Below, in pieces: positions 1-64,000 of a stretch of 64,000 nucleotides of DNA. Location of the stretch: the sequence record PQ433349.1. One strand, given 5' to 3'. This DNA comes from Escherichia phage vB_Ec-G1. The translations under genes and the position numbers were made by a program. Within the stretch, counting starts at the first letter, position 1, and the number at the start of each line of letters is the position of its first letter. The notes below the pieces were generated by a model. The model worked only from the letters and a program-made list of their open reading frames with translations. It was not told where the DNA came from and searched no databases.

Positions 1-1619
1 CAACTACAATTACTAATTTACCCGAAACATCAAAAGTTAATGGTTCAGATTACCTGGTTTTAGACCAACCTGATAAGACTGTTAAAAGCACAGTTTCCAA
101 CTTTCTTGCTGACACTGGGGTGGTTTTAGCCACCCAGTTGAAAGATACAGATGGAGCAGATTTAATAGGCTCACCACATGCCGGAACTCTGGCACAAATG
201 TTGCCGTGGGTTACTCCAGAGCAATTTGGCGCTGTTGGTGACGGTGTAACAGATGATATTGCGGCTCTTGACGCCTGTATGTCATACGCGAGAGAACGCG
301 GAGTAGATATCGTATTTTCCAAAACTTATGCCATTTCCAGACCCTACGTAATATATATGGGGCTACGGAGGAACCCACGCCATATAGGTATGGGTAATAT
401 GGCAAAAATAATCATTACAACTACGGCCACATCTGGGCTTCCGGTTGATTCTTATGAGATTCCTATGGACGTTAACGCGGCTGTTATTGTAGCCGCGATC
501 ACAGGTACAGGGTATAACCAGCAACCACAGAACTTCCGCTGGGAAAACATCGACATTGATACTACTGTAAATGCAGATTACGGCATGTATACGACAAAAA
601 TGCAATCAGCATCCATACGGAACTTCAGGACTCATAATTTCAAAACAGGTATCCAAGATAACGGGTCATGGAATACTTTGTATGAAAATATAAAAATGAC
701 AAAACACAGTATTGTTGGCTTCCGTAAGACTAGGGGTACTAGCACTACTATACGTAACTGTTATGTAGAGCAATCCACCGTAGGGTATCACGTTCGCAGT
801 GGCTATTCTCAGCTTGAGGGTTGTGCTTGTGATACAAGTACAGATGTATCTTATTGGATTGAAGGCAACCCTGTAGCGTCTAGTAGTGACGATACTTTCT
901 CTATTGTATCTTGTGGCTCAGAGAACTCAGGCAAAGCTGTTATACGATTAACTGGTACAGTTACACTTAGTGTAAGAAACTTCCAAGCATTTAACTGGGC
1001 GCAGCAGCAAGACCCTATACCTGAATACTTCATGGATTTACAGTCAAATAGCGCTAGTATATCTCTTGAAGATATACGGTATTTAGGTATTAGCGCCGGA
1101 CGAATAAAAGATACTGGGGTTAGTAACAATATAACCATTCGCAACATGACTACACGTGGAAGCGATGTGCGCAGCGGCGATGTACTGCCGAATAGCACCA
1201 AGATTATTGAAATGTCGCGTTCAGGTGTTCGTGTGTCTTCCGGTTATTCCCCTGATGGGATACTTATAGATTTTGACAATCTCTTCTTCACCACAGGGTC
1301 TAGCACTCAGCCAGTAAACTACAGTCCATTATTCAATAAGCAGCGTATATACCGCACGAAGGTGACGGTAACAAGAACATCGGGAACATATGGGAGAGCA
1401 CAAGTAACTTTGCCATTCAATTTTTCTGATACAAGTTATGTAGTGCAACTTACACCCAATGTGTACCATACCGACATAGCTACACATGCTCTCGTGGCTA
1501 CTGTTGGGCCTACAGACAAGACAGTAAACAGTTTTTATGTAAATTTAGGTAGCATCAACGGCAGCAGTACGTGGACTAGTTGTCAGGTTGATGTTACCGT
1601 TTTCGGACTGACTCCATAA
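1..1619 (+). CDS. tailspike/depolymerase-like protein (pectate-lyase-like), 5-prime partial
   Basis: Reading frame of track ORF 120..1619 stays open back to window start (no stop from nt 3); FGAVGDGVTDD motif typical of pectate-lyase-fold tailspikes. Confidence 0.6.
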   Translation, partial: TTITNLPETSKVNGSDYLVLDQPDKTVKSTVSNFLADTGVVLATQLKDTDGADLIGSPHAGTLAQMLPWVTPEQFGAVGDGVTDDIAALDACMSYARERGVDIVFSKTYAISRPYVIYMGLRRNPRHIGMGNMAKIIITTTATSGLPVDSYEIPMDVNAAVIVAAITGTGYNQQPQNFRWENIDIDTTVNADYGMYTTKMQSASIRNFRTHNFKTGIQDNGSWNTLYENIKMTKHSIVGFRKTRGTSTTIRNCYVEQSTVGYHVRSGYSQLEGCACDTSTDVSYWIEGNPVASSSDDTFSIVSCGSENSGKAVIRLTGTVTLSVRNFQAFNWAQQQDPIPEYFMDLQSNSASISLEDIRYLGISAGRIKDTGVSNNITIRNMTTRGSDVRSGDVLPNSTKIIEMSRSGVRVSSGYSPDGILIDFDNLFFTTGSSTQPVNYSPLFNKQRIYRTKVTVTRTSGTYGRAQVTLPFNFSDTSYVVQLTPNVYHTDIATHALVATVGPTDKTVNSFYVNLGSINGSSTWTSCQVDVTVFGLTP

Positions 1620-1625
1620 AACTAA

Positions 1626-1643
1626 GCCCCCGAATTGGGGGGC
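1626..1643 (+). terminator. GC hairpin after tailspike gene (weak terminator)
   Basis: gcccccgaattgggggg inverted repeat right after stop; no clear T-tract. Confidence 0.35.
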
Positions 1644-1660
1644 ACAATTACGGTAATATT

Positions 1661-2104
1661 ATGAATGAATCAGGTGAACTGCTCCTAGTCAGACTGGAGA
1701 AACGATTGAAGACTCTGTTTGATAATCAGGCAATGGATAGACAGGACCGTGAGAAACTGGAGGAAACTTTGGTAGAACTACGGGATTCAATAAACGATAT
1801 AGTAAATAGACTTAACAGCGTGGAGGATATCTTAGCTAAATCTGAACCTACCATCGAAGAGTTCATCACCATTAAACATAAAGTTGCTGGTGCTGGAATT
1901 TTTGGCAAGTGGGCTTCATTAAGGTTCACACAAGATATGTCCTGCAAGCGCATGTCATCGCCATGTGATAAAATGATGAAAACATATCGTAGCAGGGTTA
2001 ATCTTGTCTTTAATTACTATCGTACTAACTCAAAGTGTTGTCACTACCACTGCAAGCCCCTCTTTGGAGGGGGCTTACTTAGAAAAACAAAGAGGTTGTT
2101 ATGA
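1661..2104 (+). CDS. hypothetical protein, coiled-coil N-terminus
   Basis: Track ORF; no clear RBS; 3-prime end runs through a hairpin, real stop may differ. Confidence 0.3.
   Translation: MNESGELLLVRLEKRLKTLFDNQAMDRQDREKLEETLVELRDSINDIVNRLNSVEDILAKSEPTIEEFITIKHKVAGAGIFGKWASLRFTQDMSCKRMSSPCDKMMKTYRSRVNLVFNYYRTNSKCCHYHCKPLFGGGLLRKTKRLL
2055..2080 (+). terminator. stem-loop
   Basis: agcccctc tttg gagggggct inverted repeat. Confidence 0.4.
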
Positions 2105-2409
2105 ATGAAATGTTCTCCCAAGGTGGTAAAGGTTCAACCGGAATCTTAACCAATAAACAAGCAGTAGCCCGTCACTTTGGAGTTAAACAATCTGAGGTTG
2201 TTTACTTCTCAGTTGGTGTGGATTTGGGTGGGTATAAGGTTGTCTATGATAAGGAGACGCAAAGGGCGTATTCCCTACCTGCTGATATTGCCTCAGGTAT
2301 TACTGCCATTAGTCTTAGTGCTGCTGTACTTGTGCATTCAGCGGGTTCTGTAGACCTTGGGGAATTAGCTGTATATCGTGATTTAAAAAGTAATGAGAAC
2401 GCACCATGA
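2101..2409 (+). CDS. hypothetical tail-module protein
   Basis: Track ORF; AAGAGG RBS upstream of ATG; start overlaps previous stop. Confidence 0.5.
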   Translation: MNEMFSQGGKGSTGILTNKQAVARHFGVKQSEVVYFSVGVDLGGYKVVYDKETQRAYSLPADIASGITAISLSAAVLVHSAGSVDLGELAVYRDLKSNENAP

Positions 2410-2648
2410 GAAAATTTTTAATAGGTATGTTTTGTACATATCCTGATAATAAAGTCAGTTCTACTAAAGTCTGGAACGCTGTAGGCATGTCGGTTATGAC
2501 AGGCATGTTTATCTTTTTAGGAATAGAAAAAGAAATTCCTGAATGGATGGGTTGGGCTTTTGTTTTCATGATAACCCCTTCTCGCCTCATGAAAAATCTT
2601 ATTGATTTACGTTGGGGCAGATCACAATCTACCAAAGAGGATGACTAA
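2406..2648 (+). CDS. small membrane protein
   Basis: Track ORF; hydrophobic segments; ATGA overlap with neighbours. Confidence 0.45.
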   Translation: MRKFLIGMFCTYPDNKVSSTKVWNAVGMSVMTGMFIFLGIEKEIPEWMGWAFVFMITPSRLMKNLIDLRWGRSQSTKEDD

Positions 2649-4135
2649 TGGACGAATATGGTTTGACAGATGCGGGATTTGTAATCCCGACTTTTGACGA
2701 TGTTCTAAACAATTATATGACAGCAGTAAAAAACACATTTGGTGCAGATGCAGCCACTTCGGAAGATACTGTGATCGGACAACTGTTTAGAATAATTGCA
2801 TACACAGATTACACATTGTGGGAAGGTATGCAAGGTGTTTATAATACTCAAACACTGGATGGTGCAGAAGGTATTTATCTTGATGAAATCTTTTCTAAAC
2901 GCGGTTTCTATCGAGCAGGGGCAGCAGCAAGTACAGGTTATGCATATGTTAAGAGTAATAACAAAGCAGCTTGGACTTATGAGCTAGGCACGGATATTTA
3001 CTTCAACTCTGATAGTGATATGAACTACTATGTTAGCACACCAACTATGTTGAATGCTAAGATTGCAGCTTATCAAATCTCTCGTGCTAATGCAACTGCT
3101 ACAGGTGTTCCAAATATTACTTTTTATGCACAAAGTGCGGTAGATGGAGGACTAAACAGTAAAACACTTGCACCTGGTTCTTCTACATTTATAACCGATC
3201 TTGAAACTTTTATCAAGGCAAATTTAACAGAAGCTGATCGTAGTCTTGTATTTTCTGATTCAGGTAACTTATCAATTGGTTTTACTTCTTTAACTAGTGA
3301 TACTCCAGTGGGACTGGTAACTCCTATTAAATTTTATGCTAGTGTTCCGGTTGGAACCAAGTGGAGTGAGATTCCGGTAGTTGCAGCAGAGAAAGGATAC
3401 AATCCTGTTGGTGTGGAGTCTATTACAGGGATATCTTCTACCTTTACAGGTTATCTTGACAGTGGTAACTTCTATTCATTTTCTCCTGGTCGAGATGTTG
3501 AGACAGACGCAGAATTCCGCTCTCGTTTCAATGACAATGTTGATGAAGCTAACGCAGGGACACGAGCAGCCATTGTGAAAGCTCTGCTACTTACAGATGG
3601 TGTTACTAAGGTGAAGATTTACGATAACCCTACGTTACATGATCAAGAACATGCTCCGGCTATGACTTTCCAGACTATAGTTTATGGAGGAAGTGCTGAA
3701 GAAGTTGCTGAAGTTATTTACAAAACTAAACCAATCAACAGTTTGACACATGGAACAACCAACATAACTGTTACAACGGAAGACGGAGGACAAGAAATTA
3801 TTCGCTTCTCCCCTGGTGCTTCTGCTATGTATTCCGTAAAACTTGTTTATCAAACTGTCAACGGAACAACTTTAAGTGGAACAGAAAAACAAAACATCGT
3901 AGAAGCTTTACAAAACCTGCAAGCTTACTTTGAGTTAGGTTCTTCAGTAACGAACGATCAAATCAAAGGTGTTATTTATGCAGCACTTGCTTTTGGACGC
4001 TTGACTTCTCTTCGTGTTTATGTTAAACTTAATACTGAGGATGACAGTAAATATACAGAGAATAATATAGTTCCTGCTTATAATGTTGTCCCTTCTTTTG
4101 ACCTTGATAACATTTCTTACGAGTATGGAGTGTAA
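2648..4135 (+). CDS. baseplate protein (Baseplate J-like)
   Basis: 495 aa; position in tail module and N-terminal resemblance to baseplate J-like wedge proteins (from memory, not searched). Confidence 0.5.
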   Translation: MDEYGLTDAGFVIPTFDDVLNNYMTAVKNTFGADAATSEDTVIGQLFRIIAYTDYTLWEGMQGVYNTQTLDGAEGIYLDEIFSKRGFYRAGAAASTGYAYVKSNNKAAWTYELGTDIYFNSDSDMNYYVSTPTMLNAKIAAYQISRANATATGVPNITFYAQSAVDGGLNSKTLAPGSSTFITDLETFIKANLTEADRSLVFSDSGNLSIGFTSLTSDTPVGLVTPIKFYASVPVGTKWSEIPVVAAEKGYNPVGVESITGISSTFTGYLDSGNFYSFSPGRDVETDAEFRSRFNDNVDEANAGTRAAIVKALLLTDGVTKVKIYDNPTLHDQEHAPAMTFQTIVYGGSAEEVAEVIYKTKPINSLTHGTTNITVTTEDGGQEIIRFSPGASAMYSVKLVYQTVNGTTLSGTEKQNIVEALQNLQAYFELGSSVTNDQIKGVIYAALAFGRLTSLRVYVKLNTEDDSKYTENNIVPAYNVVPSFDLDNISYEYGV

Positions 4136-4137
4136 AA

Positions 4138-4767
4138 ATGGCAGTGAGTGTTGACCATGTAACAACTTGGGCCAGTATCAATGAAGACGTTAAAAACCTT
4201 CTGATTGAAGATTTTAAATCTTCTCCTAACATTGTCAAGCTCCTCTACATCGTATCCAGTGAAAAGCAAAAGATAGATCAGGCAATGATCTATCTTGCTA
4301 AACACCGCTTGATCTCCACAGCCACAGGCAAATACCTAGATATCTTAGGAGAAGAAATGGGGATCGAACGTAATGGCTCTGATGATGAAGAGTATAGAAC
4401 AATATTAAAAATCAGGGCTTACCGCGTAGCCTCATCGGGGACTCGTGGTGACATAATTGATATCTTCGCCCGTTTCACAGGAACCGAGCGTGAAACGCTT
4501 AATACTTACGTAGGTTTGAATAAAACCTTTGATGTGTTTTTCTACAACCTGTGTCTTCAATCTGATCAAGCTTTAGAGCAGTTGCTAAGTGTTTTTCCTA
4601 TTATTAGCAGCTACCGTCTTGGAGCAAAAGCAGGATCAGCTTTTGGTTTTAGTTCTTATTATGCTACCAAACCGCCTCATGGTATTGGTGGTTTAGGTTC
4701 CCTGTACATGGAATCTACTGGGGATGAAACAGGACGCATGTGTACGCTTCTCAAGCAAATAGATTAA
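4138..4767 (+). CDS. baseplate/tail formation protein (P2 gpI-like, tentative)
   Basis: Track ORF directly downstream of baseplate J-like gene. Confidence 0.4.
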   Translation: MAVSVDHVTTWASINEDVKNLLIEDFKSSPNIVKLLYIVSSEKQKIDQAMIYLAKHRLISTATGKYLDILGEEMGIERNGSDDEEYRTILKIRAYRVASSGTRGDIIDIFARFTGTERETLNTYVGLNKTFDVFFYNLCLQSDQALEQLLSVFPIISSYRLGAKAGSAFGFSSYYATKPPHGIGGLGSLYMESTGDETGRMCTLLKQID

Positions 4768-4776
4768 GGAGTTTAA

Positions 4777-5838
4777 ATGGCGAAGCCAATATATTATCCT
4801 GACTGGGCTACACAAACTGTAACGCTCCCAGGAACTTTAAACACAAACAAAATTAGACCTAAAGAAACCATCCGCACAGTTGGTATGGATTATGGTCAAA
4901 TCATGACTTGCGAAGAAATGAACTGGATTCTTAATAATATCGGTTTATGGATTCGTTATTTGGTGGATGACTTTATTCCAACTTTACCTAATACTTACTT
5001 GCCTTTAGTTGGAACTAAGATTACAATGGCAGGCGATGCTACTGGTGAGGCTACTTGGAACGGTGATAAAGAAGTTATTTTATCTATCCAAGTTCAAGAT
5101 AACAGTCATAATCACTTATCGGCAAACATTACAGATGCTACTAGTTCAATAGTAACACCAAATGTGTTGGTAAAACGTGATGCAGGTGGTGCTATTTATG
5201 GTGGTGATGTTTATGTTAATGGTACTTCCACAACAGATCCTGCAACCCTGTTTTTCAAGAACTTTGCAGGACAGACTAATGGTGAGATTTCTGCCGAATA
5301 CCAAAGTGGAGGTCAGCTTTATATTTATCGTAGAAATCCTAGCACAGGTAGTGTAGCCGCAGGTGTTCGTTTATATGATGCAGGTTATGTTCTAATAGAC
5401 AATCCAAGATCAAACAATGGACAAGACACTTCTAACGGAAATGCTTTAGTTCGTTTAGATTATCTGAACTCTCGTTTGACTTCCCTTCAGAACACATTGC
5501 AGACGAATATTAACACTGTTCAAAACAACTTGAATAATGTTAACAACAACCTCTCTTCTCGTATAAACAATGTAGAAAGTAATCATCAAAGTCAGATTAC
5601 AAATAACTACAACTATGCTAACGGAACCTTTGTAAGAGATATTCGTTATACTAGCCAAGGTGTGTATTATCCACCAGGGAACGAGGTTTCTTGGACTTAT
5701 ATCTGTTCTTCTGGTTATGTTCTTTCTGGTATTATCGTACAGGAAACAGGACGTAGCTCTGCGGATAACATCGGTGGGGTTTACTTCAAACGCCTCCAGC
5801 GCAACGTTAACGGAAACTGGTACGATATTGGAGGCTAA
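4777..5838 (+). CDS. tail fiber protein
   Basis: 353 aa; Asn-rich coiled stretch NNLNNVNNNLSSRINNVESN; followed by Tfa-like chaperone gene. Confidence 0.55.
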   Translation: MAKPIYYPDWATQTVTLPGTLNTNKIRPKETIRTVGMDYGQIMTCEEMNWILNNIGLWIRYLVDDFIPTLPNTYLPLVGTKITMAGDATGEATWNGDKEVILSIQVQDNSHNHLSANITDATSSIVTPNVLVKRDAGGAIYGGDVYVNGTSTTDPATLFFKNFAGQTNGEISAEYQSGGQLYIYRRNPSTGSVAAGVRLYDAGYVLIDNPRSNNGQDTSNGNALVRLDYLNSRLTSLQNTLQTNINTVQNNLNNVNNNLSSRINNVESNHQSQITNNYNYANGTFVRDIRYTSQGVYYPPGNEVSWTYICSSGYVLSGIIVQETGRSSADNIGGVYFKRLQRNVNGNWYDIGG

Positions 5839-6384
5839 ATGATATTTACAAACTTTAAAAAATATATTCCTGAAGACCCTGAAATAAAAGAATTGGTAGA
5901 AGCAGAGAACATTCTTTTTCTTCGTTGCGATCAAGGTTACGATTGGTATGATTTACGTAGCACAGAATTCAATAACGATAAAATGAAAGTCGTTTTTGAC
6001 GATCAAAATCGTATTGTGTTTTGGAACACTGATCCTACATTACTTTGCCCTGAAGATCTTTCTATAGCACAAGTGGACTTTAATATAGACACTTTTGAGG
6101 ATATTAGAAACAAGGTTCTGGATTTAGAAACTTTGACTCTTAAGGATAAAGAGTATTCCCGTGAAGAGTTGATGACACAAGCTAGTGCAAAAATTCGCTC
6201 TTTACAAGAAACAGCGGTAGCACTTATAACACCTTTACAGTATGCTAAAGATTTAGAAATGGCTACTGAAGACGAATTAGCTTATCTTAAAAATCTTCAA
6301 GTTTATGTAGTTAAACTAAATCGTGTTCCGCTTCAAAAAGACTATCCTTACGCTATAGATTGGCCTACATTACCGACAGAATAA
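5839..6384 (+). CDS. tail fiber assembly chaperone (Tfa-like)
   Basis: C-terminal LQVYVVKLNRVPLQKDYPYAIDWPTLP resembles conserved Tfa C-terminus. Confidence 0.65.
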   Translation: MIFTNFKKYIPEDPEIKELVEAENILFLRCDQGYDWYDLRSTEFNNDKMKVVFDDQNRIVFWNTDPTLLCPEDLSIAQVDFNIDTFEDIRNKVLDLETLTLKDKEYSREELMTQASAKIRSLQETAVALITPLQYAKDLEMATEDELAYLKNLQVYVVKLNRVPLQKDYPYAIDWPTLPTE

Positions 6385-6393
6385 GGGATCACT

Positions 6394-6729
6394 ATGGAAT
6401 TTCAAGAAGCATGGGGACTTGCAAAGGATGCAATAATCCCTTTAATCGGAGTCATCTGGTTCTTTTTCAAACAAAAAATGGATAAATTCGGCTCTGATCT
6501 TGAGGAAATGGAGGAGAAAAGTCGAGAGCTAGAGAAGAAGTTGGTCTTTGTTGAATCAACTTATGCAACTAAAGCCGAACTTACCCAGATGCTAAATCAA
6601 ATTAACTCTACATTAATGGCAAATAATAACACCCTTGAGCAAAAAATTGAAAAGATTATGGACCTCAAGAATGCGACTATCCAAATGATGCTAGATGACA
6701 TAGTTAAACGTACACAGAATAAGGGGTAA
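6394..6729 (+). CDS. membrane-anchored coiled-coil protein
   Basis: N-terminal TM helix (IIPLIGVIWFFF) then coiled coil. Confidence 0.45.
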   Translation: MEFQEAWGLAKDAIIPLIGVIWFFFKQKMDKFGSDLEEMEEKSRELEKKLVFVESTYATKAELTQMLNQINSTLMANNNTLEQKIEKIMDLKNATIQMMLDDIVKRTQNKG

Positions 6730-6732
6730 TTA

Positions 6733-9700
6733 ATGGCAACATTCCCAACATATCCAGCAACGTCTCTCGAACAGGGCGTAGACCTGGTTATTTTCTCATC
6801 TAACCAACTCCATGATGTTATTAATGGAAGTGCTACAGAGAGTATTGAAACAGAATCAGGGTTGATACCAACCCTGAGAAAAGCCCTTGTTGACAACTTT
6901 TTCTTTAAAAGCCCATTGGATTGGGCGCAAGGCACAAACGAAACAGTTTTTAACCAACTTCGTTATTTCCAGAATGGAGTATTGAGCGGTTATTACTATG
7001 CCCCTAACGCTACATTGGTTAACCCAATCCCTATGCAAGGGACTCCAGTAGGAGATAACAACTGGGTATTGTGGGGACTGAAAACAGAACAATTAGCAAC
7101 AGAAGTCACCCCGTGGGTATACTCTGGTGCAACGGGTTATGAAACAGTAATTAGTCCTCCTTACATCTTTGATAGTGCTATTGTTACGATCAATGGTGTT
7201 ATTCAGGTTCTGGGGGAAGCTTTCCGTATAGAAGATAGTAAGATCATCCTATCTGAACCTTTGGGACACGATCCTGCAACAGGACTGCCAAACAAGCTTT
7301 TTGCTTACATTGGTAAAATCGTAGCTTCCGCAGATACAGATCCTAACCTAGAGAACCGTCTTGTCAGTTTAGAAACAAAAACGGAAGAACTAACAGAAAG
7401 CATGGATAAAGTCCCTCTGCAAACTATTGCTCGTAAATATGGTTTGTTAGATGATGAGGTGGCTTACGCAACAGCAGGTCAATCGTTAACAGGGATTAAA
7501 GCTCTGTATGATCCAGTAGCACAGTCTTCCTACACATTACCTCCTAACATCACAGGAACTTTAACATCCTTGTCTGTTTCTGGAGTAATGACTTATTCTG
7601 GGGGGTCTGTAGATCTTTCTGCACTAGCTGTTGAACGTGGACAGTTTGTTCATTTGCCTACAAGCTTTGGTAATAACGTAACTCTGACAGCTAAAAATCA
7701 GACGATTGGACGTGGTGCTGGTCGTTATCGTTGGGCTGGAAGTTTACCAAAAAGTATTTTGGCCTCCGATACATTGGAGACAAGTGGTGGATTAGGTCCA
7801 AATGCATGGGTTCTGACCAATACAGAAGGACTGTTAACCCCTCGTGGTGGAACATACAACGATTTATTCGATGTTGTCTACTTGTCAGAATTTGCTAACA
7901 ACACAACAACATATACCACACCAGAAGCAGCTTTCCAAGCGGCACTGTTAGCAGCAAAAGCTTCGAAAAGCAAGATTCTCGATGCTTACGGTTGCGATAT
8001 GACTTTCACGACAAGCTCTTTTGATATTCAAGGTATCACTTTGCGTGGGGGTGTGTTCCGTGGTCAACGCGACTATCGTGTGCAAAATGCTACAGTAGAA
8101 GGCACAACTTTCCGTAACTCTCGTGTTATGTATTGGGGTGGTGCTGTGCGCATGTTCGATTGTTTGTGGGACGGTGCTCCTCGCGCAGGTCAAGTTGGTA
8201 GCTTGGTATTCCAAGGCAACCCAATATCAGGTACTTTTGAAATTGATAATTGTACTTTTAAAAACGGGTTGTATGGCATCCTTCAACAAGGAACAGGGGA
8301 ACCAGTAACACGTGGTGTCTTCCGTAACCTTACCTTCATGGACATGCAAGGTGATGCAATAGAACTGAACGTCATCAATAAACATTATGACGATGGTTGT
8401 GTGATTGAGAATATTTACCTGTCTAATATCGATGGGACTAACGCTCCTATTCCTCTGTCCAACTGGGGTATCGGTATCGGTGTAGCTGGTAAAGGACCAT
8501 ATGGTTACGGAATCCCTGATGATCAATATTGCAAGAATATTACAATTCGTAACGTTTTTGCAAAACGTTGTCGTCAGATTGTCCACGTAGAAGTTGGTCG
8601 TAATATCTCTATCGAAAACATTCATGGCGATCCAGACCAGACCGTATCTGTTGGGACAGGTTTGGCAACTGGCGCAGTTGTAATGTACGGAAGTAAAGAT
8701 TTTACGATTGACGGTGTTTACGGAGAGCCTAAAACAGACGGTAGCACACTTGCAAGTAATATCCGTATGATTTATTTGGAGTGGGGAACTAACGCAGTTC
8801 TGGACGGAGAGGGTAATCCGGTAGTTCCGGCACAGGGTAGACCTTCAAACCCATGCTTTAACTATTCTGTTCGTAATATTCATACCAAAACTGGACGTGT
8901 TTTTGCGGGAGTTTCCGCTGGGCCAGGTTATGAAAACAGAGTTAGCTTTGAAAATATTCGTTGCGCTGCATTGCAGTTGTTCGGTATAGCTTCTTGGCTT
9001 TCAATGTCTAACATCACCTGTAATATCTTCGATTGTGTTGGTCAACCTGAATCTGGTCCAGGGACATTTTATGATGGATTCTTCCGTAGAGAAAAATCTG
9101 TTCTTGAAATGGTTAACGTAAACTGTTACCCAGATGGCAAGACGATGGTTACTGGTCGTCCACAGTGGAGCCGTTGCCGTTACTCGGATATTCATCGTGT
9201 CAACTGTAATGTTGAAGCTAATATGTATACCAATATCGCAGGTGGTATTGGAGCTATTGTAGGGACAACGGGCAAAGTTTATTACTTAGAGCCTAATCCT
9301 AGTCGAAACATTGATGGAATGCATTTCCCAACAGGGAAAGAGTTTGACAAAGGGGATATGATAGTCAAGGCGGATAATACGTTCTTCCTTGTAACAACAA
9401 GTGGGGCATATATTCCAGATATCCCAGCTTTCGGTATTCGAGCTACACAGGCAGGAGATACCTTCCTGACACAGAACTTGACTCCTAACGGGACAGCAAC
9501 AAATGCTTCTTGGTTGTATCATTACCCTCTGTCAGCAGGGACACGTATCCGTATTCCTGGTGCTGGCGTAGGTGGAGCAGATTTGGACACAGTTATTACT
9601 CGTGCACCTTATCAAGATAATGATACGTGGACTAACCCAGTTAAAATAGACATTGCAGATCCAATTGTAACGCCTACAAGTGCTGGAGTTAGAATTAAAA

Positions 9701-9786
9701 CCATACCTAATGATTCCAGTAATGTTTCTGTAGGTAATACTGCGGTTATTCGCCCAACGCCAGTAGTAGATGTGCCAACAACCTAA
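6733..9786 (+). CDS. tailspike protein with beta-helix domain
   Basis: 1017 aa; conserved N-terminal anchor region then repetitive beta-strand-rich region typical of polysaccharide-degrading spikes. Confidence 0.7.
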   Translation: MATFPTYPATSLEQGVDLVIFSSNQLHDVINGSATESIETESGLIPTLRKALVDNFFFKSPLDWAQGTNETVFNQLRYFQNGVLSGYYYAPNATLVNPIPMQGTPVGDNNWVLWGLKTEQLATEVTPWVYSGATGYETVISPPYIFDSAIVTINGVIQVLGEAFRIEDSKIILSEPLGHDPATGLPNKLFAYIGKIVASADTDPNLENRLVSLETKTEELTESMDKVPLQTIARKYGLLDDEVAYATAGQSLTGIKALYDPVAQSSYTLPPNITGTLTSLSVSGVMTYSGGSVDLSALAVERGQFVHLPTSFGNNVTLTAKNQTIGRGAGRYRWAGSLPKSILASDTLETSGGLGPNAWVLTNTEGLLTPRGGTYNDLFDVVYLSEFANNTTTYTTPEAAFQAALLAAKASKSKILDAYGCDMTFTTSSFDIQGITLRGGVFRGQRDYRVQNATVEGTTFRNSRVMYWGGAVRMFDCLWDGAPRAGQVGSLVFQGNPISGTFEIDNCTFKNGLYGILQQGTGEPVTRGVFRNLTFMDMQGDAIELNVINKHYDDGCVIENIYLSNIDGTNAPIPLSNWGIGIGVAGKGPYGYGIPDDQYCKNITIRNVFAKRCRQIVHVEVGRNISIENIHGDPDQTVSVGTGLATGAVVMYGSKDFTIDGVYGEPKTDGSTLASNIRMIYLEWGTNAVLDGEGNPVVPAQGRPSNPCFNYSVRNIHTKTGRVFAGVSAGPGYENRVSFENIRCAALQLFGIASWLSMSNITCNIFDCVGQPESGPGTFYDGFFRREKSVLEMVNVNCYPDGKTMVTGRPQWSRCRYSDIHRVNCNVEANMYTNIAGGIGAIVGTTGKVYYLEPNPSRNIDGMHFPTGKEFDKGDMIVKADNTFFLVTTSGAYIPDIPAFGIRATQAGDTFLTQNLTPNGTATNASWLYHYPLSAGTRIRIPGAGVGGADLDTVITRAPYQDNDTWTNPVKIDIADPIVTPTSAGVRIKTIPNDSSNVSVGNTAVIRPTPVVDVPTT

Positions 9787-9792
9787 TGGAAT

Positions 9793-9818
9793 AGAGGGGG
9801 AATTCCCCCTCTTCTTCC
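9793..9818 (+). terminator. intrinsic terminator
   Basis: agaggggg aatt ccccctct hairpin then T-rich run. Confidence 0.5.
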
Positions 9819-9848
9819 AATAGAATGGTCTAATGATAGGAGAGATAA

Positions 9849-11873
9849 ATGAATTTAACAAGACCTAATAGTGCGATAGCCGATCTGGTAGAAGCTACTT
9901 ATCGAAAACGTCGCAGCTTTGAGGCAGGTTTTACATTACGTAATTCCCGTGAAGTTTTGCTGTTAGCAGCAGAAGGGAATTATTACCAATGGAAAGGAAC
10001 TTTTCCTAAAGTAGTTCCAGCAAACTCTACGCCAGCCACCACAGGTGGTATTTCTTCCCTTGCATGGCAAAGTGTTGGGACCGCTGATGATATAGCAATT
10101 ATCAATGCCAAGTTTACGGCAATGCAGCAACAGATTGATGATCTGTCGGAAACAATACCTGAAGCTGGTAAATCGGCTTATCAGATCGCACTTGATAATG
10201 GTTTTGTTGGAACAGAAGCACAATGGCTTGCTTCTTTGAAAGGGGATACTGGTGCTCAACTTAATATTAAAGGATCATTAGCAAGCACTAGTGAACTACC
10301 ATCCACAGGTAACGTTGCAGGGGATGGTTATATCGTAGGTGATGTAATCTACGCTTGGGATGGTTCTGTTTGGAAACTTATTTCTTCTCTTGGGCCAGAA
10401 GGTAAATCAGCTTACGAGGTATGGTTGGCAGATGGTAATACAGGATCTGTTTATGATTTTCTTACCTCTATAAAAGGTGATAAAGGCGATGTTGGTCCTA
10501 CAGGGCCACAGGGAGCACCTGGTGTTAACGCCAACGGTTTTGATTATCGTGGGGATTTGCCTTCTACAAGTAACTTACCACAACCTAACTCTGAAAACGT
10601 AAGCCAAGCTTATTCTATCAATGGTAATCTTTATGTCTCTAATGGGACAGCTTGGGTCAACATGGGTAATATTGTTGGTCCTCAAGGTCCACAAGGTGAG
10701 GCAGGTAAAGACGGTCTAGATGGAACAGATGGGGATGAAGGGAAATCTGCATATCAAAGTTGGCTGGATGCTGGTAATGAAGGGACAGAAGTAGATTTTA
10801 TTGCCTCACTTAAAGGTCCAAAAGGAGACAAGGGTGATCAAGGAGAGCGAGGTCCACAAGGTGAACTAGGTCCACAAGGACCAGTGGGTGCAACAGGATC
10901 AGGCTTAGAGATTATCGGGGTTCTGAACAGTGAAGCTGAACTTCCTCCTACTGGAGAAGTAGGTGATGCATATAAAATTAATAATGATTTGTATGTTTGG
11001 GTTCAAGATGCTACGGAATGGATGAATGTTGGCAGTCTTGGAGGAACATCAATTACAGCTAAAGGTCATGTTCCGAACAGTGAAGCTCTCCCTGTTTATA
11101 ATAACTATGGTGATGCCTACTTAACTGAAGATACTAGTAATCTTTACATCTATACCTACGATCAAGACACCAATTCCGCATCTTTTGTTGACATGGGAAG
11201 TATTAAAGGCGACAAAGGTGAAAAAGGGGATAAAGGAGATAAGGGTGATCCTGGAACAAACGGAACCAACGGTACTAATGGGACCAACGGTAAGGACGGC
11301 GCACAGTGGTTTGTAGCAACAACTAATCCAGTCGCAGGTGATGGTGTTATCAATGATTACGCTTTCAATACTACCACTGGGGCAGTGTTTAAGAAAACAG
11401 ATTCTTCTACGTGGACACTTATAGGAACTCTTCCTAGTATACCAGAAGCCCCTCAAGATGGCTTGACGTATGGTCGTTCTGATGGAAACTGGATCGAAAT
11501 ATCAGGATCAGATCCTACGGAAGCTATAACACCAACTAGAGTTACAGCAGGTTTCATGGAACTTGAAACAACTACTGCCAACTCTGGAGCATCTTGGACT
11601 CCTTCTGGAACTTCCAATATGTATGTTGTTACAGTAACTGATGCTCTGACAGTTGGAGCATGGCCTGGTGTCACTGGCTCTACAAAACCTAAAGCGTTTT
11701 CAGCAATGATTTATTTGATTCAAGATACAACGGGACACACGGTTACACTAGATGCGTCTTATGGAGCACTAAATGATACAGAAATAGCAACTGCTGCTAA
11801 CGCAGTAACAATTTTGCAATTAACGTATCCTGGTGTGGGTGATATCGTGGACATGGTTGTTGTAACACGATAA
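9849..11873 (+). CDS. collagen-like tail fiber protein
   Basis: Several Gly-X-Y runs (GPQGPQGEAGKDGLDG, GDKGDQGERGPQGELGPQGPVG, GDKGEKGDKGDKGDPGTNGTNGTNGTNG). Confidence 0.75.
   Translation: MNLTRPNSAIADLVEATYRKRRSFEAGFTLRNSREVLLLAAEGNYYQWKGTFPKVVPANSTPATTGGISSLAWQSVGTADDIAIINAKFTAMQQQIDDLSETIPEAGKSAYQIALDNGFVGTEAQWLASLKGDTGAQLNIKGSLASTSELPSTGNVAGDGYIVGDVIYAWDGSVWKLISSLGPEGKSAYEVWLADGNTGSVYDFLTSIKGDKGDVGPTGPQGAPGVNANGFDYRGDLPSTSNLPQPNSENVSQAYSINGNLYVSNGTAWVNMGNIVGPQGPQGEAGKDGLDGTDGDEGKSAYQSWLDAGNEGTEVDFIASLKGPKGDKGDQGERGPQGELGPQGPVGATGSGLEIIGVLNSEAELPPTGEVGDAYKINNDLYVWVQDATEWMNVGSLGGTSITAKGHVPNSEALPVYNNYGDAYLTEDTSNLYIYTYDQDTNSASFVDMGSIKGDKGEKGDKGDKGDPGTNGTNGTNGTNGKDGAQWFVATTNPVAGDGVINDYAFNTTTGAVFKKTDSSTWTLIGTLPSIPEAPQDGLTYGRSDGNWIEISGSDPTEAITPTRVTAGFMELETTTANSGASWTPSGTSNMYVVTVTDALTVGAWPGVTGSTKPKAFSAMIYLIQDTTGHTVTLDASYGALNDTEIATAANAVTILQLTYPGVGDIVDMVVVTR
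11209..11297 (+). repeat. tandem 9-bp repeats encoding GDK/GTN collagen triplets
   Basis: gataaagga-type and ggaaccaac-type units repeated 3-4 times within the fiber gene. Confidence 0.6.
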
Positions 11874-11875
11874 CA

Positions 11876-11901
11876 GAAGCCCCGAAAGGGGCTTTCTTTT
11901 T
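11876..11901 (+). terminator. intrinsic terminator
   Basis: gaagcccc gaaa ggggcttt hairpin followed by ctttttt. Confidence 0.7.
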
Positions 11902-11914
11902 ATGGAGGGTTTAA

Positions 11915-14587
11915 ATGTTTCCAATTCCAATATTTACTATTATGACCAGCACTGGTGTCGTTCCTCTGCCAGCAGGTATTGTTAAAAAAGTAATTACTTT
12001 AGATTACCCAGATAACGCTGGTAATTCTAACAGCAGTTTAGCAATTTTGCTTAATGATGGTAGATTGTTTACTCAAGGTGCAAACCTCTTTGGTGAGATT
12101 GCAGATGGAACTCGTAGTGCACGATTCAATAATTTCCACTTAGCTTCTACTGTAGTAGCAGATGTGTTTACCGCAGATCGTTGTTTTGTTATTAAAACTA
12201 ACAGTGGGGGATGGCAATATTCAGGATTGACAGCAGGGTTGGTAGGATCTATAGCAGCAGGTGGTACGGATGCATGTGTAACTACTTGGACCAGCTTTCC
12301 ATCTGTGATAACAGGGACTATTTCTTTAGCCAATCTTAAAGAGGTTAAAGGAGGGTATAACAATACTCTCTGGTTAATGAATAGCGGCGTTCTTTATGGA
12401 TCGGGTCAAAACACAGTAGGCAGTTTAGGTGCAAGTACTACTAACGAAGTTTCTACTCCTCGTCAGATAACAAGCGCAGCAGTTGCTTTTGATGCAGGTT
12501 ACAACCAATGCTCTTATGTCAACAATGTGGGAACCTTGCGTGTTTGTGGAGCTAGTAAAGGTTTAGCAGGTAATAATAACACAACAACAGCTTTTGTCAA
12601 TGCCAAGATATCCGCTACTGAAACAGTGTATGTCAAAGATTACATCAATACAGTTTCCCAGACAATAGTTGTAGGAGATACCTCCGGTGGCACGGGTACA
12701 GTAAACTACTTATATGTTAGATCTAATACAGAAACAACCTACACTAAACTGGATACCTTTGCAGCAGGTTTCTCAACATGGAAGTTTCCACCAAGCCGCC
12801 ACTCTTTTTTCGTTGGGATCAATAATTCCTTGTGGGCTATTGGTAAGAACTACACTGCAAACTTAGGTTTGGGGTATGATTCTGCGAGCGGAGATCCACT
12901 CCAAGTGGGAAAACCAGTTAAACCTGAAGGAGTGGGTTCCTGGGATATAAACAAGCTCACAAGCGTTCATACGCTGAATATGGATGTTACTAACCAATTA
13001 GGTTATCAAGGAACCTTTTTCGTTTATAATGGAGATATGTATTATTCCGGTATTTGGAAAGATGGGAAAGCCTCGTATCTGTTCAATAGTGGTCTAAACT
13101 ATAATAAATTCACACCAATAGCAAGCTCCGTGATTACGGGTGATATTCTGGCAACTGGTTTAACTACAGATTCTTTAGGAATTTGTATTGTAGGTGGAAC
13201 TAAACAGTTGACACATTCTGTTAGCCCAGAAGGAGGTAAACTTTTCAATATTAAATACACTTCTTCTGCCCCTCCAAACATGACAATATCATCTACTGGT
13301 TTAATGACTTTCCATGCAGAAGGTGGTTTTGATGCAGGTATGACAGCCTTAAACGCTGAAGGAACAACTTTATCAGATACCTCTGGAGGATATGCTTCAA
13401 CATTGAGCGTTTACACCCCTAGCTTATCTGCGATGGATGTAGGAACAACACAAACAATGGTAGCAGAAATAACACCAACAGGAGCAGCAAGCTTACCTGA
13501 TATGGTTGTTGAGTATACAACTACAGATCCTAATGTTGCTACAGTAGATCCTACAACTGGTGTAATAACTGGTGTTGGTGATGGTGGTTGTAGGATTGGT
13601 TGCACAGCTACGTATCAAGGTGTTGTTACCGCTTCTGATAGTTCTTATTTAACGGTGAATGCTGTTGCGGGAAAGGAGTTAGCTCCATCTCCGAGTAGTA
13701 GTTTAACGGTTCTAAACGGATATTTCAACCACTCGGCAGATGGGGCAATTACGTTCCCAACTTTATCGGGTACTGTTACACCAGCTAACTTTGTAGTTAA
13801 GGTGGATGACGTTGTAGTTCCTTCAAGTAAAGTAATATTTAGAAACAAAGCTTTCTCTACAGTGGATAGTTATCCAGCAGGAGAATATAGACTGACTATT
13901 GAATTTGCAAGTGCTTCAGTAGTTAATAGTGTGGAAGTGTCTATGGAAGCAAACCCAAGTCTTTTAGAACTTTGGGGCGGTAATAGAATCAGTTATTCTA
14001 CAAGCCCAGCCTCACAATTCTTAAAAGGTTGTGCTAACTTAAGACGAATAACTTCTGATTGTTTTAGTAACACATCTTACACCGGAACATCTATAAGCGG
14101 TATCTTCTCTGGCTGCACAAGTTTGACAGCTATCCCTGAAGGATTATTCAGTGATGCTTTATTTCCTTCAATGACAACAATGTCAAGCACGTTTGAAGGT
14201 TGTACATCTTTAACATCTATTCCTTCAGATTTATTTAAGAATCTGTCAAAAGTTACAAGATATTCTTACACCTTTAAAGATTGCACCTCTCTTGCAGAAG
14301 TTCCAGCAGGAATGTTTGATAATATTCCAACGAAAGTGACCTCTTTAACAGCTACATTCCAAGGTTGTTTAGGACTTACAGATTTTAATAAGATCTTTAA
14401 TGACAACCCAGGGTTAACTGTTTGTGGTAAACGTGGAGCATTATCTTCTTTCTTTAGTGGATGCACAAATCTTACAGGAACAGGAACAACATTAACAAAT
14501 ACATTAGGCGGAGTAGCTAATAGTTACCTATTCAGGTATTGCACAAAACTTTCTGATTATAACAACATTCCTTCGGGTTATAAATAA
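11915..14587 (+). CDS. tail fiber/adhesin with Ig-like (Big_2) domain and leucine-rich repeats
   Basis: 890 aa; Big_2-like segment (ATVDPTTGVITGVGDGG); C-terminal repeats FSGCTSLTAIPEGLF / FEGCTSLTSIPSDLF / FKDCTSLAEVPAGMF. Confidence 0.6.
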   Translation: MFPIPIFTIMTSTGVVPLPAGIVKKVITLDYPDNAGNSNSSLAILLNDGRLFTQGANLFGEIADGTRSARFNNFHLASTVVADVFTADRCFVIKTNSGGWQYSGLTAGLVGSIAAGGTDACVTTWTSFPSVITGTISLANLKEVKGGYNNTLWLMNSGVLYGSGQNTVGSLGASTTNEVSTPRQITSAAVAFDAGYNQCSYVNNVGTLRVCGASKGLAGNNNTTTAFVNAKISATETVYVKDYINTVSQTIVVGDTSGGTGTVNYLYVRSNTETTYTKLDTFAAGFSTWKFPPSRHSFFVGINNSLWAIGKNYTANLGLGYDSASGDPLQVGKPVKPEGVGSWDINKLTSVHTLNMDVTNQLGYQGTFFVYNGDMYYSGIWKDGKASYLFNSGLNYNKFTPIASSVITGDILATGLTTDSLGICIVGGTKQLTHSVSPEGGKLFNIKYTSSAPPNMTISSTGLMTFHAEGGFDAGMTALNAEGTTLSDTSGGYASTLSVYTPSLSAMDVGTTQTMVAEITPTGAASLPDMVVEYTTTDPNVATVDPTTGVITGVGDGGCRIGCTATYQGVVTASDSSYLTVNAVAGKELAPSPSSSLTVLNGYFNHSADGAITFPTLSGTVTPANFVVKVDDVVVPSSKVIFRNKAFSTVDSYPAGEYRLTIEFASASVVNSVEVSMEANPSLLELWGGNRISYSTSPASQFLKGCANLRRITSDCFSNTSYTGTSISGIFSGCTSLTAIPEGLFSDALFPSMTTMSSTFEGCTSLTSIPSDLFKNLSKVTRYSYTFKDCTSLAEVPAGMFDNIPTKVTSLTATFQGCLGLTDFNKIFNDNPGLTVCGKRGALSSFFSGCTNLTGTGTTLTNTLGGVANSYLFRYCTKLSDYNNIPSGYK

Positions 14588-14617
14588 GAAAAGGAGCCAT
14601 TTGGCTCCTTTCTTTTA
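14586..14617. terminator. bidirectional intrinsic terminator between convergent modules
   Basis: aaggagcc atttg gctcctt hairpin flanked by A-run and T-run. Confidence 0.7.
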
Positions 14618-14651
14618 TTCAGCGTTCAACCTCATACACTTGAAACAAACC

Positions 14652-15578
14652 TTAGAAGCAATGCAGGAAGTTTCTACCATATTGCAGTCCAATAGGGGCA
14701 AATGGAATATCATCATCGAAGTCCATTGGAGGTTCTTCTTGATTACTTGGTTCTGGTTGTGGTTCAGGTTTCTTCTCTTCTTTCTTCTCTTCTTTCTTAG
14801 GTTGTTCTGCGGAACCACGAATGGCAGCAGCAACTTTATCAGACAGAGCCAGAACTTTACGAGCAGAATCAATCAGATCTTCTACAGATACAGTCTTAAT
14901 GGTATGGTCTTTACAAGCATTGAGAATAGCGTGACCAACAGATGCCCCAAGATCATAATCATTAATATCAACGCCACGAGATTCAGCAATTTCAGATTTC
15001 AGCGTGACAGTTGCAGATTGAACAACCCCAGCGATATCGAAAGCATCGCCTTTAACACCATTACGAATCAGTTCCAGTGCACCATTTACTGCGTGACCAG
15101 TTTCCAGACCTACAGTATCACGTTTTTTATAGGACTGTTTAGGAGCAGCATCGTTGGAACCTTTATTGCCAGAAGATTTGTTAGACTTCTGAACACCATC
15201 GGTAGACAATACTGTAATACGAGATTTTTTAGTATTGTAGTAAGTTTTACCGCCTTTATTATCAACGCGATCAATATCAATACTTACTTCTACACCTTTT
15301 TCAATAGTGATCCAATTATCACCTTCTTTGACTTGCAGGTTTTCATAACCTTCTTTCAGTTCAATATCACCAAGAGAAATCCAAACACCTTTCTCATCTG
15401 GTTTAGCACCTTTCTCTTTCAGAACAAGAGAAGCTCGGTGAGTTGAAACAATCGTTTTTCCTTCCCAATGAAAAGTTTTAGGTTCAGCGAATTTATCCAG
15501 TTTAACGTAGTCTACGATACCAGTTGCATAAGTTACGGTTTTGCCTTTACGATCAGTTTCAGTATTAATTACGGACAT
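14652..15578 (-). CDS. single-stranded DNA-binding protein-like
   Basis: 308 aa; KEEKKEEKKPEPQPEP linker then acidic DFDDDIPF motif (E. coli SSB-Ct-like), followed by 15 more residues. Confidence 0.55.
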   Translation of the reverse strand: MSVINTETDRKGKTVTYATGIVDYVKLDKFAEPKTFHWEGKTIVSTHRASLVLKEKGAKPDEKGVWISLGDIELKEGYENLQVKEGDNWITIEKGVEVSIDIDRVDNKGGKTYYNTKKSRITVLSTDGVQKSNKSSGNKGSNDAAPKQSYKKRDTVGLETGHAVNGALELIRNGVKGDAFDIAGVVQSATVTLKSEIAESRGVDINDYDLGASVGHAILNACKDHTIKTVSVEDLIDSARKVLALSDKVAAAIRGSAEQPKKEEKKEEKKPEPQPEPSNQEEPPMDFDDDIPFAPIGLQYGRNFLHCF

Positions 15579-15594
15579 TATTATCTCCTCTACA

Positions 15595-15987
15595 TTACAT
15601 TAATTTTGCACAGAAAGAGCGGAGTCTTTCCATATCATCTTGCTCTAACAGGTATTTACCTTTACCTATTCCAACTCCAATTTCACCATTAGGGAAATGA
15701 ACTATTTGCACTGGAAAACCTCCGAGTTTAATTGTGGCAGCTTTGCCTTCTTCGTCTATAACGTTTCGGATTGTATCTTGCAGTGAAATGAATTCTTTGT
15801 TTGTAACAGTGGTTTCAATTATTTCAGATGCTTCAACACGAGCAGTTAGCTTCTTGTTTCCACCTTGAATAACCAAAATCTGAAAATAAAAAGAGTTGTC
15901 AAGACCTACAACATTTTTCTCAACTAGTGTTAAACTGGTATAGTTTCCATAAACAGTTTCAACAGCTATCTTAGAACGTTCAGTCAT
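15595..15987 (-). CDS. hypothetical protein
   Basis: Track ORF 130 aa in replication module. Confidence 0.5.
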   Translation of the reverse strand: MTERSKIAVETVYGNYTSLTLVEKNVVGLDNSFYFQILVIQGGNKKLTARVEASEIIETTVTNKEFISLQDTIRNVIDEEGKAATIKLGGFPVQIVHFPNGEIGVGIGKGKYLLEQDDMERLRSFCAKLM

Positions 15988-16032
15988 TGAATGCTATCCT
16001 ATCATAAAATGTTTAATATTGTCAAGCTTTAA

Positions 16033-16626
16033 TTACCAAGGAATATCATCTTCTTCTAATCTGGTATCTACTTGAGGTGGACGTGGAACCTTAACCTCTT
16101 TCACAAAACGAAGATATGGGAAACGTGTAGCAATTTTAATAACATGTTTGGCATCTTCTCTAACATCTTTGTGCAAGAAGCAGATCCCTGTTTCCAAGGT
16201 TGTTTCAAAATCTTTAGAATAATAACAGTCCTTCCCATCAAATGCAGCCTGGCAGATGGATAGATCGAACTCATTTAGAAAGGTTGTCATTACGCTTGGT
16301 TCCATAATCATAAGGTTGCAAAGCTGACCATCACGTTCAAACTCAAAAACGTGTTTAAGACCAGTAACACCCTCGTAGTTATCCGAAGCTTCTTTGTTTC
16401 CTAATTTACGAACATTAGTTCCCATCAAAGCAGATGCAATCAATTCTTGTATTTGCTCTTCTGATCGATGTGCAGGAAGAGACGTGTAAAAATCCAGATC
16501 ACGTCCAGCAATATCAAGAATACGCCAATCACGAACAGCGCCGCCAGCCAAGACAGAATTAGGATCAGCAATCTTTAATACGGTAAGAATTTCTTTGGCA
16601 ATATTGATTTGTTTTGATTTAGTCAT
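16033..16626 (-). CDS. nucleotidyltransferase (Pol-beta superfamily) with acidic DDIPW C-terminus
   Basis: GGAVRDWRILDIAGRDLDF matches GG[AS]VRD...DxD head motif of CCA-adding/polyA-polymerase class; ends EEDDIPW-stop. Confidence 0.55.
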   Translation of the reverse strand: MTKSKQINIAKEILTVLKIADPNSVLAGGAVRDWRILDIAGRDLDFYTSLPAHRSEEQIQELIASALMGTNVRKLGNKEASDNYEGVTGLKHVFEFERDGQLCNLMIMEPSVMTTFLNEFDLSICQAAFDGKDCYYSKDFETTLETGICFLHKDVREDAKHVIKIATRFPYLRFVKEVKVPRPPQVDTRLEEDDIPW

Positions 16627-16837
16627 GGATACGCTCCACAGTTACTTTTACAACATCGTCCATATTAATCTCATCCCCCAAGACCTCAATAACACCTTCC
16701 TCATAAAGTCGAGCACATTCTTCCCACACTTCAGCTTCCGTCATTCCACCTGCAATCTTATTTGCAAGACCTTTAATAACATCTTCATTTTGTTCATCAA
16801 CAAGAATTGAAACATTAAAGCTCACTAATTTACGCAT
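16619..16837 (-). CDS. hypothetical protein
   Basis: Track ORF 72 aa, start overlaps neighbour. Confidence 0.4.
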   Translation of the reverse strand: MRKLVSFNVSILVDEQNEDVIKGLANKIAGGMTEAEVWEECARLYEEGVIEVLGDEINMDDVVKVTVERIHD

Positions 16838-16847
16838 TGTTTTCTCC

Positions 16848-17015
16848 TTATACTTCTAAACGGAAAGTTTCTTTAGATACAAAATCGTATCCACCTTTTT
16901 CAAGCCAGTCATTGTAAACCTCATCGGCTTGAGACTCTATCATAAAATACCGAGTGATAACTTCGTCTCCGACAATACGCACAATTTTATAGCAAATCAT
17001 GATACCATTTCCCAT
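16848..17015 (-). CDS. small hypothetical protein (about 55 aa, not in ORF track)
   Basis: ATG overlaps upstream stop (TAATG); stop 10 nt before next ATG. Confidence 0.35.
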   Translation of the reverse strand: MGNGIMICYKIVRIVGDEVITRYFMIESQADEVYNDWLEKGGYDFVSKETFRLEV

Positions 17016-17206
17016 TAATCTTCCTCCAGATCAATTTCATTATAACAATGTATGCAGAAACCATCATTGTGCATATGTTGTTCATAGGACATATCTTTAC
17101 CACAAGACCAACAACGGATATCCCCATCGTCCCATTCACGTTCTTCTTCACCTTCAAATTCATCTGGTAGGTAAGGCATACCAAGACAATCTAAATCGTA
17201 ATGCAT
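17015..17206 (-). CDS. zinc-ribbon protein
   Basis: CWSCGKD...CIHCYNE (two CxxC pairs), acidic ends. Confidence 0.45.
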   Translation of the reverse strand: MHYDLDCLGMPYLPDEFEGEEEREWDDGDIRCWSCGKDMSYEQHMHNDGFCIHCYNEIDLEED

Positions 17207-17254
17207 ATCTCCTCCTATAAAGGGGCAGAAGCCCCTTATAAAACAATGAGTTAA

Positions 17255-20200
17255 CTAGTGACAGGACGCCCAGGAGTTACCCACATCATATCCGGCAGTA
17301 AGCTGAACATTAAGATTGTAAAATTCTCCAGCCTTAGTAACAGCTAAAGCAGCAAGTTCACCTGCCCGACTATAGGCTGTAAACCATCCACCTTTGGGAG
17401 ATTCATGAATGTTAGCCCAAATTTGCCCTGTCTCTTTTTCCTTATTATGCTTCCATTCTTCAACTTTAGCAAGGCATTCTTTATCAATTTTCTTTTGTTC
17501 TTCAGGATCGTCTACTTTCTTCCAACCTAATGATTCAGGTGAAAACCATTTAAATTCTACAAGGTTACGAGAAACTTCAAGCTGGGCTTCATCGTGATAT
17601 GCAATCATTTGTTGCACGAAGTCTTTATTCTTCCAGTCATCTTTAAAGAAGTCAACACTTAGCCCTTCTTCTTCGATCATGTCGTCATAAATAACCATTG
17701 CACGTTTAGCACAGATAACCCCACCACTTTGGAACAGAGAGTTAAGAATCGCGTGAGCAGAACGAGTAGGAACCTTACGACCGTCAATACCCAAAACATA
17801 CTGTTTACCAGTCTTAACCCAGAAATCGTTTAAACGTTCTTTAAGACGCGCCAGTGGGAATGCAGCTTCCCAGAAAGCATCGAACACCAACTGACCTGTA
17901 AACTTATCGCTACCAATTGTTTTAGCAACCTTGTCGGCTTGTGCACCATAAGTAATACCATACTTAACAGATTTAGCAGGACTACGTTCAAATTTACGTC
18001 CAATAGTTTCAGTGATACGTTTTGCCATCATTGTGTGAACATCATTAGGTTTCTCTAACAACAGAGCGTTACAATATTCATGTGGCTCCGGCTCGTACCG
18101 CCAACAGTTTCCTGTGATGGTAATGCAGTCTTTCTGACGCATGACCCACGTACCAAGTTCTGTTTGTGGACACCAAACATCCTCTACACCCCACTCTTCA
18201 ATAGTCAAACTTTGAACAGGAATGTGAGAGCGGTTAGCCAATGTTACCACTTTTACTTTCTGCTCTTTTGTATTGAAAGCTACAGAGATATTGCCTCCAT
18301 GCACCAGGTACGAGGCAGTTAAAGCTGCTTCAAAAAGTTCACCTGGGTTCTGCGCCCAACGCCAAACAGGTTTTTGTTTATGTTCATGCCAGTAACCATC
18401 TGCAATCAAGAAACCTTCCAAGAAAGCTACACGCTCGGCATGAGACATATTAACTACACGCTCTACCCACGGAACATCCCATTTACCTTGTTGAACAGAA
18501 GTTAAACTATTTACCTGATCTTGTTCCATGTTAAATGGAGCATTACAAATAATATTATCTCCTGTGCAAAGCTCGGCAGTTGTTCTGACTTTAGGCACAT
18601 AAGTATTCCCTTTACTACGGGTATTAACATACCAACGGTGATCTGCTGTTGCACGGTAAGTGTGTGATTTCCCTTTAATCTCAAACGTCTTACTATTTTT
18701 ATAGAAGACCTTACCTTTTACTTTAGTCCATTCTTTCAGACCTGTTTCAGCATTGTACCCTAAAATCTCATCCCCTTCCTTCAGGTCGTGATATCCTACC
18801 CAACCTTTACGAGTCAAAGCTTGAGCATCCATCGGCACACAGTAGTGTGACTCAATCTTTGCTTCCAAAGAGTCGAAGTCATAACCGATCTGGAAGTATT
18901 TAGGAACTTCTACACCAAACAAGTTACGCATCTCCCATCCAAACAAAGATGTGACACGAGGAATATTAGCTACAGATCTATGTTTCATACGAGAGGTTGC
19001 AGCATCACATGTAGCGGCTGGGGTAGGAATACGCCCATCTGCCCTTACTGCGGCTAAGAAACCTTTATCGTATTCTTGATCTTCTTCATCTTCTTCCCAA
19101 TCAGCACCGCCACCTAAAATAGAGTTCCTACGATGCTTATACGTTAAGTATTCTACAATCTGTGTAGCATAGGGAAATTTCTCACCCAAAGCTTGCAAAT
19201 TGGGACAGATTTCTTTTTCCTGACCTTTGGTAAAACATGGGTTAGTCAATACTTTAAGACCGCGACCTTTACCTTTTGCTATACGCTCTTGAATCTTCCT
19301 TTCCAAGGTTTCCGGTGTGCACTCCAGATGATCACAACGGTCCTGACAAAAATTAGAAGATAAAGTTTGCTCAACGTAAGCTCGAATACCTTTCTGAAGT
19401 TCTTCCTCACTCTTTTTAATCTTGGTGCCAGATTTAAGAGTCAAATCTTTATCTTTATATTCTGATGGTACCCAACCTAATCCTACAAGCCAGTTTTTAA
19501 TATGGGTTGTATCGTTCAATGTTGCAGGGATGTTAGGATCACACAGAGGCTCATCTGCTGCAACTGGCAGTTTCCACTCTTTCCCCAACATAACTAACCA
19601 CCAATCGCCATCCCTCTCTTCCAAATGACCATCATGTTTCTTAGCAAAATTGATCATATGGTTAGTTGGTTCTAGGTTCTTTTTAATTTGCAATTTAGGC
19701 GGAATAAAAGCTTTAAGATAACCTTTTGTTGCTGGTTTAGGTGGCAAAATAGGCTCAACGAGTAAACGAAGACGCTCCATTTCTGCATCCAAAAAAGCAA
19801 GGTTCTCTTCTGCTTGTTTCATGTTAAAAGCAAACCCACGGTGTTCCTGGCGTGTAATAATGTCTGCTACACGTTGTTCAAGTTCAAATGGACCTTCCCA
19901 TTTATCATAATCACCCCATTCTTCCATAAGGTAATTATATACGCTCGTATTGGCTTTGTTGTCATAGATACAGTAATAAAGCATATCCGCAGCAAAAGTC
20001 TTAAATCGATCTTCTTCTGGAATCTCTTTACGGAAATCTATTTTTACATCACCACCTGCTTTTCGAGAAAGTGCTGCCAAGCTATGTCCTGATTTGCCCT
20101 CAATCTTTCGATCTGGGTTTAACACTTTACTCAAAATCAAGGAGTCAATAAGTTTTACCTTATTTTTGCCCCACGTATTATATTTAACACTGTAATCTAA

Positions 20201-20587
20201 TCCATAAAACAGTTTTGTAGCCAACCAGTCGTAGTTGATACCGTTGTGAGCCACAGCCATTTCAACCAGATATTCAGGCTTGTCTTTAAAATAACCTTCA
20301 TGATTAATAAAATCTGGGAAATCTTTTAGTTGAAAATGCGTGTAATCTTGCGCCACATACTCTTTAAGAACATATGTGTATTTACCATCTGACTCTTCAT
20401 AAGGACGCCCATCAAAGATGTATTTAGGGCCATCGTGGAAAGCTACTATTTCTCCTGTTTCATGGTTCTCTAAGACAATACAGTGCATTTGAAATGTGTC
20501 TTTGAGACGATAAGGACTAGCTAAATAATCAATAGTGTCATTATTCAACAATCCGTTTGCTTCAATATCCCATGTAAACTTACTCAC
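17255..20587 (-). CDS. DNA polymerase A (Pol I family) interrupted by an intein
   Basis: Motif A-like DFDSLEAKIESHY, motif B-like KSVKYGITYGA, motif C YHDE; about 245-aa insert after motif A. Confidence 0.85.
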   Translation of the reverse strand: MSKFTWDIEANGLLNNDTIDYLASPYRLKDTFQMHCIVLENHETGEIVAFHDGPKYIFDGRPYEESDGKYTYVLKEYVAQDYTHFQLKDFPDFINHEGYFKDKPEYLVEMAVAHNGINYDWLATKLFYGLDYSVKYNTWGKNKVKLIDSLILSKVLNPDRKIEGKSGHSLAALSRKAGGDVKIDFRKEIPEEDRFKTFAADMLYYCIYDNKANTSVYNYLMEEWGDYDKWEGPFELEQRVADIITRQEHRGFAFNMKQAEENLAFLDAEMERLRLLVEPILPPKPATKGYLKAFIPPKLQIKKNLEPTNHMINFAKKHDGHLEERDGDWWLVMLGKEWKLPVAADEPLCDPNIPATLNDTTHIKNWLVGLGWVPSEYKDKDLTLKSGTKIKKSEEELQKGIRAYVEQTLSSNFCQDRCDHLECTPETLERKIQERIAKGKGRGLKVLTNPCFTKGQEKEICPNLQALGEKFPYATQIVEYLTYKHRRNSILGGGADWEEDEEDQEYDKGFLAAVRADGRIPTPAATCDAATSRMKHRSVANIPRVTSLFGWEMRNLFGVEVPKYFQIGYDFDSLEAKIESHYCVPMDAQALTRKGWVGYHDLKEGDEILGYNAETGLKEWTKVKGKVFYKNSKTFEIKGKSHTYRATADHRWYVNTRSKGNTYVPKVRTTAELCTGDNIICNAPFNMEQDQVNSLTSVQQGKWDVPWVERVVNMSHAERVAFLEGFLIADGYWHEHKQKPVWRWAQNPGELFEAALTASYLVHGGNISVAFNTKEQKVKVVTLANRSHIPVQSLTIEEWGVEDVWCPQTELGTWVMRQKDCITITGNCWRYEPEPHEYCNALLLEKPNDVHTMMAKRITETIGRKFERSPAKSVKYGITYGAQADKVAKTIGSDKFTGQLVFDAFWEAAFPLARLKERLNDFWVKTGKQYVLGIDGRKVPTRSAHAILNSLFQSGGVICAKRAMVIYDDMIEEEGLSVDFFKDDWKNKDFVQQMIAYHDEAQLEVSRNLVEFKWFSPESLGWKKVDDPEEQKKIDKECLAKVEEWKHNKEKETGQIWANIHESPKGGWFTAYSRAGELAALAVTKAGEFYNLNVQLTAGYDVGNSWASCH
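18107..18841 (-). mobile_element. intein with LAGLIDADG homing-endonuclease domain inside PolA
   Basis: Insert begins with Cys (CVPMDAQ), contains VAFLEGFLIADGY, ends ...ITGN followed by Cys; junction codons checked against nucleotides. Confidence 0.6.
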
Positions 20588-21381
20588 TATTCCTCCTTTC
20601 TAATGTTCTCCAGAACCCACTGAAGTTCTTTTAAACTTAAACTTCTTACTCCCGCAGTTTTACTAGCTTCAGCTTTAAGTAACGGGTAAGCCTCAATGAT
20701 ACGCGTTTTAAGATCAGAAGTCAAGGCTTTTAAAAAATAGGTAGATGCTTCAGATAAAGAATCTTCTTCTGATAACACTTTACCTGCACTTGCTCCCGCT
20801 CTCCTAACGGCTATATCGTAGTCTTTACTGTTACCTAATACGAATAGTCGATTCTCTCCTAAAACAACGGGAGAACGCTTCTCGTTGCGTTTAATCCATA
20901 TCTGGAATACACAAGGAACATCCCAAGGTTCTCCATGAAGAATAAAAGATCCTTTTGGACATTCTTCTTCGTAAAGAAGATGCATGTGGGGATTTAGTTT
21001 GTGTGCAAAAAAGATTTTTTGAAATGTGCGAGGCAAGATAAAACAAATACCACCTTCGTTATCCAACATTTCAGCACAATGGTTAAAGAACTTAATGGCA
21101 AGACTAGCATTTTTTCCAAACGGAGGATTACCGACAAAAGCAGTTACACTACCAACAGACTCAACAGATTGAGCTAAAAAATCTGCCTCAATACAATCTT
21201 CAAACTTAGGGTCAATATCAAAAGAAGTTATGTTTTTAAAACAAGAAGAGAAAGCTCCTTCTCCCGCAGATGGTTCTACGTAGTTAGCTTCCTCTCCAAA
21301 AATTTCTTTGATCTTATCACATAAGAACCCCGCATAAGCGGGGTTAGTGTAATATTGATCAAGTGTGTTCAACTTGCTCAA
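20587..21381 (-). CDS. DNA N6-adenine methyltransferase (gamma-class amino-MTase)
   Basis: SAM motif VEPSAGEGAF and catalytic NPPF (VGNPPFGK). Confidence 0.75.
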   Translation of the reverse strand: MSKLNTLDQYYTNPAYAGFLCDKIKEIFGEEANYVEPSAGEGAFSSCFKNITSFDIDPKFEDCIEADFLAQSVESVGSVTAFVGNPPFGKNASLAIKFFNHCAEMLDNEGGICFILPRTFQKIFFAHKLNPHMHLLYEEECPKGSFILHGEPWDVPCVFQIWIKRNEKRSPVVLGENRLFVLGNSKDYDIAVRRAGASAGKVLSEEDSLSEASTYFLKALTSDLKTRIIEAYPLLKAEASKTAGVRSLSLKELQWVLENIRKEE

Positions 21382-21390
21382 TAGTCCTCC

Positions 21391-21822
21391 TTAGTTGTTA
21401 GCGAACTCAATAGTGAGGTCAACTTTACCATCATCAGAAATAACCATGTTTTTAGTATTTTTAAAGATGATATCTACTTTACCTTCACTTACACGACAGA
21501 ATGCAACACCATCTGCAACTTTATCGATATAATATTTGTAAGAAAGAATACCCACTTTACTACGACCAGCACCTTTTGTGAAAGAAGGGCTTACATCGAA
21601 ACGGAAACCTTTAGAAGAAACAACACGGTAAGAACGTCCAGTTGGGATATGTTCAATAACAGAGACATTGTTCTCAACAACTTTTACAGCAAACTCTTCA
21701 GGATGATCCTCAACAATCATGTGCGGAATGGCAAATGCCAACGCTTGTTTGTGTTTAATAACACCAGCACCCAGAGCACCAGCAGCTTTAACTTTTGCAT
21801 TCAGATCGATTGTCATACGCAT
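21391..21822 (-). CDS. hypothetical protein
   Basis: Track ORF 143 aa; own promoter upstream. Confidence 0.5.
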   Translation of the reverse strand: MRMTIDLNAKVKAAGALGAGVIKHKQALAFAIPHMIVEDHPEEFAVKVVENNVSVIEHIPTGRSYRVVSSKGFRFDVSPSFTKGAGRSKVGILSYKYYIDKVADGVAFCRVSEGKVDIIFKNTKNMVISDDGKVDLTIEFANN

Positions 21823-21855
21823 TTTTACTTCTCCTCTTGTTTGGTTGATGAGACA

Positions 21856-21884
21856 AGTATAAGTCCCTTCCGCAAAGTTGTCAA
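21856..21884 (-). promoter_or_regulatory. sigma70-like promoter
   Basis: On minus strand TTGACA, 17-bp spacer, TATACT, upstream of gene 21391..21822. Confidence 0.45.
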
Positions 21885-21914
21885 CAGGTATTTTTAATAA
21901 AAGGGCCGAAGCCC

Positions 21915-23693
21915 TTAATAGTTGCTATCCGTAGGCAAATTAGCAGGATTGTTGAAATACTGCTCTTTGTCATGCAGAGTTGCAGTTCTAATATCATAGT
22001 AAAACTGCCCTGCTGGACCAGTTTCCGAGAACTCACGGTTTTTTAGGATAAAGCAATGAGTCGTATTGCGTTCTACAGGGTCTTCAGCGGCTTTATCTCG
22101 TTCCAAAGCCAAGGTAATACCAGCACCTTTAGCCAAGAAACTACTACCCATTGCATCGTCCTCTGTTAAGTGTTCATTGCCACCATTAGCCGATTTCTTA
22201 ACGTGTGAGATGACGATAATAGTTATAGCATACTCTTTCATGATGCGCTTCAACCATGTTGCTAACTCTTCCTGGGCTTGAACATCCATACCAGAAAGCA
22301 AATCAGAATAAGGGTCGATAACAAGAATTGTTACTCCAAAATAGATGATCATCTCCAAAACTTTTTCTTTGATAGACTCCACATCTGCTCCACGATCATC
22401 ACACACATAAAAACGTGGTGATCCATCTTCTCTTTCGTAAAAATCTAGGATTTTTTCTTTATTCTCTTCCAAGATTTGAAATTTCTCTTCCGGTGTTTTC
22501 CTGTGTAGAGGAATATGCAGGAACGAGGACAACAGGTTACGAGAATATTTCTTATAAGTTGCTTCCAAGGACAGAATACCTAGGGTATGTTCTGGGTGCG
22601 CAACAATAATATGTTTGGTGATCTCGTTCACCATCAAAGTTTTACCGATACTGGTCTTTGCCAGGATGACTGTAATCTCTTCCTCTACTAAACCACCACC
22701 CAGCATATTTGCAGCAACACGCATAAAAGGAGGCAAGGTAATCATCTTGGATTCCAAGCATTCTAATGCAGCTTCATACAAGACATTAGAAGCATAAACA
22801 CCTGCTGGGGTGTATAGACGAGCACTCCAAAAAGCTTTTACGAAATCTTTTGCACGACCTTCTTCCAGATACTGATTGGCATCCTTAAGATCCATCTGCA
22901 TACGGTAGACTTTGTTACGAGGCAGCACCTTAACAATATTTTCAAATGCCTCATTACCTGCTTTGTCATTATCCATGCAAACAATAATCTTCTTAAATTT
23001 TTCAAAGAAAGGGTATTGTGCCTGAACTTGTTTATACATACTGGTTTCACCAGTTGTGCCACTAACTACTGCTGGAAGTTCATATTTGTTGTCCAAGTTT
23101 TCAGACAGCATTTGATAAGCTGCCAGAGCATCGTGTTCACCACCTGTAATTACCACAGTATGAGAACGGTCTGCAAAACGGATTTGTCCAAAAAGATCTA
23201 CATCTTTACCTACTTGACCAATAGGTTTACTGAAATCTTTAGGATGAATACGACGCTTAAAACCAACCAATTCTTTACCGATAGTAGTTGGATATAAACA
23301 ACTTTCTACTACCATCTGATCCCCTTCCTGACGGTATTCATAACGAACACCATAGAAAGATGAAACTTTTTCTTTAATGCCTCGATAACCACGTGGGTTG
23401 GTTGATGTTTCTTGAACAATTTTACGATGAATCTGTTTATTAAATTCCGAACCCACAATCTCCTCCTCTTCTTCTAAAACTTCACCATTTTCTCGTAACC
23501 ATTCTACGCTAGGAATAGTGTATTCACACGCAAAGCACTTAGCACCTTTATGCTCTCCATTAGAATCTAATCCATAAACCATCAGGTTATTACGAGAGCG
23601 ATCCTTGCCATTTTTCATGCAGCGCGGACAACCTGTATGCCCTTCCTTGCTAAGATCAACATCAAATCCATATTTAGTTATAATGTGCGACAC
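21915..23693 (-). CDS. primase-helicase (zinc-finger/TOPRIM primase fused to DnaB-like helicase)
   Basis: N-terminal CPRC...CFAC zinc finger, TOPRIM-like acidic motifs, Walker A AKTSIGKT. Confidence 0.8.
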   Translation of the reverse strand: MSHIITKYGFDVDLSKEGHTGCPRCMKNGKDRSRNNLMVYGLDSNGEHKGAKCFACEYTIPSVEWLRENGEVLEEEEEIVGSEFNKQIHRKIVQETSTNPRGYRGIKEKVSSFYGVRYEYRQEGDQMVVESCLYPTTIGKELVGFKRRIHPKDFSKPIGQVGKDVDLFGQIRFADRSHTVVITGGEHDALAAYQMLSENLDNKYELPAVVSGTTGETSMYKQVQAQYPFFEKFKKIIVCMDNDKAGNEAFENIVKVLPRNKVYRMQMDLKDANQYLEEGRAKDFVKAFWSARLYTPAGVYASNVLYEAALECLESKMITLPPFMRVAANMLGGGLVEEEITVILAKTSIGKTLMVNEITKHIIVAHPEHTLGILSLEATYKKYSRNLLSSFLHIPLHRKTPEEKFQILEENKEKILDFYEREDGSPRFYVCDDRGADVESIKEKVLEMIIYFGVTILVIDPYSDLLSGMDVQAQEELATWLKRIMKEYAITIIVISHVKKSANGGNEHLTEDDAMGSSFLAKGAGITLALERDKAAEDPVERNTTHCFILKNREFSETGPAGQFYYDIRTATLHDKEQYFNNPANLPTDSNY

Positions 23694-23705
23694 TTTGTTC
23701 TCCTG

Positions 23706-23984
23706 TTAAAATGGTTCGTTAGTCTCCATCATATATTCTGCTTCTAGTTCTTCCATGTGCTTTCTAAATTGGAAAGCAATTTCTGCTACAGTTACATTTA
23801 AATCTTTTTCAAAAACTTCTGTAGAGCCTTCATAAAAACGAATACCGTCAATTAAAAGCCCTCCGTGGTAATCCCAATCACTTTCACGAGAAAGCGGGTT
23901 AGGCTCTTCATAATAGTAATCCACCTCCACGACTAAGGCTTTCCCGTTACGAGTGGTGTATTCAAAATCAAAAGTGTTAATCAT
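23706..23984 (-). CDS. hypothetical protein
   Basis: Track ORF 92 aa. Confidence 0.45.
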   Translation of the reverse strand: MINTFDFEYTTRNGKALVVEVDYYYEEPNPLSRESDWDYHGGLLIDGIRFYEGSTEVFEKDLNVTVAEIAFQFRKHMEELEAEYMMETNEPF

Positions 23985-24928
23985 TATAGCTCCTCAAATA
24001 AAAGTCTACGACGCTCATTCAACACATCAATGTGATAATGAGTCCTGACATACTTAGCTAATGCTAATCCTTTCTCCATGCAAACATCGGGAGCACTTAA
24101 TAAGTATTCCGTAATATCTTTCCACTCGGAAGGTGTTTCAGCAAAGAATAACAGATCTTTAAACTCTTGTGTATGATAATTCTCACGAGGAGAACAGATC
24201 AAAGGTAAACCCTTAGCACCTGCCTCAAGAATTTTAAGATTGCTTTTTGCATTATTAAACACGTTATCAATCAATGGCGCAAGACTGATTTGATGACCAT
24301 CGTAAGATTCCATGTAGTTGGCATATGGTCTTACACCTTCATAAACACAAGTTGGTGCTACATTTTCCCTGATTACAGACCATTCACGACTACTTAAAAC
24401 TTCAGAATCCCTACGAAAACCACATATTGTAAGATCTTTACCAAAATCGGGCAAGATAGCCAAATCTTGTTTATGTGTTTCACTTCCAGCCCAGACTAAT
24501 GGAGTTTTGGAGTAGCGATCACGGGTCAACACAAATTGACCTTCATCGTAAGGAAGTCCATTAGGGATTATGTGCACATTATCATTGTATTGTGAAAGTT
24601 CAACTTGCAAGGCAGGTGTCGTAGTTGTAACAAGGTCACTGTGCTCTAAAAACCATTTTAAATGTTCACGAATACCTGATTCAAAAATACCTTCTAACAT
24701 GTGTCCTTTTGGAATAACTAAAGAGTCATCCAAATCCATAACCATTTTAAAGCCTAGGTTTTTAAGGGCTAAAAAGCCCTCTTTACCTTTTGTTGGCACC
24801 CCGTTAAAAACGAAAACGTTGTGTTTAGGTTGTGAAGAGAACTGCCTTGAGTAAGGCAGCACTACCCTATGGAAATCGCAGACACTATAATTGATTCCGT
24901 TACGATTGTCAAGAATTATTTGTCCCAT
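23984..24928 (-). CDS. glycosyltransferase (GT-B-like), paralog 1
   Basis: C-terminal KILEAGAKGLPLI resembles GT1/GT4 EAMAxGxPVI motif; paralogous to next gene. Confidence 0.5.
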   Translation of the reverse strand: MGQIILDNRNGINYSVCDFHRVVLPYSRQFSSQPKHNVFVFNGVPTKGKEGFLALKNLGFKMVMDLDDSLVIPKGHMLEGIFESGIREHLKWFLEHSDLVTTTTPALQVELSQYNDNVHIIPNGLPYDEGQFVLTRDRYSKTPLVWAGSETHKQDLAILPDFGKDLTICGFRRDSEVLSSREWSVIRENVAPTCVYEGVRPYANYMESYDGHQISLAPLIDNVFNNAKSNLKILEAGAKGLPLICSPRENYHTQEFKDLLFFAETPSEWKDITEYLLSAPDVCMEKGLALAKYVRTHYHIDVLNERRRLLFEEL

Positions 24929-24935
24929 ACATCAC

Positions 24936-25883
24936 CTACAAACTTTCAATAACCTGGCGTCGCAATTCGTTTGCATCTGCCAGATTGTAGTGTGTTCGAA
25001 CATGTTCAGCCAAGAACAAGCCACGATCTTCCCGATAGTTTGGATTGCGAAGAAGCTTAACAATTTCGTAATGCCATTCTGCTTTATTCTCTGCGTAAGC
25101 AACAGCACGAGCATCTACAGGGTTAAAATAAGGTAACACCTTAGAACAAACAATCGGAATACCTTTTGCCCCAGCTTCCAGGATTTTGAGATTACTTTTG
25201 CAATTATTAAAATCATTATCTACCAAAGGAGCTATAGCAATAGCATGACTTTCGTAAACATTCATGTAATTATCTAAATCTTTTACAGCAGCTTTATATT
25301 TGGCATTTGGTAAATTTCTGCGAATCTTAATCCACTCTTGTCCCGTGATGCTCTGCGATGCTTCATATCCCGCAATAGTAAGAAGTTCATCATCGAAAGT
25401 ATTAGAGACTAGTCGTAAATCGGGTTCGTGACTAGCACCGCCAGCCCATACAACAGGGGTACCGGATGAACGATCATTTGACAAAGTGAATTGTCCACTA
25501 TCAAAAGGAAGTGCATTTCGGATCACAACAACATTCCTATTTAAGTGACGGATCTTATATGCCAAGTATTCCGTAGTCACAATAACCACATCAGCAAGCT
25601 TAACCATAGCCACAATAGCATGAGTGTTTGACTCGTATAAACTTGCCAAATAATGCTCTGGATTAAGTTGGTAAAAATCATCTAAGTCTACAACAATCTT
25701 AACACCTTGGCGTTTCAAAGATAAAACGTATTCTGCACCTTTAGAGTGGATACGGTTAAACACAACAACATCTTTCTTAGGTTGAATATTATTGTTGTTA
25801 AATGGTATAACAATACGATGATAGTCACAACCGCTGTGAGGTTTTGCATCAATTTTTAGTTTAGACCATTTTTTATTTGACAT
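24936..25883 (-). CDS. glycosyltransferase (GT-B-like), paralog 2
   Basis: Shares CD(F/Y)HR(V/I)V(L/I)P N-terminus and KILEAGAKGIPIV motif with 23984..24928. Confidence 0.5.
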   Translation of the reverse strand: MSNKKWSKLKIDAKPHSGCDYHRIVIPFNNNNIQPKKDVVVFNRIHSKGAEYVLSLKRQGVKIVVDLDDFYQLNPEHYLASLYESNTHAIVAMVKLADVVIVTTEYLAYKIRHLNRNVVVIRNALPFDSGQFTLSNDRSSGTPVVWAGGASHEPDLRLVSNTFDDELLTIAGYEASQSITGQEWIKIRRNLPNAKYKAAVKDLDNYMNVYESHAIAIAPLVDNDFNNCKSNLKILEAGAKGIPIVCSKVLPYFNPVDARAVAYAENKAEWHYEIVKLLRNPNYREDRGLFLAEHVRTHYNLADANELRRQVIESL

Positions 25884-26556
25884 GTGCTAGTGCCTCCTCA
25901 TAAGAAAGTCGGATTTTCCCATTTTTAATATCCTCTAAAGATGCTTTGTATTCTTCCCAGTTAATACCAATAGCAGCTTCTTTCTCTTCTTTTGTCAGAT
26001 TAGCAAAAGGCATAGGATTGTTTCCAAAAACATCGTCTGGGTGGATATAAGCCATGATACGAAGTGGACAAGGTGTTGCCTGAATACCATGATTCAAACC
26101 AGCAGCTTTCAAACGGTGTCCCCATTCAGCATCTTCAAAACCATAACCGTGAGTGTAAGGGCGGAAATAACCCATCTTCTCAACAACGGCACGAGAATAC
26201 ATTGCAAATTGACACATTGCAAGTTCCCAGAGAATAACTTCTCCTTTGCTTCCAACAACTTTATCTTTGAAATACTCCGGCATACCAAAGAAATCCCATC
26301 CTCCAGAAACAGCCTGATCTACAAAGTATGTTTCCCATCCTTCCATGACTGGGTAGCAATCATCGTCAAAAATAAACCAATAATCATAACCTTCTTCATA
26401 AAACTGGTGCATAAGTTCATTCCTGGCATAAGCTACACCTTTACGATCTGGATCGTTGAATACTCGAAAATCTGCACGTGGATCTGTTACAAGGTAGTCT
26501 TTAAGTGGACGGACGCCTACAGTGATAACACCCACTCCGATTTTAATATTTTCCAT
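25873..26556 (-). CDS. putative glycosyltransferase (GT-A-like, tentative)
   Basis: 227 aa with acidic DDD motif (WFIFDDDCYP); tentative. Confidence 0.35.
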   Translation of the reverse strand: MENIKIGVGVITVGVRPLKDYLVTDPRADFRVFNDPDRKGVAYARNELMHQFYEEGYDYWFIFDDDCYPVMEGWETYFVDQAVSGGWDFFGMPEYFKDKVVGSKGEVILWELAMCQFAMYSRAVVEKMGYFRPYTHGYGFEDAEWGHRLKAAGLNHGIQATPCPLRIMAYIHPDDVFGNNPMPFANLTKEEKEAAIGINWEEYKASLEDIKNGKIRLSYEEALAHVK

Positions 26557-26564
26557 TATCTCTC

Positions 26565-27128
26565 CTAAATAGTTTTACTGTGATCGTGACAGTGTAATAA
26601 ATGATGTATAGACCGTTGAGGATTTGTTTGACCTAATCTGTAAATGTGAAACAGATACATTCCCCGCATCAATCCTAACCTCTTTCCTTTTTCATGTAAA
26701 GTGCGAGAGAAAATTAAGTCGAATTGGATAGATTTTTCTTCGAAAGGAATTTCATTCCACAACGATTTTCTAAAAAGCAAAAAGAAACCTGCCAGAGGTG
26801 TTCCGAAAGGAACTTCTTCAACACTCACTTTATGATATTCTCTTGCAATCTTAGCATATTCTATATGGTTTAGAATATCTGGATCATCGTTAATTTGGTT
26901 AGAGAAAAGCTGATAACCACTACCTAACCTGTTACAAGTTGCACCTATTACATCAAAAGGTGGGTTTGAAATAACAAGCTCTTCAAGCATAGATGGTTGA
27001 TCAGGCAGGAGGAACATTGTATCGGTATCTCTTAAGCACACCCAACTATCATCTGGAAGAACGGCAATAGCTTCATTGATAGCCTTGCCGATATTTCCTG
27101 TCAGATAGGGAGTAATATAATAAATCAT
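26565..27128 (-). CDS. hypothetical protein, possible nucleotide-sugar transferase
   Basis: 187 aa; CLRDTDTMF DxD-like motif; tentative. Confidence 0.35.
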   Translation of the reverse strand: MIYYITPYLTGNIGKAINEAIAVLPDDSWVCLRDTDTMFLLPDQPSMLEELVISNPPFDVIGATCNRLGSGYQLFSNQINDDPDILNHIEYAKIAREYHKVSVEEVPFGTPLAGFFLLFRKSLWNEIPFEEKSIQFDLIFSRTLHEKGKRLGLMRGMYLFHIYRLGQTNPQRSIHHLLHCHDHSKTI

Positions 27129-27144
27129 TCTCCCCTCCGTTATA

Positions 27145-27336
27145 TTAACTGTCAGCTACAATCCCACGTTTAATCATTTCTTGTTGGATTTGGATGACAC
27201 GATCTCGTGCTTCCATATATTCTTTAAAAGATTCTTGGAGATGGTCACGAGCTACATCCCGTAGTTTAATCAGTTTGTCGTTTGTCACTTCTTGAAGAGA
27301 GATCTCGCCAGTTTCATTGGTCCCAAGCGTTTTCAT
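27145..27336 (-). CDS. hypothetical protein
   Basis: Track ORF 63 aa. Confidence 0.4.
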   Translation of the reverse strand: MKTLGTNETGEISLQEVTNDKLIKLRDVARDHLQESFKEYMEARDRVIQIQQEMIKRGIVADS

Positions 27337-27592
27337 TTACAACCTCCTTAATAGCTACTGCACAGTTCTTACAAATACATTGACCTTTGTTCTTAGAAAT
27401 TTCAATGTAAGGTTCATTTTCGTTTTCTCCGCGTCGTGAATCGTATATTACAGTATTGAAGCAGACAACGCAAATGTTTTTAATAACGACATATTTTTGC
27501 ACTTTCTGTTTAGTGCGGAAATTGACTTCAATGACTTCTCCCATCAGTGAATCTCCCCTAAAATGTTGTTTTGAGACATTACTGCGGAGCAT
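27314..27592 (-). CDS. zinc-ribbon protein
   Basis: CVVCFN...CICKNC; true start may be internal Met. Confidence 0.4.
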   Translation of the reverse strand: MLRSNVSKQHFRGDSLMGEVIEVNFRTKQKVQKYVVIKNICVVCFNTVIYDSRRGENENEPYIEISKNKGQCICKNCAVAIKEVVNENAWDQ

Positions 27593-27891
27593 TCTACAGC
27601 ATCATGAGTCCTTGCAAAACGCTCCCACAGCACAGCATCTACTTTAAGAACCATACAAGGATAAATACTGTCGTTGATCATATCAATGCTATATTTATCT
27701 ACATCCTTTTCATCTTCCATAAACAAAGTAGCGTATGCTTCCAAATGTTTACGGGTGTAGTATACGTCCTCTTCGGTAAGACCGACAACCAGGTAACTTG
27801 CTACAACAACAGTATTATCTTCTTGCATTTTAACTCCCCTTTGGTAGATAGAAACCATGCACTTTATCTCGATAAACAAGACGCATATCAC
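27544..27891 (-). CDS. hypothetical protein
   Basis: Track ORF 115 aa. Confidence 0.4.
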   Translation of the reverse strand: MICVLFIEIKCMVSIYQRGVKMQEDNTVVVASYLVVGLTEEDVYYTRKHLEAYATLFMEDEKDVDKYSIDMINDSIYPCMVLKVDAVLWERFARTHDAVECSAVMSQNNILGEIH

Positions 27892-28351
27892 GCTCCCAGT
27901 GTGTCCTTATATTCCGTTTCTTGAAGTATAGAGCACCTTTAGTAACATCTAAAACAGACCGCAATTCAGGAAAATGTTTCTCTAAATAAAGTAAACGCTC
28001 CGCTATTGCTTTTGCTTCCTGCCACTTATCTTTCTCTGTTACGTTAAAAGTTTTCGCATATGAGAATTGCCCTTTCTGGAACAAGACTCCTCTGACTGTG
28101 TTAGGAAAGTAGGCATCATTTCTTCTATTGATTACCACATTCCCAACGGCATTCATTCCTTTTTTACCCAGACCGCGACCTTCTGCGTAAATTGCACAAG
28201 CTAATAGAATTTTATCATTATATTGCTTTGTACATTTGTGAACTACTTTAGCGGTTTTTACGTTTGCAGCTTCGGCTTTCGCCACAACAGGTGTAAATGT
28301 AAAAGCAGTTAAGGATAGTAACGCAACTGTTACAAAGTTTTTTATCAGCAA
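27830..28351 (-). CDS. secreted cell-wall hydrolase (SleB/CwlJ-like), candidate endolysin
   Basis: N-terminal signal peptide; AIYAEGRG...NVVINRRND...FQKGQFS; TTG start with AAGGAGG RBS. Confidence 0.6.
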   Translation of the reverse strand: MLIKNFVTVALLSLTAFTFTPVVAKAEAANVKTAKVVHKCTKQYNDKILLACAIYAEGRGLGKKGMNAVGNVVINRRNDAYFPNTVRGVLFQKGQFSYAKTFNVTEKDKWQEAKAIAERLLYLEKHFPELRSVLDVTKGALYFKKRNIRTHWERDMRLVYRDKVHGFYLPKGS

Positions 28352-28383
28352 ATTTTGCCTCCTTTTTAAGTTAACGAATTTCT

Positions 28384-28412
28384 AGTATAACACGATAGAG
28401 GCTTTATTGCAA
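28384..28412 (-). promoter_or_regulatory. sigma70-like promoter for the hydrolase gene
   Basis: On minus strand TTGCAA, 17-bp spacer, TATACT, just after a GC hairpin. Confidence 0.45.
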
Positions 28413-28450
28413 GAGGGGGATTTCTCCCCCTCAAAATCATTTGTTAATTA

Positions 28451-29053
28451 TTATGGACATTCATACCATTCTTTTTTACCACCGAAGGCCATCACCACAT
28501 CACAAATATCCAGACCAGCTTTGCCTACACCATATGCTTTCAGCTTCCATTCCCCATCTTCACGAACCAAGGAAGCCACGTGGCAGATTGTGTTGCCAGC
28601 TACTTCAGGAGCCAGGAAGTCAAAATCCAGAATTTCCACATTGCGCTCGGAGTCGAAGATTTTAAGCATACCTTCAGAAGCATGACCAAAACGTTTCAGA
28701 CCTGTATCATCATCAATGGTCAGAACAAAGGCAATCTCTTGTGCATCAGGGGAGATTTTAGCCAGAGTAATATCAATCTGCTCCATGCTGCCAGTTCCAT
28801 CACGAACATCGTCACCAGCGAAGGTAGAACGTTCAGGATCAAACTTGTTAGCATAGCAAACCAGATGACGTGCAGACAGCATTTCAGGATTGCCAGCGGC
28901 ATTGTGACGACAAACCAGTGCACTTACATCCAGATCCAGTTTAGAATCAGATTTCCAAGAGAATTCCAGGCGCAGTTCTTTCAGAGCCGGAGCAACTTTC
29001 TTCAGGGAAATTTTTTCGCTAGAGCCTTTTTTCAGGGAAATTTTATCAGTCAT
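28451..29053 (-). CDS. terD: TerD-domain protein
   Basis: 200 aa; N-terminal KISLKK strand and GDDVRDGTG...IAFVLTIDDD core typical of TerD family. Confidence 0.75.
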   Translation of the reverse strand: MTDKISLKKGSSEKISLKKVAPALKELRLEFSWKSDSKLDLDVSALVCRHNAAGNPEMLSARHLVCYANKFDPERSTFAGDDVRDGTGSMEQIDITLAKISPDAQEIAFVLTIDDDTGLKRFGHASEGMLKIFDSERNVEILDFDFLAPEVAGNTICHVASLVREDGEWKLKAYGVGKAGLDICDVVMAFGGKKEWYECP

Positions 29054-29068
29054 CTTTTGTCTCCTCTA

Positions 29069-29338
29069 TTATTTAAGTGTAATACCAGTTACAGTCAATT
29101 CTACTTCCAAAAGCTTAGATGTGTTTTGGATTGATACTAATTGTGCATGATGGTTTAGTTCTACAGCAGAATAATCATTTTCCCCATCGTCTACTTTTAA
29201 ATAAACAATGATTTCACTAAGGTCTAAACCATTTTCGTCAAATGCATTTTCATAGACGAAAGTATCTCCTACATCCAAATCTTTAATGGTAAGGCATCGT
29301 TTATTTACTTTTTGCTCATCAATTTCGAAGTTTAACAC
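29069..29338 (-). CDS. hypothetical protein, paralog of 30360..30638
   Basis: Shares DLDVGDTF...EVELTVTGITLK with the paralog. Confidence 0.45.
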   Translation of the reverse strand: MLNFEIDEQKVNKRCLTIKDLDVGDTFVYENAFDENGLDLSEIIVYLKVDDGENDYSAVELNHHAQLVSIQNTSKLLEVELTVTGITLK

Positions 29339-29567
29339 TTCTTCCTCCTAATGTTATCTCCGGTTTGTATATACGAAGAATTATAGCGTTTTCATTTTCT
29401 TTGTCAACCCATTCTTCATAATCAGGCCATACATGAATCTCTACTCTACTTACAATATCTTCCATTCGCACAGTCCCAATGAAATACTCTTTGAGACTGC
29501 GCATAATGAAAGCTTCTCTCTCACGCCAATAATTTTCTATGACTTGAGAGGCAAGCTCGTCGATCAT
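29319..29567 (-). CDS. hypothetical protein
   Basis: Track ORF 82 aa. Confidence 0.4.
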   Translation of the reverse strand: MIDELASQVIENYWREREAFIMRSLKEYFIGTVRMEDIVSRVEIHVWPDYEEWVDKENENAIILRIYKPEITLGGRSVKLRN

Positions 29568-30358
29568 TTTTTAGCACCTACTTTAACAACCCACTCTCCG
29601 AACTCTTCAGATAAGAGTTTGTCATAAAGCTCTGAATCTGTCAAGTCTAAATCTTTAATACCAATAAAACCAACATTATCATAAGCATTTGCCAGTTCTT
29701 TCAGGAAGCCAAACTTCTCATTACCAACGCCAACCATGAACCAATAAATAGGTTTATTCTTATTCTCTTCGATAAGACGACGAACAGCACTAGGATCACC
29801 ATTCTCACCATCCGTCTGGAAGAATACAACACCAGGGGTAACGTCAGCACCTGGTTCAGATACAGCTACAACTTTTTCACGCTCTACAGACACTGTTTCA
29901 GTTTTACCAAGCAGACGATTAAAGAAGCCTTTCTTTGGAGCCTCCTCTTGTACCACTTGTTTAGTGGTAATATATTTAGTAACAGTGCCAAAATACTCAT
30001 CGTAGATATCCGCCATTACAGGGGCGTAATTTGTTCCACCTCCGATACGAACATTACGCATACATTTACCAACATAGTCATCGTAAACATCTGCTGTTGC
30101 TGGAGTAAGCTCTTGGGAACTCGTATTGAAGGCCCACATATCAATTTGTTGATTATCGTCGAACAGCATACCAAAAGGAAGCAGTTTACCTACAAAATCA
30201 CTCACTACCCCACTAGAATATAGACCATGCATACTACCAGAAATATCTAGAGCACATGCTACACGAAGAACAATCTTACCTTCATTCAGGTTCTTATTCT
30301 TTTTCAGAGAGAAAGCAAGGTTTTCTTGACGTTTTTTCAGGCTGATTTTCTCGGACAT
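29564..30358 (-). CDS. vWA-domain protein (TerY-like)
   Basis: MIDAS motif DISGSM, GGGTN, TDGENGD; TerD-like KISLKK N-terminus. Confidence 0.7.
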   Translation of the reverse strand: MSEKISLKKRQENLAFSLKKNKNLNEGKIVLRVACALDISGSMHGLYSSGVVSDFVGKLLPFGMLFDDNQQIDMWAFNTSSQELTPATADVYDDYVGKCMRNVRIGGGTNYAPVMADIYDEYFGTVTKYITTKQVVQEEAPKKGFFNRLLGKTETVSVEREKVVAVSEPGADVTPGVVFFQTDGENGDPSAVRRLIEENKNKPIYWFMVGVGNEKFGFLKELANAYDNVGFIGIKDLDLTDSELYDKLLSEEFGEWVVKVGAKK

Positions 30359-30359
30359 A

Positions 30360-30638
30360 TTATTTCTCCTTCTTAAGTGTGATATTGGTAACTTCTAAAT
30401 CTACTTCCACCATATTTGTATCTGGTGGGATGCAATGAGTATAGCCTCGTTGTGCTAGTGATCCATTAATACAGATCGCACTGTTTGTGGAATTTTTAAT
30501 GAACACCAAGTTACGGTAGGTATCCAACCCTGCGTCTTCATAGGCATCATAATACATGAATGTGGCCCCTACGTCAAGATCTTCGAAAGCAATAGGTAAA
30601 TCCTGACTTTTTTCTTCTTGAATATTGAATCTAAACAC
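30360..30638 (-). CDS. hypothetical protein, paralog of 29069..29338
   Basis: Probable GTG start with AGGAGG RBS (track ORF extends to 30704); shares DLDVGATF...EVDLEVTNITLKK. Confidence 0.4.
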   Translation of the reverse strand: MFRFNIQEEKSQDLPIAFEDLDVGATFMYYDAYEDAGLDTYRNLVFIKNSTNSAICINGSLAQRGYTHCIPPDTNMVEVDLEVTNITLKKEK

Positions 30639-31194
30639 GCATACCTCCTCTACCAATTTTGAAGCCCAAATCGTAAGCTTCCTTAGTGATCTTTTGTAAC
30701 TCACTTATAGGAAGTGTTACAAGAGGATCATCTTCTTCAATTTCCATCTTGTCATCTTCTGTTTCAATGAGAGTATTATGCACTTTGTGATAAGGGTTGT
30801 CAACACGTTTAAACTTATTCTTTTCTGTGCTGAAAAAACAGTCTGGATCTTCTTCACCATCACCCCAACCTTGGTTAGGATCTCCGTCAGATTGTTCTGT
30901 AGGGATTTCACCTGTAAAGTACTCTTCCAGCACCATAGCAATACCGTCCCTTGGATTTGAGGAATGCATTAAATCACAAACCTTACCCCAATCCATAGCC
31001 CATTCGAACCGTTCACGAATGCCATTTTCATCCTCCTTCCCAGAGAAAACACAACCATAACTATCATAGTTGCCATACATCTCTTCAATAACAACACCGT
31101 CCTTCAAAAGAAAGAGGTAGCAAGGTGATCCGTCGAAAGAAGTAGAAAGGGCAGCTTTGCCCGATTCTTTGCACAAAAAGCTAAAACAACCCAT
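30631..31194 (-). CDS. hypothetical acidic protein
   Basis: Track ORF 187 aa. Confidence 0.5.
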   Translation of the reverse strand: MGCFSFLCKESGKAALSTSFDGSPCYLFLLKDGVVIEEMYGNYDSYGCVFSGKEDENGIRERFEWAMDWGKVCDLMHSSNPRDGIAMVLEEYFTGEIPTEQSDGDPNQGWGDGEEDPDCFFSTEKNKFKRVDNPYHKVHNTLIETEDDKMEIEEDDPLVTLPISELQKITKEAYDLGFKIGRGGMRV

Positions 31195-31592
31195 TACAAA
31201 CCCTCCTTCAGATTATCAAGAGCTACAGTGGTTTCACAAAATTCTCCATAAGCTTTATGATGTTCCAGAAAAGCTTCGGGTCCACCCCAGTCATTATCTT
31301 GTGTATTCCAGCCATCAATAAAAGCATCTTCAATGATTGTGATCAGTTCCTGTCGAGTCAACGTAATGGTATCAGGTTTCTGCGTAGTTTCCACACGGAA
31401 CCCTGGTTCTTCATAAAAACCTTTAGTTACAATGGATTCTAACTCTTCTGCATCACAGAGGAAGTAGCCACAAAGATAACACCAACCGTCATCATCTTTC
31501 ATTACTTCATAAACTTCACCACTTGCTAACTTGGTGAAAAGAGTAGGGTCTGTTACTGTAAGTTTTAAAAGAATACCTGTTGGATTATACAT
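31194..31592 (-). CDS. hypothetical protein
   Basis: Track ORF 132 aa; start overlaps upstream small ORF (ATGTATAA). Confidence 0.5.
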   Translation of the reverse strand: MYNPTGILLKLTVTDPTLFTKLASGEVYEVMKDDDGWCYLCGYFLCDAEELESIVTKGFYEEPGFRVETTQKPDTITLTRQELITIIEDAFIDGWNTQDNDWGGPEAFLEHHKAYGEFCETTVALDNLKEGL

Positions 31593-31758
31593 CTTCTTCC
31601 TCCTCTAAAATATGGAACCCGTAATTACAATAATCCTGAAAGGTTTCGTGTGCAAGATCTTCTATATCCTCTTGAGACATATCATCTTCAATTTCGATAT
31701 CCACAACCTCATTGCATCCACACCAAGCAGTTTCAATATTCACTCGTAATATTTTCAT
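31585..31758 (-). CDS. small Cys-containing protein (about 57 aa, not in ORF track)
   Basis: GAGGAGGAGGAG RBS directly before ATG; coupled to both neighbours. Confidence 0.4.
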   Translation of the reverse strand: MKILRVNIETAWCGCNEVVDIEIEDDMSQEDIEDLAHETFQDYCNYGFHILEEEEDV

Positions 31759-31955
31759 TACTCCTCCTCCTCATTGAAGTCAATATCTGCAAGGAGTTCG
31801 AATTTACGGAAGTTACGACAACCTTCATAAATATAACAATCACGACAAACTGCTAGAACACTTGGGGGATATATGCCTCCCATCGGTGCGAATCGTTTTT
31901 CGTCATCATAACGGACACCAATGTCTTCATCAATTATATAGATACGGATTCTCAT
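31758..31955 (-). CDS. small Cys-rich protein
   Basis: Track ORF 65 aa; CRDCYIYEGC; acidic C-terminus. Confidence 0.4.
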   Translation of the reverse strand: MRIRIYIIDEDIGVRYDDEKRFAPMGGIYPPSVLAVCRDCYIYEGCRNFRKFELLADIDFNEEEE

Positions 31956-33064
31956 TTACCAAGCCCTCGTTTCACAGCAGCTACCATCCCGTCTTCCAGA
32001 GATTGAACTTCATTAATATAATCAACACGAGCAGCACGGGCTTCCGTATTGATGCGGTTAGTTTCTTCCAACATCTTAACCAAGTTTTCCTGATCGTGAC
32101 GCAGAGTTTCAATATCCAACACTTGACGGTTAGCCAGTGCTGCTGCTTCGATCTGATTCTGTGTAGCAAGATCGCTACCCAGTTTAATTGCCAGGTTAAA
32201 TTCATCAAGAACGTTATTCTGCGTCTCTGCTGCTTTCATTTGACGTAAGCTCTCGATATACATTGAGAAGTTAGCAGAGTAAGCAGGAATAACATTATTT
32301 ACTATGTTACGCGCAGATCGCATTAAGCTTGCAGAAACTTTTTGCATACCTTGTACACGCGGTCCCATTTGGACACACAGTAGGCGCAATGCTTTTAAAT
32401 CTGCAATACGAATCTCCAGAAGATCCAAAGTATCTCGGATCACTTGTCGCTGTTCTACTGCATCTTCTGGAAGAGCAGCCAAAGCTTGTTCTTCTTTTTC
32501 ATAGGTTGCTGTTAGAAGCTGCATATCTCGGTTCAAACTTGCAGCATATTGTCCAATAGCTTGATGTAGCTTTTCAAGATATACCAAGGAATCTTCTTCT
32601 TTGCGAATATCCATTTGAAGGTTCTTTACCAACTCTTCAATACGGTTATTAACATTATCAAACTCCCCAAACAGGTCTTCTTTCATACCCATAACTTTTT
32701 TAATGAGTTTAGTAATACCCTTGCTTTGTTTAATAGAGTTTGGATCAAGTTGTTTTGCCTGTTTAATCAAAGCTGTGAGTCGTTCACTCATCTGATCGCC
32801 TTGATTACTACGTTGATGTTTTAATACCTCGGCATTCAAGGAACGCAAGGTTGTTCCTGCCTCTGCCCCAATCTCTTCGATCTCTTGTCGGGTCATAGAA
32901 GGCAAAACTGGAACTTCTTGCGGTGCCGCTGGTGCATAAACAGGACTGGCATCTAACACGCTTGGAGCGAATACAGATTTACTTGCATCTGTTGTTGCAG
33001 CAAATACGCTCATTTCAGGCTTCTTCTGACCACCAGTAACTGCTTTTAAAAATGGACTTGTCAT
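31952..33064 (-). CDS. telA: TelA-like toxic-anion-resistance protein
   Basis: 370 aa, mostly helical/coiled; size and Ter context consistent with TelA/KlaA family (from memory). Confidence 0.55.
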   Translation of the reverse strand: MTSPFLKAVTGGQKKPEMSVFAATTDASKSVFAPSVLDASPVYAPAAPQEVPVLPSMTRQEIEEIGAEAGTTLRSLNAEVLKHQRSNQGDQMSERLTALIKQAKQLDPNSIKQSKGITKLIKKVMGMKEDLFGEFDNVNNRIEELVKNLQMDIRKEEDSLVYLEKLHQAIGQYAASLNRDMQLLTATYEKEEQALAALPEDAVEQRQVIRDTLDLLEIRIADLKALRLLCVQMGPRVQGMQKVSASLMRSARNIVNNVIPAYSANFSMYIESLRQMKAAETQNNVLDEFNLAIKLGSDLATQNQIEAAALANRQVLDIETLRHDQENLVKMLEETNRINTEARAARVDYINEVQSLEDGMVAAVKRGLGK

Positions 33065-33651
33065 TCTTCATTCTCCTCTTCTGCATCTCTTATATATGGT
33101 GAAACACCGTACTCTTTAGCTACTTTAACCCAATCGTCCCATTTATACAACCATAATTTTCCTTCGGTCCCTTCTTTATCTGATTTCAACCACATATTAG
33201 GTTGCTTACCTGGGTACATGCGATTAGGTTTACGATTATAACCTCTAACACATCTTGTCGCAAACCTATCTACCAGAACAAGAACATATTTATATTCGTG
33301 GTTCAACGGCTCTTTGGAAGTGGCTTTAGGATTAGCCCCTAATTCTGCTGCCAGTTTTTGCCAATGAGCACCGTGCCTACTAAACTTACCCATACAACCA
33401 TCAATAGCATGAGCAATTTCGTGCTTCATTGTATCCACGATCATATCTCTTGTAGAGTTCTTATGCAAGTGCCAATTTACAACAACAATTTTATCTCGGT
33501 AGTTGCACCAACCGAAAGAGTTATTCACTTTGTTTCTAACACAAGCTTTATATCCTGCTTCACGTAACATGTTGTAGTAAACAGGAAAATCTTCTTTTAT
33601 TTCCTGCATCACTTCCCACCACAAGAGTTGCAAGTCTCTCTCGGTATACAT
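33061..33651 (-). CDS. SprT-like zinc metallopeptidase domain protein
   Basis: HEIAHAIDGCMGKFSRHGAHW (HExxH ... HGxxW). Confidence 0.55.
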   Translation of the reverse strand: MYTERDLQLLWWEVMQEIKEDFPVYYNMLREAGYKACVRNKVNNSFGWCNYRDKIVVVNWHLHKNSTRDMIVDTMKHEIAHAIDGCMGKFSRHGAHWQKLAAELGANPKATSKEPLNHEYKYVLVLVDRFATRCVRGYNRKPNRMYPGKQPNMWLKSDKEGTEGKLWLYKWDDWVKVAKEYGVSPYIRDAEEENEE

Positions 33652-33654
33652 AAC

Positions 33655-34248
33655 TTACACCTTAAAAGTGAAATGCGTGGTCGTGGTTTCAAAATCAGGA
33701 CCAGATAAACGTGCACTGAAATCTGAAATATTTGTAATTAAAAAGCTTTTATGCATACCTAACACAGCTACGCTTTCAATATCTTCTACTAACATTTCAA
33801 TCATGTTAGAAACATGGCTGAACGTAGAGTTTTGTTTTTTGATGGTGTAGAAAGAAAGATTACCACCTGCTGTATAAGATACCTCTTCAAAATCTTTAAT
33901 CGTATATTGTGTGCCATCAGTAAAGAAAATGGTAGCTTTATTAGTAGCACGTTTCTTGTTTTTTGGTCCTTTTTTACGTTTACTGCGAGTAGGCAAACCG
34001 TTTGGGAACACCATAGCTACAAATTCTTCAGCAGAAACCTCCTTACCGAAATCATAACCATAAGAAACAGCGTCTATAAACTCGTCATCTTCATTTTTAA
34101 AATAATGGAAATAGGGCCAATTTGAGAGATTATCGAGCATCTTATGCTCGTCCACAGCAGAGAATGTATCCCTCAAAGCGCGTGTGATTTGCAAAGCATT
34201 AGGCAACCTTTTAACACCTACGATGGAAGTACGAATAGAAATTGTCAT
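33655..34248 (-). CDS. hypothetical protein
   Basis: Track ORF 197 aa. Confidence 0.45.
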   Translation of the reverse strand: MTISIRTSIVGVKRLPNALQITRALRDTFSAVDEHKMLDNLSNWPYFHYFKNEDDEFIDAVSYGYDFGKEVSAEEFVAMVFPNGLPTRSKRKKGPKNKKRATNKATIFFTDGTQYTIKDFEEVSYTAGGNLSFYTIKKQNSTFSHVSNMIEMLVEDIESVAVLGMHKSFLITNISDFSARLSGPDFETTTTHFTFKV

Positions 34249-34262
34249 TGTTTTTCTCCTTA

Positions 34263-34700
34263 TTAACGTCGCTTGCTACGAGATGAACTCTTTTTACTTA
34301 AAGGGCTATTGTAAGATTTACGAGTTGTATAGCTACTATTTGTTTTAAAAGTTTGTCTCGGCTTTTCATAAGTTTTTATCTCTTGTTTAGGCTTACCATA
34401 AAAATTAGTTTTCGGTTTAGGTGTATTATAATGCTTATTAATAATCGTTCTGTTATCGTTATAATCCCCACTGTTACGATTACTACCACCACTCATCATA
34501 TGCCCTAACAACATACCTGTAGCAAACTCACCAACACCGCTACTACTAGAACCGCCACCATTGTTGATAATAGTTGTATCTCCGTCAGATCCTTGTTGAG
34601 CGTATTGTTGAGGAGGTTGTTGGTATTGTGCAGGATTTGTTTCATCCTCACAAGCTGTTAAAAAGATACAACCAATTAAAATCAGGGCTAGTTTTTTCAT
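34263..34700 (-). CDS. lipoprotein
   Basis: MKKLALILIGCIFLTAC lipobox then Gln/Gly/Ser-rich low-complexity region; start at internal Met of track ORF. Confidence 0.5.
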   Translation of the reverse strand: MKKLALILIGCIFLTACEDETNPAQYQQPPQQYAQQGSDGDTTIINNGGGSSSSGVGEFATGMLLGHMMSGGSNRNSGDYNDNRTIINKHYNTPKPKTNFYGKPKQEIKTYEKPRQTFKTNSSYTTRKSYNSPLSKKSSSRSKRR

Positions 34701-34883
34701 ATTTGCTTTCCTCATTTTGACTATTAATACATCTGTGTTTGAAATCTCCAGAGAAGCAATAAAGTTGCTCTCCATCTCGGTATAAACTCACTTTACTGCC
34801 GTTGATTACGCTTGTCAATACAAAAATTACAACAAACAACCCTATTGCAAAACAAATATTTTCAAACACAATCAACAAGTATT

Positions 34884-35234
34884 TCATTTTAAAAATACCT
34901 CATCATCAGTTTCATTATCCCAGAAGAACAAATCCCAACCATTCGGATCATTCCATTTGGCTGCTGGAGAAGTCCATATTTGTTCGATATCAATATTCAA
35001 AACTTCACCGTTTCGTTTTGAAACAGCTTTAGTTAATTCCCAACGAGATACAGGCTCTACTTCCCCTGAACCACTCCCACAACAAGCTACCACGTTAGGA
35101 GGCAAATTAATTGGATCTTTGGTCACGATCATAACGCTTACCCCAGGGTAAACTTTTGAAAGATAATCTAAAACGTAATCCACATCACCAGATAAATCCC
35201 AAACAAGTTCTTGAATTTCATCAAAATTATTCAT
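34884..35234 (-). CDS. hypothetical protein
   Basis: Track ORF 116 aa. Confidence 0.45.
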   Translation of the reverse strand: MNNFDEIQELVWDLSGDVDYVLDYLSKVYPGVSVMIVTKDPINLPPNVVACCGSGSGEVEPVSRWELTKAVSKRNGEVLNIDIEQIWTSPAAKWNDPNGWDLFFWDNETDDEVFLK

Positions 35235-35243
35235 AAGTCTCTC

Positions 35244-35270
35244 CTATAAAATAGCCTCCCGAAGGAGGCT
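35244..35270 (-). terminator. intrinsic terminator after terC
   Basis: agcctcc cgaa ggaggct hairpin then T-rich run on minus strand. Confidence 0.5.
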
Positions 35271-35276
35271 CATCTA

Positions 35277-36251
35277 TTAAACAGCAGCTTCTTCTTTTTC
35301 AGGGAAGATAAAGCTTGCAATAACACCAAGAGCTAATGTGCCTAGAACAATCATCAGACTTACGTTAGGGGAAATATCATGCGGGAGGAATGACCACTTG
35401 GCATGAAGTGTTTCACCGAACGGGTGATACATAAGTTTAGCACCGACAAATACCAGAACCACAGCAACAGCTTTCTCTAAGTGAACCAGATATTTCACAG
35501 CCACACTTAACACAAAGAAAAGTGCACGTAAACCAAGAACAGCCATCAGCATTGCAGAATAAACTAGCAGAGGTTCTTGTGTCACACCGATCACAGCCGG
35601 AACTGAATCAAAAGAGAAGACAATATCTGTAAGCTCAATAACAAACACACAAAGAAGAGCAGGAGTTGCATATTTAATACCATTCTTAATGGTGATGAAC
35701 TTTTCACCATCCAGTGCATTGTGCACAGGCAGAACTTTACCTACTAAACGAACAGCCCAATGCTTAGAGTAATCAATATCCTCTTCTTCGTCACCACCTT
35801 TGATGATAGCCACGGCAGACCAAGCTACAATCAAACCGAACAACACTTGGACCGACCAATGAAGGTTAAACAAAGCGGTCCCTGCTGCAACAAAAATACC
35901 TCGGAAGACAATGGCTCCTGCAATCCCCCAAAGTAAAATCTTATGTTGGAGATGTGTGCTCTTAATTCCAAAGCTTGCAAAAATTGCCATGAACACCATC
36001 AGGTTATCTACAGAAAGACTCTTTTCCAACACATAGCCACTTAGGAAAAGCGCGGCAAACTCTTTACCATGTTCTACCCAAATGAATGCGTAATATCCTA
36101 AAGCTAAAGCAATCCAAAAAACAGACCAAAGCAAAGCAGATTTAATTCCAATTTCTTTATTCTCTTTATGACCAAAGAAATCAATACCAATAGACAATGC
36201 TAAAATACCAACTAAAACAACTACATCAATAATGGGGAAACCAAGTTGCAT
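35277..36251 (-). CDS. terC: TerC-family integral membrane protein
   Basis: Multiple TM helices; signature EKSLSVDN and ELTDIVFSFDSVPAV. Confidence 0.85.
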   Translation of the reverse strand: MQLGFPIIDVVVLVGILALSIGIDFFGHKENKEIGIKSALLWSVFWIALALGYYAFIWVEHGKEFAALFLSGYVLEKSLSVDNLMVFMAIFASFGIKSTHLQHKILLWGIAGAIVFRGIFVAAGTALFNLHWSVQVLFGLIVAWSAVAIIKGGDEEEDIDYSKHWAVRLVGKVLPVHNALDGEKFITIKNGIKYATPALLCVFVIELTDIVFSFDSVPAVIGVTQEPLLVYSAMLMAVLGLRALFFVLSVAVKYLVHLEKAVAVVLVFVGAKLMYHPFGETLHAKWSFLPHDISPNVSLMIVLGTLALGVIASFIFPEKEEAAV

Positions 36252-36332
36252 TATTTTCTCCTTTCTCTTTGCGGGGAACCACTCCCCGCCTCATGTGATA
36301 CATCTTACTCTATTCTAAAACTTTGTCAACAC

Positions 36333-36554
36333 TTATTTTGAAGAACTTGAGGAAAAGATCCCACGTAGTACAGCCATGATAAATGCCACACACACCACAG
36401 TCCAGAAGGTGACAGGAACAGTGATATCTGTGTGACCCATCATTTCAACAACGTAGTTATAAGCCAGCAGCAGAAGCCATGCTGGAATCATACTAATCAG
36501 AAAAGCAATAACAAACACAATAATCACTGCAAGAATACCTGCTAAAACGCCCAT
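36333..36554 (-). CDS. small membrane protein
   Basis: 73 aa, two predicted TM helices. Confidence 0.5.
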   Translation of the reverse strand: MGVLAGILAVIIVFVIAFLISMIPAWLLLLAYNYVVEMMGHTDITVPVTFWTVVCVAFIMAVLRGIFSSSSSK

Positions 36555-36567
36555 AATATTTCTCCTC

Positions 36568-37044
36568 TTAAAGTTTATAAATAGTCACATCGTGACCTGT
36601 TTTTACTAAAGTTTCTTCAATCATCACTTCAATGATAGCCCAATTACCTCCTGCCAACCCTGCTCCAATCATAGGTAAGCCGATCTTACATTTTTGGTCA
36701 CGGAGAAGCAAATCATTAGCCATAGCTATTAGTGCATCGTACAAGGCATCATAGTCCAACTGACGACCTTTAGCATTGTATCCGTAACGGTATTGCCCGT
36801 ACAGATTATATACCAAAGGGTCTGATTGTTCGTCTGGCACCCCTAAACTAAAACAACCCAGTTTACTTTGATCACCAGCCATTGTGTCTAAGTCTGCTGC
36901 ATATGCGTAAGGAAATGCTCGTTTGATTTGTGGGGCAATACCTGCCCCCATATTACACATACAGTTGCAACAATGAGCAATAACAGTTACTTCACCTGCT
37001 TTAGCGGCATCAATAAGATTACCTGTTTTCATTTTAAGCATTTT
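36568..37044 (-). CDS. macro-domain protein (ADP-ribose binding/hydrolase)
   Basis: VIAHCCNCMCNMGAGIA and IGLPMIGAGLAGG resemble macro-domain motifs; start at internal Met of track ORF. Confidence 0.55.
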   Translation of the reverse strand, partial: KMLKMKTGNLIDAAKAGEVTVIAHCCNCMCNMGAGIAPQIKRAFPYAYAADLDTMAGDQSKLGCFSLGVPDEQSDPLVYNLYGQYRYGYNAKGRQLDYDALYDALIAMANDLLLRDQKCKIGLPMIGAGLAGGNWAIIEVMIEETLVKTGHDVTIYKL

Positions 37045-37054
37045 TAGCCCCTTA

Positions 37055-37882
37055 TTACAGAATGTGCTGTTTTGTGTAACGATCCAAGAATTCAAAGTTT
37101 TCAGCATACTTTGAAATTCGGTTGTAACCTTCTCCCAAGCATCCAAAGAAAAGTTGCTCTACATAGTAGTGTGGCAATTGACTAAGAATGATTTTGAAGT
37201 CTTCATGATTTTGGCCCATAAGATATTTAATAGGACGAACAAGACACTGTGCATCACGTTCTTCATTAATCATTTTAACAAACGCTTCTGGTGTATTAAT
37301 GTAGTTAAAATTCAGTTTAGCTTCGGTATCTGCTTGATTACCTTCATATTTTGCAAAATACAGGAAGTAAACATCATTTTTAACTTGATTTTCATCAAGA
37401 ATCTCAATCAGTTTGTCTTCATGCGTTCCAGTGATATTTACATCATCAATGAATACAAGCTTCTTATCACCCCAGAATTCTTTGTTGCAGTAGAATGTAT
37501 CCCCATCAATAAGTTTCTTACGACTAGCTTTATCCAAGAAACCATAATCGTTGATATAGCTAACTTTACGATGAATAATGTCCAGTTCTGCTGAACGACC
37601 TTGATCATATTGTGATTGCAACATGTTAAAGTAATTAATAAAATGATCTGTCATCATTGTTGCAGCATTATGCACATGGTTGTAAGGAGAAGGAATGATA
37701 ACAAATTGTTCCCCAATATGTTTCATTGCCACTTGAGCAAAAAACTGAAGTGCCAATTCTTTACCCATACGACGCGCGGCTTGGTTACTACCAAATTTCA
37801 ATTTTGAATAATCTTGGATATCAAAAGTAGCAGTTTCCAGGTCATCAAATTTATTTGCAAAAATTTGAGTTTGATTACGCAT
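37055..37882 (-). CDS. phosphoribosyltransferase (PRTase) domain protein
   Basis: PRPP-binding motif KKLVFIDDVNITGTHEDK. Confidence 0.65.
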   Translation of the reverse strand: MRNQTQIFANKFDDLETATFDIQDYSKLKFGSNQAARRMGKELALQFFAQVAMKHIGEQFVIIPSPYNHVHNAATMMTDHFINYFNMLQSQYDQGRSAELDIIHRKVSYINDYGFLDKASRKKLIDGDTFYCNKEFWGDKKLVFIDDVNITGTHEDKLIEILDENQVKNDVYFLYFAKYEGNQADTEAKLNFNYINTPEAFVKMINEERDAQCLVRPIKYLMGQNHEDFKIILSQLPHYYVEQLFFGCLGEGYNRISKYAENFEFLDRYTKQHIL

Positions 37883-38531
37883 TTACAATTTCTCCTCTTT
37901 TAAGTTTCTCTAGTAAGTCGTTAGGGTTCTTAATATGACAGAAGTTAAATCCTAAGTCAACACATTTTCCATCATATTCTTCACTATCGCCTACGTGCAA
38001 TACTTCGTGCCCTAACAGAGGGATCGGAGAATACGTGAGCGTGCGAGCAAAGAATCGCGGATCTGGTTTACAAAGTAAAGCTTCATCCGAGAAATGGGTG
38101 AACTCAAAACAATTCCAACTATCAAACTTACAAGCACGACGCAGGATATCCCCTGATATAAAGTTGGTATTGCTCTTAATACTCAAATCATAACGTCCCG
38201 AAAGATACAGCAAGTACATCGGCAGATCCACGGCTACGTGTGGTGGAAACTTAAGGAACCACTGTTCACACTCGAAACGAAGCTTTGCAGACTTCCAAGG
38301 TGTTATCCCAAGTTCAGAACCAAGTCTTTCCCAGGCGTATGCTGCACACTCGGCTTTGCCTTGAAGTGCTGCATTATCCAGTTCCTTTTTGATCTTCTTA
38401 TAAGCTGCTCTTGCTTCCACTTCCGTAATATCTCCATATTTTGCGATAGTCCAGGCTCGCATGTCTGCGTAATTGGAGTTTGCTGTGATCAGTGTGTTCC
38501 ATACATCAAAAGAGATATGTTTAATAGTCAT
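37875..38531 (-). CDS. HAD-superfamily hydrolase
   Basis: Motif I FDVWNTL, KPDPRFF, motif IV HVGDSEEYD. Confidence 0.6.
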   Translation of the reverse strand: MTIKHISFDVWNTLITANSNYADMRAWTIAKYGDITEVEARAAYKKIKKELDNAALQGKAECAAYAWERLGSELGITPWKSAKLRFECEQWFLKFPPHVAVDLPMYLLYLSGRYDLSIKSNTNFISGDILRRACKFDSWNCFEFTHFSDEALLCKPDPRFFARTLTYSPIPLLGHEVLHVGDSEEYDGKCVDLGFNFCHIKNPNDLLEKLKRGEIVNA

Positions 38532-38532
38532 A

Positions 38533-39138
38533 TTAAGCCCACCATGCGTCTAAGTTAAGATTACTGTCCACTACCACTTGTTCTATGTGGTAGCCTTTTA
38601 TCTGTATCCCACTGTTCAAGAGCATATCATACGCTTCATTGAAACGCAACTTATCTTCTGCGGAATATAAGCGAGCATTATAAAATCGGTAATCAATTTC
38701 TTCAGCATTAGAAGAAATACGGAAGAAGTTTGTTTCTACTTCGGGATCACTTGCTGAAGTCTTAATGTGAACTTCTCCATAATTTTCTTTACTTAGATCC
38801 ATGAAAAGAACACAGGCAACATGTTTAAACATTCGTTCCAGTTTGTAACGAACAACATTGAAACCTGCATTCTCAAGTTTTTCTACACACTGCAACATTA
38901 AAGTAGTGTCGAGATCGCTTTGATACTTTGTTAACATACGATCACGTTGAGACTTTGTATCCCGATGTAAATCAATTGTTGTGCATTTGGCACCAATAAT
39001 CTTAGCTGCTTTCATCAACTCTTCAGAACTAACGTTAGATAAAGTAAGATGAAAATGGGCTTTCCACACTTTTTTAGCAGGGACACCAAAAGATTTATCC
39101 CCACTATTCGGCATGTTGACTACTACACTATGTTGCAT
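38533..39138 (-). CDS. hypothetical protein
   Basis: Track ORF 201 aa. Confidence 0.45.
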   Translation of the reverse strand: MQHSVVVNMPNSGDKSFGVPAKKVWKAHFHLTLSNVSSEELMKAAKIIGAKCTTIDLHRDTKSQRDRMLTKYQSDLDTTLMLQCVEKLENAGFNVVRYKLERMFKHVACVLFMDLSKENYGEVHIKTSASDPEVETNFFRISSNAEEIDYRFYNARLYSAEDKLRFNEAYDMLLNSGIQIKGYHIEQVVVDSNLNLDAWWA

Positions 39139-39153
39139 TACTTATCTCCTCAC

Positions 39154-39378
39154 TTAAAATGGAAGTCTTTGAAGTTCATCTCCTCCGATATCAAGTAATT
39201 TAGCAACATCTCGATCAGAAAGCAACTCTTTTCTTTGTAAAATATCCACAAGGGTTGCAAGAATGTCCTTAACGTCCCGATCACTGTTCTTCAAAAGTTC
39301 TCCTGCCGTCCCTACTCTATCTCCTACAGCAAAATATGTAACCATGAAACCTCCTAAGTTAATCTGATTGCCAACCAC
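39154..39378 (-). CDS. hypothetical protein
   Basis: Track ORF 74 aa downstream of nrdG. Confidence 0.35.
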   Translation of the reverse strand: MVGNQINLGGFMVTYFAVGDRVGTAGELLKNSDRDVKDILATLVDILQRKELLSDRDVAKLLDIGGDELQRLPF

Positions 39379-39829
39379 TTGCCGTTTTGGTCCATAATCT
39401 TTGATTATCTGACCCTCTGAAAGGTTTTGTAGTTGGATTGTTTATTTCATACTTTCCGTCTACAATAATGTCAACAAGATTTTTAATATACAAAGGCACT
39501 TCCTCAAAAGTATATCCTGTATACACCATTATATCTTTGCTTGACCCATAAACATCTCTAACCTTTTCTATAAGGTTTTTAACATTGTAAATATTCTGCG
39601 GATCTAATGGCTCTCCTCCTAAAATTGTTAAACCTTTTACAAACGGTCTTGACAAATCTTTTAAAACTTGCTCTACATTTTCGTGAGTAAACGGTTTCCC
39701 ATAAGAATAAGACCAGGCTTTTTGGTTAAAACAGCCACGACAACCGTGGCTACAACCACTAACCCAGAGGGAGCACCTAACTCCCTCGCCATTAATAAGA
39801 TCTACAGGTTCATATCCTGCAAAATTCAA
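39359..39829 (-). CDS. nrdG: anaerobic ribonucleotide reductase activating protein
   Basis: Radical-SAM cluster motif CSHGCRGC near N-terminus; adjacent to nrdD. Confidence 0.8.
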   Translation of the reverse strand: MNFAGYEPVDLINGEGVRCSLWVSGCSHGCRGCFNQKAWSYSYGKPFTHENVEQVLKDLSRPFVKGLTILGGEPLDPQNIYNVKNLIEKVRDVYGSSKDIMVYTGYTFEEVPLYIKNLVDIIVDGKYEINNPTTKPFRGSDNQRLWTKTASGWQSD

Positions 39830-41640
39830 AGATGTTTCTCCCTTTGCAAAACTTCCTGCATTTTACCTTTGTTGTAAGGGCGTGAATTAGGGGCAGAAAG
39901 ATACCCTGACACACGTCTAACTACAGAAATAGTTTCTTCTTCATGGTTGCCACAATCAGGACACTCAAACCCTTTAGCCGTTGCCTTAAATTCTCCATGA
40001 AAACCACACTTAAAGCATTGATCCACGGGCTGATTAATACCAAAATAGTGAATATGTTCATAAGCGTAGTCTACTAAAGTCTCCAAAGCTTCTAAGTTAT
40101 TCTTTAAGTTTGGTGTTTCGACATAACTTATGTTACCACCATTACTAATCTGTGCAAAACCTGCTTCATAATCCCATTTTTCAAAAGGATTTGTTACCAA
40201 CCATACAGGTTGATGAAAAGAGTTAGTAAGATAATCTCTTTCTACCAAACCTGGGTATTTTTCATTTAAAGCTGTTGCAAACTTATAGCACAAGGATTCT
40301 GCTGGAGTTCCATAGAGACTAAACGCCAGCTTAGATCGTTCTTTAAACACAGCACACACATCTTTCATATGTTGCAGAATGCTTTTACCAAGTTCCTTTT
40401 TATCTTTTTCTTCTGGATAAAGGATTTCCAAAGCTTCGGCAAGACCTACATAACCAATACTAATAGAAGCATAACCACCTTCAAACAAAACACCAATTTC
40501 ATCATTGGCATTTAAACGCGCTAAAGCCCCTTCCATGAAAAGAATAGGGTTTTCAGATGCTTTGGTATGTCTGATACGGTTTACACGTAGCATGTGAGCA
40601 TCGTAGGCTATCTCCATATGTTTATTAAGAAGATCGGTGAAAGATTCTCCTTTACTTCTTGCTTCCGCAGCAATCAGAGGCAAGTTGATAGAAACTACTC
40701 CAAGGTTGAATCGTCCATCATATTTTTCTCCTTGTTCGGTGGCATAGTACGACAAAAAGGAACGACAACCCATACTCGTAACGGTACCATCTGCTGATCC
40801 CGTAACTTCTTTGTTCAAAGGAACAGAAATAAAATCTGGATAAATACGATCAGCACAACATGCCAAAGCTTGTTGCTTAAGGTCGTAGTTAGGATCACTA
40901 GGTTTCATGTTAACACCTTCTTGTAAAAAGAAAATAACTTTAGGGAATACAGGCGTTACATGATCTTTGCCTAGACCGTTACTATGCACTTTAAGATAGT
41001 TAGCTGTGATCATTCTGCCAAAAACAGAGGTATCCAGACCCATACTGATTGTAATAAAAGGAGATTGTCCATTAACACTCATTAAAGTGTTAACCTGATA
41101 CAAAAGAGTTTGCATAGCGTCATATACATCTTGTTCGGTCATTTCTAGGGCTTCTTTCCTTGCATAACAACCGTAGCGACGTTTGGTTATCTCCATGTTT
41201 TTAAGGAAACTGGCTTCAACATAAGGACTAAGACCTTTATCAATGTGCGCACACGTTTGACCTCCATACTGACTGGAGGCAACAGCTTGGATGATTTGAG
41301 TTAGCACTGTAGTAGCCACCCCAATAGATTTTGGTTTTTCTATCTGTGCGGCTCCGATCTTAAAACCATTCTCTAACATATCTTGATAATTAACAAGACA
41401 ACAGTTTGTAAGAGGAGAGAGTAGATAATCCAAGTCGTGAATATGTCCAAAACCTTCTGTATGCCATTCTGACAAGTTTTTTGGCAGTATCTGTGTCATT
41501 GCCATATGTTTGCTTAAAATCCCCGCCAAGAGATCCCTATGCGTGTTAACGAGGTGGGAAGGTTTGTTTGCATTCTCTCTAGTGTATGTTTCTGAAGTGC
41601 GATCTAAAAAAGAAAAAACATCTTGGTACAAATCTTTCAT
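39826..41640 (-). CDS. nrdD: anaerobic ribonucleoside-triphosphate reductase
   Basis: 604 aa; C-terminal zinc ribbon CFKCG...CPDCG and glycyl-radical motif RRVSGY. Confidence 0.85.
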   Translation of the reverse strand: MKDLYQDVFSFLDRTSETYTRENANKPSHLVNTHRDLLAGILSKHMAMTQILPKNLSEWHTEGFGHIHDLDYLLSPLTNCCLVNYQDMLENGFKIGAAQIEKPKSIGVATTVLTQIIQAVASSQYGGQTCAHIDKGLSPYVEASFLKNMEITKRRYGCYARKEALEMTEQDVYDAMQTLLYQVNTLMSVNGQSPFITISMGLDTSVFGRMITANYLKVHSNGLGKDHVTPVFPKVIFFLQEGVNMKPSDPNYDLKQQALACCADRIYPDFISVPLNKEVTGSADGTVTSMGCRSFLSYYATEQGEKYDGRFNLGVVSINLPLIAAEARSKGESFTDLLNKHMEIAYDAHMLRVNRIRHTKASENPILFMEGALARLNANDEIGVLFEGGYASISIGYVGLAEALEILYPEEKDKKELGKSILQHMKDVCAVFKERSKLAFSLYGTPAESLCYKFATALNEKYPGLVERDYLTNSFHQPVWLVTNPFEKWDYEAGFAQISNGGNISYVETPNLKNNLEALETLVDYAYEHIHYFGINQPVDQCFKCGFHGEFKATAKGFECPDCGNHEEETISVVRRVSGYLSAPNSRPYNKGKMQEVLQREKHL

Positions 41641-41704
41641 TATTAATCCTTATTTTGTGAGTAGAACTATTATTCTACCTCTTCCAACCGAAAAAAGCTT
41701 TGAG

Positions 41705-41734
41705 GGAAATCAAAAAAGGCGCAAAGTGCGCCTT
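41705..41734 (-). terminator. intrinsic terminator
   Basis: aggcgcactttgcgcct hairpin followed by tttttgattt on minus strand. Confidence 0.65.
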
Positions 41735-41743
41735 TAAGTTTTA

Positions 41744-43090
41744 TCATTTGGAGAGGAATTGTCTTCCCATGATCTTACCGTTCTTCACAGCGGTCCCATC
41801 GTGTCCATTGTAATCCCAGGTTCCATCGATATTACGCAAGAAGCTATCACGAACAGTATAGGCTTTACCGTTCTCTACTTTACTTTCTTCCACAATGATT
41901 GCCATAACAAGCTTATTTTCAATTTCGGTAGTAACCGATTCTTTGATACCCTCTGTAACTTCACGATCATATTGGATATAAACTCGCTCCTCGGTTACTT
42001 GCACGTCTACCACATTTTTAAATGTATAGGTCTGTTGTGTAGTGTAGAGGACACGAACGACACTCTTCTTACCTACTGGCGGCTTCTGACGACGCTTGCG
42101 GTAACGTGGAGACGGGTTAAGTTTAATATAACCTACAATATCTGATCCATCTCCAGAGTGGCTCCAATACAACGTCTCTGCCAACAAACCTTTTCCTTGG
42201 TCCCCATTTCGAAAAAGAACATTAACAGGACCATCACAAGGGCGTCTACCTCCGATGTGGGCTTGGTATTTTGCTGTTCTTGGGAGAACAAAATATTCTT
42301 CAATCTGCCATTCACTATCGTATTTCTCCCATTCAAAGTGGTTGGCTTTACATACTTCTAAAACACCATTTTTGTAACGGACTTGAACAAAGTCTTCACA
42401 AGGTTGAATACCTGTATTAGGAATATAGGTAGGCTCTGTGTCTTCTGGTTCAAAAGTCTCTTTTTGTTGTTCCACATCTTCCACTTTTCTTACATGCTTA
42501 GTATAAAACATATCTTTAAACTCCTGTGCTTCAACCTCAACTGCAAATTCATGTTCTCTGACAACCGGAGGCACAAGGCTTCCACACTCAAGATGTAGAG
42601 CATCCAGACCTGCCATTTTATCGTAAAAGATAACTTTTCGATACTTCTTACCGTCTTCTGGAATAGCAGGGTCTACTCGTTTAAGACGGGAAGCATCGCT
42701 TTTAGTCCAAAAACTCTTCCCTGTTGTATTATTGAAAGTAGTAATCATTTCTTCAATTTCTTCTTCGGAAAGGTTACTAGTGTCTGTGTAAACATCTTCA
42801 ATTTTTAGCATTTTAGTTTTCTTAAGAATTAAATCTAGCATTGCATCTCCTGTAAAACGCAGTTCATTATCTCCTACTGTCGGATCTCCAGTAAATTCAT
42901 TGGTCCCGACTGTGTGACAGATGTATGGAAAATTTGTGCAACCGTGTAAAAGAGCATATTTTCCTGTAAGTTTAGGATCTGTCTCTTTGGTCCAACCATA
43001 TGCAATCTCAATAGCTTTGCAAAGCCTGTCGAACAAGCCCCGATTGTTTGCCGCTGTTACCAAATCTTGCTTATGTGCATATACATTCAT
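41744..43090 (-). CDS. hypothetical protein
   Basis: Track ORF 448 aa; no motif recognised by eye. Confidence 0.5.
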   Translation of the reverse strand: MNVYAHKQDLVTAANNRGLFDRLCKAIEIAYGWTKETDPKLTGKYALLHGCTNFPYICHTVGTNEFTGDPTVGDNELRFTGDAMLDLILKKTKMLKIEDVYTDTSNLSEEEIEEMITTFNNTTGKSFWTKSDASRLKRVDPAIPEDGKKYRKVIFYDKMAGLDALHLECGSLVPPVVREHEFAVEVEAQEFKDMFYTKHVRKVEDVEQQKETFEPEDTEPTYIPNTGIQPCEDFVQVRYKNGVLEVCKANHFEWEKYDSEWQIEEYFVLPRTAKYQAHIGGRRPCDGPVNVLFRNGDQGKGLLAETLYWSHSGDGSDIVGYIKLNPSPRYRKRRQKPPVGKKSVVRVLYTTQQTYTFKNVVDVQVTEERVYIQYDREVTEGIKESVTTEIENKLVMAIIVEESKVENGKAYTVRDSFLRNIDGTWDYNGHDGTAVKNGKIMGRQFLSK

Positions 43091-43641
43091 AATAATCCTC
43101 CTCGTTTTATTGCAATAGATGCCCTAGGCTCTGCGATACCAGTGGCGTATAAATACGGATGACCTTGTGGAGAAGTTCTCATCCCAAACGAACCTAATTC
43201 TAACCCATACGTATCTTCCACGTCAAGACCAATATCTGTCTCTATGATTTGAGTTTGAACTTTGTAATACGTCCAAAAGAAATAGCGCATAGTTTCGGCA
43301 TACTCTTTGATGGACGCTCCTGGATAAAACTCAATAATTTCCAACTTCAAGAAAATGTTAAAATGAACATCATCTAACTCTTCCTCTGTTCGGTAGCAAG
43401 GTGTTAGAGCCATATAAGGATGATCTGTTGAAAATTCAAAACCATCTTTCTCCATCTGGAGGAAAGACTGCTCTGCACTGGCTACGTAGAACTTACCATT
43501 AGGATGCCCCAAGGGGCGATCCTCTTTACCTTCTGGTAATGTATATGCAAGGATATCCGCATCTACAAGATAAGGGACTTCCAACATCTCCGCAAATCGT
43601 CCGTAGTAATCAATAGCTTGAGCAATAACAGCTACGTTCAT
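43087..43641 (-). CDS. hypothetical protein
   Basis: Track ORF 184 aa. Confidence 0.5.
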   Translation of the reverse strand: MNVAVIAQAIDYYGRFAEMLEVPYLVDADILAYTLPEGKEDRPLGHPNGKFYVASAEQSFLQMEKDGFEFSTDHPYMALTPCYRTEEELDDVHFNIFLKLEIIEFYPGASIKEYAETMRYFFWTYYKVQTQIIETDIGLDVEDTYGLELGSFGMRTSPQGHPYLYATGIAEPRASIAIKRGGLL

Positions 43642-43889
43642 GATCTTCCTCCTGTGCGGAAAGCGCGTTTAGTAATGTTTGACATAATGATCAAATCTTG
43701 TAAAGTCATATCTGGGAACTGTTGTTCTAAAACTCCCTCTACAGCACCTATAATATCTGATAATTCAACAAGTTGCATTATTTTGCAATCCTGTTCAACA
43801 GCATCAAAAAGTTCTTCTACTTCCTCTTTAATCTTTTCTATACTGCCATAAGGTTGCTTCTTAATATTTGTTATGTGATACCCTGCCAT
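43638..43889 (-). CDS. MazG-like nucleotide pyrophosphohydrolase domain protein (tentative)
   Basis: EEVEELFDAVEQD...ELSDIIGAVEGVLE resembles MazG-type EExxE...ELgD motifs. Confidence 0.35.
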   Translation of the reverse strand: MAGYHITNIKKQPYGSIEKIKEEVEELFDAVEQDCKIMQLVELSDIIGAVEGVLEQQFPDMTLQDLIIMSNITKRAFRTGGRS

Positions 43890-45482
43890 TTAACGATCCT
43901 CTCTGATTTGATTAATCTTACGAGCAAGGGCAGCTATGAGCTTATCTTCTTCGGATACAGGAGCCGTGCTCTTACCTAAACGATGCATGTCTAAAATCTC
44001 TTGAACAGTCCGGTTCCATTGCAGACATTTAATACAACGTGTATGTGCAACATACAGAAGATTTCGTTCTGATTCTTCAAGACCTACCCACTCACCCTTC
44101 TTATCATAATTGGAAGGGAAGTCATTTGCAACAATAACCTGATCCCACTCCAAACCTTTTGATTTATGGGCTGTAGTTAAAGTAACTTTAGCCGTTGGAG
44201 AGTTACGGTGCATACGTAGAGTGTATGCAATATTATTAGCTTTACCAGAAACAACAATGTTTAAAAGTCGTTTTGCATCAGGATCTGATTCTGCACACTC
44301 TACAAATTCTTCCCAGGAAGTATAAGGTAGAACTGTCTCATGCTTAACTTTGTCCAAATCACCTCTACGTAAAGCATTAACACTATCAACCATAGAAATG
44401 AAATCTTTGGTATCTACGTTAATAATAATTTCTTCTCCGTTAGCGATTCGGTCCATAGCTTCGAGCAACAGAGTCAAATTCTTACGGAAAATAATAGTGT
44501 AAGGTTTACTATAATCTACCACATCAGAATGAAAACTTCCAGTGACAGTATCATAACCTTTGCCTACCAGCGGATGCTTCAGAGGTGAGCGATCAGAAAG
44601 GATCGCATTAGCAATGTCCGCAACTTTAGGACCAAAACGAAAACAAGCTGTCAGAGGCAACTCAACTCCATATGTAGCTGTTTGCTTCATCATATTCTGG
44701 CTTCCACGGAACTGATAAATACTCTGAAATTCATCACCCACAACAACAATACGTTTAGCCGATTTAGCATTACGAAGGATAGACAGGAATGCAGGGTTAA
44801 CATCCTGGAACTCATCTCCGAAAATAATATCATACCCTAAATCTTCTTTACTCAATTCAAAGAGTTTCACATAAGTGTCATGAGTCATAATGGTTTCTGA
44901 CTTAGGATCAATACGCTCACGCCAAAGTTGCTTCGCATATTTAACAACTTCGTTAATAAGTTTTTGTTCGTTGATGTTTTTACGTTTAAGATCTGACATA
45001 TGCACTTTAGGAAAATGTTTATGTCCAATATGTTCATCGTCAGAAAACTCATATTTAGCTAAAGTTTGTTTTACCATTAATCCAATCATTGCACGAGTCA
45101 GTAGCACTTTACCATTCTTATCAATCAAGTTCTGAATCTTGAATTTTTTGGCAATCTCACTACCAGTTCCAGCTACGTTAACATATTGACCTTCTGGACG
45201 AGATAATTTGTGTCGAAGGTTTTGTGGAAGACGCTGGTAACAGATAGAATGTAGCGTTCGGCACATAACATTAGGTGGCATTTTACGTCGAGCTTCCTCT
45301 GCCATACTTTTGTTAAATGCCAAGTATAGAATACTATCATTTGTGCCATTAGCCAACATATATAGTGTTGACGTTTTACCTGATCCAGATTTAGCTTGAA
45401 TTGTAACGAAACGATTTTCTTTATACCCACTTTCAATAGCATATTGTTCATCGGTAGGTGTAAAACTCAATTGTGTAGACAC
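43890..45482 (-). CDS. SF1 DNA helicase (UvrD/Rep-like)
   Basis: Walker A AKSGSGKTS, motif II IIFGDEFQD, motif VI-like TTAHKSKGLEWDQV. Confidence 0.7.
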   Translation of the reverse strand: MSTQLSFTPTDEQYAIESGYKENRFVTIQAKSGSGKTSTLYMLANGTNDSILYLAFNKSMAEEARRKMPPNVMCRTLHSICYQRLPQNLRHKLSRPEGQYVNVAGTGSEIAKKFKIQNLIDKNGKVLLTRAMIGLMVKQTLAKYEFSDDEHIGHKHFPKVHMSDLKRKNINEQKLINEVVKYAKQLWRERIDPKSETIMTHDTYVKLFELSKEDLGYDIIFGDEFQDVNPAFLSILRNAKSAKRIVVVGDEFQSIYQFRGSQNMMKQTATYGVELPLTACFRFGPKVADIANAILSDRSPLKHPLVGKGYDTVTGSFHSDVVDYSKPYTIIFRKNLTLLLEAMDRIANGEEIIINVDTKDFISMVDSVNALRRGDLDKVKHETVLPYTSWEEFVECAESDPDAKRLLNIVVSGKANNIAYTLRMHRNSPTAKVTLTTAHKSKGLEWDQVIVANDFPSNYDKKGEWVGLEESERNLLYVAHTRCIKCLQWNRTVQEILDMHRLGKSTAPVSEEDKLIAALARKINQIREDR

Positions 45483-45496
45483 GTATTTCTCCTCTC

Positions 45497-46006
45497 TTAA
45501 TAAAAACTCTTGACAATCCTCATCATTTCCTTAGCTCTGCTGGCGTAAGGTTCTTTTAGATTAGGTGGCAAATGTGCATTAATGTATCCCATTTGTTTTT
45601 CCCATGTCCACTTATCTTTAAATCTTGGCATGGTATCTCCTGCTAAACTGTTTTCTTTTCGTGTTTGAATAATCCAATTACATGGAAAATGCACACCACC
45701 TTTACGGAAGGGAATATAATGTCCCAATGTGAATGCCTTATTGTTCTTTAAACGTCCAGCTAAATTAAGATTAACAATAAGACTACGAAACACATAGTAT
45801 TGATAAAGATTGTCAACAGTATATACAGAGTAGTATGCTCTAAGTGCATTATCTCTACTAAGATTACCAACATCCAAACTGCACCAGTTTAAATTACTTG
45901 GATCATAGTTGTGATTATCAATCCATTCTTCTCTTTCCTCAAATTCTGCATTAACAGCAGATTGCCCTGCTGTAGATACAAAAAGAGAATTTGCATCAAA
46001 GAACAT
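45497..46006 (-). CDS. HNH endonuclease
   Basis: HYIPFRKGGVHFPCNWIIQTRKEN fits HNH H..P...GG...N...N pattern. Confidence 0.5.
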   Translation of the reverse strand: MFFDANSLFVSTAGQSAVNAEFEEREEWIDNHNYDPSNLNWCSLDVGNLSRDNALRAYYSVYTVDNLYQYYVFRSLIVNLNLAGRLKNNKAFTLGHYIPFRKGGVHFPCNWIIQTRKENSLAGDTMPRFKDKWTWEKQMGYINAHLPPNLKEPYASRAKEMMRIVKSFY

Positions 46007-46016
46007 ACTCCCTCCT

Positions 46017-46427
46017 TTAGTTTACATCGTTTAGAGCATTACCAATCTTTAAGATAATAACATCGTTAAGGGCTTCTTCTCCATTAAGGCCAGAGAAAGC
46101 AGGAGTAACGAAAGTTACCATATAATAATGGTCTTCTTGTAGGATTGCGATAACGCCGTCTAGTTTAACATCTCCTGTGAAACGAAAAACTTTCAACTTT
46201 TGTTCTAAAGGAAGATCTCCTTCAACATTTAAAACCATATCTCCAACACCAAACTTTTCTGCCCCGATGTAGATGTAAGCTTGGTCCTCTTTTTTATGAT
46301 AATATAGTGTTGCTTGTTTGTCTTGTAGTGTTGTGATACCAAACACATCTACATCAATAATATTTTTCAAAAATTCTCCTCCCAAATCCAATAATTGTCT
46401 ACATAAGTAGGATGCCTTTTGTCCCAC
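46017..46427 (-). CDS. hypothetical protein
   Basis: Track ORF 136 aa; start likely internal. Confidence 0.4.
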   Translation of the reverse strand: MGQKASYLCRQLLDLGGEFLKNIIDVDVFGITTLQDKQATLYYHKKEDQAYIYIGAEKFGVGDMVLNVEGDLPLEQKLKVFRFTGDVKLDGVIAILQEDHYYMVTFVTPAFSGLNGEEALNDVIILKIGNALNDVN

Positions 46428-46735
46428 TCTTTTCTAGCCCAAGCCACGGCTGCTACCAATACATCTCCATGACAAGGTTGAGGGGAGCAGAAGCAAACTA
46501 AATCTTTCCCTTCTAGCTCTAATAAATCTTCAAGAGTGATCTTACCACAACGAATTTGCTCCCACAACCACTCTTTATACCTTTGTATAGTTGATCCTCG
46601 TGGTTCATCATCTTTTAACTTAAAAGGGTTTGCAAACTTGGAGGCTTTTAGTCCCATATGTGGCATTGCTCTACCAATATAAACAGCACCCTCTGGGATT
46701 GTTTTGCCTAAATGGTAAAAGTTTAATACCTTCAT
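46367..46735 (-). CDS. DUF4326-like protein (tentative)
   Basis: YIGR...SKFANPF...LVCFCSPQPCHGDVL pattern recalled for DUF4326. Confidence 0.4.
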   Translation of the reverse strand: MKVLNFYHLGKTIPEGAVYIGRAMPHMGLKASKFANPFKLKDDEPRGSTIQRYKEWLWEQIRCGKITLEDLLELEGKDLVCFCSPQPCHGDVLVAAVAWARKEWDKRHPTYVDNYWIWEENF

Positions 46736-46736
46736 A

Positions 46737-47099
46737 TTAACCTAAACACATACGTGCGATCAGACCTTGAATTAGTTTATCTGCTTCTTCACGATCATAG
46801 TCGGTATCTTCTATACCACCATCTTCGTCACGATAAACTTTACCTTCCAGGTACCCAGCATCGATCAAACCAATAATCAAATCGAACTGCCAACAAGAAT
46901 TACCGAAAGGACGTTTTCCACTGAAACTGTCTTCTTCTTCCCAAAGTGTAGAGAGCAGTCGTCTGAAATATTCACGCACAGTAACAGTTCCAAGATCATC
47001 GTCTTCAAAAACAACATCTAAAGCGTCTGGTTCAGCTTTCTCTACAACAGGCACATAACGTTGACCATTAATAACAACATCTACAATCGTTTCTCTCAT
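46737..47099 (-). CDS. hypothetical protein
   Basis: Track ORF 120 aa. Confidence 0.45.
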   Translation of the reverse strand: MRETIVDVVINGQRYVPVVEKAEPDALDVVFEDDDLGTVTVREYFRRLLSTLWEEEDSFSGKRPFGNSCWQFDLIIGLIDAGYLEGKVYRDEDGGIEDTDYDREEADKLIQGLIARMCLG

Positions 47100-47458
47100 T
47101 TTTCCTCCTTCTTGTATTCTAAGAACATGTCAACTTCATAAGCTGTCCGTTCATTAAATTTACTAGGGTCTACTAAAATAAAAAGTTGTTTATTTATATC
47201 TTGAAACTCTTTTACTACAATGTAAAGGTGTTTCTTACAAGAGAAGCCTGTTGCTTGATAAGCATCGCCCCAATCATCCACACCTTTTAATGTTTCTACA
47301 TACTTACATTTTATTTTATCTTTACCGTCTTGGTAAAGTGCTTCACCTCCGAACCATGTGAAGAATTTAGTGCGATCTGCCCCAACCTTAAAGCCGTCAC
47401 GAGCAAAAACACCAGCAGAGGCTAATAACAGCAAGGCAAACAGCACTTTTCTCATCAC
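47096..47458 (-). CDS. secreted protein with signal peptide
   Basis: MMRKVLFALLLLASAGVFA signal sequence. Confidence 0.5.
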   Translation of the reverse strand: MMRKVLFALLLLASAGVFARDGFKVGADRTKFFTWFGGEALYQDGKDKIKCKYVETLKGVDDWGDAYQATGFSCKKHLYIVVKEFQDINKQLFILVDPSKFNERTAYEVDMFLEYKKEEK

Positions 47459-47766
47459 ATCTCCTCGTCGGACTTCAAGGCTTTAGAGAATACTACATTA
47501 AACATTTCACCGCAACCATTATTAACATAATACATGATGTAATTATCATCTTCGTCTACAGGCGCACGATACTCCAATTCATAACTATACAGATTAGAAT
47601 TACTTGTGCAACCTTGTGGATACCAAAAGTAAAGTTCACCACAAGATTCTACCCATTTAAGACCAGTCCGATCTTCAAACACCAATGTAGAAGGGTTTTC
47701 TGAATCTTTCACAGCTTCTTCATATTGTTGATGTACCATAACTGCTAATGATAATGTACTCATCAC
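47455..47766 (-). CDS. hypothetical protein
   Basis: Track ORF 103 aa (GTG/ATG start). Confidence 0.45.
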   Translation of the reverse strand: MMSTLSLAVMVHQQYEEAVKDSENPSTLVFEDRTGLKWVESCGELYFWYPQGCTSNSNLYSYELEYRAPVDEDDNYIMYYVNNGCGEMFNVVFSKALKSDEEM

Positions 47767-47936
47767 GCCTCCAAATAGTGTTTACAAATGACAAAACGCC
47801 ATGTTTGTTTATAATAGTCTCTTTTTTCAAGAGCCTCTTTGTAAGAGGGTATACGTTGCGACAGAAGCATCCATTCACAATCTGCACCCATTCTTCCATA
47901 AAGCGCGTAACGGATGTTACTTTGTTTATCTCCCAT
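47763..47936 (-). CDS. small protein (57 aa, not in ORF track)
   Basis: AAGGAGG RBS 5 nt before ATG; TGATG stop-start coupling to next gene. Confidence 0.45.
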   Translation of the reverse strand: MGDKQSNIRYALYGRMGADCEWMLLSQRIPSYKEALEKRDYYKQTWRFVICKHYLEA

Positions 47937-47979
47937 AAATGCCTCCTTAATCTTGTTTACAAGTATACCCTCTAATTAG

Positions 47980-48177
47980 TTACACTTTTTCCCAAGTACC
48001 AAAAGCACAGGAAGGGTAGATTCCAACTTGAGGGTTTCCGTTATCATCTTTGAAAGTAAAACTGTTGTTGTCTTTATCAAGAACTGTAGAATAAATCTTA
48101 CCAACAGTAACGCAGTTGGAAGCTTGACCCAGTTCAGTAAGAGTAAGACATTTCATTTTCTGTTTCTTTGTAGCCAT
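47980..48177 (-). CDS. hypothetical protein
   Basis: Track ORF 65 aa; AAGGAG RBS; promoter upstream. Confidence 0.5.
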   Translation of the reverse strand: MATKKQKMKCLTLTELGQASNCVTVGKIYSTVLDKDNNSFTFKDDNGNPQVGIYPSCAFGTWEKV

Positions 48178-48207
48178 TTATAAAATCTCCTTAGTAAGTG
48201 AATCTTT

Positions 48208-48237
48208 ATTCTACACAAAGAGCTTTGCACATGTCAA
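48208..48237 (-). promoter_or_regulatory. sigma70-like promoter
   Basis: On minus strand TTGACA, 18-bp spacer, TAGAAT. Confidence 0.5.
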
Positions 48238-48259
48238 GTAACTCTTTGTCAGATTAGTC

Positions 48260-48529
48260 TTAATGATTGGTGATGTTGATGACAATCTTAGTTTCAACCT
48301 TAGCCCAACAGGAATCTGCTTCATTAAAACGACTATTCACAATGTATTCTCCTGCACGAGAGCCTGTTAAGCACACTGCACCTGTATCTGTAGCCAAATA
48401 GTATTCCCGTTCTTGTTCATCTACTTCTGCAATGTAGTAGTAGAAAACAGACATAGGTTCAATTTCAGCTAAACGGTATAATTTTGGAACAGGGGATTTC
48501 TCGATAAACTCAACAGAAGTTTTACTCAT
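48260..48529 (-). CDS. hypothetical protein
   Basis: Track ORF 89 aa. Confidence 0.45.
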   Translation of the reverse strand: MSKTSVEFIEKSPVPKLYRLAEIEPMSVFYYYIAEVDEQEREYYLATDTGAVCLTGSRAGEYIVNSRFNEADSCWAKVETKIVINITNH

Positions 48530-48767
48530 TTGTTTTCTCCTAGATCTAAACTAATTAAGAAGTCACGAAGGATGATCATTTGTTCTGTAGACAATGATAA
48601 CACACTCTCCTATTATTGTTCTTGATCTTACGATCATCTACCGATAAGAACAAGTACTTAAATCTCTGTTCTTCGAACATCTAACGATAGAGATTAATCT
48701 ATTACATAATCTATACTCGCTATCGCTCGACCCTTCGGGGTTAGGGTAGCATATTTTTTGAAAAAAG
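48530..48767 (-). promoter_or_regulatory. long structured intergenic leader with palindromes
   Basis: About 235 nt without ORF in a tightly packed region; minus-strand TTGTTC-17-TAAGAT promoter-like element and several inverted repeats. Confidence 0.3.
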
Positions 48768-49124
48768 TCAACATTTATTTTTGGTAAGCAGATAAATCAA
48801 CTGTTCACCTGCTTCTGGTGCATATAGTGATTTAGTATCGAAGTCAAAGAAGTGAGTGACTCCTGTTACTTTGGATGCCTGAATAGATAATCGTGCAAGC
48901 TTAAGCAGATTATCCATTTCCGCAATCTTTGCACGAAATACTGCACGTGTAGCGTCAAAAGCTGCATGTGGCATGTATTTACGATTTAGACTACTACGTT
49001 TAAATTTACGATAATCTGCAATGATCTTGTTACGTTCTTTGTTCAAGTGCTTTACCAGTGCAGTGTATACATGTGGTTCTTTGTTAGCCATTGTTAATCT
49101 CCTCTTCATATGTTGGTAGTGCAT
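48768..49124 (-). CDS. hypothetical basic protein
   Basis: Track ORF 118 aa. Confidence 0.45.
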   Translation of the reverse strand: MHYQHMKRRLTMANKEPHVYTALVKHLNKERNKIIADYRKFKRSSLNRKYMPHAAFDATRAVFRAKIAEMDNLLKLARLSIQASKVTGVTHFFDFDTKSLYAPEAGEQLIYLLTKNKC

Positions 49125-49296
49125 GGTATGCGATCACAGGTGCCAAGTCAAAATAAAAATGACCATTGATAACAGCTATCGTGCCATTGCGTGTTTTGTT
49201 AACTTCACAGAATCCCTTCTTGCCGTTTGCCATGATTACAAGCCACTCTCCGATAGGAACATCCTCGGTACCAGATACTTTAATCCATCCACTCAC
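49084..49296 (-). CDS. hypothetical protein
   Basis: Track ORF 70 aa. Confidence 0.4.
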   Translation of the reverse strand: MSGWIKVSGTEDVPIGEWLVIMANGKKGFCEVNKTRNGTIAVINGHFYFDLAPVIAYHALPTYEEEINNG

Positions 49297-49550
49297 TTTA
49301 CTTCCCCTTTGTAATCGGACACTATACCAGGCCTTACTTTTGCCTTAAGATGTTTCAACTCTACCATAGGAGTTGCCACTTGTATAGGGCTAACTTCAAC
49401 CTTGTAGATAGTATATTCATAAGTCGCATATTTACCTATGGAATGCAAATACTTAATTGCGTGTTCAGGGGAATCTGCTTCAACATACCCTAAATCTTTC
49501 GTAGTACGACCTTCGGTATCGCCTTCAGTGGTTACGTGATAAAGTGTCAT
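49293..49550 (-). CDS. hypothetical protein
   Basis: Track ORF 85 aa. Confidence 0.45.
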   Translation of the reverse strand: MTLYHVTTEGDTEGRTTKDLGYVEADSPEHAIKYLHSIGKYATYEYTIYKVEVSPIQVATPMVELKHLKAKVRPGIVSDYKGEVK

Positions 49551-49870
49551 AAAACCTCCTTCTGGTTGGCTGCTTCAATCATAACGTTAAGAGTCTCCAT
49601 ACCGCTTTCAACTGCTTGAGCAATCTCTTGGAACACTGTTTTCTTAAAGATGTATAAAGATCCTGCCTGTAAGCGTTGCACACAGCATAAGAGGGTTTGG
49701 TGATCCATAACAAAGTCTCCATAAGCACAATCAATTTTCCCTGTGATTGGGTTGTCTCGTGAGCGAGGATCGTATTCTAATGTGATATGCGTTACACCAG
49801 GTAAAGTAACAAACTGACAACGGATGTTGACACGTGGTGCAATTGACACGCTAAACAAACTGTTTGACAT
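49547..49870 (-). CDS. hypothetical protein
   Basis: Track ORF 107 aa. Confidence 0.45.
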   Translation of the reverse strand: MSNSLFSVSIAPRVNIRCQFVTLPGVTHITLEYDPRSRDNPITGKIDCAYGDFVMDHQTLLCCVQRLQAGSLYIFKKTVFQEIAQAVESGMETLNVMIEAANQKEVL

Positions 49871-50017
49871 TTAAACCTCCTCGTAGTAAGGCAAAGCTTT
49901 GATCAGCTGTTCTGAAGTGCCATTCTCTGTCCATGTAACCCCGTTGTCAAGAGAAACATACCCTTTCTTATCGATAAATTTACGGAGACAACCAGTGAAC
50001 TTGTTTTTGTAGATCAT
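49871..50017 (-). CDS. small protein (about 48 aa, not in ORF track)
   Basis: ATG overlaps upstream stop; stop abuts next ATG (TAAATG). Confidence 0.35.
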   Translation of the reverse strand: MIYKNKFTGCLRKFIDKKGYVSLDNGVTWTENGTSEQLIKALPYYEEV

Positions 50018-50457
50018 TTCTTCTTTCCTTTCTTTAATTTGTTGTGACCTTTACCCTTATAAAGCTTGTGATTACGAGCAGATGGGTTATTTTGGTTCTC
50101 CAGTCGGCTAACAGGTGTATTCCAAAGATTTCCTGCTACAAAAGATGCTGCCACAAGTTCTTCCAGGTATACAAAATCCAAAGCAGGTATCTTTGTTTCC
50201 CTCATCTTGCGTTCTACATTAGACAACACGCCTTCTTCCTTACTGTCTTCTTTTTCAATTACAGACCAACCCTCTTCCTGCCAAGCTTCCCCTCTGAACC
50301 AAGTTTCCATGTTATAACCTTGTTCGTCGAGAATAACACCATCTCGCATCTCAAACCATTCGCCACCACAAAAATGGCGGTGCTCAACACGTCTACCTTC
50401 CTTCATTGCTTCTTTAGCTTCGGGCCAAGTCAGTTTGATGTTTTGGATGTTTTGCAT
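50014..50457 (-). CDS. DUF2829-like protein (tentative)
   Basis: N-terminal LTWPEAKEAMKEGRRVEHRHF resembles DUF2829 F.EAL.A.K.GkkV.R..W pattern; first gene after divergent promoter region. Confidence 0.4.
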   Translation of the reverse strand: MQNIQNIKLTWPEAKEAMKEGRRVEHRHFCGGEWFEMRDGVILDEQGYNMETWFRGEAWQEEGWSVIEKEDSKEEGVLSNVERKMRETKIPALDFVYLEELVAASFVAGNLWNTPVSRLENQNNPSARNHKLYKGKGHNKLKKGKKK

Positions 50458-50571
50458 TTGTTTTCTCCTTTTGTTTGGTAGGAGTTGATCTTAACAAGAT
50501 TAAAAAGTATGTCAATACTTGATCTGAAATTATTTTCAGGTATCATGTATGAACATTAACAAGAGAGGTAG
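50458..50571. promoter_or_regulatory. divergent promoter region
   Basis: Non-coding gap between minus-strand and plus-strand operons; TTGATC-17-ATCATG like element and imperfect palindrome GATCTGAAA...TTTCAGGTATC. Confidence 0.4.
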
Positions 50572-50865
50572 ATGATGAACATTACTTTAGCAACTAAGAA
50601 TATTTCTGAAACAATTAACGGTTTTGGTGTGATTGTAGCCTTGCACGGTAACAATGAGAAATGGTTGGCTTCTTTTGAAGAGGATCGTCAACACAACATT
50701 ATTTTAGATGCCCCTATAAAAGTTATGCATATCGTTGGTGAAAGCAAAGTGCTCACTTCCTCCCGTTCAAAAGAACAAATTACAAATGAATTAGTAAAAC
50801 TGCTTGACAATGTTCTTAACATGTTTGATAATGCACCCATCGATACAAAACGTGTCTTAATGTGA
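50572..50865 (+). CDS. hypothetical protein
   Basis: Track ORF 97 aa. Confidence 0.45.
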   Translation: MMNITLATKNISETINGFGVIVALHGNNEKWLASFEEDRQHNIILDAPIKVMHIVGESKVLTSSRSKEQITNELVKLLDNVLNMFDNAPIDTKRVLM

Positions 50866-50877
50866 GAGGAGAACAAA

Positions 50878-51165
50878 ATGTACTATTCACAAGACGAAGC
50901 AGCAAACATTAAACTGGCAGTTGGCGATCTTATTGTGTCACCTAACTACCATTGGGATAACACAGATTTGGTTGAAGTAGTAACTCATGTTGGGTTTGAG
51001 GGTGTTGTGCTCTACACACTGGGTGGAGGTGTTGTTGGGGAAATGGAACGTTATACAACAACGAAGAAACTGGTAAGCTCTTATCGCATGTTTTTACACC
51101 AAGGTTCGGAAGAGTATACAGCTTTCTTGTTGAAATTAGATGCAGATCGGGAGAAGGCACGATGA
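50878..51165 (+). CDS. hypothetical protein
   Basis: Track ORF 95 aa. Confidence 0.45.
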   Translation: MYYSQDEAANIKLAVGDLIVSPNYHWDNTDLVEVVTHVGFEGVVLYTLGGGVVGEMERYTTTKKLVSSYRMFLHQGSEEYTAFLLKLDADREKAR

Positions 51166-51518
51166 AAATTGTACACGATGAAATTCAAATAGAAGAAAGT
51201 GACCTGATGGATTTGGATGCAGTTTTGGGGAAGGTAATCTATGCAGGAATTAAAGCCTTCCGTGAGAAGGCAAACAATAGCACGTTTGTCATGATCCCCA
51301 CTAAACTGATGCGTGTTTTGTATCCAAATAGAAGTGCGTCGTATACAGATGAAGAAGAGGAGACAGGTAGAAGAGAGTGGTTAAATATTTTAGAAAAGAT
51401 GGAGAATGCTTTTATTGATAGTGGTAATCCAGAAATCGTGTATGCTGAAGATCAAAGGAAGGCACGGTTAGAGGGCCGTCTTTTATTCGCTAGTTATTTT
51501 GATAATCTTTGGAGCTAA
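51162..51518 (+). CDS. hypothetical protein
   Basis: Track ORF 118 aa. Confidence 0.45.
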   Translation: MKIVHDEIQIEESDLMDLDAVLGKVIYAGIKAFREKANNSTFVMIPTKLMRVLYPNRSASYTDEEEETGRREWLNILEKMENAFIDSGNPEIVYAEDQRKARLEGRLLFASYFDNLWS

Positions 51519-51697
51519 ATATGTCTGAATTCTTCATAATGGCTTTCTTAGGGATCTATCTGATTATTAGTGCTGTTGGCTTAATCATGTCTCTAATAGA
51601 GGAAATGGGAATTAAGTGGAATTGTGCATTCGGTATAGCTCTTATGCTCACTCCAGTTTGGATCTACATTTGCAAATCGGTTGAACTAATTGGTTAA
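51509..51697 (+). CDS. small membrane protein
   Basis: 62 aa, two hydrophobic helices. Confidence 0.4.
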   Translation: MELNMSEFFIMAFLGIYLIISAVGLIMSLIEEMGIKWNCAFGIALMLTPVWIYICKSVELIG

Positions 51698-51707
51698 TGG
51701 AGGTAAT

Positions 51708-52046
51708 ATGTTTAGTAAAGAAATGAGAGAGGTGATCGCTACTCTGGTAGTTGATCATGGTGTTGAAGTTGAGCGTCACGTTTGGAAAGACGAGCCTCCT
51801 TTCTTTGATTTGGCATCACGGGCTAAAAGTCACATGTATCTCCTTGAAGATGATAAGGATTTTATTCTGCGTATGCGTTATGATCGAGAGTTTAGAATTC
51901 CTCTTGACACAGATCCTGATGATGTAGTATTGTGGTTGGCAGAGCATTTCGCATTTAACGCTCTACATGGAAGAAGTTTTGGTAATGAACGTTGGGATAC
52001 CATTTGTCGTAAACATAATATTGAACCAGAATACGGGAGTATGTAG
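51708..52046 (+). CDS. hypothetical protein
   Basis: Internal Met of track ORF 51690..52046. Confidence 0.45.
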   Translation: MFSKEMREVIATLVVDHGVEVERHVWKDEPPFFDLASRAKSHMYLLEDDKDFILRMRYDREFRIPLDTDPDDVVLWLAEHFAFNALHGRSFGNERWDTICRKHNIEPEYGSM

Positions 52047-52297
52047 TGTTAAGTATCAAACCTAAAATGATTACTGAAGATCAAAAAGATTACATTTATA
52101 AATGTGGTCGGGTGTGGAAAGAATACACTAAAGGTAATGAAGTTATTGTAGTTACGGAACATGCTATTTCTTTATCAGATCTTTTTGGTGATTATTTGCA
52201 AGTCATTAAAATTGGTATTGACAGAGGTTTGGTGCAGGTGTTAACATTATCCCAAGTTGAAGCAGAACACTTAGACAAAATCATTGTCGAGTTCTAA
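52046..52297 (+). CDS. hypothetical protein
   Basis: Track ORF 83 aa. Confidence 0.45.
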   Translation: MLSIKPKMITEDQKDYIYKCGRVWKEYTKGNEVIVVTEHAISLSDLFGDYLQVIKIGIDRGLVQVLTLSQVEAEHLDKIIVEF

Positions 52298-52310
52298 AAG
52301 GAGAAAGAAT

Positions 52311-52475
52311 ATGATCTCTTTAGAATCAATAGCTTTTAAGAAAGGGTATACCGCAGGGTTCAAGTTTGGTATGTTTAATAAAGTAAATCCATATTGTCTA
52401 ATGACACACAAAAAGGAATTCGAAGAATGGGAAGATGGATTTTCTAAAGGCTATCAGGCAAAGGGTTGGTTGTAA
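52311..52475 (+). CDS. hypothetical small protein
   Basis: AAGGAGA RBS before internal ATG of track ORF 52284..52475. Confidence 0.4.
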   Translation: MISLESIAFKKGYTAGFKFGMFNKVNPYCLMTHKKEFEEWEDGFSKGYQAKGWL

Positions 52476-52484
52476 GGAGAGAAT

Positions 52485-52649
52485 ATGATTTTAAACTTCA
52501 TCATCAACTTGTGTTTGACATTGGGACTACTTTGTGCAATAGTATCCCCTTTGGTTGGTGAATATTGTTCTGAATTGGCGATGTTTATAGTTCTTGGTGC
52601 GGCTATTGCTAATATGTTTGTCGCTGCGATTTGTATGTTGTGGGAATAG
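52485..52649 (+). CDS. small membrane protein (54 aa, not in ORF track)
   Basis: AAGGAGAG RBS; entirely hydrophobic. Confidence 0.35.
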   Translation: MILNFIINLCLTLGLLCAIVSPLVGEYCSELAMFIVLGAAIANMFVAAICMLWE

Positions 52650-52660
52650 GAGGGAAGTTT

Positions 52661-53017
52661 ATGAAAAAATTAATCTTAGCCACATTGCTGGCTACCGTAA
52701 GCTTCACCACTTACGCTCAAAAATTTGTAGCAGTTAAAACGGATATTGGTAAAGATGTTGTGATCACAGGCAACAAGTTTTACTATACACCTGGGAATGG
52801 TGTTCTAGAAGAGTGCAAAGATGTTGAGGCATATACAGGAAAAGAAGATAACACGGAACGTCCTTTTTATTCGATTATAGCTACTTGCAAAAATGAAATA
52901 GTAGCTATTAAACAATACAAAGATGCCCCTGGAGGAGAGTACTTATTAATCAAGAATATTAAGAGTGAAAAAACTGCAAAGTTTACAGTAATTATTTTAA
53001 AAGGAGAAACGTTCTAA
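52661..53017 (+). CDS. secreted protein with signal peptide
   Basis: MKKLILATLLATVSFTTYA signal peptide; GGAGGG RBS. Confidence 0.5.
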   Translation: MKKLILATLLATVSFTTYAQKFVAVKTDIGKDVVITGNKFYYTPGNGVLEECKDVEAYTGKEDNTERPFYSIIATCKNEIVAIKQYKDAPGGEYLLIKNIKSEKTAKFTVIILKGETF

Positions 53018-54156
53018 TGAAATACACTATTTTTGGAGATGTAGCTGTTGTAAATAAGGAATATGGCGTTGAAGCTAATAAACTTCCTGCTGGAGTTTGG
53101 GTTGTCAACTGCGATCCGCACGGTAACTACTCTTTAGTGCGTGGCGAAAGTTTCTCTCTTCCGAACACTCTTTATGGGGAAACTAAAGACCGCGCCGCAC
53201 ATGTTATTAAAACATTTGCTCGTCGTAGTAAAGAAGGTAAAAATACTGGGGTGTTACTGACAGGGACAAAGGGCAGTGGTAAGACGATGTTAGCTAAACT
53301 GATTAGCATGTCCCTAATGTCCACAGAAGGTTTAGGTATTCCAACCATTTTGGTGACACAGCCTTACACAGATGCTGGATTCTTAGAATTTATGAGTAAA
53401 ATTACAGATCGTGCTGTTGTTTTATTTGACGAGTTTGATAAAGTGTACGCTAAGAAAGAAGATCAGGAAGCACTGTTGACCTTGTTGGATGGAACAGGAA
53501 GTGGAAATAAACTTTACATCCTCACTAAAAATAGTGGCTATATCTCGGAATATTTTGTAAACCGTCCTAGTCGTATCTACTACAGTTTCAATTACGATAA
53601 ACTGTCTAGTGAAACTATGTTAGATTACTTGGATAAGAACTTGGTAAATAAAAAGCACGTAGATAACTTCCAACGTTTATGGGATGTTAGCACAGAGTTG
53701 TCTTTCGATGTTATTCAAGGCATTGTAGAAGAATTGAATTTCTATCCAAAAATGACTTTTAAAGAATGTCTTGAAATGATGGGTATTTCTTTAGGGAACG
53801 ATGCTAAATGGAATGTGGCTTCTATCGTAGCTAATGGCAAAACCTTGAAGGTGAATTGGATCAATAACTGGCACGACTTCACCCCTACTAAGTTTTTGTC
53901 GGGTGCTTGTTCCCTGAACATCTATCTACAAAGTTTGAAAGATGATGAAGTGGAAGCAATGGAAACCAACAGTTATGTTATCCTGGATGAAGATGGTGAT
54001 CCACATATTGATCTATGTGCAACGGCTGATGGTCTAACTTGTGATCTGATTGAAGGTGGTAAGATTCTGGTTATGAGCACTACACCAGGAAACACTCTGC
54101 GAGTGGTGCTGGAGCCTGTAACACAACGTTCCACTACTTTGGGTAGCGTATTCTAA
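53017..54156 (+). CDS. AAA+ ATPase
   Basis: Walker A GTKGSGKT, Walker B VVLFDEFD. Confidence 0.6.
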   Translation: MKYTIFGDVAVVNKEYGVEANKLPAGVWVVNCDPHGNYSLVRGESFSLPNTLYGETKDRAAHVIKTFARRSKEGKNTGVLLTGTKGSGKTMLAKLISMSLMSTEGLGIPTILVTQPYTDAGFLEFMSKITDRAVVLFDEFDKVYAKKEDQEALLTLLDGTGSGNKLYILTKNSGYISEYFVNRPSRIYYSFNYDKLSSETMLDYLDKNLVNKKHVDNFQRLWDVSTELSFDVIQGIVEELNFYPKMTFKECLEMMGISLGNDAKWNVASIVANGKTLKVNWINNWHDFTPTKFLSGACSLNIYLQSLKDDEVEAMETNSYVILDEDGDPHIDLCATADGLTCDLIEGGKILVMSTTPGNTLRVVLEPVTQRSTTLGSVF

Positions 54157-54172
54157 TAAGGCTCCCTTATTA

Positions 54173-54197
54173 AACCCGCTTCGGCGGGTTTTGTTAT
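54173..54197 (+). terminator. intrinsic terminator
   Basis: aacccgcttcggcgggtt hairpin followed by ttgtt. Confidence 0.7.
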
Positions 54198-54224
54198 ATT
54201 GATTTCAGTTTAATAGGAAGAGAA

Positions 54225-55226
54225 TTGTTAGATATGCCAGTAAAGAAGAGTATTGAAACATATATGGAAGAATGTAAGCCGATAGCTGAGGCTAAAGGGA
54301 TTACCATTCTCGGCACGTATGGAGAAGATAAAGGTGTGCATACGAAGATGATCAATCGTTGTGAACATGGTCATGAATGGAACACTACAACCTTTAATAA
54401 ATTTAAGTCTGGTCGTGGTTGCCCTGTTTGTAGGTATGAGAGAGCAGGACAAGCTAAAACTATTCCAGATGATCAGCACATACAAGATTTTATGAATACA
54501 GGCAAGTTTAAACCTGGGACTATCTTCACTAATACAGGAAAACGAGCTAAAGGAGGGCGCAATATTTTATGGTGTGTAGAGTGTCCTGTTTGTAGTGTTG
54601 ATGAATATGTTCAAGCGGGTGTCTGCAATGGTAAATTTTACTCTACAGGGAGTAGCCTTAAAAAAGGGCAAACCCCTTGCCGTTGTGCAACTAACTATCA
54701 CCACACAGAAGAACAGATCACCTACAGAACAAAGAAGGAAGTAGAGAGTAAAGGATACATTTGGATAGGATGGATCGGGAAACCTTTTGCACATGGTAAG
54801 TTTAAATATGGATGTAAGGAGCACGGAGAGCAGATAGGACGTGCAAGGGATTTATTACACCAGGGTAGTGGTTGTCCTGGTTGCGCTGGCAAGAATCAAC
54901 AACAGGCATACATTAACAACGTCTATGATGAACAAGGTGTTCTTTGTGCATTGAAGTTTGGCATTGCCAATAATAGCGATCAGCGTATTAAGATCCAGAA
55001 CTACAACAATGTGTTTACGATGAAACAAACCCAAGTGTGGCGCTTCCCTACTGTGAAGCAATGCAAAGATGCAGAGAAGCGTTGTAAGCGTGTCCTTCAC
55101 ACGGAAGCAGTGAGCAAATATTCTATGCCAGATGGCTACACAGAGACAGTGGAGTTATCTTGCATGGCATCAATACAAAATATTTATAAACTTTATGGTG
55201 GAACATTACAGGAGGAAACATGTTAG
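54225..55226 (+). CDS. zinc-ribbon-repeat protein with GIY-YIG/T5orf172-like C-terminal domain (tentative)
   Basis: Three repeats of C.HG..W ... G.GCP.C; C-terminal YINNVYDEQGVLCALKFGIANNSDQRIK; sits right after a terminator. Confidence 0.45.
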   Translation: MLDMPVKKSIETYMEECKPIAEAKGITILGTYGEDKGVHTKMINRCEHGHEWNTTTFNKFKSGRGCPVCRYERAGQAKTIPDDQHIQDFMNTGKFKPGTIFTNTGKRAKGGRNILWCVECPVCSVDEYVQAGVCNGKFYSTGSSLKKGQTPCRCATNYHHTEEQITYRTKKEVESKGYIWIGWIGKPFAHGKFKYGCKEHGEQIGRARDLLHQGSGCPGCAGKNQQQAYINNVYDEQGVLCALKFGIANNSDQRIKIQNYNNVFTMKQTQVWRFPTVKQCKDAEKRCKRVLHTEAVSKYSMPDGYTETVELSCMASIQNIYKLYGGTLQEETC

Positions 55227-55585
55227 TTGACGTTCAAATTATGCGCAACGAAAGAATGGACTTCTTTGAAGCAGTAGAGAAACATCTGATCCGATGGGAC
55301 TATGAATTTGTTCCTGCTGGATGTGGACCAGTAGAGCATTTAGCGGAAGACGACGATGTATACATGATCATTCGTCAAGTGTACCAGACAGACCAGTGTG
55401 AAGAAACTCCCGAACTGATTTTGTTTGAGTGTAAAGATCTTGCAAAATATTTTGACTATGGCGGAAAAGAGGGTCATAATCTCTCCAGATACAATAAACG
55501 TCTACTTATCTTAGACTACATGCGGAACAACAAACACAAACTCATCGACGCAGACGCAGTTTATGGCTACTGGTGGATGGACTAA
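55220..55585 (+). CDS. hypothetical protein
   Basis: Track ORF 121 aa. Confidence 0.45.
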   Translation: MLVDVQIMRNERMDFFEAVEKHLIRWDYEFVPAGCGPVEHLAEDDDVYMIIRQVYQTDQCEETPELILFECKDLAKYFDYGGKEGHNLSRYNKRLLILDYMRNNKHKLIDADAVYGYWWMD

Positions 55586-55598
55586 CAAAGGAGAAACT

Positions 55599-55778
55599 AT
55601 GGCACGTTTAGCAGATCATGAAATCTTTAAACCTATTCTGAACCACTATGATGAACTTAAAGCAGTGTTGGATTGTTATAGAGAGGATGAAGAACGTTTG
55701 GAAGTCAATCTTAAGATAGTTCTGATGAAAGCTTTTCAAGACGGGCAAGCTAAAGTTTTAGAAGGCATGAAAAAATGA
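55599..55778 (+). CDS. hypothetical small protein
   Basis: GGAG RBS before internal ATG of track ORF 55563..55778. Confidence 0.4.
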   Translation: MARLADHEIFKPILNHYDELKAVLDCYREDEERLEVNLKIVLMKAFQDGQAKVLEGMKK

Positions 55779-56317
55779 GAATAACTGATGAATATGTATT
55801 CTTCTTTTCACATAAAGATGTGTTTAGTAATTGGTATATTGCACCCTTTACAGAAACTGAACCAGGTTACAATGAGACTTTCTGTTGTGTTGAGCAATAT
55901 ATGATGTGGCGTAAGGCTTTGCTGTTCAAGGATCATGCGATTGCAGCAGCTATCCTTGATCACTCAACTATACGTGACAACGAGAGGAAACAAGCATACT
56001 ACAAACGTATGGGTCGAGCGGTATCTGGTTTTAATAATGATATGTGGGAAGAGAACCGTGAGCGTATTGTTATGCGAGGCTTATGCTTGAAATATGTACA
56101 GAATCCAGATTTGTATGCAGACTTACACCTTTACCAATACAAAACGTTTGTTGAAGCAAGCCCCTACGATAAGGTTTACGGAATTGGAATGGGGATGTAT
56201 GAACCAGGGGTGCTAAACCCTGCTACCTGGAAAGGGCAGAATCTTTTAGGCAAATATCATAATAAACTGATCGAAATACTTTTCCCAGACAAAATACCGC
56301 AAAGACGATATTTGTGA
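55775..56317 (+). CDS. NADAR-domain protein (YbiA-like ADP-ribose processing)
   Basis: FSNWY, CVEQYMMWRKALLF, RMGRAVSGFNNDMWEENRERIVMRGLCLKYVQNPDL, ASPYDKVYGIGMG align with E. coli YbiA as recalled. Confidence 0.75.
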   Translation: MRITDEYVFFFSHKDVFSNWYIAPFTETEPGYNETFCCVEQYMMWRKALLFKDHAIAAAILDHSTIRDNERKQAYYKRMGRAVSGFNNDMWEENRERIVMRGLCLKYVQNPDLYADLHLYQYKTFVEASPYDKVYGIGMGMYEPGVLNPATWKGQNLLGKYHNKLIEILFPDKIPQRRYL

Positions 56318-56372
56318 TATTTTAACTTTTTTCATTTTTAGAACAAAGGTGTCACTTTGTAGCACAGAAATA

Positions 56373-56408
56373 AGGCTCCTACAGCACCGTAGAGAGCCTG
56401 TTATTTTG
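56373..56408 (+). terminator. intrinsic terminator
   Basis: ggctcctac agcacc gtagagagcc hairpin followed by tgttattttg. Confidence 0.6.
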
Positions 56409-56561
56409 TCCTATACAAACCCTTATCTTTTTCAGTTTGCATCACTAGGATTCGATCTAAGTGGGTTCCTGAAGGTCTGCCAATAAGATTAAAGGTTATC
56501 TCAAATTCCCACTACCTATTATCTCAAAAATCCCTCAAATTATTTAAACTTTTTAAGAATT

Positions 56562-56740
56562 TACAAAAGTGAAAGTTGAAAACCAAAATTTAAAGTTTAG
56601 GAAAATTATCTTAAAATGTTAGATACAAAACAAAACTCAAAAATCAAGGAAAATTTTAAAAATTTTGCGCGCCCACAGTATTTAAAGTTTTTTTGCTTTT
56701 ACAAAAATGAAAGTACAAAAGCAAAATTTAAAGTTTACAA
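56562..56740. repeat. two about 38-bp direct repeats in an AT-rich non-coding region
   Basis: acaaaagtgaaagttgaaaaccaaaatttaaagtttag (56562-56600) vs acaaaaatgaaagtacaaaagcaaaatttaaagtttac (56701-56740), about 33/38 identical. Confidence 0.6.
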
Positions 56741-56789
56741 AAATTTATGCAGATGGGAATGAGAAGAGTTCTCATATGGAAATGCAAAT

Positions 56790-56860
56790 GATAATGATTC
56801 GCATTTAGGTTTATAAATGAGATTGATTCTTATTCAATAAGGTAAATGATAATCATTCTC
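56790..56860. promoter_or_regulatory. pair of Fur-box-like sites
   Basis: gataatgattcgcatt and aatgataatcattctc versus E. coli Fur consensus GATAATGATAATCATTATC. Confidence 0.45.
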
Positions 56861-57097
56861 ATTTAAAGAATGACGCGCAGGGGCGGTGTTTGTCTCGCGC
56901 TCCCGTGTCCCCTCGCCATGTAATAAGAATAACAGATCCAGCCAGGAAAGCAAGCGATTATTTTATCTTTACATTTCTTTACAAATATATAGCGCCCAGC
57001 CTACCGGCGATCAACCTTCCAACCAGTGCCCCCTGGTATGTTAGCCCCGCCTTTACGCCGTGGGGTGGCGCTTCCTCTTCTGTATGTAAAACAGTAT

Positions 57098-57135
57098 AAG
57101 CCCGATCCCTGGGCTTGTCAAGATTATTTTTTGTT
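57098..57135. terminator. stem-loop with T-run
   Basis: aagcccgatccctgggctt hairpin then ttattttttgtttt on plus strand; also just past stop of minus gene. Confidence 0.4.
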
Positions 57136-57390
57136 TTCTTGCCAGGATAGGACACCTAACCAAAAATATATATCGCCCCGCGCCCCTGGTGGTATCTTGC
57201 TTTCCCCGCCGCCACTGCAAGCCCATAGATAACCATTTGCGAACGTATCAAAATGATCTATCTCTTCCACCTTATGATCGCCCAGGTTGAGAACGGTTTC
57301 AACCTTTAAGCCCGTTGCGCTTGCTACCTGGTGCACCGTGCCGCCTTGCCAGCCCAATGAGTGCATAAGGTGTAATGTAGTATTTGTCAT
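57124..57390 (-). CDS. hypothetical protein in GC-rich island
   Basis: Track ORF 88 aa; codon usage unlike rest of window. Confidence 0.45.
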   Translation of the reverse strand: MTNTTLHLMHSLGWQGGTVHQVASATGLKVETVLNLGDHKVEEIDHFDTFANGYLWACSGGGESKIPPGARGDIYFWLGVLSWQENKK

Positions 57391-57499
57391 GGTATCGCCC
57401 TTTCTTTGATGTGCGCCCTGGTTGGCGCGGTAGAAAGATGATAGCCCTTTCTTTTATATATAGCAAGCAAAAAGAAAATAAAAAAGATTGAAAAAGTGA

Positions 57500-57556
57500 T
57501 TGACGTTCGCCAGGTGGCGGCATAATATTTACCACGTAGGGCGGCAATGGTGCCGC
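57500..57556 (+). promoter_or_regulatory. promoter plus leader hairpin cassette A
   Basis: TTGACG-17-TAATAT, then ccacgtagggcggcaatggtgccgc hairpin. Confidence 0.6.
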
Positions 57557-57577
57557 TCATTATTTGGAGTTAAAATC

Positions 57578-57775
57578 ATGGCAACATTGCACATTGTGGC
57601 GAAAGCTGGACAAATAAACGTGGTAGTAAACGGTTTTACTGAGTTCAGTCATCCCCAGGATGATCATGAAACGGTTTTATCTTTCATTGATTCACTGTTA
57701 GAAATGGGAGTAATTACAGAAGACCAGCACGCTACAAAATGCAAGCGCGTTAATCAAATTGCAGGGATAGAATAA
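57578..57775 (+). CDS. small protein (65 aa)
   Basis: ATG after cassette A and GGAG RBS; internal Met of track ORF. Confidence 0.5.
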   Translation: MATLHIVAKAGQINVVVNGFTEFSHPQDDHETVLSFIDSLLEMGVITEDQHATKCKRVNQIAGIE

Positions 57776-57781
57776 AAAGTA

Positions 57782-57842
57782 TTGACAACAAACAACAACC
57801 TGATAAGATGTATCACATAGGGCGGCGGAATGGTCCAGCCGC
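57782..57842 (+). promoter_or_regulatory. promoter plus leader hairpin cassette B
   Basis: TTGACA-16-TAAGAT (TG upstream), then tcacatagggcggcggaatggtccagccgc. Confidence 0.6.
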
Positions 57843-57867
57843 TCACAACAGAAGAGAGATTATAATC

Positions 57868-58140
57868 ATGGCATCATATAGCGCAACAATGATCGTAGCT
57901 GGCACCACTGGTAAACCTATGCGCGGTGGCGGATCTTTCGCTAATATCAATATTGACGGGCGTTTATCCCTGGACGCAGCGATCACCGTGGCGCGGGAAA
58001 CATTTAAGAAAGAATGTAAATTCAATAAACAAGATTATCTCGGTTTCGCTATTGAAAAAACCGCGCGTTTTGTTGATTATAAAAGCCCAAAAATGGTTGA
58101 TACTACACTAAAAGCGCAAGATGTAGCGTTTTTGCTTTAA
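57868..58140 (+). CDS. small protein (90 aa)
   Basis: ATG after cassette B and AGAGAG RBS. Confidence 0.5.
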   Translation: MASYSATMIVAGTTGKPMRGGGSFANINIDGRLSLDAAITVARETFKKECKFNKQDYLGFAIEKTARFVDYKSPKMVDTTLKAQDVAFLL

Positions 58141-58143
58141 GGC

Positions 58144-58199
58144 TTGACATTAACGAATAATTTGTTAATATGTTACATAAAGCGGGAATAGTTCCCGCT
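58144..58199 (+). promoter_or_regulatory. promoter plus leader hairpin cassette C
   Basis: TTGACA-17-TAATAT, hairpin agcgggaatagttcccgct. Confidence 0.55.
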
Positions 58200-58216
58200 A
58201 TTTGTAAGGTGGTAGA

Positions 58217-58474
58217 ATGTTTTACATCAAATTAAAAGGTCACGTGATCGCGTTCAAAGATAACGCTTTTTACAGATTAGCAAAATATGCGTTAATACAT
58301 CCCCACTATGTTTATATAAGGGGGCGTGATGAAATAAATATCTTTGATCAAACAACATGCGAGAACATCGAGATCCGCAAGGTTGGCGTACGTGATTATC
58401 GTACATCTTTCTACCCTTGCAAGGATTCAGCAAGTCTTTTTAAAGTATGCCAATTGTTGAAAAAAGGTGGTTAA
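58217..58474 (+). CDS. small protein (85 aa)
   Basis: Track ORF; AAGGTGG RBS. Confidence 0.5.
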   Translation: MFYIKLKGHVIAFKDNAFYRLAKYALIHPHYVYIRGRDEINIFDQTTCENIEIRKVGVRDYRTSFYPCKDSASLFKVCQLLKKGG

Positions 58475-58475
58475 T

Positions 58476-59033
58476 ATGGGCCGCGAATATGTGATCCAGT
58501 CTTGGGTAAAACATGAAGCAGATGATCCGCGCATCATTCCCGATCATCTTATCGATGAATCCACGGGATATAGCGGTGAGCAAATAGGTAACAGATTAGC
58601 ACGTAGTAACGGCAACGTAAAAGCGCGTTATGTGCGCCCTGGTTGGCTGGCAAATGGTAACGCTGATTTATCCAGTGCGGAAGATGCGAGCGACGGCGCG
58701 AAAGATAATCCTTTGTACAAAGTTGATCCGGCTTTTCGTGTCCTGGATGAATACCCCAGCAAGATAGCGGCGCTCGATCAGGCCCTGGAAAGTAAGCGCA
58801 TCACCTGGACCGCTTACAACATGGCAAAAAACGTACTTGATGGTAAATTGATTCAAGCTGAAAGAAAATTAGCCAAAATTGCAGCCATAGCCCAGGAGGA
58901 AGACGAGGAGACAACGGAAGAGGAAGAGTACGAAGAGATCCCGCCGTTGTTGTGTGTTGATGCTTTTCCTGATTATCAGCCGACAGAGGAAGAAAAAAGG
59001 ATCGCACTAGAAAACTTTGAAAATAGTCTTTGA
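58476..59033 (+). CDS. hypothetical protein with acidic C-terminal region
   Basis: Internal Met of track ORF 58467..59033; no own cassette, likely co-transcribed. Confidence 0.5.
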   Translation: MGREYVIQSWVKHEADDPRIIPDHLIDESTGYSGEQIGNRLARSNGNVKARYVRPGWLANGNADLSSAEDASDGAKDNPLYKVDPAFRVLDEYPSKIAALDQALESKRITWTAYNMAKNVLDGKLIQAERKLAKIAAIAQEEDEETTEEEEYEEIPPLLCVDAFPDYQPTEEEKRIALENFENSL

Positions 59034-59086
59034 CATATCGCCGCCACTGGCATAATATTTACCACGTAGGGCGGCAATGGTGCCGC
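59030..59086 (+). promoter_or_regulatory. promoter plus leader hairpin cassette D
   Basis: TTGACA-17-TAATAT overlapping previous stop; about 45 nt identical to cassette A. Confidence 0.6.
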
Positions 59087-59115
59087 TCATAGTGAAATTA
59101 TGCAAGAGGCTTACA

Positions 59116-59211
59116 ATGATTAATAAAGAAAATAGCTTGACGGTTGGAACGATTAACGCTATCATTCTAGCCGTTCCATTTTGGATTGTAGTAGCGGCTA
59201 TTATTTTCTAA
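59116..59211 (+). CDS. small membrane peptide (31 aa, not in ORF track)
   Basis: ATG after cassette D; single hydrophobic helix. Confidence 0.35.
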   Translation: MINKENSLTVGTINAIILAVPFWIVVAAIIF

Positions 59212-59219
59212 AAATATTC

Positions 59220-59280
59220 TTGACAACGTTTTTTAATCTGATAAGATGTATCACATAGGGCGGCGGAATACTTCCCCGCC
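59220..59280 (+). promoter_or_regulatory. promoter plus leader hairpin cassette E
   Basis: TTGACA-16-TAAGAT, tcacatagggcggcggaatacttccccgcc. Confidence 0.6.
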
Positions 59281-59301
59281 AAAACAAAAAAGGGTAACAC
59301 A

Positions 59302-59664
59302 ATGAGCAAGCAAATCAATACTATCATGTTTAATCTGGTATCTTTCCGCGATGATATGAAAAATTTACCACGTGAAACGGTTGATATTCATGTTTCAGCT
59401 TATCGCGCCCTTATTGACATGTTACCGCTAAAACGTGATCAACATGCCGCTAATATGATGCTTAATGCTATGCTTAAAAAGATGATTCAAACGGATCTTA
59501 CTCTGGCGTATGAGTATCAAGGGCGCTTATATGCGACTTACAACAAAGCGGTACCTGGTCTGGGAAGTACCGAAGAGTTGCACGGCTTAAACCTGGATCA
59601 AAACACTTGGGATAGTATGCGCCGCGTTATGGTATGGGCCGAAAGCGGTAAAATTTACGAATAA
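59302..59664 (+). CDS. hypothetical protein (120 aa)
   Basis: Track ORF after cassette E. Confidence 0.55.
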   Translation: MSKQINTIMFNLVSFRDDMKNLPRETVDIHVSAYRALIDMLPLKRDQHAANMMLNAMLKKMIQTDLTLAYEYQGRLYATYNKAVPGLGSTEELHGLNLDQNTWDSMRRVMVWAESGKIYE

Positions 59665-59670
59665 AAACGG

Positions 59671-59726
59671 TTGACACTGTTTAAACTTCTGGTATAGTTT
59701 ATCACGTAGGGCGGCAATGGTGCCGC
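59671..59726 (+). promoter_or_regulatory. promoter plus leader hairpin cassette F
   Basis: TTGACA-16-TATAGT, tcacgtagggcggcaatggtgccgcc. Confidence 0.6.
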
Positions 59727-59747
59727 CAACAATAAAAGGTTAACATC

Positions 59748-59927
59748 ATGGCTATCATTGCAAAAACTGAGATTATAGGTTTAGATTCGATCCTCCTGGC
59801 TTATGAGGAAACTTTAAAAATGTATGTAGTGACCTATGGTGATTATGTGCGTGAATACGAATACATTGATCTTGCTTTCGAATGTTACATTCGCCAGGTC
59901 AATAAAGCCTATAATGATTATCGTTAA
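59748..59927 (+). CDS. small protein (59 aa, not in ORF track)
   Basis: ATG after cassette F with AAAGG RBS. Confidence 0.45.
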   Translation: MAIIAKTEIIGLDSILLAYEETLKMYVVTYGDYVREYEYIDLAFECYIRQVNKAYNDYR

Positions 59928-59946
59928 AAGTTTTAGTCTTATACTA

Positions 59947-59997
59947 TTGACAATGAGTGATAGTATAAGCATAATAACTTTTATCGGGAATACTTCC
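59947..59997 (+). promoter_or_regulatory. promoter plus leader hairpin cassette F2
   Basis: TTGACA-17-CATAAT flanked by palindrome cttatactat...atagtataag; hairpin gggaatacttccc. Confidence 0.5.
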
Positions 59998-60024
59998 CAC
60001 TAACCAAAAAGAGAGAGTGACACC

Positions 60025-60390
60025 ATGGCTATTAATATCAATGTTTCCGCTTATGCTACCCTGGCTAACACGGCTAAAATTGAATTATCCAGCATTGAGG
60101 CGGTGCATATTAGCGCCCGTCGCTGGTTTCAACGGTCCTACGGTAATACATATTTTTCTTTAATGGTTGACGTTGAGATCGGCGGTAAACTGATCGAGGT
60201 GGTTAACGTTCCGTTTCAATATGGCTATGGTGATCATTTTGATACCGTCGCCCTGGAAGAATTTAGCAAGGTTATTAATATGGAAGGTAAAGAGTTTTCA
60301 CGTGGCGCGTATCTTTCCCGTTTTTGCCGTGATAATGGGATCACTGTATACAGTCATGCAAGCGATGTAAAACGTAAAAAAGATTTATAA
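60025..60390 (+). CDS. hypothetical protein (121 aa)
   Basis: Track ORF; AGAGAG RBS. Confidence 0.55.
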   Translation: MAININVSAYATLANTAKIELSSIEAVHISARRWFQRSYGNTYFSLMVDVEIGGKLIEVVNVPFQYGYGDHFDTVALEEFSKVINMEGKEFSRGAYLSRFCRDNGITVYSHASDVKRKKDL

Positions 60391-60396
60391 AAAGCA

Positions 60397-60456
60397 TTGA
60401 CAGCACGAATAAAAAGAGTAAACTGTATTACATAGAGAGCGGGAATAGTTCCCGCC
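60397..60456 (+). promoter_or_regulatory. promoter plus leader hairpin cassette G
   Basis: TTGACA-16-TAAACT, ttacatagagagcgggaatagttcccgcc. Confidence 0.55.
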
Positions 60457-60479
60457 TCACTGAAAAAGAGAGAAAAATC

Positions 60480-60719
60480 ATGGCTAAATCTAAAATGTAC
60501 AACGGTCACAAAAACAAAACTCATTGGAATGTAAGCCTGTGGATTAATAACGATGAGGGATTGTATCGGTTTGCATTGGGATTGATCAATGAGTGCGGTA
60601 ATAAAGATCAGGCGGCTGATTTAATGTGCTACCGTTTGAAACAGGATGGAATCACTACAACGCCAGACGGCTTTAAGTATAGTAAAACTGCAATCCGCGC
60701 CGCTATGGTTGGAATGTAA
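60480..60719 (+). CDS. small protein (79 aa)
   Basis: Track ORF after cassette G. Confidence 0.5.
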   Translation: MAKSKMYNGHKNKTHWNVSLWINNDEGLYRFALGLINECGNKDQAADLMCYRLKQDGITTTPDGFKYSKTAIRAAMVGM

Positions 60720-60728
60720 TAAAAACAG

Positions 60729-60787
60729 TTGACAACGTTTAAAATTAGTGTAAGATGTATCACATAGGGCGGGAAATGGTTTCCCGC
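60729..60787 (+). promoter_or_regulatory. promoter plus leader hairpin cassette H
   Basis: TTGACA-16-TAAGAT, tcacatagggcgggaaatggtttcccgc. Confidence 0.6.
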
Positions 60788-60813
60788 TCACAACAGAAGA
60801 GAGATTAAAGATT

Positions 60814-61041
60814 ATGGCTATCAATATTGTTCGCGTATCCGGTACCGTTGGTAACTCCCAGGTTGTAGCAGTTATCACAGAGAAGAAAGGGGATGATCTT
60901 CACTCTTCCTTGAATAGCTGGGCGGTCGCTAACTTCGGGCAATGGTCGAGCGTTGAGTACATCGAATCCTACCAGGTGCCGACGATTAGCCTAACCGATC
61001 TCAACGTTGATCGCTTGTTGTGCCTGGATGAATTAATCTGA
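60814..61041 (+). CDS. small protein (75 aa)
   Basis: Track ORF after cassette H. Confidence 0.5.
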   Translation: MAINIVRVSGTVGNSQVVAVITEKKGDDLHSSLNSWAVANFGQWSSVEYIESYQVPTISLTDLNVDRLLCLDELI

Positions 61042-61051
61042 AAAAAGATTA

Positions 61052-61111
61052 TTGACACCGGAAAGAAAAAGAGTAGAATATATTACATAGGGCGGCGGAA
61101 TGGTCCACCGC
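61052..61111 (+). promoter_or_regulatory. promoter plus leader hairpin cassette I
   Basis: TTGACA-16-TAGAAT, ttacatagggcggcggaatggtccaccgc. Confidence 0.6.
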
Positions 61112-61136
61112 TCACAACAGAAGAGAGATTATCACG

Positions 61137-61352
61137 ATGGCTAATATCCGCACTTTACTGAAAAATGCAAGTCAAGTTTTATTTTCAGATGACGAGTATT
61201 TCAATAAAGACATTACAGGCGTGAAAAATTTAAAAGACGTGAAGGATGTTATCGGTATCCGTGGATCTTTACGTAAGGGCGATTACTACGGTAACAAGGT
61301 GCAATATAAACTGTCAAAGGATTACAATTTTACTTTGACAATTATTTCATAA
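61137..61352 (+). CDS. small protein (71 aa)
   Basis: Track ORF after cassette I. Confidence 0.5.
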   Translation: MANIRTLLKNASQVLFSDDEYFNKDITGVKNLKDVKDVIGIRGSLRKGDYYGNKVQYKLSKDYNFTLTIIS

Positions 61353-61358
61353 AACCGC

Positions 61359-61418
61359 TTGCAATACTGCAAAAATAAAGTAAACTATATTCATCAAGGC
61401 GGGGAATGGTCCGCCGCC
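61359..61418 (+). promoter_or_regulatory. promoter plus leader hairpin cassette J
   Basis: TTGCAA-16-TAAACT, hairpin ggcggggaatggtccgccgcc. Confidence 0.5.
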
Positions 61419-61442
61419 TAACAAAGAGAAGAGGAAAACATC

Positions 61443-61610
61443 ATGATCACTTTCGCTACCCGTGAAGCCGCTCGCAACGTTGCACGTAAAGTTAACGCCG
61501 CCAACCTGGGCGCTACGCTTAAAGCCCCGGTGAAAGATGAATCAGGCAAATGGATCTTCCCTGGTCTGCGTCATGCTGACAAGTTAGGTACTTTAAGCCT
61601 TAAAAAATAA
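61443..61610 (+). CDS. small basic protein (55 aa, not in ORF track)
   Basis: ATG after cassette J; first 21 nt identical to start of 61685..61906. Confidence 0.45.
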   Translation: MITFATREAARNVARKVNAANLGATLKAPVKDESGKWIFPGLRHADKLGTLSLKK

Positions 61611-61613
61611 TCG

Positions 61614-61649
61614 TTGACTTTTCGTTATAGCGCCTTACAATGGGCGCTA
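61614..61649 (+). promoter_or_regulatory. promoter-like element with hairpin, cassette K (variant)
   Basis: TTGACT then hairpin tagcgcc ttacaatg ggcgcta; -10 unclear. Confidence 0.35.
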
Positions 61650-61684
61650 TAGAGAAGAGAAACCACTGCTAACAAGGAAACATC

Positions 61685-61906
61685 ATGATCACTTTCGCTA
61701 TTGTCGCCGTTGTCGCTGGTCAGGTTTACGTAAACGATACATTCACCACAGAAGACAAGGCCGCAGGAGACATAACCGCCGTTTACAATGAGTGCAAGGC
61801 AGTAGAAAGGATGTTAGCGCCTTGTATGCTAATGAGTGAACGCCAGGACGGGATAACAGTATTTACTAACATTGAAACAGGGTACCAAATGGTAGTAACA
61901 AAATAA
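61685..61906 (+). CDS. small protein (73 aa)
   Basis: Track ORF; N-terminus MITFA shared with 61443 ORF. Confidence 0.5.
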   Translation: MITFAIVAVVAGQVYVNDTFTTEDKAAGDITAVYNECKAVERMLAPCMLMSERQDGITVFTNIETGYQMVVTK

Positions 61907-61909
61907 AGC

Positions 61910-61965
61910 TTGACACGGATTTAATTTTTAGTAAACTGTTACACGTAGGGCGGGAATAGTTCCCG
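61910..61965 (+). promoter_or_regulatory. promoter plus leader hairpin cassette L
   Basis: TTGACA-16-TAAACT, ttacacgtagggcgggaatagttcccgc. Confidence 0.6.
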
Positions 61966-61985
61966 CTCAAAAAGAGAGAAAGACC

Positions 61986-62339
61986 ATGAAAGCACAAAAT
62001 GCAATTAAAGAGTACATCCTTGCCGCTATCGATTTTAATGATTACGGTATTACAACCGAAAAAGAGAAGATCGCGGAATTGATGCGCCGTTTTAATTCCG
62101 AGTACTGGTACCCTGATAACCAATCACGTTTTAATTATAGTATTGTTAAAGCACTTGCATCATGGTTACAAGGCTTGCCATCAGATATCAATATCGCTTT
62201 CGAATATTGGGAAATTGATCGCCTGTTAACATCCTGGGGATACATTAAAGAGAATAGCAGCGATGATAAAATCCAACGAGAAAGGGAAAATTATTGGCTT
62301 TATATTGCAGGCGTGATCCTTGCTTGCTCTTATGAATGA
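61986..62339 (+). CDS. hypothetical protein (117 aa)
   Basis: Track ORF after cassette L. Confidence 0.55.
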   Translation: MKAQNAIKEYILAAIDFNDYGITTEKEKIAELMRRFNSEYWYPDNQSRFNYSIVKALASWLQGLPSDINIAFEYWEIDRLLTSWGYIKENSSDDKIQRERENYWLYIAGVILACSYE

Positions 62340-62345
62340 TAAACC

Positions 62346-62398
62346 TTGACAATTTTACAAAACAGTTTAAATTAACAATATAGCGGCAATGGTGCCGC
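62346..62398 (+). promoter_or_regulatory. promoter plus leader hairpin cassette M
   Basis: TTGACA, AT-rich -10 region, hairpin gcggcaatggtgccgc. Confidence 0.5.
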
Positions 62399-62418
62399 TC
62401 ATATGAAGAGGAAACAAA

Positions 62419-62565
62419 ATGAATACATCTAATCGCGCAGAAAAAATTCAATCTTCCAAGATCCGCAAGGCCTGGAACGAGGAAGTGATCCGCAAAGGCG
62501 ACAAGCGCAATAAAACAAAGCGCGGGAAGAGTGACAAATATAATTGGATGGATTTAGAGGATTAA
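62419..62565 (+). CDS. small basic protein (48 aa, not in ORF track)
   Basis: ATG after cassette M with GAGGAA RBS; terminator follows. Confidence 0.4.
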   Translation: MNTSNRAEKIQSSKIRKAWNEEVIRKGDKRNKTKRGKSDKYNWMDLED

Positions 62566-62572
62566 CATAACA

Positions 62573-62600
62573 AGGGCGCACCAAGCGCCCTTTCTTTTTA
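62573..62600 (+). terminator. intrinsic terminator
   Basis: agggcgc accaa gcgccct hairpin followed by ttctttttat. Confidence 0.75.
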
Positions 62601-62620
62601 TATACAGAGGATAAACAAAG

Positions 62621-62806
62621 ATGACTTTAAACGAGCTTAAAACAGCCTACAACGCAACATTAAAAATAGCCGTGCGTTACCGTGATGCGTATGGTTTTAT
62701 CGCGCAGGGCGTGATCCTGGGCTTTTCTGACGATGGTTTGATCTATGTTGATGCACATCACAACAAGGTTAAACCTGAAAACGTCATTAACATAAAATAT
62801 CTTTAA
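62621..62806 (+). CDS. small protein (61 aa)
   Basis: Track ORF; GAGGA RBS. Confidence 0.5.
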   Translation: MTLNELKTAYNATLKIAVRYRDAYGFIAQGVILGFSDDGLIYVDAHHNKVKPENVINIKYL

Positions 62807-62812
62807 AAACGG

Positions 62813-62870
62813 TTGACACCATAACCGGACCTGTTAAACTGTATTACATCAGGCGGGGGAATAGTTCCCC
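62813..62870 (+). promoter_or_regulatory. promoter plus leader hairpin cassette N
   Basis: TTGACA-16-TAAACT, ttacatcaggcgggggaatagttcccc. Confidence 0.55.
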
Positions 62871-62892
62871 ACCATACAAAAAGGTAAATATT

Positions 62893-63099
62893 ATGATCAC
62901 CGCAAAACAAGAAAAAATTATTATCGACGTTGCAGCCGTTGCCGCTATTGCTATTATTGGATCTTATTATGATACCCGTTTCCCGTCGGCTATGCATGAG
63001 ATCGCCGCCGTTGCATCAGTTGGCGTGCTGTTTTACGTTGGTAAACGCTATTTATCACCAATGATTAACAAGCTAACACCGTGGAAAAATAAAGGTTGA
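62893..63099 (+). CDS. small membrane protein (68 aa)
   Basis: Track ORF; two hydrophobic helices. Confidence 0.5.
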   Translation: MITAKQEKIIIDVAAVAAIAIIGSYYDTRFPSAMHEIAAVASVGVLFYVGKRYLSPMINKLTPWKNKG

Positions 63100-63150
63100 T
63101 CCTGCTTTATATTGTGTTATAGTTATCGTGTAGGGCGGCAATGGTGCCGC
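63096..63150 (+). promoter_or_regulatory. promoter plus leader hairpin cassette O
   Basis: TTGATC-16-TATAGT, tcgtgtagggcggcaatggtgccgc. Confidence 0.55.
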
Positions 63151-63171
63151 GCCCCCTTTGAGGATGAAATC

Positions 63172-63456
63172 ATGAGTAAAGCTAACACCGTGCTAATGTT
63201 TTCCTTGGTTAATGATGCCGCTTACTTGTCCAACATGACGCAGGAGGGTAACACATTAACGGCAACATTCACCAATAAGCTTAATCGAGTGATCATCATC
63301 TCACTGAAAACAATTAGTAAAGGCGTTTACTCGTTAGCTTATCATTGGATCACTGATACCAACGAGACAAGCCAGGACTATAGCGCCCCTTTCCCTGAAT
63401 CAATGGCACGGGAGATCATCGCCGCCGTTGTAAATGATGGTTTGTTTACTGCATAA
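63172..63456 (+). CDS. hypothetical protein (94 aa)
   Basis: Internal Met of track ORF 63112..63456, after cassette O. Confidence 0.5.
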   Translation: MSKANTVLMFSLVNDAAYLSNMTQEGNTLTATFTNKLNRVIIISLKTISKGVYSLAYHWITDTNETSQDYSAPFPESMAREIIAAVVNDGLFTA

Positions 63457-63474
63457 AATAATTTAGAAAAAGGC

Positions 63475-63530
63475 TTGCAATCATTTTGAGATAGTGTATA
63501 TTTAATTCATAGGGCGGCGGGAATAGTTCC
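63475..63530 (+). promoter_or_regulatory. promoter plus leader hairpin cassette P
   Basis: TTGCAA-16-TATATT, ttcatagggcggcgggaatagttccc. Confidence 0.55.
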
Positions 63531-63554
63531 CAAGGCAAACGAGAGGATTACACG

Positions 63555-63674
63555 ATGAGCAAGTACACAGTAGAATACACGGTACAAAATCCGGCAGTAT
63601 CCGAAGGTAAAAAGATGACATTTGCCATCAGTATAATCGCTTTCGTTGTCACTATCTTATTAATCATCTTATAA
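63555..63674 (+). CDS. small membrane peptide (39 aa, not in ORF track)
   Basis: ATG after cassette P with GAGAGG RBS; C-terminal hydrophobic helix. Confidence 0.4.
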   Translation: MSKYTVEYTVQNPAVSEGKKMTFAISIIAFVVTILLIIL

Positions 63675-63684
63675 GGTGCGTACC

Positions 63685-63846
63685 ATGAAAACAACAGACA
63701 TTATCAAAGAGATCGCCCTTGCCGCTGACGTTGAGATCGAGGAAGTGATCGCGCTCAATCTTACAGAAGAAGACTTGCGCAATTATGAAGCGGAAAGCGT
63801 GAAAGCAAGCGGCGCGGTCCTGGCATATAATCCGGCTAACAAGTAA
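63685..63846 (+). CDS. small acidic protein (53 aa, not in ORF track)
   Basis: AAGGTG RBS then ATG. Confidence 0.4.
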   Translation: MKTTDIIKEIALAADVEIEEVIALNLTEEDLRNYEAESVKASGAVLAYNPANK

Positions 63847-63855
63847 GGGGATAAC

Positions 63856-64000
63856 ATGAATCCGAAAGATATGCAAGCATGGAAAGGGTACGACGATCTA
63901 AGCGCCTTGCGCAATAAGTCAAGCCGTAACCTTAGACGGTTAGAAGCAAAGAAAAAGAAAAACAGTTTGACAAGTCCGCTTAATCTGGTAAAGTGTATCT
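63856..64000 (+). CDS. small protein, 3-prime partial at window end
   Basis: AAGGGG RBS then ATG; ORF open to window end. Confidence 0.35.
   Translation, partial: MNPKDMQAWKGYDDLSALRNKSSRNLRRLEAKKKKNSLTSPLNLVKCI
63966..64000 (+). promoter_or_regulatory. promoter cassette Q (partial at window end)
   Basis: TTGACA-17-TAAAGT followed by gtatct as in other cassettes. Confidence 0.45.

Follow-up and report, generated by a model that had tools for sequence, protein, structure and literature searches.

The macrodomain beside a HAD-PRTase_3 cassette in a phAPEC8-like coliphage is a probable stand-alone counter-defence enzyme

In the Ter-like block of Escherichia phage vB_Ec-G1 (PQ433349.1), a macrodomain gene directly follows genes for a HAD hydrolase and a phosphoribosyltransferase (PRTase). 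Do the three genes form one metabolic unit, or does the macrodomain have a function of its own? The original prediction had proposed a small ribose-phosphate or ADP-ribose unit, in which the macrodomain either reverses ADP-ribosylation by host defences or processes a product of the PRTase. We analyzed a 64,000-nt stretch of the phage DNA (the window), which is phAPEC8-like (Phapecoctavirus, 99.3% identity), and confirmed all three genes on the minus strand where they had been placed (Table 1); the span originally assigned to the unit, 36568-37882, comprises the macrodomain and PRTase genes alone, with the HAD gene outside it. Our direct evidence covers the fold, family and conserved site residues of the macrodomain, as well as gene order, distribution and mosaicism.

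Table 1. Features of the macrodomain locus and the neighbouring Ter-like block in the window.
Feature	Position	Strand	Remark
vWA-TerF	29564-30358		Ter-like block
TelA	31952-33064		Ter-like block
Intrinsic terminator-like hairpin after TerC	35253..35270	-	
TerC-family membrane protein	35277..36251	-	PF03741, E 3e-40
Mosaic (recombination) patch	36260..36920		C-terminal three quarters of macrodomain, membrane gene, promoter region
Sigma-70-like promoter, TTGACA-16-TAAGAT	36302..36329	-	Between membrane gene and TerC
Membrane protein, 73 aa, two-helix (phrog_16065)	36333..36554	-	Most constant downstream neighbour of macrodomain
Macrodomain CDS, 157 aa, phAPEC8 gp050 homologue	36568..37041	-	TARG1/ALC1-like class, Gln subtype, PHROG 335
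RBS AAGGGG	37048..37053	-	6 nt 5' of macrodomain ATG; read from sequence
PRTase_3, ComF-like type I phosphoribosyltransferase	37055..37882	-	PRPP loop KKLVFIDDVNITGT; PF15610, E 2.2e-41
HAD-IA hydrolase	37875..38531	-	Motif I D9-V-W11-N-T13; overlaps PRTase by 8 nt
201-aa protein, phAPEC8 gp047 homologue	38533..39138	-	First gene of tight gp047-HAD-PRTase-macrodomain run

The product of 36568-37041 is a genuine, intact macrodomain. It scored 23.5 bits with Pfam Macro (PF01661), above the gathering score of 22 (E 5.6e-5; 112 of 118 profile positions), and it matched phrog_335 far more strongly (E 1.5e-55) and the PADLOC DarG profile with E 3e-10. The AlphaFold2 model (pLDDT 94.5, pTM 0.90) predicts that the 157-aa protein adopts the three-layer alpha/beta/alpha macro fold, and Foldseek aligned this model to TARG1, BT1257, DarG (TaqDarG), Poa1p and SCO6735 with TM-scores of 0.73-0.82 and a probability of 1.00. 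Structure prediction and comparison, which had been suggested as a check, thus bore out the domain call, as did the intact active-site signature described below. The true start is the ATG at 37041-37039, 13 nt past the PRTase stop codon, and annotated homologues begin at the equivalent position. A longer mechanical ORF from TTG 37146, which would overlap the PRTase gene, was rejected as the macrodomain start.

The best PDB sequence match of the macrodomain was SCO6735 of Streptomyces coelicolor (E 8e-14), whose His24, Asn27, Gln85 and Gly126/128 align with H23, N26, Q83 and G126/G128. Mutation of Gln85, Asn27 or Gly128 abolishes or strongly reduces SCO6735 activity (PMC9411070). Among 51 homologues, down to 49% identity, H23, N26, Q83, G126 and G132 were invariant and G128 was conserved in at least 90%. 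Two glycine-rich ADP-ribose/phosphate loops are present, M31-G32-A33-G34-I35-A36 and I125-G126-A127-G128-L129-A130-G131-G132, in which G34, A36, G126 and G132 were invariant and G32 and G128 at least 90% conserved. The search for catalytic residues of known macro hydrolases, by which the original prediction was to stand or fall, gave a divided answer. In the HMMER alignment, the catalytic Lys of TARG1 (K84) and DarG (K80) is replaced by Gln83, which is invariant in the family, and the Asp125 of the TARG1 Lys/Asp dyad by Ala130 (GCGLDRLQW in TARG1, GAGLAGGNW here); the Gln-type signature of SCO6735 and Adpp, on the other hand, is present and invariant. By sequence, the phage protein carries the SCO6735/BT1257-type (Gln) signature of the ALC1-like class, and we place it in the Gln-type subfamily of the TARG1/ALC1-like class together with SCO6735, BT1257, phage Adpp and T4 Tk.4 (PHROG 335). 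It is not a DarG2 protein: the 157 residues comprise the macrodomain only and lack the C-terminal DarT-binding domain, the adjacent genes encode the PRTase and the membrane protein rather than DarT, and the score with the NCBIfam DarG model, 34.7 bits, stayed far below the cut-off of 250.

The closest characterised relatives are Gary Adpp, T4 Tk.4/AdfM and SCO6735. Gary Adpp (KNV71_gp137, identical to GRLPWR gp179) is 41% identical to the macrodomain over 157 aa (109 bits) and is the ADPR-1''-phosphate phosphatase of NARP1-AP (bioRxiv 10.64898/2026.01.28.702374). Both proteins belong to PHROG 335, carry the motifs H-x-C-N-C, N-x-Y-G-Q and G-x-G-L-A-G-G, and have a long loop after the invariant Gln. 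However, the Adpp gene is flanked by Adps and Namat, and Adpp counters aRES only together with both, whereas the window macrodomain is preceded by HAD and type I PRTase_3 genes. Homologues of Adps and Namat were not found by tblastn in phAPEC8 1-90 kb and the window, and none is annotated. Feeding NARP1 in the manner of Adpp can therefore not be the role of the macrodomain here, which in this respect resembles the NARP1-less T4 case. T4 Tk.4 (37% identity over 124 aa) is AdfM, which is needed against DarTG2 (bioRxiv 10.1101/2025.11.20.689424), and shares with the window protein the PHROG, the Gln-type signature and its occurrence as a stand-alone gene in a NARP1-free phage. It differs in lacking the 5-residue loop extension after the Gln, in its genomic context (the tk region) and in its place in a neighbour-joining tree (a rough one, with no support values), where it branches off outside the radiation to which the window protein belongs. 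SCO6735 (PDB 5E3B), a thymidine-ADP-ribose DNA hydrolase, has equivalents of the conserved site residues and a long mobile loop of similar length, but is encoded on a bacterial chromosome and associated with the response to DNA damage; its Val25 is Cys in the window protein, and identity in the structural alignment is ∼28%.

Fold and class are further shared with PhiKZ gp104 AdfM and the DarG2 antitoxin macrodomain (PDB 5M3E, 5M3I), both of which have been proposed to undo DNA ADP-ribosylation by DarT2. DarG (K80) and gp104 (K78) are, however, of the Lys type, and gp104 matches M. tuberculosis DarG with E 9e-25, compared with 5e-6 to 0.014 for the window protein against DarG entries. Within the Gln-type family, neither discriminating-column nor charge analyses yielded a sequence feature dividing phosphatase from DNA glycohydrolase specificity. 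The top columns in a comparison of NARP1-linked macrodomains with the rest were dominated by one large clade and none was discriminating; the residue after the His was C, Q or G in both groups; and net charge and pI, used as a proxy for DNA binding, gave no consistent signal (net charge of the window protein, -2). For the phage family to which the macrodomain belongs, the ability to overcome NAD-based defences of bacteria has already been demonstrated.

On the minus strand, the genes for HAD, PRTase_3, the macrodomain, the 73-aa membrane protein and TerC are tightly packed and followed by a terminator-like hairpin, which is likely the end of the transcription unit. No convincing terminator was found between these five genes, and the macrodomain is probably co-transcribed with HAD and PRTase_3. 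The phAPEC8 record annotates a promoter at the same place as ours, between the membrane gene and TerC. The membrane gene lies 3' of the macrodomain not only in the complete loci of Stephanstirmvirinae type but also in three that lack PRTase_3.

Upstream of the macrodomain, the HAD and PRTase_3 genes belong together. Of 45 PRTase_3 loci from phages and bacteria, all but one (44) had the HAD gene 5' of PRTase_3; HAD is its obligate upstream partner in a near-universal two-gene cassette. The HAD protein stayed below the Pfam Hydrolase cut-off (21.2 vs 26.4 bits); its identity is given by PHROG 14393 (E 3e-117) and by HAD motifs conserved across nine aligned homologues. PADLOC, NCBIfam and PDB searches with the PRTase and the HAD added nothing to family membership, the only PDB profile matches of PRTase_3 being weak ones to HGPRTs (E 0.13). 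A Ter-associated biosynthetic module consisting of a PRTase and a HAD has been described (Anantharaman, Iyer and Aravind 2012, as summarised in PMC7824862). It corresponds to the window genes at 37055-38531, beside TerC, TelA and vWA-TerF, and the same layout occurs in other phages and in bacteria. Elsewhere this module comes without a macrodomain, whose presence is specific to Stephanstirmvirinae. We regard HAD-PRTase_3 as a Ter-associated module in its own right, whose predicted product, made from PRPP and a base, is nucleoside-like.

The distribution of the genes sets the macrodomain apart from this cassette. In phage records, homologues of the macrodomain numbered 2991 and those of the PRTase 156, a ∼20-fold wider spread (for TelA in viral contigs, a single-protein scan gave only close relatives, and TelA was counted by tblastn across the phage collection instead). 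The macrodomain adjoined HAD-PRTase_3 in 7 of the 45 loci, all of Stephanstirmvirinae type; one further PRTase_3 locus, on a jumbo-phage contig, had a macrodomain ∼6 kb away, and the remaining 37, including all 20 of bacterial type, had no macrodomain of this family within 10 kb. Association with PRTase_3 and HAD thus did not recur across independent lineages. Even where the trio occurs, extra DNA separates PRTase and macrodomain in two loci (L038 and L039), and in one related contig the macrodomain lies ∼10 kb away at the opposite end of the Ter block. Among the 80 closest viral macrodomain loci, 5 had PRTase_3, 28 had NARP1 genes, 6 had Rnl2 and 41 had none of these, and in the neighbour-joining tree (again rough and without support values) the Stephanstirmvirinae macrodomains fell within a radiation holding several NARP1-linked clades.

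Recombination points the same way. Compared with phage vB_EcoM_01, the patch listed in Table 1 showed 49-92% nucleotide identity per 60-nt window, while its flanks were 93-100% identical; the macrodomain and membrane genes have been swapped between genomes that are 97-99% identical in HAD and PRTase. Recombination thus exchanges these two genes independently of HAD and PRTase. The proposed three-gene metabolic unit does not survive these observations: HAD and PRTase_3 form a pair in 44 of 45 loci, which the macrodomain joins only in loci of Stephanstirmvirinae type and from which recombination separates it. Likewise, processing of the PRTase product by the macrodomain found no support in gene counts this uneven and in a patch that spares HAD and PRTase.

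The reading we favour, with moderate confidence, is that the macrodomain is a stand-alone, swappable counter-defence ADP-ribose enzyme which lies beside PRTase and HAD but outside their pathway; its substrate and target defence are inferred. By analogy with its relatives and from its site residues, the 157-aa protein would bind the ADP-ribose moiety, hydrolyse the 1''-carbon bond of the distal ribose and so counter host defences in which NAD+ is the weapon. Its most likely task would be to remove ADP-ribose from DarT2-modified thymidines in phage DNA, like T4 AdfM and SCO6735, and very probably it would also turn ADPR-1''-phosphate into ADPR in vitro, like Adpp. It would be co-transcribed with HAD-PRTase_3, yet be no component of the cassette. 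On these analogies, the reversal of host-imposed ADP-ribosylation that had been suggested for the macrodomain is a realistic role. Several observations count against a stand-alone gene. The order HAD-PRTase_3-macrodomain is kept across two genera in which the PRTases are ∼65% and the macrodomains ∼49% identical, spacing is tight or overlapping, and no convincing terminator intervenes. Furthermore, Adpp, the closest characterised relative, acts in a pathway with PRPP-type enzymes, and it is T4 Tk.4, not the Stephanstirmvirinae macrodomains, that falls outside the radiation with NARP1-linked clades. Our analysis sets the macrodomain apart from the Ter-type cassette. It also gives a gene that carries no annotation beyond 'phosphatase' or 'hypothetical' in ∼130 therapeutic-candidate Stephanstirmvirinae coliphages a concrete putative anti-defence role, predicted from sequence and relatives to be anti-DarT2, possibly with additional ADPR-1''P phosphatase activity. 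PHROG 335 emerges as one phage macrodomain family with two experimentally described counter-defence activities, and annotations within it should therefore be transferred with care.

An unlikely alternative is that the macrodomain performs housekeeping, cleaning up after the phage's own NAD-consuming reactions (ADPR-1''-phosphate, Appr>p-derived RNA-repair products, or O-acetyl-ADPR or ADP-ribosyl adducts made by Sir2). Such roles have been proposed for phage macrodomains in published comparative analyses (PMC7824862, PMC9503650), and the structural neighbours include TARG1, deposited as an O-acetyl-ADP-ribose deacetylase, and Poa1p, the tRNA-splicing ADPR-1''P phosphatase. Close relatives in Vequintavirinae-like phages do adjoin RNA ligase 2 (the 6 Rnl2 loci among the 80), but tblastn found no Rnl2 homologue in phAPEC8 1-90 kb and the window; phAPEC8 does encode Sir2, but ∼100 kb away. 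Moreover, mosaic macrodomain alleles in otherwise near-identical genomes better fit an arms-race gene, and the two family members from phages that have been studied by experiment both serve counter-defence. Replacement of the canonical TARG1/DarG Lys and TARG1 Asp by Q83 and A130 could also suggest a non-catalytic ADP-ribose binder that would soak up ADPR-derived immune signals or, in imitation of an antitoxin, bind DarT and thereby block it, and SCO6735 indeed also inhibits DarT through interaction (PMC9411070). Yet Gln is the functional residue of this subfamily: Q85A and Q85E both abolish SCO6735 activity (PMC9411070), and the Gln-type Adpp is an active phosphatase. The five site residues that are invariant over 51 sequences (H23, N26, Q83, G126 and G132) are likewise what would be expected of an enzyme, and we consider a pure binder extremely improbable.

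It also seems distinctly unlikely that HAD, PRTase_3 and macrodomain act in a single pathway that is analogous, though not orthologous, to NARP1-AP. In such a pathway the macrodomain would convert ADPR-1''-phosphate or a host-NADase ADPR adduct to ADPR, and the ribose-phosphate or nicotinamide side would fall to PRTase_3 and HAD, rebuilding NAD+ or making an NAD/ADPR-derived nucleoside. The frequency of HAD-PRTase_3 loci without a macrodomain within 10 kb (37 of 45, with all 20 bacterial-type loci among them), the insertions and the displaced macrodomain described above, and a recombination boundary that splits the trio between PRTase and macrodomain all argue against it. In addition, the type I ComF-like PRTase_3 has no detectable similarity to the Nampt-type Namat, and a HAD resembling 5'-nucleotidases would reverse NMN synthesis instead of aiding it. 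What speaks for a shared pathway, besides tight linkage and probable co-transcription, is position. At least five clades have related macrodomains inside Adps-(macrodomain)-Namat operons, and Otagovirus has the order Adps-Namat-macrodomain followed by TelA-vWA-TerC-TerD. In the NARP1-less Stephanstirmvirinae, for which tblastn of phAPEC8 1-90 kb and the window gave neither Adps nor Namat, HAD-PRTase_3 takes that slot upstream of the macrodomain and of TerC, TelA and vWA-TerF. From this positional hint comes the very doubtful reading that HAD-PRTase_3 is a non-orthologous replacement of Adps-Namat and, with an Adpp-like macrodomain, would constitute a third kind of phage pathway recycling ADPR-derived products of NAD+ breakdown. 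If this were true, the 'nucleoside-like metabolite' of Ter systems would be an NAD/ADPR-related compound, which would tie these systems to NAD+ metabolism and offer a handle on a question dating from 2012. Also in keeping with a single pathway, Rhizobium phages have a gene annotated as NMN adenylyltransferase/Nudix two genes away from the pair.

The region around the macrodomain gene matched phAPEC8 (Stephanstirmvirinae, Phapecoctavirus) with 99.3% identity over a 4.2-kb query (35000-39200). The minus strand carries every gene of the region, in a transcription order that starts with NrdD, NrdG and a small ORF and continues as tabulated below, with SprT-like, TelA and vWA-TerF genes farther downstream of TerC. 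The HAD hydrolase and PRTase_3 genes overlap by 8 nt, and spacers of 13 nt lie both between PRTase_3 and the macrodomain gene and between the latter and a membrane gene. All three genes of the original prediction are really present (macrodomain by Pfam, PHROG and structural model; PRTase by PF15610; HAD by PHROGs and motifs), as is the PRPP loop it had named. Given its own promoter-like site and the hairpin that follows it, TerC may also be transcribed alone.

Features of the macrodomain region, in transcription order
Feature	Coordinates	Strand	Remarks
201-aa protein, function not assigned	38533-39138	-	phAPEC8 gp047 homologue
HAD hydrolase	37875-38531	-	weak in Pfam, clear in PHROGs, motifs conserved
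PRTase_3	37055-37882	-	PF15610, E = 2e-41; PRPP loop present
Macrodomain	36568-37041	-	157 aa
73-aa two-helix membrane protein	36333-36554	-	phrog_16065, PHROG without assigned function
Sigma-70-like promoter	36329-36302	-	TTGACA-16-TAAGAT, ahead of TerC
TerC	35277-36251	-	
Strong terminator-like hairpin	35270-35253	-	AGCCTCCTTCGGGAGGCT + T-rich tail, after TerC

The macrodomain gene is a real feature and belongs to a known, recently characterised family. A 192-aa ORF beginning at TTG 37146 in a mechanical ORF list was dropped in favour of ATG 37041, which lies 6 nt past AAGGGG and agrees with the starts of annotated homologues. The resulting product barely exceeded the Pfam Macro cut-off (23.5 bits versus 22), matched PHROG 335 'phosphatase' (E = 1.5e-55) and was matched in part by DarG models. 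Its AlphaFold2 model, built with 51 homologues as input, reached a mean pLDDT of 94.5, and its Foldseek neighbours were TARG1, BT1257, T. aquaticus DarG, Poa1p and SCO6735 (TM 0.73-0.82). By sequence, the top match among solved structures was SCO6735 (5E3B; E = 8e-14), followed by BT1257, TARG1, DarG and Poa1p. Gln83 of the phage protein aligned opposite the catalytic Lys84 of TARG1, and Ala130 opposite Asp125, so it cannot use the Lys-based mechanism by which TARG1 and DarG work. Gln83 instead corresponds to Gln85 of SCO6735, whose mutation abolishes the removal of ADP-ribose from DarT-modified thymidine by that enzyme; mutation of Asn27 nearly does so (PMC9411070). The SCO6735-equivalent positions His23, Asn26, Gln83, Gly126 and Gly128 are kept. 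Across the 51 homologues (down to 49% identity), His23, Asn26, Gln83, Gly126 and Gly132 were invariant and Gly128 was at least 90% conserved, a pattern that points to an enzyme rather than a mere binding module. As to the catalytic residues of known macro hydrolases, the prediction thus fared differently by class: the equivalents of Lys84 and Asp125 are missing, and the Gln-type residues of SCO6735 are kept.

Four lines of evidence (distribution, two neighbourhood surveys and mosaicism) contradict the proposal that macrodomain, PRTase and HAD form a small ribose-phosphate or ADP-ribose metabolic unit. A tblastn search of phage records gave a count of 2991 for the macrodomain and 156 for the PRTase. 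We surveyed 45 PRTase_3 loci from published phages, IMG/VR contigs, metagenome contigs and a bacterial genome collection (21 loci, among them one where this phage had been misbinned). HAD lay directly upstream at 44 of them, and a macrodomain followed PRTase_3 only in the 7 Stephanstirmvirinae-type loci. One jumbo-phage contig carried a macrodomain 6 kb away; the remaining 37 loci, including Rhizobium, Ensifer and Bacteroidales genomes, had none within 10 kb. Among close relatives, two contigs held additional DNA between PRTase and macrodomain, and a 153-kb contig had the macrodomain at the far end of the Ter block. Conversely, the 80 closest viral-contig relatives of the macrodomain (40-92% identity) had, within 6 kb, Adps and/or Namat (28), RNA ligase 2 (6), PRTase_3 (5) or none of these (41). 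The misbinned locus (L016; JAEZZU010000022.1, 'MAG: Proteobacteria bacterium') is a 13-kb contig with a PRTase 100% identical to ours and the same NrdD-NrdG-gp047-HAD-PRTase-macrodomain run, and is thus phage DNA placed in a bacterial genome bin.

Compared with Phapecoctavirus vB_EcoM_01, NrdG, gp047, HAD, PRTase and TerC were 97-100% identical in nucleotide sequence, but 36260-36920 only 49-92% per 60-nt window. This stretch is a recombination patch that takes in all but the N-terminal quarter of the macrodomain, as well as the membrane gene and the promoter region. An IMG/VR relative presented the reverse case (membrane gene 98.6% and macrodomain 85% identical against a background of 70-75%). 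The unit moved by recombination is the macrodomain with the small membrane protein. The 73-aa gene was the macrodomain's most constant neighbour, following it in complete Stephanstirmvirinae-type loci, and three contigs (L064, L067, L068) had the pair but no PRTase_3 within 6 kb. The membrane protein may be its real partner.

HAD-PRTase_3 is the pair associated with Ter genes, for which synthesis of a nucleoside-like metabolite has been proposed; jumbo 'and certain other related smaller' phages were already known to carry it (PMC7824862). Several unrelated phage contigs carried it with TelA, vWA-TerF, TerC or TerD; in Dysgonomonas it adjoins a PP2C phosphatase, a protein kinase and a SUKH-domain protein, and the two genes form a stand-alone cassette in Ensifer. 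Elsewhere the cassette needs nothing that a macrodomain would supply. HAD motif I (D9-V-W11-N-T13) has Trp in place of the usual second Asp of HAD phosphatases, a substitution kept in phage and bacterial partners (Leu or Tyr in 2 of 9 homologues), so the step of the Ter cassette that is assumed to be a 'phosphatase' reaction may be non-standard. In two contigs laid out like Xanthomonas phage XaC1 (L012, 198 kb; L013, 18.7 kb; region 7345-11168), a DUF2828/DUF7788 protein and a weak 2H-SAK phosphoesterase match come after HAD-PRTase_3, with genes for RNA ligase, CCA-adding enzyme and Nudix proteins close by, an RNA-repair-like setting without Ter genes.

PHROG 335 also takes in the characterised phage relatives. 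PhiKZ gp104 'AdfM', which strips DarT2 marks off DNA (PMC13309987), is a genuine DarG2-like, Lys-type protein (E = 9e-25 to M. tuberculosis DarG), and is therefore only a distant cousin of the Gln-type window protein. T4 Tk.4, also called AdfM and the sole T4 gene required on DarTG2 hosts (bioRxiv 10.1101/2025.11.20.689424), is Gln-type and 37% identical over 124 residues, but does not have the 5-residue lengthening of the loop after Gln. That longer loop is shared by Adpp of Vibrio phage Gary (41% full-length identity; identical in sequence to GRLPWR gp179). Encoded between Adps and Namat, Adpp converts ADPR-1''-phosphate to ADPR, letting NARP1 rebuild NAD+ once the RES-domain defence aRES has attacked (bioRxiv 10.64898/2026.01.28.702374). 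A rough neighbour-joining tree, drawn without support values, placed the Stephanstirmvirinae macrodomains within a radiation holding at least five NARP1-linked clades, with T4 and Felix O1-type proteins outside it. The macrodomain protein of Escherichia phage JohannJBalmer (Bas62, Justusliebigvirus; L003 5833-6567) has 244 aa, with an N-terminal extension of ~85 residues absent from ours, and is encoded by a gene that shares 26 nt with the PRTase gene.

Feeding NARP1 in the manner of Adpp cannot be the role in this phage: a search of phAPEC8 1-90 kb and the window gave no homologue of Adps, Namat, NMNAT or Rnl2, and dephosphorylating ADPR-1''P alone leaves NAD+ unrestored. The NARP1-less T4 homologue protecting against DarTG2, together with the strong similarity to SCO6735, suggests that the macrodomain would strip ADP-ribose from molecules that host ADP-ribosyltransferases have modified, phage DNA or possibly some other macromolecule. 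It probably also acts as an ADPR-1''P phosphatase in vitro, and sequence analysis did not separate the two specificities. We consider it rather likely that the protein is an independent catalytic counter-defence enzyme; if so, opposing DarT2 in vivo would be a real possibility, somewhat short of an even chance. The anti-defence half of the earlier interpretation is reasonable; the metabolic-unit half is not supported. phAPEC8 (L010) also encodes a Sir2-family protein (24129-24929, beyond the window), and a pairing in trans via O-acetyl-ADPR or reversible ADP-ribosylation is conceivable.

PRPP-type enzymes nevertheless repeatedly adjoin related macrodomains. Pseudomonas phage phiPsa300 (Otagovirus; L141, 1-10400) encodes Adps, two ORFs, Namat, a small ORF and a PHROG-335 macrodomain, without HAD-PRTase_3. 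TelA, a vWA protein, TerC and TerD follow this NARP1-AP-like run after 2.6 kb (likewise L070 and L095), and thus Ter-like and NAD-salvage genes are neighbours in a second phage lineage. HAD-PRTase_3 of our phage fills the Adps-Namat slot, which could be a coincidence of accessory genes accumulating in the region; that it hints at a Ter cassette touching NAD/ADPR chemistry seems improbable.

The PHROG names phrog_15930 'ribonucleotide reductase' (41744-43090, minus strand) and phrog_4806 'histidyl tRNA synthetase' (43087-43641, minus strand) look doubtful: NCBIfam supported neither, and Pfam, run on 43087-43641 only, found nothing. The gp047 homologue belongs to a narrow family (34 clusters) and had no match in Pfam or PDB sequences. 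Its model (pLDDT 81.5) resembles tandem ferredoxin-like domains, H28, H30, T32, E122, H124 and K126 are invariant, and two PADLOC HMMs labelled AbiEi matched it (E = 5e-13). In L058, 3 kb separate a gp047 homologue from the macrodomain downstream of it.

Follow-up and report, generated by a model that had tools for sequence, protein, structure and literature searches.

NADAR-domain proteins serve as the antitoxins of DarTG1 systems, in which they hydrolyse ADP-ribose linked to the N2 of guanine (Schuller et al. 2023), and all family members tested in the literature have guanine-ADP-ribose glycohydrolase activity. Their catalytic residues have been defined on the ADP-ribose complex of the P. 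nicotianae NADAR, 8BAU (Schuller et al. 2023; residue roles in PMC11543638). Phages also encode NADARs. T4 gp30.3 (AdfN) is an anti-DarTG1 counter-defence factor (Johannesman, Carlson, LeRoux, bioRxiv 2024; Nat Commun 2025, PMC11825919), and AdfN-Bas32 and AdfN-Bas60, two unrelated phage NADARs, neutralise DarT1 in E. coli in the absence of infection and rescue RB69, T5, and Bas25 on hosts carrying DarTG1 (PMC11825919). AdfN-Bas60 is without effect on DarTG2, on which T5 is not rescued; it was assayed by ectopic expression rather than by deletion in its native phage, and it is grouped with the non-YbiA NADARs by Johannesman et al. (PMC11825919). Bas60 is Escherichia phage PaulScherrer (MZ501100). 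Together with Bas61 and Bas62 it belongs to the phi92-like phages, which now form Justusliebigvirus, the sister genus of Phapecoctavirus within the subfamily Stephanstirmvirinae.

The DNA analysed here, referred to as the window, is a stretch of 64,000 nucleotides from Escherichia phage vB_Ec-G1 (PQ433349.1). By nucleotide similarity its source is a phAPEC8-like coliphage of the genus Phapecoctavirus, subfamily Stephanstirmvirinae; over the 4 kb surrounding the gene of interest, identity reaches 96.6% with Phapecoctavirus 536P1 and 90% with phAPEC8. The gene occupies positions 55775..56317 on the plus strand, begins with ATG, and encodes 180 aa, exactly as the initial annotation had it, and all four peptide strings quoted there, including FSNWY, are present in the translation. 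The product is 100% identical to YP_009985070 of phage vB_EcoM-Ro121c4YLVW.

The Pfam profile for NADAR/DUF1768 (PF08719), against which a search had been proposed, matches residues 11-161 over model positions 3-154 of 163 with an E-value of 3.4e-35 and 122.1 bits, well above its gathering cutoff of 35.1 bits. The NCBIfam model TIGR02464 (“riboflavin intermediates N-glycosidase”, of the type equivalog_domain) scores 114.9 bits against a curated cutoff of 73.7, and phrog_1017 is matched with an E-value of 3.8e-51. An AlphaFold2 model built from a 55-sequence alignment, whose homologues span 38-90% identity, has a mean pLDDT of 95.2 and a pTM of 0.88. When this model is compared with the PDB using Foldseek, the significant matches are confined to two NADAR structures, 8BAU (TM 0.78, E 1.5e-9) and E. 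coli YbiA, 2B3W (TM 0.66), which bears out the NADAR fold that had been proposed from the letters. Profile, fold, and catalytic residues (see below) agree, and the protein is clearly a member of the NADAR superfamily.

The gene is preceded by genes for an AAA-type ATPase, a CapR-domain endonuclease, and two small proteins; none of the flanking genes carries an ART domain. The small genes encode 121 aa (phrog_24465; 55220..55585, plus strand) and 59 aa (phrog_22330; 55599..55778, plus strand), lie in the same transcription unit as the NADAR gene, and are absent from Justusliebigvirus. The TGA stop of the 59-aa gene and the NADAR start codon overlap (ATGA), which suggests that the two are translationally coupled, and a Shine-Dalgarno-like AGAAGG is read at 55760..55765, 9 nt 5′ of the ATG. 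Downstream, an intrinsic terminator at 56373..56408 (plus strand) consists of a 10-bp bulged hairpin (56373-56399) followed by GUUAUUUUG. It folds with -20.8 kcal/mol (z = -4.59; 0 of 200 shuffles equally stable), and phAPEC8 has an ARNold-annotated terminator at the homologous position; a simple terminator scanner missed the hairpin because of its bulge. The terminator that the initial annotation had placed after the gene is thus real by these measures, and the NADAR gene is the last one before it. The description as the last gene of the plus-strand operon holds in this sense only, since plus-strand genes restart at 57578, beyond an ORF-poor gap of ~1.26 kb that follows the terminator.

Elsewhere in the window, on the minus strand at 36568-38531, a Macro-domain gene adjoins genes for a ComF-like phosphoribosyltransferase and a HAD-like hydrolase, so that ADP-ribose-processing proteins of two different folds are encoded in this genome.

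The most informative relative of the 180-aa protein is AdfN-Bas60 (bas60_0111, QXV83846.1), with which it shares 57% identity over 172 aa (E 9e-68). Both are single-domain proteins of ~180 aa with the same catalytic residues, including a glutamate at the third position. Their genomic contexts also correspond: within the same phage subfamily, both loci run in the order ATPase, endonuclease, NADAR, and gap, with an AAA ATPase and a CapR-domain endonuclease upstream and the same conserved non-coding gap downstream. The two proteins differ at 43% of residues, the loop between residues 27 and 35 is 7 aa longer in Bas60, and Phapecoctavirus has two additional small genes between the endonuclease and the NADAR gene. 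Because sequence identity and the matching gene order coincide, the Phapecoctavirus gene at 55775..56317 is assigned as the orthologue of AdfN-Bas60 (phrog_1017). The gene was found in every sampled genome, comprising 70 Phapecoctavirus and 56 Justusliebigvirus records. Anti-DarT1 function is thus already published for this clade (2024-2025). The counter-defence role against DarT-type guanine ADP-ribosylation, which the initial annotation had considered plausible for this gene, has been demonstrated experimentally for the orthologue, and the residues that would support it are retained here.

The active site was mapped by aligning the protein to 8BAU with phmmer and taking residue roles from PMC11543638; the deposited 8BAU chain is numbered +2 relative to the paper, an offset confirmed at six positions. 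E40 (codon 55892..55894) corresponds to the catalytic glutamates E43 of the P. nicotianae enzyme (Pn), E88 of E. coli C7 DarG1, and E36 of T4 AdfN, and is invariant in the 55 sequences. K47 (55913..55915) corresponds to the essential phosphate-binding lysine, K50 in Pn, K95 in C7, and K43 in T4 AdfN. Within the KRMGR segment (56003..56017), K77 is the equivalent of Pn K75 and C7 K115, and R81 is the equivalent of the pyrophosphate-binding R79. The C7 lysine is dispensable in vitro and essential in cells against DarT1 (PMC11543638). In the EASPYD segment (56153..56170), E127 corresponds to Pn E125, the third catalytic acidic residue, and D132 to Pn D130. Further equivalents are F86 for Pn Y84, N88 for D86, W91 for W89, R95 for R93, and Y135 for W133. 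The ADP-ribose-binding and catalytic set of E40, K47, K77, R81, F86, W91, R95, E127, and D132 is therefore complete in the 8BAU mapping. E40, K47, K77, G80, W91, E127, and D132 are invariant across the 55 homologues, and R81 is conserved in at least 90% of them. The third catalytic position distinguishes the subfamilies: it is Glu in this protein, His in the T4 type, and Asp in DarG1.

Among solved structures, the P. nicotianae NADAR is the top match (E 1.2e-12 with the single sequence, 4.7e-35 with the profile, and TM 0.78), and its ADP-ribose-contacting residues are conserved in the phage protein. It differs in being eukaryotic, in sharing only ~26% identity, and in having Y84, D86, and W133 where the phage protein has F86, N88, and Y135. 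With the profile of the phage family, 8BAU is matched at 124 bits and YbiA at 63 bits, and the DarG1-type structure 8BAT goes unmatched at E <= 1. By these profile scores the protein is nearer to the generic stand-alone NADARs than to YbiA. The description of the fold as YbiA-like is consequently imprecise: the NADAR part of it stands, with a TM of 0.66 to 2B3W, while the closeness to YbiA does not. E. coli YbiA does share the fold and the third catalytic glutamate, and the phage protein passes TIGR02464, a model that evidently picks up generic NADARs as well as the YbiA type. YbiA, however, is encoded in a LexA-controlled host operon and gives no protection against DarT1 in cells. Assignment to the YbiA-type N-glycosidases was rejected on the profile scores and on the lack of a riboflavin or SOS-operon context near the gene and in the examined Bas60 annotation.

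T4 AdfN, of the “phage NADAR” family of de Souza and Aravind, belongs to the same superfamily, is likewise proposed to remove DarT1-made guanine-ADP-ribose from phage DNA, and shares the glutamate and lysine spaced by seven residues. It differs in having a histidine in place of the third catalytic glutamate; in an hhalign alignment with gp30.3 this histidine sits opposite E127. T4 AdfN also needs the T-even infection context or modified DNA and does not rescue uninfected cells from DarT1, whereas the Bas60 type does. Similarity between the two proteins is insignificant (BLASTP E 4.1; hhalign probability 12%), and tblastn with the 180-aa protein did not recover T4-like phages. Membership in the T4 type was rejected on this lack of similarity and on the identity of residue 127.

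DarG1 (E. coli C7; G. lovleyi 8BAT) has in common with the phage protein the NADAR fold, the conserved glutamate and lysine, and the K115-equivalent lysine (K77), as well as guanine-ADP-ribose hydrolysis, which for the 180-aa protein is a prediction. The differences are the missing adjacent DarT1, the glutamate in place of the aspartate at the C7 D171 position, and the missing N-terminal extension: the NADAR domain begins at about residue 8, and the catalytic glutamate lies at 40, compared with 88 in C7 DarG1. On these grounds, together with the unmatched 8BAT and the failure of any DarG model of PADLOC to match the protein, membership in DarG1 was rejected as well. The sole PADLOC match of the protein, at 119.5 bits, is PDC-M42C, the NADAR component of the candidate system PDC-M42. 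A phage-borne defence module of ATPase, nuclease, and NADAR, as this match might suggest, was rejected, with six neighbouring proteins giving 0 matches to the PDC-M42 models. The closest bacterial homologues are stand-alone NADARs, of which the Burkholderia copies lie among phage-like genes, and the loci checked for a partner toxin have no adjacent transferase or ART. Being orphans and in part prophage-like, these homologues fit the picture of an orphan, antitoxin-like NADAR.

The gene is under purifying selection, with a pairwise dN/dS of ~0.15 between Phapecoctavirus alleles. Two allele types occur in this genus. They are nearly identical over codons 1-33 and 91-180 and differ by 16 amino acids in codons 34-90, a patch that spans the catalytic helix and the ADP-ribose-binding loop and in which all contact residues are kept. 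Positive selection on this patch was considered and rejected: with saturation at its synonymous sites (26.8 of 33) between flanks that barely differ, codons 34-90 are best described, on the pattern of substitutions, as a recombination mosaic.

These observations are most simply read as follows. The protein encoded at 55775-56317 is proposed to be a single-domain ADP-ribosylglycohydrolase that strips DarT1-made guanine-ADP-ribose from DNA and thereby counters DarTG1, a reading to which we assign a probability of roughly 0.75. The gene lies in a region where sigma70-like promoters and small plus-strand genes are dense, and is therefore probably expressed early. The enzyme would bind ADP-ribose on the N2 of guanine in single-stranded DNA, that of the phage and also that of the host. 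The diphosphate would be bound by K47, R81, W91, and R95, the adenine would be stacked against F86, and the distal ribose would lie between E40 and E127, which would cleave the N-glycosidic bond. Removal of the replication-blocking adducts made by the DarT1 of DarTG1 systems would then allow the phage to replicate. Unlike T4 AdfN, the enzyme is expected to need no other phage factors and to accept ordinary DNA, because AdfN-Bas60 works in uninfected E. coli. The Vequintavirinae and their relatives are described as exceptionally susceptible to RM systems, and this high sensitivity suggests that the DNA of the clade is unmodified.

Domain, fold, conserved active site, orthology, synteny, and purifying selection are observed directly for this gene; DarT1 neutralisation and guanine specificity come from the literature on AdfN-Bas60 (PMC11825919). 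That the present protein has the same activity against DarT1, and that this is its main natural role, is inferred from the orthologue. YbiA and T4 gp30.3 are active in vitro, yet do not rescue DarT1 toxicity in cells, so specificity in cells cannot be read from conserved residues alone. As conserved chemistry does not guarantee protection in cells, our confidence is held below a higher figure. DarT1 may also not be the only or main target, given that the TIGR02464 cutoff is passed and that generic NADARs act on cytidine-ADP-ribose and RNA.

This last point leads to a wider reading, which overlaps with the first, in which the protein would erase guanine and cytidine adducts from both DNA and RNA and act on targets beyond DarT1. 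The generic NADAR and YbiA members that have been assayed took off G-ADPr as well as C-ADPr, on ssDNA and on ssRNA; the activity of DarG1 and T4-type enzymes was confined to G-ADPr (PMC12945103). It is with the generic NADAR and YbiA families that the phage protein shares its third catalytic glutamate. The preference of its profile for 8BAU over YbiA, with DarG1 unmatched, points the same way. However, these phages are not known to face any ART defence directed at cytidine or RNA, and AdfN-Bas60 has been assayed against DarT1 and DarT2 only (PMC11825919). We regard such breadth as possible though clearly not the favoured expectation; neutralisation of DarT1 would then be a single facet of the activity. 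An extension of it appears rather doubtful: the Stephanstirmvirinae NADAR would remove base-linked ADP-ribose in general (guanine and cytidine, DNA and RNA) instead of being a dedicated anti-DarT1 factor, and jointly with the macrodomain protein of the same genome would give blanket protection from several ADP-ribosylating defences or toxins, some of them so far undescribed in E. coli. The codon 34-90 patch, which covers the substrate-binding half of the gene, would in that case represent specificity variants exchanged among co-circulating phages. Another function, put forward for most phage NADARs by Iyer, Burroughs, and Aravind (PMC9503650), is the degradation of small immune signals or toxins derived from ADP-ribose, such as cyclic ADPR isomers, that TIR-, sirtuin-, or ART-based defences produce. 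It was deduced from genome-wide context statistics, with NADARs being enriched in large myoviruses and co-occurring with Macro, SLOG, and Nudix domains (PMC9503650), and the presence in this genome of a Macro-domain gene adjoining a ComF-like PRTase (36568-37882; Bas60 annotation) is in keeping with it. All NADARs tested to date nonetheless act on base-linked ADP-ribose, and the phenotype demonstrated for the orthologue is DarT1 neutralisation, which makes signal degradation very unlikely as the function of this gene.

Database names would instead point to a housekeeping N-glycosidase of the YbiA kind that destroys reactive intermediates of the riboflavin pathway. In several GenBank entries the orthologue is called “GTP cyclohydrolase II” or “YbiA-like N-glycosidase”, and TIGR02464, with 114.9 bits against 73.7, agrees with such labels. 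The “GTP cyclohydrolase II” label, however, most likely derives from RibA-NADAR fusion proteins, relatives being listed as “ribA/ribD-fused uncharacterized protein”; the profile lies far closer to the non-YbiA 8BAU than to YbiA, AdfN-Bas60 is itself among the non-YbiA NADARs (PMC11825919), and riboflavin genes are absent both nearby in the window and from the examined Bas60 annotation, which covers most of that genome. A further reading, in which the protein reverses or tunes ADP-ribosylation by a transferase of the phage's own, takes its appeal from the ARTs of some large phages, among them T4 Alt, encoded near gene 30.3, and from a sirtuin-family protein encoded by Bas60. Against such a writer and eraser pair, the genes flanking the NADAR gene have no ART domain and none is annotated in the examined part, again most, of the curated Bas60 genome; moreover, NADARs target N-glycosidic adducts on bases, not the protein adducts of Alt- or Mod-type enzymes. 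With neither rib genes nor an ART annotated in the examined parts of Bas60, a riboflavin role is highly improbable and service to a phage transferase exceedingly so. Removal of DarT1-made guanine adducts thus remains the preferred reading.

The conceptual gain over the papers of 2023-2025 is nil, and the practical value lies in better annotation: across ~125 phAPEC8-like and phi92-like genomes, most public records say “hypothetical protein” or, wrongly, “GTP cyclohydrolase II”. A reasonable new name would be AdfN-type NADAR ADP-ribosylglycohydrolase, predicted anti-DarTG1 factor. phAPEC8- and phi92-like phages are therapy candidates against APEC, STEC, and UPEC strains, and knowing that they probably carry a counter to DarTG1 helps to predict their host range.

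The ORF-poor gap downstream of the terminator is more conserved than the NADAR gene itself, with 95-97% identity within the genus and ~82% to Justusliebigvirus; a core of ~600 nt (56868-57467) retains 92-100%. It contains no tRNA or tmRNA genes, matches no Rfam family at the gathering score or at E <= 1, and a literature search returned no description of an origin or sRNA at this position. Apart from adjacency, no evident link connects it with the NADAR gene. Copies of the ORF-free part of this core (~56850-57125), mostly unannotated, are recognisable by 72-84% nucleotide identity in other large enterobacterial myoviruses, among them Seunavirus, Mydovirus, Certrevirus, and Vequintavirus-like phages; 15 IMG/VR contigs carry it as well. 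A putative sigma70 promoter on the minus strand, with a -35 TTGACA at 57121-57116 and a -10 TATAnT at 57098-57093, is conserved in all lineages, and its spacer forms a covarying GC-rich hairpin. The element further comprises a nearly invariant core of ~90 nt, the motif TGTAAAG in duplicate, and a distal helix with many G.U pairs, which are valid on the minus strand only. Folding of 26 copies with RNAalifold likewise favours the minus strand (-67.1 vs -62.1 kcal/mol; 11 vs 4 compensatory pairs). Single-sequence folding did not consistently reproduce a hairpin that has AGACAAACAC as its conserved loop. The element is put forward, from comparative sequence data, as a candidate for a new phage small RNA or regulatory hub. 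At its far end lies a palindrome, TGAATGATAATCATTCTCA in most genera and near to the E. coli Fur box, which in this phage is the last of four tandem 29-nt units.

The ORF-poor gap downstream of the NADAR gene harbors a conserved non-coding element on the minus strand (window 56850–57125; core, 56966–57090), which recurs across many large enterobacterial myovirus genera, among them Phapecoctavirus, Justusliebigvirus, Seunavirus, Mydovirus, Certrevirus, and Vequintavirus-like phages, as well as in 15 IMG/VR contigs. The element is missing from E. coli genomes, has no match in Rfam, and encloses no ORF. Conservation peaks in a nearly invariant core of ~90 nt and extends to a sigma70 promoter on the same strand (−35, 57121–57116; −10, 57098–57093), the spacer of which is a covarying hairpin. 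RNAalifold favors the minus over the plus strand both in folding energy (−67.1 vs −62.1 kcal/mol) and in the number of compensatory pairs (11 vs 4). The distal helix has G·U pairs on the minus strand only. The element is a candidate for either a new phage sRNA of ~200–240 nt or an element that functions at the DNA level.

The left edge of this element overlaps the last of four tandem imperfect palindromes, which are spaced 29 nt apart (AAATGAnAAnnATTCnCATTT; window 56758–56865). The last palindrome (56842–56860) deviates from the E. coli Fur-box consensus at three positions, with a chance expectation of 0.02. In other genera, the homologous palindrome is present as a single copy and reads TTGAATGATAATCATTCTCA, which is even closer to the Fur box. 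The array may represent an iron-responsive control site or, alternatively, a set of iterons. It is preceded by a very AT-rich stretch (25–30% GC; 56400–56750) containing a 72-nt direct repeat, the two copies of which (56536–56607 and 56674–56745) are 82% identical and each carry a promoter-like TTTACA-N18-CAAAAT site. Together with the neighboring repeats, this stretch resembles an origin-like or regulatory region; the literature searched describes no origin of replication for this phage group.

On the other side of the element lies a minus-strand ORF of 88 aa (phrog_19316; 57124–57390) that has no Pfam hit and is left unannotated in the record of phage Ro121c4YLVW. Its nucleotide identity between Phapecoctavirus and Justusliebigvirus is 93–98%, and its substitutions are distributed over the three codon positions as 5:0:9, a coding-like pattern. 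The internal segment 57168–57217 is divergent or gapped in at least one Phapecoctavirus relative.

Upstream of the NADAR gene, a plus-strand CapR-domain endonuclease with a TTG start (phrog_681; 54225–55226) is separated from the preceding ATPase gene by a terminator-like hairpin (54172–54191). It comprises 333 aa, whereas its homologues in phAPEC8, Ro121c4YLVW, and Bas60 (phage PaulScherrer) comprise 394–467 aa; the protein is therefore variable in length and may be encoded by a mobile, homing-endonuclease-like gene.

A second locus consists of consecutive minus-strand genes for a Macro-domain protein, a ComF-like PRTase, and a HAD-like hydrolase (36568–38531), adjoined by a TerC-family membrane protein (35277–36251). 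Their counterparts in Bas60 are bas60_0070–0072. The Macro domain (PF01661) scores 23.5 bits, barely over the cutoff of 22, and the ComF-like PRTase scores 142 bits. Like T4 Tk.4, the macrodomain protein could be an AdfM-like anti-DarTG2 factor.

Within the NADAR gene itself, codons 34–90 (55874–56044) form a recombination mosaic of two Phapecoctavirus alleles. The patch contains 16 amino-acid differences and its synonymous divergence is saturated, while the flanks are nearly identical; the catalytic residues are the same in both alleles. Of the public phage records for NADAR orthologues (for example, NC_047776.2, OR352953.1, and MT496970.1), most carry the label “hypothetical protein”, and several in GenBank/RefSeq carry “GTP cyclohydrolase II”. 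Both labels are out of date because of the literature on NADAR and AdfN, the phage NADAR protein that counters DarTG1.

Follow-up and report, generated by a model that had tools for sequence, protein, structure and literature searches.

The AT-rich stretch at ~56411-56757 of the phage DNA analysed here looks, on its sequence, like a cis-acting DNA site that binds protein. It forms the left-hand, lineage-specific portion of a ~800-nt non-coding control module at the head of an early-gene block. The presence of a functional cis-acting repeat array in this gap between modules, as an earlier note on this DNA held, is well supported because the motifs are near-unique, the repeats are conserved islands, and an equivalent array exists in related genera and in a second subfamily. 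The anatomy of the stretch, its non-coding status, its uniqueness in the genome and its conservation within and between genera were observed directly. As for its role, the best single guess is that the stretch works as a transcription-activated replication origin, a tentative reading that we hold at rather less than even confidence.

Anatomy of the AT-rich stretch

Positions 55700-57500 of the window (the whole 64-kb stretch of DNA that was analysed) match the Phapecoctavirus genomes UP17, ukendt, ESCO13 and phAPEC8 at 97-99% identity. These phages are virulent myoviruses of the Stephanstirmvirinae with genomes of ~148-152 kb, and by this match the locus is part of a phAPEC8-like coliphage genome of the ~148 kb type. 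Window position 56.5 kb corresponds to 142.7 kb in phAPEC8. The gene-free gap covers 806 nt (56318-57123). To its left lies a + strand operon whose last gene encodes a NADAR-domain protein (55775-56317), and to its right a long series of small + strand early genes starts at ~57500, preceded by TTGACG-17-TAATAT and a conserved leader hairpin. The earlier placement of the region between operons agrees with this gene layout. The ~450 nt that had been described as lacking an ORF are indeed non-coding, but the gap is longer than that, at 806 nt. Some GenBank records label parts of the gap 'repeat_region' with no comment. The gap and its borders hold the following features.

56307-56323, + strand: tandem GATATTT motif GATATTTGTGATATTTT, overlapping the stop codon of the NADAR-domain gene (55775-56317)
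56373-56409, T-rich tails on both strands: two-way intrinsic terminator with hairpin AGGCTCCTAC...GTAGAGAGCCT, the left module boundary
56497-56528, + strand: TATCTCAAA boxes at 56497 and 56520; a third variant, TATCTTAAA, lies at 56607-56615
56536-56607, + strand: direct repeat copy A, 72 nt, containing ATTTAAACTTT (56542) and ATTTAAAGTTT (56588)
56617-56673: A-rich, fast-evolving spacer ending in the A/T tract AAAATTTTAAAAATTTT and a GCGCGCC clamp
56674-56745, + strand: direct repeat copy B, 72 nt, containing ATTTAAAGTTT at 56680 and 56726
56758-56865: Fur-box-like array of ~4 palindromic units with a 29-nt period (repeat families D1 and I1)
56866-57123, - strand: conserved GC-rich non-coding block (51% GC), probably transcribed leftward
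56926-56953, - strand: predicted promoter P2, -35 TTGCTT (56953-56948), 16-nt spacer, -10 TATTCT (56931-56926)
56966-56982, - strand: tandem box GTAAAGAAATGTAAAGA, GTAAA-N5-GTAAA, just upstream of P2
57093-57121, - strand: predicted promoter P1, TTGACA, 17 nt, TATACT, preceded by an A-rich tract
57124-57390, - strand: 88-aa early gene immediately upstream of P1, annotated in ESCO13, phi92 and others

The GC content is 27.7% over 56411-56757 and 24.3% over 56495-56757, against 39.5% for the whole window. A 347-nt scan of the 64 kb places the minimum (23.9%) at a segment starting at 56517, and the next lowest value elsewhere is 31.4%. The same spot holds the lowest-GC 300 nt (25%) of the complete phAPEC8 genome (147.7 kb). 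The region had been called AT-rich, and it is the lowest-GC site of both the window and that genome. These minima also provide the adjacent AT-rich unwinding stretch that is expected of an iteron origin. The spacer between the two repeats is itself a candidate for an easily melted stretch.

The best 38-nt pair within 56411-56757 starts at 56560 and 56698, so that the copies lie 138 nt apart from start to start with 100 nt between them. The earlier note had reported 38-bp repeats separated by about 100 nt, which holds, with an identity of 33/38, which measures 34/38. These 38-mers are the core of the longer 72-nt repeats, which match at 59 of 72 positions (82%) and are likewise 138 nt apart. 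Against 300 dinucleotide-preserving shuffles, whose best ungapped repeat scores averaged 9.9 +/- 1.2 with a maximum of 14, the observed score of 34 was never reached (0/300), and the 72-nt pair is far beyond chance.

The core motif of the repeats, ATTTAAASTTT, occurs four times (56542, 56588, 56680 and 56726), always on the + strand. It is found nowhere else in the 64-kb window, where 0.35 copies were expected, and four of its five copies in the phAPEC8 genome are at this locus. The two + strand TATCTCAAA boxes are the only ones in the window and in the whole of phAPEC8. With TATCTTAAA at 56607 they confirm the repeated unit tatctcaaa that had been noticed before; of the second unit proposed, ccctcaaatt, only the shorter CTCAAATT recurs, twice. 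GATATTTNNGATATTT has a single occurrence in the phAPEC8 genome, at this locus.

The AT-rich stretch is non-coding. Its only ORFs are one of 48 aa on the + strand (56616-56762) and two paralogous ones of 20-22 aa on the minus strand. The frame of the former is broken by a 1-nt indel in the lineage of phiWec186, phiWec188, phiWec190 and L103, and all differences of the latter from the phiWec/L103 lineage are non-synonymous, so neither was retained as a gene. Neither strand of the stretch folds beyond its shuffles (z = +0.58 and +0.24), and an Rfam covariance search left nothing above the gathering threshold and nothing but noise at E<10. These results do not support a structured small RNA or a known Rfam family.

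The control module in related phages

An alignment of ten Phapecoctavirus versions separates the group of the window from the phiWec/L103 group. The flanking genes of the two groups are 86-96% identical, and the spacers at 56411-56494 and 56617-56666 only 50-59%. The block with the TATCTCAAA boxes and repeat A (56495-56616) retains 75-76% identity, and the repeat B block, with a nearly invariant core, 81-83%, which makes it the best conserved AT-rich element. The repeats, at 75-83%, are therefore conserved islands in a decayed spacer. The TATCTCAAA boxes are kept in the phiWec lineage although the spacer flanking them is there only ~50% identical. The spacer at 56617-56673 is 57-59% identical to that of the sister lineage and carries an indel, with the A/T tract and GCGCGC retained. 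The terminator, which is the ARNold terminator annotated in phAPEC8 at 142550-142576, has its stem preserved in the divergent phiWec lineage.

The same module layout is found in Justusliebigvirus (alia, phi92), in Klebsiella phage FBKp34 and in Vequintavirinae, including CR3, phiTE, PVP-SE1-like phages and several IMG/VR contigs. From left to right, the order is GATATTT repeats, TATCTCAAA-type boxes, long direct repeats, Fur-like palindromes and the GC-rich block. Phi92-like and rV5-like relatives have 2-4 copies of GATATTT at the same place despite a different upstream gene. The TATCTCAAA-type boxes are clear in Phapecoctavirus and in rV5-like contigs, which carry three similar boxes at the same place. 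The slot of the long repeats holds two or three direct repeats of lineage-specific sequence in phi92-like, Klebsiella FBKp34 and rV5-like phages; such turnover in a fixed slot fits sites co-evolving with a phage protein. The phi92-like repeats have a TTATTTAAAGTTTTT core in common, and this motif of repeat B recurs in the three tandem 66-77-nt repeats of the phi92-like phage alia. The rV5-like units are ~97 nt long (GGTTCTCGATCG...CGTATTT...GAAAAAATTTTT), are rich in GATC, with 5-7 sites in ~160 nt of array, and contain one AnTn tract each. Clustered GATC sites are carried by origins under Dam/SeqA control. A scan of IMG/VR with the NADAR protein returned five loci only. By these comparisons, the ~800-nt control region is evidently common to several families of large virulent phages. 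Searches of the literature on these genera yielded nothing relevant on origins or repeats, and apparently neither the composite module nor its conservation across subfamilies has been described.

The GC-rich block of the module is highly conserved. Between Phapecoctavirus sublineages it is 96% identical (flanking genes, 86-96%), and its core has a mean column identity of 87% across two subfamilies. Since its indels do not come in multiples of three, the block does not code for protein. One pair of a hairpin in the block covaries without exception (AU:11/GC:8); the remaining pairs are invariant, so the evidence for an RNA structure is modest. The block had no match in Rfam or in 5,426 E. coli genomes, and its single match among 185,579 species genomes is a mis-binned phage contig, which disposes of a host origin.

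Two things that the earlier note missed, the Fur-box-like array and the pair of conserved promoters firing into the repeats, alter how the region is read. The two predicted sigma-70 promoters are directed leftward, across the Fur-like array, into the AT-rich repeats. P1 scores 11/12 in a promoter scan and matches in form the annotated host-dependent promoters of phAPEC8 and the early promoters of this phage; its hexamers are kept across lineages while its spacer has diverged. The TTGnnn and TAnnnT of P2 are found at 16-17-nt spacing in 17 of 19 lineages, with unrelated spacer sequences, and GTAAAGAnnnGTAAAGA is present just upstream in 18 of the 19 lineages checked. The GTAAA-N5-GTAAA box upstream of P2, a single occurrence in the window, is presumably of the CpxR type, going by the published consensus. 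Its distance from the -35 is 3 nt in 12 rV5-like and Klebsiella-type lineages and 6 nt in contig L046; in Phapeco- and Justusliebigvirus it is 12-13 nt, about one helical turn more. The TTTAC/GTAAA half-sites in the repeats were rejected as further sites of this type, their mild enrichment being confined to Phapecoctavirus. The repeats were likewise discarded as a sigma-70 promoter array: the best candidate scores 9/12 and is unlike the early promoters (TTGACA-17-TAnnAT plus leader hairpin), and a minus-strand TTGTAA-16-AATAAT is not retained in the phi92-like repeats.

The array between the promoters and the repeats consists of predicted Fur boxes, identified by the Fur consensus. Its best boxes are TGATAATCATTCTCA (56847-56861), the window's best match to the 7-1-7 consensus TGATAATnATTATCA with one mismatch, and TGATAATGATTCGCA (56789-56803), with two; compared with the 19-mer consensus, the agreement is 16/19. 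A blastn search with 56756-56873 matched the array in phi92-like, rV5-like and T5-like phages. A literature search on Fur boxes in lytic phages yielded nothing relevant, and none of the papers searched names these palindromes Fur boxes.

The neighbouring genes encode the NADAR protein, a CapR-domain endonuclease, an AAA+ ATPase with weak loader-like matches and the 88-aa protein. The last belongs to phrog_19316 (function not assigned) and has no Pfam match; its AlphaFold model (pLDDT 94, five helices) gave no significant relative in a structural search. An initiator gene adjoining the stretch was not recognised among these neighbours.

A possible replication origin and its alternatives

A transcription-activated origin could work as follows. 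One or more phage-specific proteins would bind the same-orientation motifs, the four ATTTAAASTTT of the two 72-nt repeats and the three TATCTYAAA. P1 and P2 would send RNA polymerase leftward through the Fur-box array into the stretch, the most easily melted DNA of the genome and free of ORFs, and the two-way terminator at 56409-56373 would end transcription. The passing polymerase would melt the duplex or supply an RNA primer, in the manner of the T7 primary origin or T4 oriF/oriG, with host Fur and a CpxR-type activator at P2 gating the process. Protein binding, transcripts running through the stretch and all origin activity are what we infer here.

Several observations favour an origin. The AT-richest site of the genome carries on one strand four of its five ATTTAAASTTT, both of its TATCTCAAA and its only GATATTTNNGATATTT, and repeats beside an AT-rich stretch are the usual signature of an origin (PMC7145576). 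The hexamers of P1 and P2 are kept while their spacers have diverged, and both point into the ORF-free stretch. As in R-loop-type origins, the predicted promoters face an easily melted stretch without ORFs and with a terminator beyond it. The lineage-specific turnover of the repeats, the GATC clusters of rV5-like phages and the AAA+ ATPase gene 2.3 kb upstream, with its weak helicase-loader/clamp-loader similarity, are further points in favour.

An origin had been suggested before, and as a best single guess the suggestion survives, but not in the classical iteron format and not by the GC-skew test. The cumulative GC skew, proposed as a check, has no inflection at the locus (phAPEC8 142.7 kb); it peaks at 23 kb and reaches its minimum at 135 kb, both of which are switches in gene orientation. 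The authors of the rV5 genome likewise found that GC skew followed gene orientation, and no origin was located (PMC3606486). As skew follows transcription in these phages, the test carries little weight. The + strand genes to the left of the site do have a higher skew than those to the right, which is the opposite of the prediction for a bidirectional origin. As for iterons, the units are long (46-138 nt) and the 11-nt cores inside the two 72-nt repeats are spaced by 46, 92 and 46 nt rather than ~22 nt; at least three short direct repeats (about 17-22 bp) in helical register are not present. The DnaA box TTATNCACA does not occur in the window's module. A further point comes from T5, whose origins were mapped near the genome centre, and the Fur-like array of T5-like phages lies in the injection-stop region (10.1101/866236). 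The position of this counterpart, away from the mapped T5 origins, counts against an origin here.

Nearly as likely as an origin, and so a real possibility, is a regulatory or architectural protein-binding array that takes no part in replication; a regulator-binding array, too, had been suggested earlier. An early protein of the phage, host nucleoid proteins or both would occupy the repeats and A/T tracts. Where the NADAR operon meets the early block, the array would modulate transcription or insulate it, for instance by tuning P1, P2 or a Fur-controlled promoter, or by stopping read-through. The stretch does adjoin the Fur-like array, the CpxR-type tandem box and several promoters, its motifs are unique to the locus, and AnTn tracts are typical of curved upstream DNA. 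Operators usually overlap promoters, however, and these repeats lie 170-560 nt downstream of P1 and P2, not upstream. They would lie upstream of a rightward, Fur-repressed promoter if the TTGAAT-18-CAGAAT/TAGAAT of rV5-like phages, with a Fur box over its spacer, is one; this putative promoter is poor in the window (GTAAAT...AAGAAT), and the -11 A, which is essential, is lost in some lineages.

Action at the level of RNA is unlikely. The repeats would then be the 3' part of a leftward, non-coding early transcript from P1 and P2 and would sequester an RNA-binding protein of the host or a defence nuclease. Two conserved promoters aiming into an ORF-free stretch would suit such a transcript, and there is a known case in an rV5-like phage, which counters an abortive-infection toxin with non-coding RNA repeats that can expand (pseudo-ToxI; PMC3475682). 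The absence of a folding signal or Rfam match for the stretch weighs against this reading, and a Fur array between promoters and repeats would be odd for a constitutive decoy RNA. The units of 46-138 nt are not head-to-tail, unlike the 34-40-nt repeats of type III antitoxins, and the phiTE pseudo-ToxI locus is 67 kb from the module. A ToxI-like or pseudo-ToxI-like element was accordingly rejected, the 72-nt units being 138 nt apart and the phiTE locus elsewhere.

Two further readings concern the entry of DNA into the cell. Both draw on the phi92-like phage BME3, for which a 342-bp terminal repeat was reported by PhageTerm (PMC12210895). The repeat is annotated at 146957-147298 and maps to a second non-coding gap, equivalent to 6.6-6.9 kb in phAPEC8 and ~11.6 kb to the right of the module; BME3 is from a different genus, and additional copies of the repeat are present in its record. 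The BME3 repeat contains TGATAATGATTATCA and TGAGAATAATTATCA, with zero mismatches and one mismatch to the Fur consensus, so that together with the module array predicted Fur-box clusters bracket the ~11-kb early block. The T5-like array, for its part, lies ~9.6 kb from the genome end, with DnaA boxes and 7-9 direct repeats on its flanks; in the T5-like phage EC100, whose sequence was read directly, it lies between paired DnaA boxes and seven GTGCAAATCCGAC repeats. Davison assigned this position in T5 to Repeat Region 3/iss and did not call the palindromes Fur boxes (10.1101/866236).

In the broader form, which we regard as speculative and improbable, the repeats, Fur-box array and promoter block would act together as a checkpoint on the state of the host. 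It would sit where an ~11-kb early block that enters first has its inner edge, the block being bracketed by Fur-box clusters, one in the module and one in the terminal repeat, and it would be the same device as the T5 injection stop. If this were true, three unrelated virulent enterobacterial phage groups would gate DNA entry, the start of replication or both through Fur, and an envelope-stress regulator would also be used in this phage; alternatively, the phages may titrate Fur as their DNA multiplies.

The narrower form, a pause or stop signal for DNA entry like that of T5, with the module at the inner edge of the block that enters first, is more doubtful still. A blastn match ties the array to the DRC/pal palindromes of T5-like phages at Repeat Region 3/iss, the BME3 module lies ~11.6 kb from the terminal repeat with only small early genes between, and the inward order (early genes, Fur-like array, direct repeats) is the same in both. 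Two-step transfer has not been reported for these phages, however. The early block consists of small ORFs, with no large T5 A1-like gene evident among them. The paired DnaA boxes, 3 bp apart, that are Davison's T5 signal are absent from the module, which contains no TTATNCACA, and the rV5-like phage phiTE is described as circularly permuted (PMC3475682) and would then have no fixed first-entering end.

A remnant of slippage or duplication in unconstrained spacer, with no function, is very unlikely: the interval as a whole does evolve much faster than its flanks, but the repeats are more conserved than the spacer, the core of repeat B is nearly invariant, the core motif is shared across genera, and every related lineage retains a repeat array in the same slot. 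A packaging signal (a pac or terminase recognition site) or terminal-repeat boundary, also suggested earlier, is scarcely credible. Direct repeats in a unique non-coding gap would suit such a site, some database records begin near the gap, and there is a precedent in T5, whose terminal-repeat boundary falls in the repeat region beside the Fur-like array (10.1101/866236). The nearby record starts are arbitrary, however, since these entries are labelled circular and one of them begins within the NADAR gene; ~80 kb separate the module from the terminase gene; the terminal repeat of BME3 is in a different gap, which makes a packaging role unlikely with the physical ends of a phi92-like relative ~11 kb away; and phiTE is described as circularly permuted.

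Comparison with known systems

The rV5-, phi92- and phAPEC8-like phages are common candidates for therapy, and none of these groups has a defined origin, entry signal or early control region. The locus is a concrete, testable candidate for a control region or origin where the attempt by GC skew failed in rV5. The repeats may be of less consequence than their context, namely Fur and CpxR and the connection with the T5 injection stop. A similar Fur-box-like array occurs in three otherwise unrelated virulent phage groups, including the unexplained injection-stop region of T5. As sequence evidence, this array together with the CpxR-type site suggests that lytic phages read the iron and envelope state of the host.

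Four known systems resemble parts of the module. Multiple, closely spaced boxes matching the consensus (TGATAATCATTCTCA) are found in Fur-repressed regions such as the aerobactin iucA promoter, of which AATGAGAATCATT is the core too. The phage array differs from iucA-type regions in being part of a virulent phage and in lying downstream of conserved promoters, not over them. This likeness concerns the flanking Fur-like array and not the AT-rich repeats.

T5 Repeat Region 3 (10.1101/866236) has a homologous palindromic array (blastn, 76-85% over 55-90 nt) and, like the module, direct repeats beside that array, ~10 kb from a genome end and at the inner edge of early genes. The T5-like phages have paired DnaA boxes and short GTGCAAATCCGAC repeats in place of the AT-rich 72-nt repeats, and are without the GC-rich block. 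Two-step injection is documented for T5-like phages only.

Iteron origins (lambda ori, P1 oriR, SPP1 oriL/oriR and iteron plasmids), with which the non-coding, repeat-bearing region of PLE (PMC7145576) was compared as one group, also have same-orientation repeats at one locus beside an AT-rich stretch, and their repeat sequence changes between lineages, as it does here. The phage repeats differ in their units of 46-138 nt, in the 46/92/46 spacing of the cores, and in having no 17-22-bp helical phase, no initiator and no DnaA boxes.

The T7 primary origin and T4 oriF(uvsY) and oriG(34) are the systems on which the origin reading is modelled. They too have promoters directed into an ORF-free, AT-rich stretch in the early phase, and they need no dedicated initiator gene next door. 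The phage locus departs from them in having two predicted host sigma-70 promoters, in the ~230 nt of conserved GC-rich sequence and the Fur-like array between these promoters and the AT-rich DNA, and in carrying repeats within the AT-rich part itself.

The GC-rich non-coding block and its promoters

The region to the right of the AT-rich repeat stretch of phage vB_Ec-G1 contains, beyond an array of Fur-box-like palindromes, a GC-rich block whose nucleotide sequence is conserved across the Stephanstirmvirinae and Vequintavirinae. The features of the locus are as follows, in window coordinates.

53017-55226: two genes preceding the NADAR gene, for an AAA+ ATPase and an endonuclease containing a CapR homology domain
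56307-56323: GATATTTGTGATATTTT, overlapping the NADAR gene stop codon
56758-56865: array of Fur-box-like palindromes, directly right of the AT-rich stretch
56866-57123, minus: GC-rich non-coding block
56886-57232, plus: ORFs annotated over the GC-rich block
56966-56982, minus: CpxR-type tandem site
57124-57390, minus: 88-aa early protein (phrog_19316)
57500-57558: early promoter and leader hairpin

The block holds two conserved leftward sigma-70 promoters, P1 and P2, both predicted, and a hairpin in which one base pair covaries. A search of Rfam gave no match for the block, and it was not found in bacterial genomes except in L112 (JAEZZU010000352.1), a 4-kb contig binned in a "Proteobacteria bacterium" metagenome-assembled genome. 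This contig is a mis-binned Phapecoctavirus fragment spanning the same locus. The block probably either encodes an early non-coding RNA not yet described or is densely bound by proteins. Some records annotate plus-strand CDSs across it (also phAPEC8 gp009 and Schickermooser gp168/169), one of them labeled "frameshift". These are probably artefacts, since the block has indels of lengths not divisible by three, and both the conserved promoters and the gene for the 88-aa protein lie on the opposite strand.

Close upstream of P2 is GTAAAGAAATGTAAAGA, a perfect tandem site of the CpxR type. Of 19 lineages examined, 18 have it, and the spacing between it and the -35 element varies from one subfamily to another by roughly one helical turn. 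These features suggest an envelope-stress input into this promoter of a virulent phage.

Neighbouring genes and early transcription

The 88-aa protein is modeled with very high confidence as five helices (pLDDT 94), and no solved structure is significantly related to the model. Conservation covers the first 40 residues of the protein, whereas the remainder varies between lineages. The 3' end of its gene appears to be partly duplicated within the GC-rich block, in Phapecoctavirus only. AAATATATAGCGCCCAGC (56983-57000) is similar to AAATATATATCGCCCCGC (57164-57181).

Early promoters, present upstream of many early genes and corresponding to the "PHIRE" sites of phAPEC8, are canonical, with an A-tract, TTGACA, a 17-nt spacing and TAnnAT. 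Downstream of every such promoter, the early mRNA carries one and the same leader hairpin, GTAGGGCGGCAATGGTGCCGC, at its 5' end. Although annotated in phAPEC8 as a phage promoter, this element has the appearance of a conserved stem-loop at the RNA 5' end.

On the other side of the locus, the AAA+ ATPase gives weak clamp-loader/DnaC-like matches. In every related lineage, whichever gene lies upstream, two to four copies of GATATTT occupy the position of the NADAR stop codon motif.

Fur-box-like palindromes and the genome ends

Fur-box-like palindromes also occur in four other loci (L004 1500-1620; L008 1960-2080; L009 1890-2070; L111 1086-1427). The palindromes are not named Fur boxes in any paper found by the literature search. 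A second gene-free gap of 1.5 kb (phAPEC8 5500-7020, L099), about 10 kb past the right end of the window, contains several Fur-like boxes. It is the counterpart of the terminal-repeat region of the phi92-like phage BME3, and the physical genome ends are therefore probably located there. The 342-bp terminal repeat of BME3 itself contains two predicted, near-perfect Fur boxes. By blastn, the array at 56758-56865 is matched in phi92-like, rV5-like and T5-like phages, and in the T5-like phages it sits within the injection-stop region.
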